Shown here: positions 1 to 28,410 of the stretch, piece after piece
Numbering within the stretch: the first letter of the stretch is position 1
How the letters are laid out: the number at the start of each line of letters is the position of its first letter
Assembly: GCA_040755995.1 (NCBI GenBank)
Contig: JBFMAF010000050.1
Coordinates: 1-28,410, forward strand
Direction of reading: 5' to 3'
Source: Acidobacteriota bacterium
Lineage (GTDB): Bacteria; Acidobacteriota; CAIWXX01
DNA length: 28,410 nt
Translations under genes and position numbers: made by a program
The notes under the pieces: generated by a model
Seen by the model: the letters and a program-made list of their open reading frames with translations, nothing else
Database searches by the model: none
Told to the model about the DNA's origin: nothing

Positions 1-2
1 AA

Positions 3-314
3 TGCATGGCGCCGGTTCTGCAGGACGGCGCCGTCGTCAGCGTCCGCGCATCGCGCTGGTACTGGCCCGGCGATGTGATCGCATACGTCAACGCATGCAA
101 TCAACTGCGCGTGCATCGGGTGATTGGGTACCTTCCCGGCAGGAGCGGACTCCGTTTGATTACGCAGGCCGACACATGCGAGGCTCCGGATTCGCCTGTT
201 TCCTTCGGCAGCGTGATCGGGAAGACTGGACCTGTTCCGGCCTGGAGGCGTGTTCAGGCCACTGGCCGTTTTCTTCGACTCGCCTGCCGATGGCTGTGCA
301 GGAGGATCTCCTGA
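3..314 (+). CDS. S24/S26-family (signal peptidase I/LexA-like) peptidase, RiPP-cluster type; probably 5'-truncated by the window edge
   Basis: Frame of ORF 6..314 is open to the window edge: C-MAPVLQDGAVVSV...PGDVIAY...RVHRVIG...LITQADTCEAPDSPV...VIGK. This matches the S26 pattern (S)MxPxLxxG, GD(V/I)V, HR(V/I), TxGDN, D-x-P-V, IGK. It lies next to HprK-like and PqqD genes. Confidence 0.75.
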   Translation, partial: CMAPVLQDGAVVSVRASRWYWPGDVIAYVNACNQLRVHRVIGYLPGRSGLRLITQADTCEAPDSPVSFGSVIGKTGPVPAWRRVQATGRFLRLACRWLCRRIS

Positions 315-1321
315 GCTTCGGAGAACGCTATCTGAGGAATCCCGCCGCATTTCCCGCAGGGGTCGCGGGCGAGCCGTGGGGTGACCGGTGTCTGGCTATT
401 CTGTTTGTGGGTGGTCCGTATACTTTTTCGGGACTAAACGCAGGGCAGGAACAGTCCGTCCGGCAGAATTACCAAGGGTCGCTCGCTCATGACAAGACGC
501 CTGGCGTAGAGTCACGCATTCTCAAAGCAGCCGATAGTGTGTTCCTTCGCTTCGACCTGCGCGGGTGGGTTCTGTCTTTCGACTTTGCACACGATCCGGA
601 GGCGGTGCGTGTGGCAGGCATCGATACCCTGGCACGACTCGATCTGTCTTCCAGGCTGCGGGGCGCTCTCTGGACGCCGGTTGGCGACGGCCCCGGATTC
701 GGGGGAATTTTCGAGAACTATTTGCGCGTGCTGCTAGCCTACCGGGTCATGGAATGCGGCGGCGCCCTCATTCATAGCGCTGCGGCAGCCGACAAGAATG
801 GAGGTGCCTATCTTTTTGTCGGCCAGTCCGGGGCCGGCAAGACAACGATCTCGATGTTGAGTCGTGAAGAAGGACTGACGGTCCTCCACGATGATCTCAA
901 CGTGGTTTTCCCCACGAAATCGGGGCCCATGCTCACACCTGTCCCCTTTTGGGGCGATCCGAACCTGCAGGCAGGCGAACGGCGCCCGTATCCGCTGCGC
1001 TCTATTTTCCGCCTCAGCAAGAGCGATCGGAACGGCTTGGAGCCGATGGAATTCAGCGAGACGATTGCCACTCTCCTGGCATGCTCACCGTGCGTCAACC
1101 ACGACACCTATCGGCTGGATACTCACGTCGCAAACCTGGAAGCTCTGGTGAATTCCATTCCCGGGTACCGGCTCGCCTTTTCACGGGATGGAGGATTCAG
1201 TGACTTCTGCGACAGTGTTCGATCCGGAGCGGGTGATGGAACCATCCACGATCTTCCGGCTGCGAAGCGACGTTCGATACCGCCTGTTGTTTTCCAAAGC
1301 CGTGGTCGTCCGTCAATCTAG
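290..1321 (+). CDS. HPr kinase-related P-loop protein (ScmC/HprK-related, RiPP-associated)
   Basis: LIHSAAA (HPrK-type H-x-x motif), Walker A GQSGAGKTT, LHDDLNVV di-Asp motif, P-F-W-G, YPLRSIFRL. ATG at 290 overlaps the 3' end of the peptidase. The upstream part of track ORF 2..1321 overlaps that gene and is not used. Confidence 0.8.
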   Translation: MAVQEDLLSFGERYLRNPAAFPAGVAGEPWGDRCLAILFVGGPYTFSGLNAGQEQSVRQNYQGSLAHDKTPGVESRILKAADSVFLRFDLRGWVLSFDFAHDPEAVRVAGIDTLARLDLSSRLRGALWTPVGDGPGFGGIFENYLRVLLAYRVMECGGALIHSAAAADKNGGAYLFVGQSGAGKTTISMLSREEGLTVLHDDLNVVFPTKSGPMLTPVPFWGDPNLQAGERRPYPLRSIFRLSKSDRNGLEPMEFSETIATLLACSPCVNHDTYRLDTHVANLEALVNSIPGYRLAFSRDGGFSDFCDSVRSGAGDGTIHDLPAAKRRSIPPVVFQSRGRPSI

Positions 1322-1514
1322 TCTCGAGGTGCTGGCCCTCAACGAATCGGGAGCCCGGGTGCTGGAGCTGGTGGCGTCAGGAGTCACAGCAGAAGCCCTC
1401 ATATCAACCATGTTGGAAGAATATGAGGTAAGCAGGGCAGCTCTCCAAGAGGATGTATCCAGTTTCCTTCAGGAGTTGCAGGAAGCCGGCGTAGTCGAGT
1501 CCACGACTGCGTAA
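1236..1514 (+). CDS. Stand-alone PqqD-family RiPP recognition element (RRE)
   Basis: 92 aa with LALNESGARVLELV...LEEYEVS...DVSSFLQELQEAGVV, a typical PqqD/RRE pattern. GGAG lies upstream of ATG 1236; alternative start 1188. Confidence 0.88.
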   Translation: MEPSTIFRLRSDVRYRLLFSKAVVVRQSSLEVLALNESGARVLELVASGVTAEALISTMLEEYEVSRAALQEDVSSFLQELQEAGVVESTTA

Positions 1515-1527
1515 GCGAAGACGGCCC

Positions 1528-1713
1528 TCAGGAGCTGATCGGGCCTGATGGGCATAGTCCCGGGTTGCCCTTTGCGGGTGGTGATGGCGCGCAGACTTGA
1601 GCCTGCGCCTCCAACGGCTCGCGGCTCAGAATTCGCGGCCGCTGCCATTTCTTTTTCGTTGGCCTGGTGTTCTGAGGCCTGCTCTTTTCAACTCGTGGGT
1701 CTTTGGCTCGCAT
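1528..1713 (-). CDS. Putative RiPP precursor peptide (61 aa)
   Basis: AGGAGA RBS 7 nt before the ATG. Leader motif KKKWQRPRI ([YW]xxPx[LI] RRE-binding type), then REPLEAQA and core QVCAPSPPAKGNPGLCPSGPISS. Flanked by the RRE and radical SAM genes. Confidence 0.82.
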   Translation of the reverse strand: MRAKDPRVEKSRPQNTRPTKKKWQRPRILSREPLEAQAQVCAPSPPAKGNPGLCPSGPISS

Positions 1714-2685
1714 ACTTGCGTCTCCTCAACAGCTGGTCTCGGGCGCCGCTCACATGGGGAAGCGGCATCGGCCTGCTCTCGCTCTGTACATGCTCCAGGA
1801 TTTCAGCTCTTTGCTTGGCGCCGGGATAGACGGAGAGGGGATCGTGGCTGATCCTTGTGGCCAAACCGGGGCAGAATGCAAGCAGGGGCCCCTGCGATCC
1901 GTATCGCGAAACAATCCCGGCCGCCTCGGACGTCAACCGGCGGATGCTTTGCAGTTCCGGCGAACCATCCCAGATCTCGCGAATCGATTTCCGATGAAGA
2001 TTGCCGACGCTGCGACGCCACTGCACACGCGGATACACGCTGCCGTAGGGATCCACGGCGATTCCTGAAGATCCTGCGCCGCAATGCTTGCCCGGGCCCG
2101 CCGGCGACGCTTCATCCGGGCGAGGAGCCGGGACTTGTCTTCTCTGCGGGCCGGCGCCATGATTTGCAGCGGCCTGGCCCCGCGCAAATTCAATGCGGTA
2201 GAGCCGCAGCATCCCTTCCCGCGATGGACGGATCGTGAGGGGCAAGAGATCACCGTCATCGCGAGGCGTAACTTCCGGATCGAACCGGAGCTGAACCCCA
2301 AATCCATCGGCGATTGCAGACATCTCCTCAACTTCTTCCTCATTCCACCGCGTCAACACGGAATGGAGCCTGGCGCACAGGCCGACGGACTGCATTTCGG
2401 ACAGATTCGTGATCAGCCGGGAAAAACTGCCCGGTACACGGGTCTGGCGGTCGTGGGTTTCGGCCCTTGCTCCGTGAAGGCTGACTTCCACCTGGCACGG
2501 GCCGATTTCAGTCTTGATGCGACGCAGCATCTCGCCGCAAAGCGCGTGACCGTTGGACTTGATTCGGACCACGAAGCCGAGACGGCGCGCGGCGACACCC
2601 AGCTCAATAAAATCTCGATGGGCCAGCGGCTCGCCGCCGGCCAGTCGTCGTGCAAGGATTGTGAATCATACGCTGGTCTCGTCAT
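1688..2685 (-). pseudogene. Radical SAM/SPASM maturase, disrupted (no CxxxCxxC, start out of frame, SPASM Cys lost)
   Basis: The frame of ORF 1688..2572 extends upstream as stop-FTILARRLAGGEPLAHRDF...VVRIKSNGH. It then has VEVSLHGARAETHDRQTRVPGSF and SPASM-like CGAG...AVDPYGSVYP(R)VQW...GNL...SIREIW...FCPG. The RBS-led ATG at 2685 (MTRPAY) is in another frame, and no CxxxCxxC is encoded between it and GGEP. Confidence 0.78.
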
Positions 2686-2731
2686 CGCTGACCCCTCTTG
2701 AGATCGTCGCAAGACCGGAACCGAGGCGACA

Positions 2732-4708
2732 CTACTGGACGCCACCAATCTTGAAGACGCCGGATCCGTAGGTACCGGCGTAGACCACAAGCGGATTCGA
2801 AGGATCGATCGCCAGGGTCCTGACGATCTTGTTCGTCAGCCCAGCGTTCAGGGCCTTCCATGTACTTCCCCCGTTCGTGCTCTTGAACACGCCAGCGCCC
2901 CCGGTGCCGATGTAGAGAGTGCGGGGTGCCGTGGGATCGACGGCGATTGAATCGATATTACGCGAGGCGCTGCTGTTCAAGCCGCTGCTCATGCGTGTCC
3001 AGGACGTCCCTCCGTTCGTGCTCTTGAATACTCCCGAGTCGGTCGTCCCGGCGTAGAGAGTGCCTACAGTCGTCGAGTCGACCGAAAGGGTCCGCACCTT
3101 GAGAGAGGTCAAGCCGCCGTTCATGAGATCCCAGCTATCGCCACCGTTTGTGCTCTTGAAGGCGCCGATGTTGTAGACTGCGGCGTATATAGTGCTCGGG
3201 ACGGCGGGGTCGATCGCCAGAGCCATGATCTGGGTCATGCCGTCGCCGGATTTCGCCCATCGAGCACCGCCGTTAGTGCTCTTGAAGACGCCGGAGAAAT
3301 CGACAATAGCATACAGGGTGTCCGGGTTGAGAGGATCGATCGCAAGATCATTCACCCAACAGAGAGCACCCAGGCCGTTGCTCGCTCTTTTCCACTTCTC
3401 TCCGCCGTTCGTGCTCTTGTAGATGCCTGCACCCGAGGTACCCGCATAGAGGGTCGATGGTGTGGAAGGATCGATGACCAGAGAAAGGACCTTCTGTGAA
3501 AAACTTTTCTTCAGGCCACTATTCATCGGCAACCAGGTCCCACCCGCATCCGTGCTCTTGTGCACACCACCGTGGTCGGTCCCCACGTACACTGTGCCCG
3601 GGGAGACGGGGTCGATCGCGAGGGCCTCGACATAAGACGCGATCAGTCCCGTGTTCCTGACCCCCCACGTCGAGCCGCTGTCGGTGCTCGCGAACACCCC
3701 GCCTTCGGTTCCCGCATAGAGGTTCCCGGGGGCGGCCGGGTCAAAGGCGATGTCGTGAGTGGGAAGCGTATCGAGACCAGCGTGGGCCTTTGCCCACTGA
3801 CTCCCGCCATTCGTGCTTCGCAGGATCCCCTGCTCCGTCCCAACGTAGACCGTGTTCGGATCCGTGGGGTGAACTACCACGCAGTACCCATTGACACGGT
3901 AGGAATAGCTGGTGGCGGTCCAACTGCTTCCGCCATTGTTGGTCTTGAACACGCCTGTCAAGGTGATCACGTAGAGCTGGGTCGGGGAGCTGGCGGCGAT
4001 TCCAAGAGCCCGAGTATTATCCAGTCCGGTGAGGCCAGTGTTGGCAGCCTCCCACGAATCACCGCCGCCGGTGGTCCTGTAGACGCCACCGTCGGCAAGC
4101 ATGGCGTAGACAGTGGCGGGGCTTGTTGACGTGATCACCAGATCGCGGACTAGCCGCTCCTCAGGCAGCCCAGTGTTGAAAGCTTGCCAGGTGGCACCGC
4201 CGTCGGTGCTCGCGAACACGCCCGCGTACTCGGCCGCCGCGTACAGGACTGTCGGCGTGACCGGATCGGCGACAACTCTCCAGATGTCCAAGGTCGCCAG
4301 TCCGCTGTTGCTCGCCTTCCAATGGGCACCTCCGTCGGTGCTCTTGAATACTCCCTTGCCCGTCACCGCGGCGTAGAGGGTGCCGGGATTTCCGGGGACC
4401 GGGGTCACTCTGTAAACGAAGCCATTACTCATGCCGCGGTTTGCGCTCGCCCAGCTTGCACCACCATCCGTGCTCTTAAACAAGCCCCCACTGCCCGCGC
4501 TGGCGTAAAGCGTCCTGGTGTTCGCAGGGTCGACCGCAATGTCAAGGATGTACCCGCTTTCCGGACCGATCTGCTTCCATCGCACCGCGCCCGACCGTAA
4601 CGGCGCCGGATCTCGCTCCGACCTCACAGCGCTCTGCATCGACTCGGAACCTGCCTGGAACCACACGCCCAGGAGCGCCGGAAGGAGCATGTACGTTCGT
4701 ACTCTCAT
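2732..4708 (-). CDS. Secreted BNR/Asp-box repeat beta-propeller protein (GH74/VPS10/Ycf48-like fold)
   Basis: N-terminal signal-like segment. About 13 S-T-[DN]-G-G-x-x-W Asp-box repeats alternate with LAIDPxxPxTLYAGT. GGAGG lies 7 nt before ATG 4708; GTG 4711 is an alternative start. Confidence 0.88.
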   Translation of the reverse strand: MRVRTYMLLPALLGVWFQAGSESMQSAVRSERDPAPLRSGAVRWKQIGPESGYILDIAVDPANTRTLYASAGSGGLFKSTDGGASWASANRGMSNGFVYRVTPVPGNPGTLYAAVTGKGVFKSTDGGAHWKASNSGLATLDIWRVVADPVTPTVLYAAAEYAGVFASTDGGATWQAFNTGLPEERLVRDLVITSTSPATVYAMLADGGVYRTTGGGDSWEAANTGLTGLDNTRALGIAASSPTQLYVITLTGVFKTNNGGSSWTATSYSYRVNGYCVVVHPTDPNTVYVGTEQGILRSTNGGSQWAKAHAGLDTLPTHDIAFDPAAPGNLYAGTEGGVFASTDSGSTWGVRNTGLIASYVEALAIDPVSPGTVYVGTDHGGVHKSTDAGGTWLPMNSGLKKSFSQKVLSLVIDPSTPSTLYAGTSGAGIYKSTNGGEKWKRASNGLGALCWVNDLAIDPLNPDTLYAIVDFSGVFKSTNGGARWAKSGDGMTQIMALAIDPAVPSTIYAAVYNIGAFKSTNGGDSWDLMNGGLTSLKVRTLSVDSTTVGTLYAGTTDSGVFKSTNGGTSWTRMSSGLNSSASRNIDSIAVDPTAPRTLYIGTGGAGVFKSTNGGSTWKALNAGLTNKIVRTLAIDPSNPLVVYAGTYGSGVFKIGGVQ

Positions 4709-4729
4709 CACACGACCTCCTTGAAACCC

Positions 4730-4993
4730 TCAATCCCCGAGCGGCCCGCCGCCGTACTGCGCATGTATGATCACGCCTCTCCGCCCAACACGAGGAGCCC
4801 ACACGGCGTCGGCAGCCTTGTATCCCACGAGCACATAGCCGCCATCGGGCGTCTGTTCTATCGATTCGCAAAGGTAGTCTGCGGAAGGCTCTCCGATGAG
4901 CTCCGCCCACCGTGCTGCACCGCGCGCCTCACCGAGAGCCAGCAGAAAGAACGCGACAACGAGCGCAAGGGTCGGAAGTTTGTTGGCATGCAT
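4730..4993 (-). pseudogene. Truncated secreted beta-propeller protein, fragmentary paralogue of 5014..7137
   Basis: Good RBS (GGAGGAG) and signal peptide ending ARG-A. One repeat SIEQTPDGGYVLVGY resembles DIQQTSDGGYIATGY in the upstream gene; the sequence then degenerates and stops at 87 aa. Confidence 0.55.
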
Positions 4994-5013
4994 GAGTTAT
5001 CTCCTCCAGTCGC

Positions 5014-7137
5014 TCATTTCACTTCGAAGCTCACACTGTTGCTCTTCTTGTTCTTAGCCACAAGCACGTAGACGCCCACGATCTGACCCTTCTTGAGTTT
5101 CCTCGGGACGGTCACCTTCAGGCTGGTTGTCCTTGCCCGTGTCACCCTGGCCTTGCGGGCGCCGAAGTAGACGACGTTGTTGGCAGCGGACTTATCGAAG
5201 CCCGCGCCACGGATTGTCGCGCTGCTCCCCGGTTTCCCGCTCCCCGGCCTGATGGACGAAATCTCCGGGCACCCCGCGCAAGTCATCGCGGCGACGAGGG
5301 CGTAGGACTGCATGCCCGTACATCCCGTCGCATCGGTGGCCGTGATTTCGATCGGGAAACTGCCGGTCTCGGCTGGAGCGCCGGAGAAGGAGCCCGCGAT
5401 GGAAAGCGAGAGGCCGTGGGGAAGAGTGCCCGAGGTGAGCGAGTAGGTATACGGCGCGGTTCCGCCGGCGGCGTCAAGTGAGGTCGAGTAGACCTCGTTC
5501 AGAACGGCCTGGGGCAACGCTGCCGGGAGGAGCGTGATCGATGGGCACGGCCCGGTCGACACATGGATGATGAAATCGACGGTCGCCGTGTACCCGTCGG
5601 CATCGGTGGAACGAAGTGTGAATGAGTAACTGCCGCCGGCCGTCGGCGTGCCTGAGATGAGATTGGCCGCCAGTCCGATTCCCGGTGGCAATGATCCCGA
5701 TTCGATCTGATAGACGTACGGGGCGACGCCCCCCGCCGAGGACAGTGCGATGGAGTAGGGAATGCCGAACTGTGCCCCCGGCAGGGAGGCGGGAGAGATG
5801 ACGATCGGCGAGCTGCAGAGCAAATAGTTGGGGGCTTCTGCCGCCGCCCCGGTCGACAGCGAGGTCACGCCCGATGGGGGCGTCTTCAGCGTGAGGACCG
5901 CGCTGACAGCGAGCGACGTCGTTGCGGTGTACCCTGCATCCGCATCGAGGAGCGGGCCGCAACCTGAGTCGATCGAGCCGAAGAGGTTCGTCCGCATCAC
6001 CTGTGCGTCGATATCCGAGTCCGCGGGGAAGGATCTCCCTCCCAGGTAGTAGCCGGACTTGCCCGCTCGATCCACACTCAGGAAGGCCTCGGCGCTGGAA
6101 TACCCCCCGAGCGTGCTCTTCTTCTGCCAGATGATGGACCCGCCTTTGCCGATCTTGGCGAACCAGGCCCTGTAATTGCCATCATAGGTCGTGCCTCCGA
6201 TCACCCAGTTGCCATCCACGGTCGCGACGGCACCGAGTGCATCCCAGGATCCGGAGTAGACAGTCTGCCAGCTGATCGTGCCGGTGGAGGTCAGTTTGAG
6301 ACACCACGCGTCGTGCGACCCATAAGAGTTGGATCTCCCCCCAACCAGGAACCCGCCGTCTGCCGCGCTTCGCACGAAGTTGAAACTCTCGGAGAGCCCG
6401 CCGCCGTAGATCTTCATCCAGGTCACCGTTCCCGCTGCATTGGCTTTGAGACAGAATCCTCTGGCGTAGGAACCGGATCCGAAGGAGTAGGTTGAGCCGG
6501 CAATGATGAAGCCGCCGTCGGCGGTCAGGTCTACGTCACTCGCCCACTCGTCCTTGCTCCCGCCGTAGACAACCGCCCAGAGTGGAACTCCGTTGGCATC
6601 GAGTCTGAGATATCCGATATCGAAGTTGTCAGCGCCCTCCAGGATCACCCAGCCTGCCACGATGTATCCGCCATCCCCCACCTGGCGGACTGCCTTTCCC
6701 TCGCCGCGGCACGATCCCCCATACCGTTTGTTCCAGACCTCGTTGCCAGCGCTGTCCAGCTTCAGGCACCAGACTCGGTCCTCGTCGGAGACATTTGAAT
6801 ACCCCGTGGCGATGTATCCGCCGTCAGAGGTCTGCTGGATGTCATAGATGACCTCATCCTCGTCCGCCAGACCAAACCGTCTCTGCCACTCGGTGTCACC
6901 CGAGGCGTTCAGCTTGACCACCCAGCCGTCTGAAGACGTTCCCAGGTCGTAGTAGCCGGCGAAAGCGAACCCGCCGTCGCTCGTTGCGACGCCGGCATCG
7001 AGCTCATCGTAGGGCGCGGCGCCGCTCCTGCCGAGTGTGCGCAACCACTGCGCACCCGCGCCGACCTCAGCCGCGAGGCCGAGCAGGAGCGTCGTGGATA
7101 CTGCGGCCAAGCAGAGGCCCAGAGCAATTCGTTTCAT
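5014..7137 (-). CDS. Secreted protein: DGGY-repeat beta-propeller + two putative Ig (He_PIG-like) domains + C-terminal basic IPT/TIG domain
   Basis: GAGGAGG RBS before ATG 7137 and signal peptide. Repeats T-x-DGG-[YF]-I-x-x-G / W-x-x-KL-[DN]-x-x-G-x-x-x-W. Two GGxAPY...SGxLPxG units. Terminal PEISSIRPGSGKPGSSATIRGAGF...VYFG...LKVTVP domain. Confidence 0.88.
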   Translation of the reverse strand: MKRIALGLCLAAVSTTLLLGLAAEVGAGAQWLRTLGRSGAAPYDELDAGVATSDGGFAFAGYYDLGTSSDGWVVKLNASGDTEWQRRFGLADEDEVIYDIQQTSDGGYIATGYSNVSDEDRVWCLKLDSAGNEVWNKRYGGSCRGEGKAVRQVGDGGYIVAGWVILEGADNFDIGYLRLDANGVPLWAVVYGGSKDEWASDVDLTADGGFIIAGSTYSFGSGSYARGFCLKANAAGTVTWMKIYGGGLSESFNFVRSAADGGFLVGGRSNSYGSHDAWCLKLTSTGTISWQTVYSGSWDALGAVATVDGNWVIGGTTYDGNYRAWFAKIGKGGSIIWQKKSTLGGYSSAEAFLSVDRAGKSGYYLGGRSFPADSDIDAQVMRTNLFGSIDSGCGPLLDADAGYTATTSLAVSAVLTLKTPPSGVTSLSTGAAAEAPNYLLCSSPIVISPASLPGAQFGIPYSIALSSAGGVAPYVYQIESGSLPPGIGLAANLISGTPTAGGSYSFTLRSTDADGYTATVDFIIHVSTGPCPSITLLPAALPQAVLNEVYSTSLDAAGGTAPYTYSLTSGTLPHGLSLSIAGSFSGAPAETGSFPIEITATDATGCTGMQSYALVAAMTCAGCPEISSIRPGSGKPGSSATIRGAGFDKSAANNVVYFGARKARVTRARTTSLKVTVPRKLKKGQIVGVYVLVAKNKKSNSVSFEVK

Positions 7138-7160
7138 GAATGCCTCCTCACTATCCGTTT

Positions 7161-7176
7161 CGCACAAACCGTGCCA
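7161..7176 (-). promoter_or_regulatory. Sigma54 (-24/-12) promoter candidate for the 7137->1528 gene run
   Basis: Minus strand reads TGGCACGGTTTGTGCG = TGGCAC with GG-N10-GC spacing. Predicted +1 near 7150, just before the RBS of the 7137 gene. Confidence 0.65.
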
Positions 7177-7570
7177 GTCCCTCTGATGCCTCAATTAGGC
7201 CGTCTGTCAGTGAATTGTGGCTGCGGGTGATCGAGGGATGGGTACGCCGGTACATCGTCTAGGTCGCGGGAGGTGTTGCGCGAGGCGCCGAAAGCCGTTC
7301 GGACCAAGCAGAAACAAGGCGAGTACCAGAGTTCGCAACAGCTGAGGACTGCCGTTCCCATCCAGAACTCGGTTCCAGGAAGCAGCACCCGCTACCCAGT
7401 CCGCACGGCGCCTGTCCACTGGTGGCGGTGTCAGGGCTGAGCAGCAGAGCGAGGGCGGGGGTCTGGGCTATAAGAAGTTGCTTTTCCGATCGAACAACGG
7501 GAATACTACTGAAGTAGTAGCTCCGGCATGCAGACAGAGGCAGAGAGACCCATCCTCCTTCCCCGCGGAC

Positions 7571-7990
7571 GGAGGATGGGCGCGTTCGACAGCGAAGTTG
7601 TGGGGATCGGCGAGATCTCATGCGGACCGCGAGCGACGGTCTCGCGCTCGGGATGACTGTGTGCCTCCAGCTGGTCATGGAACGTCGGGAGGGCTCCTGG
7701 GCGGAGCAGATACTGCCCTACGGACTGGCCAAGATGATGCTAATCACACCCCATGACTGGACGCTTACAGAGTCCTCGTGTGAGGTGTGGCTGCGGGCGT
7801 AGACAGGACCTGGCCCGGTGGGCGCTCGAAGCCGTCGCGTGTACGCGCCTCTGTGCGCACGGCGCCGCGCGGACCTGGCGTTTGCCTGCGCGAGCGGGCA
7901 GCTGCAATACCGCCTCGCCCACCGATGTACGACTTGAGATGCGTGCTCAGGCAATCACGGAAGTTCGCCGAGGCCGAGGTGCTGCTTGTG
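7571..7990 (+). pseudogene. Possible heavily decayed Ser/Thr kinase-TPR gene relic
   Basis: Motif-like fragments in canonical order: RRMGA (GxGGMG-like, ~7571), LVMERREG (7671), QILPYGLAK (7707, cf. KILDFGLAK), TLT, then MYDLRCVL...KFAEAEVLL (7925, TPR-like). No intact ORF. Confidence 0.3.
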
Positions 7991-8309
7991 AGCCTCGTAC
8001 GACACGCTCGCTTCTCGATCGCCAAGCCTCTTTGTAATCACCTCATGAGTTGGACTGAACAGAGGCCACTGCCGTTGGGACCCATCAACCCGACTCGGTC
8101 TCGTCGAGCCTTGACCCAGTCATCCTCCGGTTCGATTGTGGTCTGTGCTGGCGAATCACCGGGATGCGGCGCCGATATCTCCGGAGGTGGTGCACACTGA
8201 AGGCAAGCCGGGTCGAGATGCGACATCCTCCGATAGATCCCCGGCTGGCCGTGTTTGCTCGAGAGGGAGACGCGCTACCAACGAGTCGTCGATGCTTGGG
8301 ACCGGGCCT

Positions 8310-11300
8310 TCATAGGCGGGGTTGGGCCGAGCCTGCGGGCCTGCGGCCCTGAATGAGATCCTGGGCGAGCTGGTACAGGTCGATCAGCCGGCCCGGGGGC
8401 GACAGAATCGCATCGCCGTCTGCGGCGATCATCCTCGGGGTGCTTGAGACGATGCGTCGAACGCGCTCGCGTGTCCATTCCTCGCTGGCCGGGTGGTGAA
8501 GAGCCATTGAGAGGAGCTCCGCAGCCCCGGCGCTATCTCCCTGTTTGGAGGAGAGGACGCCCCAGCTCACCAGGACCTCGAGCATCATCGGCTCGGCAGC
8601 GATTGAAAGCGACGTCTCGAGCGCCTCCCGCAGTGATCGGGCCGCCGATTCGTGGTCACCGCGCTCGCATGCGAGATTGCCCAGATTGTCCAGAGTGACG
8701 GCCACGCCGAGACGGTATCCCATGCCTCGCTTGATCGACAGACTCTCCAGATAGTGATGCTCGGCTTCGTCATACTCACCGAGGCGATGGGCGGCAAGTC
8801 CGAGGTTGTTGAGCGAGATGGCGATGCCTCGCCGGTCCCCGACTTTCCTGCGGAGATCGAGGCCGTCCTGGTAGAAGCGGCGGGCTCCTTTGTAGTCACC
8901 ACAATCGTGGGCTATCGAGCCCAGGCTGTTGAGCGAAGCGGCGGCTCCGACCAGGTCACACTGCTCCTTCTTGATCGACAGACTTTCGCGGAACAGCCTC
9001 CGTGCTTCGTCATGTTCACCGAGATCGAGAGCCACATGGCCAAGGCCGTCAAGCATCCATGCGGCGCCTCGCCGATCACCGATCTCGTTGGCGATTTCGA
9101 GACCTTCCTCCAACAGCGGCCTTGCATCGAGGTACTTCCCCCGCGCACAGAGCGCGTCACCCATGTGAAGGAGCGCAGTCACGCGCCCGGATCGACCGGC
9201 CGCGCCGGCAAGACGAGAAAGGGCGGCGCCAAGCACGCTTTCGGCTTCGGAATAGAGGCCCAGTCGGCACAGGAATCCCCCGCGTGCCGCGAGGAGCCTG
9301 CCGATGAGCACCGAGCCGCGCGCGGTTTCAGCGAGCTCACTGTCTGCCAGGGCCCGCAGCGCGCGCCCTACCAAAGACTCGCCCTCCTGAAATCGACCCC
9401 GCACGTCGTGATAGGTGACGAGAGCGTCGAGAGCATCATCGAACAGAGATGCATCCGCGAACTGGCACGCCCACTCCCACGAGACGCGGGCGTTTTCGAG
9501 ATCTTCATCGATCTCGGCCAGCGCGCGCATCTGGGCATCCCCTGTCATGGAGCTCTCTCTGTAGCGAAGAAACGCCCGATAGAACTGCGCATGCTGTCGC
9601 CGGACCCGATGGGATTTCTCTTCATCGCGATCGAGCTCCGCAGCGGCGTAGTCCCTCAGAACGACGTGCTGATGATAACGGCCGGCGGAGTCATGCCGGA
9701 GCAGGGATTTGTCGACCAGAGACGCGAGAGTGCTCGGTGAGGTCCCCGCTACGGCGCGGGCTGCGTCGAGCCGGAAGCCATCCCGAAAGACGGAGAGGGA
9801 AGCGAAGGCGTCGCGTTCATGAGCCTGAGACTGATTCCAGGCGTACTCGAATATCGCGCGCAGGCTGCGCTGTCGGGGATGCGTATCGGCATGGGAGGAT
9901 TCGAGGAAATCGAGGCTGTTCTCGACCTCCTCCGCAATCGTCGCCACGGGCAGAGCGCGCACCCAGGCCGCCGCCATCTCGATGGCGAGCGGCATCCCGC
10001 CGAGCAGTCGGCAGATGCGGACGACGTGCGGCAGCTCCTCTCGGTTCAGTGAGAATCCAAGCCGGGATCGACGAGCAGCCTGCTCGAAGAGCCGTACGGA
10101 ATCAGTCTGTGCAGCCGCTTCTCCTGCGGACGCTTCCGGGACCGTGAGTCCACCCACCTCCAACACCCACTCACCTCTCAATCGAACCCGCTCTCTCGAG
10201 GTGACGAGGAGCTTTGAACACGGCGACACTGCCAGGATATCCGCCAGAAGGTCGCGGCCTTCCAAGAGATGCTCGAAGTTGTCCAGTACCAGAAGCAGGC
10301 TTTTTTCGCGGAAGAAATCGAGGAGATGAGCTCGCGATGAACCCTGATCGAACGGTGCGAGACGCACGGCATCAGCGAGCGCCGCCACGAGATCCTGGTG
10401 AGACGCCAGCCCCTCCAGCGGTACGCAGAAGACTTGGTCGGGGAACCCGGCAGCTTCGCCAGGCGCCGCCTGCCGCGCAGCAGCTTCCAGGGCCAACCTG
10501 GTCTTGCCGATTCCCCCCGGTCCAACCAGCGTCAGGAGACGGCAGGCCGGATCGGCGAGAAGCCGGCTGATCTCCGCAAGCTCGGTTTCTCGCCCGATGA
10601 AAGGCGTTGGAGTGACCGGAAGGCGCGGCAGGGATGGGCCGGCGGGGACCGGCGAGGGCGGGGCCCAGCCGTCCTGCACTCGTTCATCGACCGTACCCGT
10701 CCGAATCCGTTCGAATAATTCCGTCGTCTCCTTCGACGGTGACGTCCGCAACTCCTCGGCGAGACTGCGCCTGCATGTTTCATAGTGACTGAGCGCCGCT
10801 CCACGTTGGCCGGTCAGCACAAGCATTTCCATCAGAGTGCGGTGGGCACTCTCATTCCACGGATTGATGGCGAGGAGCCTGCGCGCGCAGAGAAGGGCGA
10901 TGTCACTGGCGCCTCTCTGACGGTGGAGCACGGTGAGGCTCGCCAACGCGGTCTCGGCGAGATGGCGGAACCGTTCTCGCTCGATCGATAGCCAGTCCTC
11001 AAACTCCGGCGCATCCTCGATGAACAGACCGTCGAGCAGATCGCCGCGGTAAAGGTCGATCGCCGCTGTCAACGCCTCTATCCGGCCGGCCGCCCCGGAT
11101 TCGTCCACCGCCGCTTCAACCTGCATGCACATCTGGAGCTCCTCGGCGTCAATCCAGAAGCGCGGCTGACGGACGAGCTCCACCGCCAGCCGCGTCGCCG
11201 TGAAGGGGAGAGATCCTTCGGGGGAAGCGAGCCGACGTCGCAGGTTCCAGAGCGCTCGCCGAAGGTTCCGTGCACCGCGGTCCTCAGGCAGACCTCCCCA

Positions 11301-11474
11301 GAATAGCCCTATCAGTTTCAGGCGCGGATGAGGACCGCGGCGAAGCGCGAGGTAGGCCAGGAGGGACTCCGTCTTGAGAGTCTCCAGGCGTACCCTCGCC
11401 CCATTCCGCTCGAGTTCGAAACCGCCGAGAAGCCGGAGGCGCAATCTGTCATCCGTCGTCATCTGCGGCCCCAT
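8310..11474 (-). CDS. AfsR/SARP-family regulator: wHTH + BTAD + STAND (NB-ARC-like) NTPase + TPR repeats
   Basis: LRLRLLGGFEL and LLAYLAL (wHTH); LYRGDLLDG and PWNESAHRTLM (BTAD). FIGRETEL, Walker A GPGGIGKT, Walker B LLVLDNFEH, LVTSRE, ICRLLGGMPLAIE; C-terminal TPRs. Start at 11474 or 11462. Confidence 0.92.
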   Translation of the reverse strand: MGPQMTTDDRLRLRLLGGFELERNGARVRLETLKTESLLAYLALRRGPHPRLKLIGLFWGGLPEDRGARNLRRALWNLRRRLASPEGSLPFTATRLAVELVRQPRFWIDAEELQMCMQVEAAVDESGAAGRIEALTAAIDLYRGDLLDGLFIEDAPEFEDWLSIERERFRHLAETALASLTVLHRQRGASDIALLCARRLLAINPWNESAHRTLMEMLVLTGQRGAALSHYETCRRSLAEELRTSPSKETTELFERIRTGTVDERVQDGWAPPSPVPAGPSLPRLPVTPTPFIGRETELAEISRLLADPACRLLTLVGPGGIGKTRLALEAAARQAAPGEAAGFPDQVFCVPLEGLASHQDLVAALADAVRLAPFDQGSSRAHLLDFFREKSLLLVLDNFEHLLEGRDLLADILAVSPCSKLLVTSRERVRLRGEWVLEVGGLTVPEASAGEAAAQTDSVRLFEQAARRSRLGFSLNREELPHVVRICRLLGGMPLAIEMAAAWVRALPVATIAEEVENSLDFLESSHADTHPRQRSLRAIFEYAWNQSQAHERDAFASLSVFRDGFRLDAARAVAGTSPSTLASLVDKSLLRHDSAGRYHQHVVLRDYAAAELDRDEEKSHRVRRQHAQFYRAFLRYRESSMTGDAQMRALAEIDEDLENARVSWEWACQFADASLFDDALDALVTYHDVRGRFQEGESLVGRALRALADSELAETARGSVLIGRLLAARGGFLCRLGLYSEAESVLGAALSRLAGAAGRSGRVTALLHMGDALCARGKYLDARPLLEEGLEIANEIGDRRGAAWMLDGLGHVALDLGEHDEARRLFRESLSIKKEQCDLVGAAASLNSLGSIAHDCGDYKGARRFYQDGLDLRRKVGDRRGIAISLNNLGLAAHRLGEYDEAEHHYLESLSIKRGMGYRLGVAVTLDNLGNLACERGDHESAARSLREALETSLSIAAEPMMLEVLVSWGVLSSKQGDSAGAAELLSMALHHPASEEWTRERVRRIVSSTPRMIAADGDAILSPPGRLIDLYQLAQDLIQGRRPAGSAQPRL

Positions 11475-11518
11475 CTGCCAAACGGGACAGGCTCTCTCTC
11501 CGCTGGGCGACTGCCCCC

Positions 11519-11560
11519 CAACGATCGTTCAACGGTGTTTCAACGGACGAGTCTTATCAT
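11519..11560 (+). promoter_or_regulatory. SARP/AfsR-type direct-repeat operator plus -10 element for the LysM gene
   Basis: CAACG recurs at 11519, 11530 and 11541 (11-bp period). The 9-mers CGTTCAACG (11526) and GTTTCAACG (11537) are followed after 9 nt by TATCAT (11555-11560); no good -35. Confidence 0.6.
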
Positions 11561-11648
11561 ATCACGGAGAGGCATGAGGGGATGGGGACAAAACCGCCCC
11601 CGACGGATTCGGTGAACAACTCGACGGGAGATTCTTAGGAGGGACCCT

Positions 11649-13400
11649 ATGAGCGGAAGAGTCGAGCGGGCTGGGCCGGCGAGTCCTCCACCGGAGGCAC
11701 CGGCGGCGAATGCGGTCGTGGCCAGGCAGGGCGAGACGGCTGGCGATGTAGCCGTGAGGCATGGTGTTGAGGTTGGCGAGCTGTTGAAAGCAAATCCGCA
11801 GGTCAGCGGGACAGGTGCACTCAAGGGCGGCACGGAATTGCGGTTGCCCGCCCACAGAGCACAGGCAAGAACGGTGCATCTCGCTCTAGGGCGCTCCGAT
11901 GCCTACGAGCCGGCGCACCGGCCGACGATCTTCGATCACAAGCTGCTGGGCGCCGCCGGAGCGGCTCGTGACAACGGTTTCGCGGTCAGGCAAGCCCGGG
12001 GATCAATCGCCCAACACAGTGCCGGTTCCAGGACCGGGGAGCTTCTGTTCCGCGAGGTGCCGCCCGCCGCAAGCGGCGGAGCAACGGGGCGCGAAGATGT
12101 TGCGCGGCCGTCAGGGCAGGATAGCCGCGACCTTGTGGAAAGGCTCAGAGACGGCAGCTGGGACGTGCTCAATGTCAATGACGCCATACAGCGGCTGGAC
12201 AGCAACGGCGACACAATCACGATCGGGTTCGGTGTGAACGCATCTGTCCAGGGCGGCAAGGGCGAGGTGAGCGGACAGATCGAGATCACTCGCAGCGAAG
12301 AGCCGGGGCAGAAGCCTCAATACACCGTCGCGCTCAGCGGAGACCTCGCCGGGGGGCTCGCCGCCGAGATCGGGCAGAAGCTCGGTCTGCAGAGCGATGT
12401 TCAAGGGGAGTTCCTGTTGGGGGCCGGCGGGACGATTGAATTTTCGTTCGACACGCCGGAGGAAGCCGCCAAGGCCGCTGAGATCCTTCAGCACCAGGCG
12501 CTCTCGGCCGGCGGCGTCAACGGCGCGCCCGTGCTCGACAACCTCGACTTCTTCCAACAGCATGTCTCCGCGCTGGAATTCAAGGGGGAGGCCGCGGCTC
12601 AGATCGCAACGAGTTTCGGCATTCTGAAGGCCGGCAAGAACCTCGAGCTGGGTGGAGTTGGGGGAAGCGTCAGCGGCACGCACGAGCTTTCCGTGCGCGT
12701 CGAGCTGCCGAAGACGGACCTGAAAGACGCCACGTACATCCCGCTCAACGTGACGATCACGGACGAAATAGCCATTGGAGTCTCAGGCGATGCCGGCCTC
12801 GGCTTCTCTTACGAGGGGACCGCTGCCGACGGTTCCAAGAGGGAGGCGGAGGGAGGCGGAGTCGGTGTCGCCGGCAACGTGGAAGCGAAACTCACCAACA
12901 CGTGGAGTCTCGAAGTGCAAATCGCCAAGCCCACCCAGGCGGCCGATCCGACCAGCGTTGCCTGCGGCATGCTGATGGGCGGTGACATGCAGTCCTTGAC
13001 GTCGACGAAGCTCGGGGAGATCACCGAGTCGCACACCCTGTCGGTGAAAGGCGATTGGGGAGCGCCCAGTGCCGGAGGCGGTGTCGAAGTGCAGATCAAG
13101 ATCGACGGCGCATTCGACGAAGCGACTCGCACGGAAGGGTTCGCCAAGCTCGCCAAGGGCGATATCGAGGGGTATCTACAGACGCTGGGTGACAACGTGG
13201 CGGTGGAATGGCAAGCGGAGACGTACCAGGCAAGCGGCATCGATATCAGCCCCGAGGCCAAGGTCATGGGGTACGGCGCCGGAATCGAGTTTCAATACAT
13301 GCGAGAGGATCACGGGAGCCCCTCAGGAGGCAGGACGACGGCGACTCAGGCGTACGATGAGATCATGCGTTTCTTCGCATCCGAATCGGGTCGGAGGTAG
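11649..13400 (+). CDS. LysM-domain protein with a large Gly-rich, beta-strand-rich region of unknown function
   Basis: AGGAGG RBS. VVARQGETAGDVAVRHGVEVGELLKANPQV...LKGGTELRLP is a LysM motif. 583 aa, no obvious Sec signal. Confidence 0.8.
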   Translation: MSGRVERAGPASPPPEAPAANAVVARQGETAGDVAVRHGVEVGELLKANPQVSGTGALKGGTELRLPAHRAQARTVHLALGRSDAYEPAHRPTIFDHKLLGAAGAARDNGFAVRQARGSIAQHSAGSRTGELLFREVPPAASGGATGREDVARPSGQDSRDLVERLRDGSWDVLNVNDAIQRLDSNGDTITIGFGVNASVQGGKGEVSGQIEITRSEEPGQKPQYTVALSGDLAGGLAAEIGQKLGLQSDVQGEFLLGAGGTIEFSFDTPEEAAKAAEILQHQALSAGGVNGAPVLDNLDFFQQHVSALEFKGEAAAQIATSFGILKAGKNLELGGVGGSVSGTHELSVRVELPKTDLKDATYIPLNVTITDEIAIGVSGDAGLGFSYEGTAADGSKREAEGGGVGVAGNVEAKLTNTWSLEVQIAKPTQAADPTSVACGMLMGGDMQSLTSTKLGEITESHTLSVKGDWGAPSAGGGVEVQIKIDGAFDEATRTEGFAKLAKGDIEGYLQTLGDNVAVEWQAETYQASGIDISPEAKVMGYGAGIEFQYMREDHGSPSGGRTTATQAYDEIMRFFASESGRR

Positions 13401-13612
13401 CGCCTGTCCGGCGGTTCATGCTTTTCATCGCTCGACGGCAGCGCGAATAGCTCGATTAGAAACCCGGCGGGCGCCTCACGCACGGCCGAAATGCAACGTG
13501 GATGGCCATTTCTATTTAAGACGTCGATTCCGTCAGTACAGGGACACGCACAGACCACTGCCAAAGCGGGCCATCCCCGGCTCCCGCGTGTTCCAGAAAG
13601 TGAAACAGCCCC

Positions 13613-14089
13613 CTACTTGAAGATCGGCGTGCCGACCACCAGAAGCCTGTCGTTGAGCGTGACCTCGTGAATGAAGCTGTGACAAGGCACGGCCTCGGTC
13701 TCACCTGGCTTCGGCCACAGGCAGTCGTACCAGCCCGAGCCCTTGGCCTTGACCAGGGCGACCTCCTCACGCACCACGTAGCGCCCGGTAGGATCCTGAT
13801 GATCCCAGAGGTTCTTCCCCTCGAGGTCGGTCGATGCACCGTTAACAAGTTCCAATCCCTTGTCGTCGGCGACGAAAATGAAGTGCCCTTCAGAGAGCCA
13901 CTTACTTCCCTTCACGCGAAACTCCGGAAAGGCGGCTTCGCCCTTCGCTTTGATCAGCTCGACGGCTTCGCGGACCAGCGCTTCGGCTTTCTGCTCCTCC
14001 GGAGTCAGCGCCGGCTCGGCGCCGCGGGCCATCATGACCGTGCCGATCGCAAACACTACCACGCAAGCGGTAACGACTCTAGGGTTCAT
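13613..14089 (-). CDS. Stand-alone secreted/periplasmic Cache-domain protein
   Basis: AAGGAG RBS before ATG 14089 and signal peptide. KAEALVREAVELIKAKGEAAFPEF, FIFVADDKG, LEGKNLWDHQDPTGRYVVRE, GSGWYDCLWPKPG match a single Cache domain. Confidence 0.85.
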   Translation of the reverse strand: MNPRVVTACVVVFAIGTVMMARGAEPALTPEEQKAEALVREAVELIKAKGEAAFPEFRVKGSKWLSEGHFIFVADDKGLELVNGASTDLEGKNLWDHQDPTGRYVVREEVALVKAKGSGWYDCLWPKPGETEAVPCHSFIHEVTLNDRLLVVGTPIFK

Positions 14090-14134
14090 CAGACTCTCCT
14101 TCCTGTCGCGCGCAAGAGATCTCACAGACCATGA

Positions 14135-14163
14135 ATGGTAGCAAAGCAACCCGGGCAAATCAA
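14135..14163 (-). promoter_or_regulatory. Sigma70-type promoter candidate for the Cache gene
   Basis: Minus strand TTGATT-17 nt-TACCAT with TG extended -10. Confidence 0.4.
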
Positions 14164-14194
14164 AACATGGTCGACGGGGGGCGGGAAGGCCAGG

Positions 14195-16096
14195 CTACCC
14201 CGTTCTCAACCCGAGGCTGTTGAGGAGGCGATGGAGGTAGTTGGAGTTGAGGCCCAGCAGCCTGGCGGCCTCTGTAACTATGCCCCCAGACTGCTCGAGA
14301 GCCCGGGCGATGATCTCTCTTTTCGCAGCGGTAACTGCTTCATGGAAGTTCGTGCGCGACGCCCCCCCTGCACCCGGCCTGGCCTCCACCACCGCCTCGG
14401 GCAGATCCTCGACGCGGATCATCTCGTCGAGCCCCATGACGACCGCGCGCTCGATCGCGTTCTGCAGCTCCCGGACGTTCCCGGGCCAGTCGTATGCATG
14501 GAGACACTCTTCCGCTTCGGGTGACAGCCCCGCAACGCGCCGCTTGAACCTGGCTGAGTAGAGCGCACAGAAGTGATCGGACAGCAGCAGAATATCGTCA
14601 CGTCGCATGCGAATTGGAGGCATGGTGAAGCTCACGACGTTCAGGCGGTAGTAAAGGTCCTGCCGGAATCTACCCTCCCGGATCTGTGCCTCCAGGTCTC
14701 GATTGGTCGCAGCGATCAGGCGGATGTCGACACGCACTGGGCGTGTGCCTCCCACGCGTTCGAACTCGCGCTCCTGCAGCACCCTCAGCAGCTTCACCTG
14801 GATCGACGGGGGCATCTCCCCGATCTCATCCAGAAAGAGCGTCCCCTCGTTGGCCACCTCGAACTTGCCTATCTTCCGCGCGATGGCCCCGGTGAATGCG
14901 CCTTTCTCATGCCCGAACAGCTCGCTTTCGAGCAGCGATTCGGTCAGAGCGGCGCAGTTGACGGCCACGAACGGCTTCTCCGCCCGGGGGCTGTTTTGGT
15001 GGATTGCTCGCGCCGCCAGCTCCTTGCCGGTCCCGCTCTCGCCTCTGATCAGAACCGTCGAGTCGGTCGCTGAAACTCGCGCTATGACGCTGTACACCTC
15101 GCGCATCGGCGCGCTGTCTCCCACCATGTTGTGCTCGATCGTCGTCTCGGCCACGAGCCTGCGGTTCTCGCTCTGGAGGCGATCGATCTGGCGGGCGCTT
15201 TCCAGCGGCCCCGAGACCATTGCGCCGATGGCGGTGAGCAGGTGCAGATGCCTCTGATCCAAGCTCCTCTCGGAGTCTGCCGTGTCGAGGTAGATCACGC
15301 CGCTGGCCCGTCCGAGCACTGTCAGCGGCACGCACAGCAGGGAACGAATTCGCCGGCTGGCCAGGCTGCGCGCCTTGCTCAGCTTCTCATCGGCAAGCAC
15401 ATTGGTGCTCCACACCGCCACCTTCTCGCGGAGAACTTCCTCCGCGACCGTCCTGCTGATCTCCACCGGCTGCCCGCCGGCCTCGCCCTTAGGGAAGGTA
15501 GGATCGAATTCGTCTGTGCCCGGCCTGGTCAGGAGAATGCCGCCGCGTTCGGCCGGCACAGCCTCGAAGATCAGCTCCAGCAGCCGATCTGCCAGCGCCT
15601 CGATCCCAGGCGAGGAGCTGACGGCCGCGCCGATCCGCAACAGTGCATTGAGGTCGCGGCTCGCGCGTTCGCTGGAGCGCAGTGAATCGAGCAGCTTCTC
15701 CGGCTGCAGGTAGAGGGCGTCGGACGGATCCAGGCGCACGGTGCTCTCGGCCGTCAGCGATCCGTCGCGCAGATCCACCCCCGAAGAGGATGCCTCGGGT
15801 GGTTCGTCTTCCAGAAGGAGTACCAGCGTCGAACGACCGACCTGGATTCGGTCGCCGTGGGCGAGGATGCAGCTCTTTACAGCGCTCCCATTGACCCTCG
15901 TGCCGTGCATGCTATCGAGGTCGGTCAGCCTGAACTGGCCAGCCTCGGCGCGAATGACGCAATGCCGGCGTGAGGCGGCCGCATCCGGGAGCACGATGGC
16001 GCTCGTCTGGCTCCGGCCCATGCCGGTCTCATCCGGCCCCAGCTCGAACACCCTGCCGGCAGCAGGTCCCTCGACGGCGACGAGGCGAGGCTGCAT
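14195..16096 (-). CDS. Sigma54-dependent enhancer-binding protein, FHA-GAF-AAA+-HTH
   Basis: Start [10 protein letters not shown] (ATG 16096). FHA: GRS...SRRHC...[22 protein letters not shown]...GVIYLD. AAA+: [48 protein letters not shown]. Fis-type HTH at the C-terminus. Confidence 0.93.
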
Positions 16097-16215
16097 GGGA
16101 CAATTCACTCCAGATGCTCGCAAGTATACGCCGCCCGACTCAGTCACGCAACGCGCTGCTGTGATCCGTGGCTCCGGGGCGAAGGAACCGGCGAGCACAG
16201 AAGATGTGCGCCTGG

Positions 16216-16713
16216 TCAGAATCGGAATCCGGCCGAGAGCAAGTAGCCATTTCCACAGCCGCTTTGGAGGCACCGCATTAGCTCGAGCTCGACCTGGCAC
16301 TTCCGCTTCCCTTTGCCGAAGAGCGCTCCACCCGTGATGTGCATCACCGGCAGGCTCGATCCTTCGCCGTCCAAGCAGATGATCCCGCCGAGACCCGCTC
16401 CGACGTACGGAGCGATCCCCGATTTCGCGGGAGCAATCACCTTCACGTTGGCGTAGAGGCCGAGGTCGAAGTACACCCCCTCGTCGACTGATATGAATCC
16501 CTGCGCCTCGCCTCCGACCCTCAGCAGCTTCGCGATCGTCGTATCTGCGCCCCCGCCGACGAACACCCCCGGATAGAAATAGGGAATCGCCGTGCCGAAC
16601 TTGACAAACCCCTCGGCGGCATTGCTCGTCCCCGAACCGAGCAGCAGCCACGAGCAGACGCACCCAAGCATCGCCAGGCAGGCTGCGATTCCATGTTGCT
16701 TCTTCGCCTTCAT
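16216..16713 (-). CDS. Small outer-membrane beta-barrel protein (OmpA/OmpW-like, about 8 strands)
   Basis: GGAGG RBS, signal peptide (SNA-A), alternating beta-strands, PYVGAGLG motif, C-terminal SAGFRF (terminal Phe BAM signal). Confidence 0.75.
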
Positions 16714-16767
16714 CTTGTTCCCCCTCCGTTTGCGCGATCATCATTGATCGCTCACACCCAGCCGTAC

Positions 16768-16783
16768 TGCGGCCTTCGTGCCA
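16768..16783 (-). promoter_or_regulatory. Sigma54 (-24/-12) promoter candidate upstream of the beta-barrel/EBP genes
   Basis: Minus strand TGGCACGAAGGCCGCA = TGGCACG with GG-N10-GC; about 55 nt upstream of ATG 16713. Confidence 0.55.
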
Positions 16784-16997
16784 CCTGACCGGCGGCCCGG
16801 CCTGCAAGACACTGAACCGGCATATCTGCCTGATCATTCGGGACTTCACGGGCGAGCGCCGCCTGACACCTGGAATTCTGACTGGCTTCGTGACCCCTGG
16901 ATCGGATAGTCGGGCACTCCTTTCGGAGAGTCCCGCCCGCCTCACTCCTCGCGATGGCATCCGTTGTGCTATGTTATCGCGGGGATGGGTCACAAGG

Positions 16998-18362
16998 ATG
17001 TCGAATGAGCCGGCCGGCCTTGCCGGAAAGATGCTCTCTCACTACGAGATAGAGTCTAGGCTTGGCGCCGGCGGAATGGGTGAGGTCTACCTTGCCCGAG
17101 ACACCAGACTCGATCGCCATGTTGCATTGAAGGTTCTCCCACAGCAGCTGGCTTCGGATCGCGACCGGATGGGGCGCTTCATGCAAGAGGCGAAGGCCGC
17201 CTCTGCGCTGAGCCATCCAAACCTCGCTCACATCTACGAGATCGGCGAGCACGAGGGGGTGTGGTTCATCGCGATGGAGCGGATCGAAGGAGAGACTCTG
17301 GATCGGCAACTGGCGGGCCGCCGGATGGATGTGGCAGAGATCTGCGACGTCGGCTCGCAGTTGGCGGACGTGCTCTCGAATGCGCACTCGCGAGGAATCA
17401 TCCATCGAGACATCAAGCCGGCCAACATCATGTTGACGGCGCGCGGCCAGGCCAAGGTGTTGGACTTCGGCATCGCCAAAGTCCAGGGCGATCCGATCAC
17501 GATGATCGGAGACGAACGCACGACCAAGCCGCTGACGGCGGCCGGCATGGTGATGGGGACGGTAAACTACATGAGCCCCGAGCAGGCCCTGGGCAGGAAG
17601 GTCGACCATCGCAGCGACCTGTTCAGCCTCGGCGTCGTCCTTTACCAGATGGCCAGCGGCAGGCCGCCCTTCGTCGGCGAGACGCCCAGCGAGATCATCG
17701 ACAGGCTGCTCCACGCCGAGCCCGAGCCGCCGGGACTGATCAATGCGCGCATCCCCTCCGACCTCGAAAGGATCATTCTCAAATGCATCCGCAAGGATCC
17801 GGCCGACCGCTACCAGTCCGCCGCCGATCTGGGCTCGGACCTGGCCTATCTCCGAAAGCAGATCACGGGCGGGCGGCCTGCGGCAACACAGGTCGAGTCG
17901 GAGTACTACGTCCCTCGGTCGCTCGCGCGCTGGCTGTTCGTCCTCGCGCAAGCCCTGTACCTTGGGATGTATCTTTCGGCACTCAGATGGGCCGATTCGA
18001 TGACCGTGGGCCTGCAATACGCCTTCGGGCGCTTCGGCGAGATCTTCTCGTACTACTTCATTGTAACCGCGCTTATCGGGATGGGCGTCAGGCTGTTTCT
18101 CGCGAGCCTGGTGATCTTCGACCACACGCGGACGGGTGTGGAGTTCCGGAAGGCGTTCCCCGCAATCCTGTTCCTGGATGCGACGTGGTCTGCGGCGCCA
18201 TTGAGCCTGGCGAACGCGTGGGGGCCGATCCCAGCGCTCGCCTGTGTGCCGCCTCTGGCATTCCTCCCCTTTTCGCAACGTACTCTGATCCGCAGTGCCT
18301 ACGATCTGACCTTGCCGCGCCGGACGTCCACCGGCCGGCGGCCCGCCGTCGACCCATACTGA
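16998..18362 (+). CDS. Hanks-type Ser/Thr protein kinase with C-terminal multi-pass membrane domain
   Basis: [53 protein letters not shown]; about four hydrophobic segments after the kinase domain. Start taken at ATG 16998 (MSNEP). Confidence 0.92.
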
Positions 18363-18459
18363 AGCAGCTCCGCCGGGCTGGGCAACCGGCTGAGACTATT
18401 GAAACCCGGATTGACCCATTAGAATTAGGTTGGGCAGTGAGGGAATATGGAAGAGCAAA

Positions 18460-20079
18460 ATGCGATCACGCCTGCCTTTGTCTCTCTCGCTCTGGGTAGC
18501 AGCCTCGTCTCTGGTCATCGCCCCCTGCGAGGGTGCCCCAGTCATCTCAATCTCACTTCAACCAATAGCGTCTGGACTTAGCAGTCCGGTCTATGTCACA
18601 AACGCCGGCGACGGCAGTGGCAGACTGTTCGTTGTCGAGCAGCCGGGAACGATCCGGATATACAAGAACGGGTCTCTGCTTGCCGCACCATTCCTCGACA
18701 TCAGGACCAAGGTGCTTTCGGGTGGCGAGCGAGGCTTGCTGAGCACGGCTTTTCACCCGCGATTCGAGTCTAATCGCCGCTTCTTCGTCTACTACACTCG
18801 CCAGACGGATGGCGATCTGGTCATATCGGAATTCACGGCATCGGCTGCGAATCCGGATCAAGCAAACACCACCGAGAGACAGCTCCTGATCATCGATCAC
18901 ACCGCATACTCCAACCACAACGGCGGCCAGCTTCACTTCGGCCCGGACGGGTTTCTTTACATCTTCACGGGCGACGGCGGAGGCGGCGGGGATCCGCTGG
19001 GGAGCGGGCAGAACATCAACTCGTTCCTCGGCAAGGTGCTGCGAGTCGACGTCGACTCGGGAAGTCCATATGGAATCCCCTCCGACAATCCTTACGCTGC
19101 CGCTGCCGGGCTGGATGAGATCTACGCGACCGGATTTCGCAATCCCTGGCGAGCTTCCTTCGATCGTCTCACCGGTGCTCTCTACGCGGGCGACGTCGGC
19201 CAGAACGCCTGGGAAGAAGTCGACGTCGTTCAGATCGGCCGAAACTACGGCTGGAACATCATGGAAGGATCTCACTGCTATCCGCCAGGCTCAAGCTGCA
19301 ATGCGGCCGGGCTGGTACAACCCGTGGTCGAGTACAGTCATGCGGGAGGCAACTGCTCTATAACGGGCGGCTATGTGTACCGCGGATCGATGTTCCCGGC
19401 GCTGGCCGGAACCTACTTCTACGCCGACTTCTGCACGGGCATAATCTGGGGACTTGGCGGCGGAGTCGCTTCGCAGCTGCTTGACACGAATCTGAGTATT
19501 GCCTCCTTCGGCGAGGACGAGACCGGCGAACTGTACATTGTCGACCTCGGCGGAACAGTCAGCCGGATCGTGGGACCACCCGGTCCATGCACGCTGACGT
19601 GCCCGCGCGACATCACGGTTACCGATCTCGACGGCGATGGGAGCGAGAAGGTGACCTTCTCTGATCCACAGACCAGCGGCGCATGCGGCATAGTCACCTG
19701 TGCCCCACCATCCGGTTCTGCGTTTCCGCTCGGCACGACCCAGGTCAATTGCACTTCGTCGGAAGGCGGCGGCTCGTGTACATTCAGCGTGACTGTCCTC
19801 GCCCGGACCTCGGTAGTGCAGGTCCTCGGCTGCAGGCCGCCAGGTGGGCCGGCGGGTGCCCGCCTGGACATTCGAGTCATCGGCACGGGATTCGCGCCGG
19901 GCGCCGGGCTCGTGTTGGGCGAAGGGATCAAACCGGCCAAGACACGCCGGGTATCAGCGAAGGTGCTCACGGCGACGATCAAGATCATGCTGAACGCCAG
20001 GAAAGGCTTCCGCAACGTAACCGTCAAGAATCCCGATGGAACCAGGGCCACGTGCACTCGCTGCTTCAGGGTCAAATGA
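18460..20079 (+). CDS. Secreted PQQ-dependent sugar dehydrogenase-family (GSDH) propeller + HYR-like + basic Ig/IPT-like C-terminal domain
   Basis: Signal peptide; RLFVVEQPG, GERGLLSTAFHP, NHNGGQLHFGPDGFLY, GFRNPWR, DVGQNAWEEVD, SITGGYVYRG, SFGEDETGELY. HYR-like CAPPSGSAFPLGTTQVNCT follows. Confidence 0.88.
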   Translation: MRSRLPLSLSLWVAASSLVIAPCEGAPVISISLQPIASGLSSPVYVTNAGDGSGRLFVVEQPGTIRIYKNGSLLAAPFLDIRTKVLSGGERGLLSTAFHPRFESNRRFFVYYTRQTDGDLVISEFTASAANPDQANTTERQLLIIDHTAYSNHNGGQLHFGPDGFLYIFTGDGGGGGDPLGSGQNINSFLGKVLRVDVDSGSPYGIPSDNPYAAAAGLDEIYATGFRNPWRASFDRLTGALYAGDVGQNAWEEVDVVQIGRNYGWNIMEGSHCYPPGSSCNAAGLVQPVVEYSHAGGNCSITGGYVYRGSMFPALAGTYFYADFCTGIIWGLGGGVASQLLDTNLSIASFGEDETGELYIVDLGGTVSRIVGPPGPCTLTCPRDITVTDLDGDGSEKVTFSDPQTSGACGIVTCAPPSGSAFPLGTTQVNCTSSEGGGSCTFSVTVLARTSVVQVLGCRPPGGPAGARLDIRVIGTGFAPGAGLVLGEGIKPAKTRRVSAKVLTATIKIMLNARKGFRNVTVKNPDGTRATCTRCFRVK

Positions 20080-20276
20080 GAGTCCTGAGCATCAGAGGTG
20101 GGTGCAGGTTGGAGGTGCTGGCGAGCTTGCGTTCACGGACCCCATGAGTCGCCACGTTCTCGATCGCAAGAATGATCCTGCGGTGGGGACGCTGGCTCTG
20201 CTCGCGTTGACAGGCCCGGACGGCCGACTGTAGGATCGGCAGCCTGATTGATCGATCGACAAGGAGTGATACCCCG

Positions 20277-23063
20277 ATGAGTCTCGAAGGTGCCGTTCGA
20301 CAGCGCACGGTGTTTTGGGTTCTGCTATTCTTTGGATGCGGTCTTTGCGCAGCGACTGCTGCCGAGCCGTCGAAGGAGGTGCCGAAGGTGCCGCGCGAAG
20401 TCGTGACGGTCGAGGGCATGACGGAGTATGCCCTCGACAACGGTCTCCGCGTGATCATCTTCCCCGATCCGACAAGACCGACGGTTACGGTTAATATCAC
20501 CTACTTCGTGGGCTCGCGGCATGAGGGCTACGGCGAGAGCGGGATGGCCCACCTGCTGGAACACATGATGTTCAAGGGCACTCCTTCGCACGCGCACCCA
20601 TGGGGACTCCTGCAGGATCACGGCGCCTTCTTCAACGGAACGACCTGGGTCGACCGCACGAACTACTATGAGACCATGCCCTCCTCTCCCGAGAATCTGG
20701 ATTTCGCCCTTGCCCTCGAAGCCGACCGCATGATCAACAGCACGATTTCGCAGGAGGAACTTTCGAAGGAGTTCTCCGTCGTGCGCAACGAGTTCGAGAT
20801 GGGAGAGAACTATCCGCGGCGGATCCTCGAGGAGCGCATGTTCTCATCCGCCTATCTCTGGCACAACTACGGCAAATCCACGATCGGATCGAAGAGCGAC
20901 ATCGAGAGAGTACCTGCAGAAAGTCTCCGCGCGTTCTACGAGCGCTACTACCAGCCGGACAACGCCATGCTGGTCGTGGCCGGGAAGTTCGATCGGGAAT
21001 CGGCGTTGAGCCTGGTTCAGCGCTACTTCGGGGCAATCAAGCGGCCCGCGCGAAAGCTGGCTTCCACCTACACCGTCGAACCCGTGCAGGACGGAGAGCG
21101 CAGCGTGGTTCTGCGCCGGACCGGAGACGTCGGATCCGTGGGCGTGATGTATCACGGCCTCGCGGGCTCGGATGAGAGCTTCCCCGCCGAAGAGGCGCTC
21201 GTTCATCTCTTGACTGCGGAACCGTCGGGGCGCCTGTACAAGGCCCTGGTCGAAACGGGCATGGCAGCGAAGGTCGAGGGCGCGGCCTACATTTGGGCCG
21301 AACCCGGCGTGATGCAGTTCTACGCGGAGGTTCGCCAGGACAAGCCTATCGAGCCAGTACGCGACACTATGGTCGACGTGATCGAGAAGGCGGAGGCTGA
21401 CAAGGTCACCCAGGCCGAGCTGGACAGGTTCAAAGCGAAGGAGCTCAAGGAATTCGACCTGGCCATGACGGACAGCCAGCGAATCAGCGTCGAGCTGTCC
21501 GAGTGGGCGGCGCTCGGCGATTGGCGAATGCTCTTCATTCATCGCGATCGCGTCCGGGCACTCACTGTCGAGCAGGTACAGAGTGTCGCTTCGCAATTCC
21601 TGAGGCAGAGCAACCGGATTGTGGGCCTGTTCGTGCCCACGCCGAACCCTGAGCGCAGCCCCTTGCCGGCTCCGGTCGATGTCCAGGCGGCAGTCAAGGC
21701 CTACAGAGGAGAACAGGGAGTCAGCGCGGGCGAGGCCTTCGTCGCTACGATCGAGAACATCGAGAAGACCGTTCAGAGAGGATCGATCTCCAGCGGGATG
21801 AAGCTGGCCCTGCTCGCCAAGGAGACCCGCGGCGACGCCGTCACCGGCCGGATCAGGCTGCACTTCGGGACCGAGAAGGATCTCGCGGGCAAGAGGGGAA
21901 TCGCCGCGCTCGTCCCGCAGATGCTCGCGCGCGGCACACAGAAGCACACCTACGAGCAGCTCCGCGATGAGCTCGATCGCCTGAAGGCCAAGGTGACTCT
22001 CAATCCGCTCGGCGCGAGCGGCGCGCAGATCGACATCACGACCATCCGAGAGACGCTCCCCGGCGTGCTGACCCTCGTGGCCGAGATGCTGCAGCAACCG
22101 GCCTTCCCGGAGGACCAGTTCGAGATCCTGAAACGAGAGACACTGGCCAACCTCGAACAGCAGCTTCAGGACCCCATGGCGCAGGGTTTCGATTCGCTGG
22201 CGCGAAGAATGCAGCCCTGGCCGAAGGATAACGTACGCTACGAGCCGACGACGAAGGAGAAGATCGAGCTTTACGGCGCCGTGAAGCTCGACGACATGAA
22301 GGAGTTCCACCAGGAATTCTATGGTTGTAGTAATTCCGAGCTGGCGCTCGTCGGCGACTTCGATCCGGCGGAAGTGAAGAAGACGGTCGAAGCGCTGTTC
22401 GGCGGGTGGAAGTCGCCGAGGCCCTACGAGCGTATCGCCGTGCCCTACCAGCCCGGAATCCCGGCCTCCGACGAGGTGATACAGACTCCTGACAAGCAGA
22501 TGGCCATCATCGGCGTCGGACATTCGATCGAGGAGCGCGACGACGACCCGGACATTCCCGCTCTCGCCATGGCCAACTACGTGTTTGGAGCGAGCACCAA
22601 GTCACGGTTGTTCGAACGGCTGCGGCAGAAGGAGGGGCTGTCATACGGGGCCTTTTCCAGCATCGATGCCGACCCGTTCGACAGGAACGGCTCGTTTCTC
22701 GCCGGCGCCATCTGCGCTCCACAGAACGCGCAGCGCGCGATGGATCTGCTCCTTGAGGAGCTACGGCATCTGCTGAAAAACGGGATTCCGCAATCGGAGC
22801 TCGAGGAATCCAAGAAGAGCTACATGCTCACATTCGACAACTACCTCGCCCAGGATGACGTTGTGTCGGCATGGTTCTGCGAGCAGCTCTTCGTCAGCCG
22901 GACCTTCCTCTACAACCAGAAGATCCATGATCAGATGTGGCAGCTTACTCCTGCCCAAGTCCAGCAGATCCTGAACAGGGTCATCAAGCCGGACAGCCTG
23001 GTAAGAGTCATGGCCGGAGACCTGGAAGACCTGGCAGTGCCCGCCACGGAGCCAAGTCACTAG
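20277..23063 (+). CDS. M16 family zinc metallopeptidase (pitrilysin/PqqL-like), secreted
   Basis: AAGGAG RBS and signal peptide; LDNGLRV, GSRHE, inverted zinc motif AHLLEHMMFKG, NGTTWVDRTNY, YYQPDNA; C-terminal half SRLFERLRQKEGLSYG. Confidence 0.93.
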   Translation: MSLEGAVRQRTVFWVLLFFGCGLCAATAAEPSKEVPKVPREVVTVEGMTEYALDNGLRVIIFPDPTRPTVTVNITYFVGSRHEGYGESGMAHLLEHMMFKGTPSHAHPWGLLQDHGAFFNGTTWVDRTNYYETMPSSPENLDFALALEADRMINSTISQEELSKEFSVVRNEFEMGENYPRRILEERMFSSAYLWHNYGKSTIGSKSDIERVPAESLRAFYERYYQPDNAMLVVAGKFDRESALSLVQRYFGAIKRPARKLASTYTVEPVQDGERSVVLRRTGDVGSVGVMYHGLAGSDESFPAEEALVHLLTAEPSGRLYKALVETGMAAKVEGAAYIWAEPGVMQFYAEVRQDKPIEPVRDTMVDVIEKAEADKVTQAELDRFKAKELKEFDLAMTDSQRISVELSEWAALGDWRMLFIHRDRVRALTVEQVQSVASQFLRQSNRIVGLFVPTPNPERSPLPAPVDVQAAVKAYRGEQGVSAGEAFVATIENIEKTVQRGSISSGMKLALLAKETRGDAVTGRIRLHFGTEKDLAGKRGIAALVPQMLARGTQKHTYEQLRDELDRLKAKVTLNPLGASGAQIDITTIRETLPGVLTLVAEMLQQPAFPEDQFEILKRETLANLEQQLQDPMAQGFDSLARRMQPWPKDNVRYEPTTKEKIELYGAVKLDDMKEFHQEFYGCSNSELALVGDFDPAEVKKTVEALFGGWKSPRPYERIAVPYQPGIPASDEVIQTPDKQMAIIGVGHSIEERDDDPDIPALAMANYVFGASTKSRLFERLRQKEGLSYGAFSSIDADPFDRNGSFLAGAICAPQNAQRAMDLLLEELRHLLKNGIPQSELEESKKSYMLTFDNYLAQDDVVSAWFCEQLFVSRTFLYNQKIHDQMWQLTPAQVQQILNRVIKPDSLVRVMAGDLEDLAVPATEPSH

Positions 23064-23400
23064 ACAGCGCGTCACAAGTCCGGCACGGAACCAACGAATC
23101 AAGCATCGTGTGAACGCGCTGCATTCTGACAGCTGTGGATGTGTGGAGGCCCCGGCTGTCGGTATCAAGTCGTACCCGTGCCCGCTCGATCCATCCCTGG
23201 CATGCGAACAGGTACTCGCACGCTCCGCACTGCCTCACGGGGCGGCGGGCGTGTGATGTTCATCACAGACGAAGGCCGCGGCACAGTTTATGTTGAGAAT
23301 GGTAGAAGGCGTCCAGAACGAGCGGCGACCGCGTCGGGTTTTGTGTCCGCACGGAAGTCGATGACCGGTTGCGCGGAATGGTCTAGAGAGAGGTGGTCTC

Positions 23401-25134
23401 ATGAGGTATGGGAATGAGCTGGCCCGTTCGTTGATCCTCGGCATCCTGGGCACGAGCTTGGTAGCTGCCGGTGCTGTGGTGGAGCAGACCGGCGTGTCGA
23501 TCGTCCAGGTGCCGGTTTTCGTCTCGGACAGCCGAGGGAATCCCGTCCTGGGCTTGACGGAGAAGGACTTCGAAGTCTACGAGGACGGCCTGAGACAGGA
23601 GATCGAGGTCTTCGTTCCCATCTCCATGGGAGCGGCTGCAGAGGCGCCGCTGCCGCCCGGCGAGATCTCCCAGGGCGGGAAGGTAGAGCTGCCTCGCTAC
23701 GAGTCGAGACGCCATCTCTTTCTGGTCTTCGACTTCACCCAAAACACACCCGCCGGGGTGCGCCGCATGTTGCAGGGGGCATCATCTTTCGTAGAGAAGA
23801 ATATGGGAGATCAGGACCTGGTCTCCTTGTGGGTCATTTCTCCTGCCCGAGGGCTCGAGCTCGCTACCAATCTGACCAACGACCGATCTTACTTGAAGGG
23901 GTGCATCACACGACTTGAACGAGGAGGACGGTTGCCTTCCACTGCATACACCGCAGGTGTCGCCAGCCTGGTCGGACCTTCGGACGTCTGGGGGCCGCGC
24001 ATGGATTCCTTCGGGCAGCGCAAGAGCGCCCTTTCCGGGGAACGTGAGGCTGACGGGTTCGTAGCGCGGGTCCGGCAGGAGACGTTCTTGGACGAATTAG
24101 AGCGGCTTTCGCAAGTCATCGCCGGGATGCCGGGGAGGAAGTTCTGCCTGCTCTTCTCGAACGGCTTCGGCCTCCAGGGGACGATGGGAAGCGCGCGTCC
24201 GGTCGTGGCAGCCGAAAGCAGATCCGCCGAGCTCGCATTCGGGGCGTTTCTGCAGCCGAGTTGCGCCAGGCGGGAGATTTTTGACCAGATGGACCGCATA
24301 ACACGCAAGTTCTCCACGGCCGATTGCCAACTCTACGCGTTCGACACCACTGGGCTGTACTCGGATTCCAACCTCGCGTTCGTAGACGGCCCGGCGATAG
24401 GCCGCCCACGATTGTTCTCTCCAGGGCTTGACTCTCTGGGCATGCTCGCCCAACAGACTGGAGGCGAGTGCTACCCGAATATGAACGACCTTAGCAGGCC
24501 CATCGCCAAGCTCATGAGCAAGACCAGCAGCTACTATCTGCTCGGCTATCGAACCCCGGCGCAGACCAGCCCAAAGGACGCGGAGAAATTCCATCGCATC
24601 AAGGTCCGAGTCCACGCGAAGGGTGTGCGGGTGGGATACCGTCCTGGGTACATCGGCGCTGCGCCGGCCGCGTTCGAGGCGGAGAGCGCATGGGTGCAGC
24701 TAGCCGCCATCGCACTGTATGACCTGCCGGGGACCCGCATCGCGTTCAAGCCTGCGGCCCACGCGGCGACGGGCACGGGAACAGAGGCGACCGTCGGAGT
24801 CACTTTCGAGGTGCCGGGCGAGCAGTTTGCCGACTGGAAGGGCGACCTGCCGCTGGAGTTCTACGTGTTTGTCCTCGACGATACGGAGCAGGTCAGGACG
24901 TACGCGCGAGGCGGACGTCTCATATCAGAACGCGATGTTGCGGATCGCATCCTTCGAGCCGGGATCAGCTACGCGGACCAGCTTCAATTGCCTCGCGACG
25001 GCGAGTACACACTTCGATTCGTCGTCCGCAATGCCGGTACAGGAGACTACGGATCGGCCACGATGAAGATCAACTCCTCATCTTCAGCCAGCCCGCCCGT
25101 CAGCGGCAGTGCGGCCTTTCCGGCTGGGTCCTGA
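23401..25134 (+). CDS. VWA-domain protein (acidobacterial VWFA-related type), secreted
   Basis: Signal peptide; VQVPVFVSDSRGNPVLGLTEKDFEVYEDG, LVFDF, GRKFCLLFSNGF, LAQQTGG, YYLLGY, FHRIKVRV...YRPGY. Confidence 0.87.
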   Translation: MRYGNELARSLILGILGTSLVAAGAVVEQTGVSIVQVPVFVSDSRGNPVLGLTEKDFEVYEDGLRQEIEVFVPISMGAAAEAPLPPGEISQGGKVELPRYESRRHLFLVFDFTQNTPAGVRRMLQGASSFVEKNMGDQDLVSLWVISPARGLELATNLTNDRSYLKGCITRLERGGRLPSTAYTAGVASLVGPSDVWGPRMDSFGQRKSALSGEREADGFVARVRQETFLDELERLSQVIAGMPGRKFCLLFSNGFGLQGTMGSARPVVAAESRSAELAFGAFLQPSCARREIFDQMDRITRKFSTADCQLYAFDTTGLYSDSNLAFVDGPAIGRPRLFSPGLDSLGMLAQQTGGECYPNMNDLSRPIAKLMSKTSSYYLLGYRTPAQTSPKDAEKFHRIKVRVHAKGVRVGYRPGYIGAAPAAFEAESAWVQLAAIALYDLPGTRIAFKPAAHAATGTGTEATVGVTFEVPGEQFADWKGDLPLEFYVFVLDDTEQVRTYARGGRLISERDVADRILRAGISYADQLQLPRDGEYTLRFVVRNAGTGDYGSATMKINSSSSASPPVSGSAAFPAGS

Positions 25135-25220
25135 TCACCGGATTGCAGATCCCCATAGCGGCGGCACAGCCGCTCACTGCCGCGAATTCGAGATTCTGTC
25201 ATCGTTCAGGGCATTCGCGC

Positions 25221-25248
25221 TTGCGTTCGGCGGGAGGGCGAGGATAAT
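25221..25248 (+). promoter_or_regulatory. Sigma70-type promoter candidate upstream of DegT-DedA
   Basis: TTGCGT-16 nt-GATAAT in the intergenic region. Confidence 0.3.
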
Positions 25249-25394
25249 AGCAACCAGCCTGCCTGGTTGAAGGAGGGATGCCCTGCTCAGGCACATCGTG
25301 CGGATGATCAAGACGATCACCGCTCCCCCAGTCTCTTCTACACTCGTACTAGGCGTGGCCGCTGCGTCCGTGCACCGCCGGGGCCTCGGCTGAG

Positions 25395-26657
25395 ATGCTC
25401 GCCATATCGAGATACGGCGCGCGGGTCATCCCGAACACGCAACAGATCATTGCCGGGTGCCGGGGCCGAGGCGAGTTGGTGCGGGGACCGCACATCGCCG
25501 CGTTCGAGCGGGCGCTGGCCGAGTACCTCGGCGCAGGGCGGGCGGTCACGGCTTCATACGGCCGCATGGCCTTCTACTACATCTTGAAGGCCCTTGACTT
25601 GCCGCCCCGTTCAGAGGTCATCTTTCCCGCGCTCACCTTCTGGGTGGTCCCGGAGATCGCACGGGCCGCTGGGCTGAAACCCGTCTTCGCCGACATCGAT
25701 CCACAGACGTTCAATATCGACCCTGGGGCCTTCGCGCGGGCGATTACGCCGCAAACGCGGGCCGTGGTGCCAACGCACCTCTACGGCCTGCCCTGCGACA
25801 TGGATGCCGTCCTTGATGTGGCCCGCCGCCACGGACTCGTGATCATCGAGGATTGCGCACACGCCTTGGGCGCGCGATACCGCGGCCAGCCGGTGGGCAC
25901 CTTCGGCGACGCCTCGTTCTTCAGCTTCCAGTTGCTGAAGCCGCTCAATAGCTACGGCGGCGGAGCCGCGTTCACAGGCAATCCTGCGCTGGCCGAGCGT
26001 GTGGCAAGGCTTGCGGCCGCGGAGCCGTGGCCGAGCGCCAAGCGCGTCGAGCGAAGGTTGCTGATGGGACGGCTGCAGAGAGTGCTCATGGGGCCGAAGG
26101 TCTTCACATTCACCGCCTTCCCGATCCTCTGGGCGGCCTCGTTCTTCAAGGCGCGTCCCGATGTCTACCTGTGGGAACCCATCCGGCCCTTGCTTACTCT
26201 TCCCGATCGATACACTGAGCGGTACAGCAATGTCCAGGCGGCCATAGCGCTCGAAAGCCTGAAGCGGCTGGATCAATGGACGGCAGCGACACAAGCTCAC
26301 GCGCGGATCGTGGACGAGGCGCTTGGCGAGCTGCCAGGTGTAGCACGGCCGAATGAGCCACCCGGTCATGCGCATGTGTACTACCAGTATTGTGTCTATG
26401 TGCAGGACAGGGACACTCTGGTGCGGCGATGTATCCGCCGGGGTGTGGACATCGAGACGCTTCACGCGGACCTCTGCAGCTCGCTCGAGCTTTTCAAAGC
26501 CGGCGATCGCGCCGCGCCGGGGGCGGAGAAGGCCTCCAGGGCCGTGCAATTGCCCATCTACAGCGGCCTGACAGATGAGCAAGTTCGGAGCATGGCGGCG
26601 CGGGTTCGCAGAGCGCTCGGGCATCACGGCGCCGGAGGCGATGGATCGCGTCCATGA
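25395..26657 (+). CDS. DegT/DnrJ/EryC1/StrS family PLP-dependent aminotransferase
   Basis: GPHIAAFERALAEYLG, PVFADID, PTHLYGLPCDM, IEDCAHALGA, FSFQLLKPLNSYGGG (PLP Lys), QLPIYSGL. Confidence 0.92.
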   Translation: MLAISRYGARVIPNTQQIIAGCRGRGELVRGPHIAAFERALAEYLGAGRAVTASYGRMAFYYILKALDLPPRSEVIFPALTFWVVPEIARAAGLKPVFADIDPQTFNIDPGAFARAITPQTRAVVPTHLYGLPCDMDAVLDVARRHGLVIIEDCAHALGARYRGQPVGTFGDASFFSFQLLKPLNSYGGGAAFTGNPALAERVARLAAAEPWPSAKRVERRLLMGRLQRVLMGPKVFTFTAFPILWAASFFKARPDVYLWEPIRPLLTLPDRYTERYSNVQAAIALESLKRLDQWTAATQAHARIVDEALGELPGVARPNEPPGHAHVYYQYCVYVQDRDTLVRRCIRRGVDIETLHADLCSSLELFKAGDRAAPGAEKASRAVQLPIYSGLTDEQVRSMAARVRRALGHHGAGGDGSRP

Positions 26658-27325
26658 GCCTTGCCCCAAGCTCCGAGATCTGGGCGTACCTGACCATCTT
26701 CGTGGCTGCGGCAGTGGAGGGCGAGACGGTGCTTGTCGCGGCGTGCGTGTTGGTGGAGTGGGGTTTGCTCAATCCGCTGGGCGTATTCCTGGCCGGTGCC
26801 TTGGGAGGCAGTGCAGGCGATCAGTTCTTCTTCTATCTCGTCCACAGCCCCTTGAGGCGCTGGGTGCAGCGTTTCCCGGTCTCGGCAAGGCGGAAGGATC
26901 TGATCATGGGACGGGTGCGTGCACACGCCGTGAAGATGATCCTCGCCAGCCGGTTCTTACCCGGCTTGCGCATTGCGATCCCGATGGCCTGTGCATACGC
27001 CAAGGTCTCGCCGTTGCGATACTCCGGCTTGAGTCTTGTAAGCGCCGCCGGTTGGGCCGCGGTCATCATGTTGGCCACATCGAAGTACGGCCCGGCCGTT
27101 TTCAGAGCAATTGGCCTGAGGCCATTGTGGGCCACGCTGGCTTCGGCAGCGCTGGTCCTGGCCTTCTTCTACTGGATCGGCCATTCGGCGCGCCCAAGTG
27201 GGGCTGGAGCTCGTACGACGACAGAACCTGGGCCGAGCGAGTCGGGCGCCCGGCATGGCCAGATGCCGGTGGATAACGGCCCCACGACACCAGGGCCAGG
27301 AGATCCCAGCAGGAAAGCCGGATGA
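26654..27325 (+). CDS. DedA/VTT family membrane protein
   Basis: ATGA overlap with the DegT gene; VEGETVL, GALGGSAGDQFFFYL, SRFLPGLRIAIPMAC motifs. Confidence 0.88.
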   Translation: MSLAPSSEIWAYLTIFVAAAVEGETVLVAACVLVEWGLLNPLGVFLAGALGGSAGDQFFFYLVHSPLRRWVQRFPVSARRKDLIMGRVRAHAVKMILASRFLPGLRIAIPMACAYAKVSPLRYSGLSLVSAAGWAAVIMLATSKYGPAVFRAIGLRPLWATLASAALVLAFFYWIGHSARPSGAGARTTTEPGPSESGARHGQMPVDNGPTTPGPGDPSRKAG

Positions 27326-27368
27326 CTGCGGTCGCGTCGGCGCGTTGTCGCACGGCTGCTCGGCGAAC

Positions 27369-27397
27369 TTGACAGGCGGAGGTTCCGCGTCGATACT
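27369..27397 (+). promoter_or_regulatory. Sigma70 promoter candidate
   Basis: TTGACA-17 nt-GATACT, about 120 nt upstream of ATG 27519. Confidence 0.6.
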
Positions 27398-27518
27398 AAC
27401 GGCAGCGATTTCAGGACTCTCGTCCCTGGAAGGCGTGTTCAGGGACTCGCTGCCGCGGGCGGCAGCGTGGCGCAGGTCAGCTGCTATGCGAACGAGTGAC
27501 GAAAGGAGGGTGACGCGA

Positions 27519-28410
27519 ATGCGGGAACGCTTTCCGGGGCAAGGGCAACGAGCGAGAACGCATGCATTGCACCTCTGGTTGGCCGGACTGTGGGCTGCGT
27601 TTTCAACTCCATTGTTGTCGGGTACCTACACGACCATCCGGACGTGCGACTACGTGCAGAAGTCCGTCATCATCACGGCAGATACGACGCTGAACATCAA
27701 GCTCCCTGAGGGCTATCTGGTGTCCGGGATAGTGAGAGATTCGACTGGGGCACCGGTGCTCGGGGCCGGCGTGAGCGGATTGGATCAGGATGGTTTTGGA
27801 ACACTCGCGAGCTACACTGGCACAGACGGCACATTCTGTTTCCCGGCGCGGGCCGGGAGATATCACGTCACGGCGTGGCCGCCTCCGAGCGTCGTCGTCG
27901 ACCCTGCCAAGTTCCCGCGGCTTGTGCGGGCGAGGGTCGGGCCGTTCACCGTGTCGGATGATACCGAGATCGATGACATCACGTTGCCGGATGGGTACGT
28001 GGTGAGTGGCAAGGTCTCCGCGGATGGAGGGACAATCGGCGCGCTGTGCAGCACGATGGTTGCGTTCAAGACCGACAAGAGCGGATCCAGGGCATACGCA
28101 GCGACGGTTTTCGATGGATCTGAAGAACGAGGGACCCAGTACATAATGGCCTTGCCGAAGGGCAAGTACACGCAGGTGCTGTTCAGTACCCAGGCGTTCT
28201 CGATCACGACCACGTATCCGAGGGTATGGACGCTATTGCCGTCGTGCTCGTTCCACACCAGCGCATTGGCGGTCGGCAAAGACCTAGCCTGGATTTCCAC
28301 GGACAACCATTCGCCTAAGCGGGACGGGGATTTCGGGCCCAGGCAATCCGGCCTTGGCATCGGAATCGTAACTATTCAGCACCGTCTAATCTGTTCGCGG
28401 CTGACCCAAC
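27519..28410 (+). CDS. Secreted protein with carboxypeptidase-regulatory-like (prealbumin-fold) repeats; 3'-truncated by the window
   Basis: AAAGGAGG RBS and ATG 27519. My translation is open to the window end: MRERF...LWLAGLWAAFSTPLLS...LPEGYLVSGIVRDSTGAPVLGAGV...TGTDGTF...GRYHVTAWPP...LPDGYVVSGKV. It is absent from the ORF track because it has no stop. Confidence 0.72.
   Translation, partial: MRERFPGQGQRARTHALHLWLAGLWAAFSTPLLSGTYTTIRTCDYVQKSVIITADTTLNIKLPEGYLVSGIVRDSTGAPVLGAGVSGLDQDGFGTLASYTGTDGTFCFPARAGRYHVTAWPPPSVVVDPAKFPRLVRARVGPFTVSDDTEIDDITLPDGYVVSGKVSADGGTIGALCSTMVAFKTDKSGSRAYAATVFDGSEERGTQYIMALPKGKYTQVLFSTQAFSITTTYPRVWTLLPSCSFHTSALAVGKDLAWISTDNHSPKRDGDFGPRQSGLGIGIVTIQHRLICSRLTQ

Follow-up and report, generated by a model that had tools for sequence, protein, structure and literature searches.

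On balance, the window (28,410 nucleotides, G000:C50:1-28410) is best read as carrying a broken copy of a widespread cassette, the intact form of which likely cross-links a two-Cys peptide through its Cys residues, likely phosphorylates the last Ser of this peptide and likely serves an adjacent secreted C25 protease. Among known systems, the LPP pathway of Popov et al. 2026 (PMC13381572) comes closest to it. The precursor cassette and the C25 gene are genetically coupled, as demonstrated by their adjacency and by an in-frame fusion.

The cassette and its loci

The original prediction comprised five genes, for an S26 peptidase, an HprK-like kinase, a RiPP recognition element (RRE), a precursor and a radical SAM (rSAM)/SPASM enzyme, and all five open reading frames were confirmed at the positions given for them. 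The features of the locus are as follows.

3..314, + strand: S26/SipW-like leader peptidase, 5' end lost at the contig start (TIGR02228 E 2.7e-7, under the cut-off)
290..1321, + strand: HprK-like kinase with Walker A and DD motifs, 38-42% identical to cassette homologues
1236..1514, + strand: stand-alone PqqD-type RRE (PF05402 56.5 bits, cut-off 23.4)
1528..1713, - strand: precursor peptide gene, 61 aa, with ribosome-binding site (RBS), homologous loci and synonymous bias
1600..1713, - strand: predicted leader with a W-x-x-P RRE motif and the end L-E-A-Q-A, in the register shared with LPP F-E-T/x-x-S
1531..1599, - strand: predicted core, 23 aa, with Cys3, Lys10, Cys16 and terminal Ser-Ser
1688..~2640, - strand: radical SAM/SPASM remnant, 5'-truncated, 53-57% identical to intact orthologues
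2631..4711, - strand: BNR/Vps10-repeat secreted-protein gene (2732-4711) with its 3' flank, outside the cassette, sitting where the rSAM gene should have its 5' end

The probable local decay, the C25 protease partner and LPP as the closest characterised relative were missing from the original prediction.

The locus is cut by the contig start and its upstream part is unreadable on this contig. A second copy of the S26 region, 96% identical over 612 nt, is present at C41:3418-2807 and supplies the missing start of the gene. The window peptidase is 40-46% identical to cassette homologues and bears Cys-Met-Ala-Pro at the nucleophile position, which is Ser in LppS; 33 of 70 peptidases have a Cys nucleophile. 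The kinase, with GQSGAGKT as its Walker A motif, starts at ATG 290 or at CTG 311, the latter overlapping the S26 stop, and plasmid searches returned distant kinases only. The nearest solved chains to the RRE were TbiB1, TfuB1, 9x8z and 9x90 (E 0.009-0.2). No TIGRFAM/NCBIfam cassette model reached its cut-off with the window proteins. Neither a sigma-70 promoter nor an informative terminator was found at the locus, nor any tRNA or GC anomaly, and the break is without repeats.

The 61-aa precursor had been predicted to possess a strong RBS, and indeed GAGGAG lies at 1722-1727, 8 nt upstream of the ATG. The peptide is a member of a large and conserved family of 2,358 proteins at E<=0.01 (1,439 clusters at 50% identity), and its homologues were located in 17 GTDB loci and 58 metagenome loci. 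The family grammar consists of a YxxP leader, AxA/xxC, a second Cys, usually a Lys, and a terminal Ser. When this leader-plus-core grammar, a pattern derived from the family itself, was sought in all six reading frames of the genome (7.7 Mb), the window ORF was the single match. Against 67 distinct close homologues the window precursor showed 1452/614/453 mismatches at codon positions 3/1/2, and its codon differences were synonymous in 1240 cases and non-synonymous in 501. The single grammar match and the synonymous bias thus argue that the precursor ORF is more than chance. The precursor gave no match in Pfam and NCBIfam at E 0.01 or in the PDB, and its matches in the Atlas were unnamed clusters only, at 0.92-0.94.

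The rSAM, the RRE/PqqD and the HprK-like kinase are present in all 17 precursor-selected GTDB loci, S26 in 15 of the 17 and the nucleotidyltransferase (NTase) in 14; among the 80 rSAM-selected loci, S26 was found in 33 and the NTase in 8. The outcome that was to count against the original prediction, such as a peptide without homologues near rSAM/PqqD genes, was therefore not observed. Related genomes and loci are not independent, so these counts overstate. Duplicates of larger loci (L018-L032) were left out of the three locus sets, of the C25 adjacency and dyad counts and of the C25 genome and correlation counts, and the unpublished G025 enters tallies only. The cassette rSAM was matched in 103 of 401 sampled genomes of Acidobacteriota, about a quarter. 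Two further enzymes had been proposed to lie upstream of the window. The NTase is a frequent partner at the frequencies given above, whereas a second rSAM was not borne out: TPR/O-antigen-ligase-like and NTase genes occupy that place in homologous loci, and most loci have a single rSAM gene. No dedicated exporter, MsbA-like included, was found among 26 proteins of intact loci scanned. In the literature searched, with most subscription papers outside its scope, there was no paper on the cassette and no product of it. This supports the original prediction of a RiPP system that depends on an RRE and whose product is uncharacterised.

Predicted chemistry and known relatives

The chemistry likely comprises Cys thioethers, a C-terminal phospho-Ser and removal of the leader by S26. 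First, the RRE would bind the [YW]xxP leader, as judged from lasso and LPP RREs. Second, the rSAM/SPASM enzyme, in which no more than three auxiliary-cluster Cys are invariant, would form one or two Cys thioethers. Third, the HprK-like kinase would phosphorylate the C-terminal Ser in the manner of PadeK or PsmK, and, where present, the NTP_transf_5 enzyme may put a sugar on the phosphate, by analogy with PsmN. Fourth, the S26 peptidase would cleave after A-x-A and free x-x-C..., in the exact register of LPP. Finally, the product would be made together with the C25 protein.

LPP (LppA/K/B/S/D/N) of Bacillota are linear polyphosphorylated peptides (PMC13381572). The LPP trio of SpI/S26 peptidase, discrete RRE and HprK-like kinase is present in the window, and in the GTDB loci its members occur in 15/17, 17/17 and 17/17, respectively. 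The two systems share these three proteins, the peptidase being SipW-like, often an NTP transferase, a YxxP leader with the same 16 residues to the (here predicted) cut, and a tie to polysaccharide loci. In the LPP leader, YxxPxVLxHQxIxFET, the cut falls 16 residues after Y. The cassette register is identical: counting from the leader aromatic residue, Cys occupies position 19 in 124 of 129 distinct precursors and Ala position 16 in all 124 in-register ones, with the motif end E-A-x-A and a predicted cut. The predicted cut site is A-x-A in the cassette versus F-E-T in LPP, and the peptidases with a Cys nucleophile are a further difference. Core position 3 is a phosphorylated Ser in LPP, whereas the cassette has Cys there (124/124 in-register precursors, 95/95 database matches) and so lacks Ser3. 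Since Cys fills the position phosphorylated by LppK, the C-terminal Ser is the proposed phosphosite. The last residue is Ser in 131 and Thr in 2 of 133 distinct locus precursors, and Ser in 143 of the best 150 family representatives. In addition to the second Cys and this invariant terminal hydroxyl residue, the cassette has a C25 protease and the rSAM/SPASM enzyme, a candidate cyclising enzyme found in 17/17 precursor-selected GTDB loci; LPP has no cyclising enzyme. Of the NTP transferase and MsbA-like exporter of the LPP core cluster, the former occurs variably in the cassette loci (NTase in 14/17 and 8/80) and the latter was not seen among the 26 proteins scanned. The main text of the LPP paper does not mention radical SAM, SPASM, C25 or Acidobacteria, and its supplement has Radical_SAM and Peptidase_C25 solely as column entries in a matrix of all domains (PMC13381572).

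Phosphorylated lasso peptides undergo C-terminal Ser phosphorylation and PsmN-dependent hexosylation (PMC6993621). The cassette resembles the paeninodin and pseudomycoidin systems (PadeK, PsmK, PsmN) in its HprK-like kinase, RRE, NTP_transf_5-type partner and Ser-terminal precursor. It differs from them in that S26 replaces the B2 protease, in its two Cys and rSAM, and in the lack of a lasso cyclase among the scanned proteins. A lasso peptide was rejected, as no cyclase was found among the 17 ORFs of the window or the 26 proteins scanned from intact loci, B2 was present in 1 of 80 rSAM-selected loci, and where B2 is common the precursor differs.

The mix of PqqD, HprK-like and rSAM/SPASM proteins is also like that of SynChlorMet, GeoRSP and HPr-rel-A (TIGR04248-04251, TIGR04302-04303, TIGR04352-04353). 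The likeness to SynChlorMet noted in the original prediction does not extend to membership: ScmC scored 26-41 bits (window 33) versus a cut-off of 125, ScmD 30-36 versus 100 and ScmE/F <=103 versus 400, and most loci have one rSAM. All models for SynChlorMet, GeoRSP, HPr-rel-A/B, ACGX, mycofactocin and PQQ stayed under their cut-offs, those for Scm, GeoRSP and HPr-rel-A with window and intact proteins alike.

In the intact rSAM family CxxxCxxC and three SPASM Cys are invariant in 99/99 proteins and the remaining Cys are variable. The best PDB matches of the family profile were SkfB, PqqE, BlsE and CteB, and the three invariant SPASM Cys align with those of CteB and PqqE. Like sactipeptide and ranthipeptide systems (SkfB, CteB, PapB, StsB), the intact homologues combine an SPASM/Twitch rSAM with three auxiliary Cys and a Cys-bearing, RRE-bound precursor; the window enzyme is truncated. 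Unlike in those systems, the cassette RRE is a separate protein and the thioether is only predicted, and the NCBIfam sactipeptide/ranthipeptide maturase models were all far under cut-off. Sactipeptide and ranthipeptide systems are not known to include a kinase, S26 or C25 partner.

The thioether partner cannot be named, because no acceptor residue is conserved in the core (spacer of 5-16 aa), and a disulfide between the two Cys is conceivable as well. It is possible, at perhaps one chance in a few, that the Cys pair is a disulfide or free, that the rSAM performs epimerisation or a C-C/C-N link at Lys/Gly, and that the kinase site may differ from the last Ser. The unconserved acceptor spacing, the chemical diversity of SPASM enzymes, the score of PqqE, as high as that of SkfB, and the phosphorylation of an internal Ser by LppK are consistent with such an outcome. 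However, only three invariant auxiliary Cys are the pattern of open-site thioether enzymes, the AuxI site being open in CteB and SkfB (PMC6231123). Moreover, Trp or Tyr in only 9 of 113 cores argues against aromatic cross-links, and the terminal hydroxyl residue is invariant (133/133).

The preferred model of thioethers and a C-terminal phospho-Ser has its own difficulties, as S26 and the NTase are present in only 33 and 8 of the 80 rSAM-selected loci. Furthermore, one clade has an operon RRE-rSAM-precursor-C25 with the kinase 4-10 kb off or absent from the 20 kb read. The terminal Ser is nonetheless kept there, so it may matter for another reason.

The C25 protease partner

A gene for a PorU-like C25 protease was found in 58 of 80 rSAM-selected loci, and for 73 of the 91 precursors with C25 in the locus the two genes lie <500 nt apart in the same orientation. 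A C25 match was obtained in 90 of 103 rSAM-positive versus 66 of 298 rSAM-negative genomes. The 66 genomes without the cassette rSAM and the 13 of 103 rSAM-positive genomes with no C25 match speak against the preferred model, and the LSCGK-type clade has no C25 nearby.

In the P0203 cluster (11 members, three sources, two tail variants) C25, MYXO-CTERM and precursor follow in frame, and the fragment P0245 joins MYXO-CTERM to the precursor tail, being too short to reveal a C25 domain. TIGR03901 (MYXO-CTERM, cut-off 20) scored 26.5 bits in P0203 and 30.9 bits in P0245. The fusion evidence consists of these two clusters at the protein level. A region search for further full-length fusions returned the P0203 cluster only, and a search for longer proteins gave no C25 fusion among the matches listed (120 of 137). 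P0139, a C25 protein that continues into a precursor, has a single member and a junk linker and was discounted as a likely read-through. Since the precursor usually lies adjacent to the C25 gene and in these two clusters is fused behind a surface anchor, the peptide likely works with the C25 surface protein.

Like PorU and the gingipains, these proteins have a C25 domain with the His-Cys dyad (catalytic His and Cys kept in 68/68), with a PorU-like region upstream of it, and they match the PorU model over ~650 aa. Unlike PorU, they reach at most 283 bits against the NF033707 cut-off of 420 (24 C25 proteins; P0203 196 bits), bear large variable, adhesin-like passengers (SdrD_B, DUF11, PKD, fn3), carry MYXO-CTERM in the fusion and are tied to a RiPP precursor.

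The cyclic peptide could regulate the C25 protease as a Lys-loop inhibitor or activator, or be a signal tied to C25 secretion; we regard this as a minority possibility, on a par with the other chemistry considered above. The adjacency, co-occurrence and fusion evidence would fit it. The gingipain family prefers Lys/Arg, and Lys occurs in the inter-Cys loop of 108 of 113 cores. Pairwise identities of precursor and C25 are also correlated (Spearman 0.71, 43 loci), but this is no higher than precursor-rSAM (0.79) or rSAM-C25 (0.75), so shared descent can explain it.

Somewhat more doubtful is the proposal that C25 acts as a transpeptidase with the matured peptide as its acceptor or anchor. In this scheme the acyl-enzyme of C25 would be attacked by the freed N-terminal amine of the peptide or by its conserved Lys, and the phospho-Ser end of the peptide would be joined to a surface glycan, in place of the A-LPS anchor of PorU in Bacteroidota. 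PorU acts as a sortase for which peptides or amino acids can serve as nucleophiles (PMC4560394). The ~650-aa match to PorU, the kept dyad and the adhesin-like passengers would suit such a role. So would the position of window-type loci among O-antigen-ligase-like, sugar-transferase and NTase genes, the Lys or Arg between the two Cys of 111 of 113 cores, and the 1:1 production forced by the in-frame fusion. Against it, the PorU model stayed under cut-off in all 24 C25 proteins scanned and the NTase is present in only 8/80 loci. The fused C25 also already has a MYXO-CTERM anchor, behind which the peptide tail falls on the cytoplasmic side (PMC11980579) and would need export, with no exporter seen. 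Should this doubtful proposal hold, a PorU-like transpeptidase would have a radical-SAM-cyclised phosphopeptide as its dedicated anchor or acceptor, and this RiPP would be a surface attachment device for giant adhesin-proteases in Acidobacteriota and other lineages, some of which would make it as the cytoplasmic tail of a surface protein behind MYXO-CTERM.

Probable decay of the window copy and wider meaning

An intact kit in this genome was not supported. The rSAM frame is open to 2665, but homology begins at the GGEP motif (2638), so that the first ~60 residues with CxxxCxxC are lacking, and Arg (CGT, 2027-2029) replaces an invariant SPASM Cys; in all, 4 of 6 invariant Cys are missing. Kinase homologues stop about 30 aa before the C-terminus of the window kinase (the frameshifted L015 was left out of the homologue comparison for both the truncation and the kinase end). 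One ~95%-identical contig (depth 2.9) has an additional G after 1203 that leads to a stop, TGA 1234-1236, overlapping the RRE ATG. The window kinase thus likely suffered a 1-nt frameshift near 1203 that runs its C-terminus over the RRE gene. When changes at invariant sites were counted with one sequence left out at a time, the window rSAM had 5 and the others 0-10, so it was not singled out. As the rSAM SAM-binding cluster motif is lost, the local peptide is probably not matured, and the window copy is probably dead. Rescue by the other cassettes of the genome (C44, C33) is unlikely because their rSAM identity is only 30-31%.

A mis-assembly, with an intact cassette in the organism, is improbable: the locus does lie at a contig start beside the 612-nt 96% repeat, and no run containing this genome, RNA runs included, was found (best share 0.08) and hence no read across the junction, but the rSAM N-terminal piece is nowhere else in the 99.84% complete assembly, the Cys-to-Arg change and the likely kinase frameshift are independent lesions away from the junction, and the second copy at C41 is likewise a fragment. 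Two other runs gave contigs matching 2631-3200 at ~95-96%, one of which continues into unrelated sequence below 2631; these contigs come from relatives, with a depth of about 2-6 over cassette and junction. Among 13 non-synonymous differences from the ~95%-identical relative, the family consensus is in the relative at 5 and in the window at 1 (low-depth contigs), which also argues against mis-assembly.

The window copy is ill suited to experimental work; the loci L005, L042 and L097 are intact. The intact pathway, unstudied and widespread in bacteria, is predicted to cross-link and phosphorylate its peptide and would extend the LPP class of 2026 with radical-SAM chemistry, yielding testable predictions of the cut site, the phosphorylation site and the partner protein. 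The roles of LPP and paeninodin are stated to be unknown (PMC13381572), and the tie to C25 offers a handle on that question. The C25 link and the placement of a precursor behind a membrane anchor both point to a role in the cell envelope, not to an antibiotic, and a function would emerge for C25 proteins that do not belong to type IX secretion.

Cassette genes in the window and their probable decay

The window (bases 1-28,410 of contig C50) starts at the contig start, with no upstream sequence to read, and the five adjacent ORFs originally predicted there were recovered at their stated place:

3-314, plus strand: S26/SipW-like peptidase, 5' end cut
290-1321, plus strand: HprK-like kinase
1236-1514, plus strand: stand-alone RRE (PqqD model)
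1528-1713, minus strand: precursor, 61-aa ORF, with GAGGAG 8 nt before the ATG
1688-2665, minus strand: radical SAM (rSAM)/SPASM frame

Pfam PqqD and SPASM were the only models above cut-off among these ORFs. None of the named maturase models reached its cut-off, nor did ScmC, ScmE, ScmF, GeoRSP or HPr-rel-A; membership of the Scm cassette is not supported.

The original prediction took the genes for a peptide-maturation kit. They are present, but the rSAM lacks CxxxCxxC and one invariant Cys, and the cassette in the window is probably no longer functional. The rSAM frame starts at the GGEP motif, with approximately 60 residues including CxxxCxxC absent and no such N-terminal piece elsewhere in the 99.84% complete assembly, and it has Arg at a Cys position invariant in 99/99 intact enzymes. 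Contigs of relatives, all of low depth, were used for three comparisons: those from two other runs match the BNR secreted-protein gene (2732-4711, minus strand) and its flank down to 2631, where one continues into unrelated sequence, so that the BNR unit appears to have taken the place of the 5' part of the rSAM gene; a relative approximately 95% identical has one extra base after 1203, its kinase then ending at a TGATG overlapping the RRE; and at 13 non-synonymous sites the family consensus is found in this relative at 5 and in the window at 1. A leave-one-out count does not set the window copy apart, and no reads of this genome (G000) were found across the rSAM junction. Contig C41 carries a second cassette fragment, 96% identical, made up of S26 and a shortened kinase.

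Precursor family and homologous loci

On sequence grounds the precursor is a real gene. Relatives were confirmed by tblastn at no fewer than 17 GTDB loci and at 58 metagenome loci, the GTDB titles naming Thermoanaerobaculia, Blastocatellia, other Acidobacteriota and, once, Clostridia. The predicted association of peptide and enzymes held at the 17 precursor-selected GTDB loci, which, counted with home-made profiles (families confirmed separately), contained rSAM, kinase and RRE in 17/17 each, S26 in 15/17, NTP_transf_5 in 14/17 and C25, a PorU-like secreted cysteine protease, in 11/17. Codon differences among 67 distinct close homologues are mostly synonymous and concentrated at third positions. 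An iterated profile gave 151 matches in 170 loci, and a 48-row profile retrieved 2,358 proteins as well as 1,439 clusters at 50% identity.

Shared features of the precursors are a [YW]-x-x-P motif, Glu 13, Ala 16 and, in 124/129 distinct sequences, Cys 19, followed 5-16 residues later by a second Cys, with Lys between the two in 108/113 cores; the last residue is Ser in 131/133 and Thr in 2/133. Two or three precursors occur in L106, L107, L112, L116, L124, L130 and L091, the last a tandem array of two C25-precursor pairs. In P0289, P0302, P0305, P0321, P0327 and P0385 an RRE (PF05402) is fused in frame with a C-terminal LSCGK-type precursor, giving a precursor with a built-in recognition element.

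In a sample of 401 genomes from the phylum, 103 had a match to the intact rSAM of locus L005 at E<=1e-35. The 80 rSAM-centred loci (<=20 kb each; 78 from the listed matches and two paralogous loci of G000) contained RRE in 74, kinase in 66, a precursor of the family in 59, C25 in 58, S26 in 33 and NTP_transf_5 in 8. Gene order differs among loci; L097 has the convergent layout of the window with an intact rSAM. The paralogous cassettes, L164 (G000:C44:45029-53905) and L165 (G000:C33:38722-45108), appear intact, with S26, RRE, C25, rSAM and kinase. Their divergent candidate precursors (C44:47099-47284, C33:44884-45108, both minus strand) are missed by the family profile.

Several other peptide loci were observed. 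L005:7862-7936 (minus strand) is a second, hidden precursor of 25 aa whose leader is of the lasso type (YxxPxL...G...T-R) and whose core is predicted to be Phe-Ser-Phe; it is present also in L001, L002, L004, L009, L011, L014, L034, L036, L037, L041, L044, L045, L069, L081 and L085. It has a DUF3344 gene for a secreted protein on one side and, on the other, a PqqD-B2-HprK_rel_A-like-NTase set that lacks a cyclase, occurs in 14/16 loci with a B2 gene, and is a candidate substrate of the HPr-rel-A-type cassette. G000:C12:5759-15999 holds a lasso-peptide-like cluster inside a glycosyltransferase locus, with RRE, a 643-aa gene at the position of a cyclase, kinase, NTP_transf_5, a B2-like gene and a short YxxP-leader precursor (8344-8502). 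G000:C10:160776-162354 (minus strand) carries what we take to be a mycofactocin-like set (PqqD-like protein, rSAM, UbiA-like gene), with a short peptide ending in ...MAQPYIRFT.

Comparison with linear polyphosphorylated peptides

Clusters for linear polyphosphorylated peptides (LPP), as PMC13381572 describes them, comprise SpI, RRE, HprK-like kinase, NTP transferase and exporter. Their leader, YxxPxVLxHQxIxFETxxS, undergoes cleavage after Thr, and the polyphosphorylated residue is Ser3. In LPP, Thr and Ser stand at positions 16 and 19 from the aromatic residue; here those positions hold Ala and Cys. The two kinds of precursor thus have a common register, with a predicted cut after L-E-A-Q-A and Cys now at the LPP phospho-site. 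The cassette is not an LPP, and up to the cut it is likely to work like one. The S26 peptidase keeps its His and Asp motifs. At the nucleophile position, 33 of 70 distinct sequences have Ser and another 33 have Cys, as does the window peptidase. L171:5620-7643 (NZ_CP146964.1, Butyrivibrio plasmid) is another LPP-like variant: ABC exporter, kinase, PqqD and S24/S26 lie amid polysaccharide genes, with a 57-aa Cys-rich YxxP precursor and no annotated rSAM within the 12 kb read.

Since LPP Ser3 has no counterpart here, the natural target of the kinase would be the invariant Ser at the C-terminus. By analogy the kinase would act there as PsmK and PadeK do, which according to PMC6993621 phosphorylate a C-terminal Ser, PsmN placing a hexose on that phosphate. 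Against this stands one clade that keeps the terminal Ser although its kinase lies 4-10 kb off or outside the 20 kb read.

Three SPASM Cys are invariant in the rSAM, the AuxII set often being lost, and in alignment they match SPASM Cys in both CteB and PqqE; the assignment of AuxI ligands in CteB is presumed here. Trp or Tyr occurs in only 9/113 cores, which favours Cys thioethers as the best guess for the rSAM product; the sequences do not single out the acceptor carbons. The AuxI site is open in CteB and SkfB, whereas PqqE, SuiB and anSME are fully ligated, according to PMC6231123.

Coupling to C25 surface proteases

Where both genes occur, the precursor lies <500 nt from C25 on the same strand in 73/91 cases; 50 more precursors have no C25 in the locus, many on short contigs. 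C25 was present in 90/103 rSAM-positive vs 66/298 rSAM-negative genomes, related genomes not being independent. These proteins (780-3,070 aa) carry adhesin-type passengers and a core that resembles PorU but scores under the cut-off of its model; catalytic His and Cys are present in 68/68. The two C25 genes that a Pfam search detected in G000 each belong to a paralogous rSAM-kinase cassette, one on C33 and one on C44, and neither is near the window.

Some C-termini were noted separately. The C25s of L004, L009, L011, L042, L060, L061, L094, L095 and L096 end with a Pro/Ala/Gly linker plus a Gly-Glu that is conserved as the last two residues. Secreted proteins at window 5014-7194 (minus) and 18430-20079 (plus) end in a TIG/choice-of-anchor-Z-like domain (NF058597, 22 and 31 bits, cut-off 30), possibly a shared C-terminal sorting domain.

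The most telling evidence for the link is a fused protein, P0203 (1,426 aa). It begins with a signal-peptide-like stretch, has its C25 domain at 943-1282 and continues through a Pro/Asp linker and a MYXO-CTERM signal, which scores above cut-off, to a complete, window-type precursor at the C-terminus. Eleven sequences from JGI, Logan and ENA make up its cluster, 8 with one tail variant and 3 with the other. The anchor-precursor tail recurs in a separate fragment, P0245 (28/38 identical), and the C25 domain of P0203 is closest to those of window-type loci (42-48%). The MYXO-CTERM basic tail is cytoplasmic, with the myxosortase cut near Cys, according to PMC11980579; the fused precursor would therefore be intracellular, tethered and made 1:1 with the surface protease. 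The fusion demonstrates coupling, not the role of the peptide. The sortase role of PorU, described in PMC4560394, suggests by analogy that the peptide may be an anchor or acceptor; that it is a regulator is as plausible.

A literature search, with most subscription journals outside its coverage, found no publication on this cassette, and a term search of a preprint on myxosortases found neither C25 nor RiPP nor radical SAM. The cassette is real and represents an uncharacterised variant of the LPP type, distinguished by an additional radical SAM enzyme and by its coupling to a C25 surface protease; the copy in the window is probably decayed.
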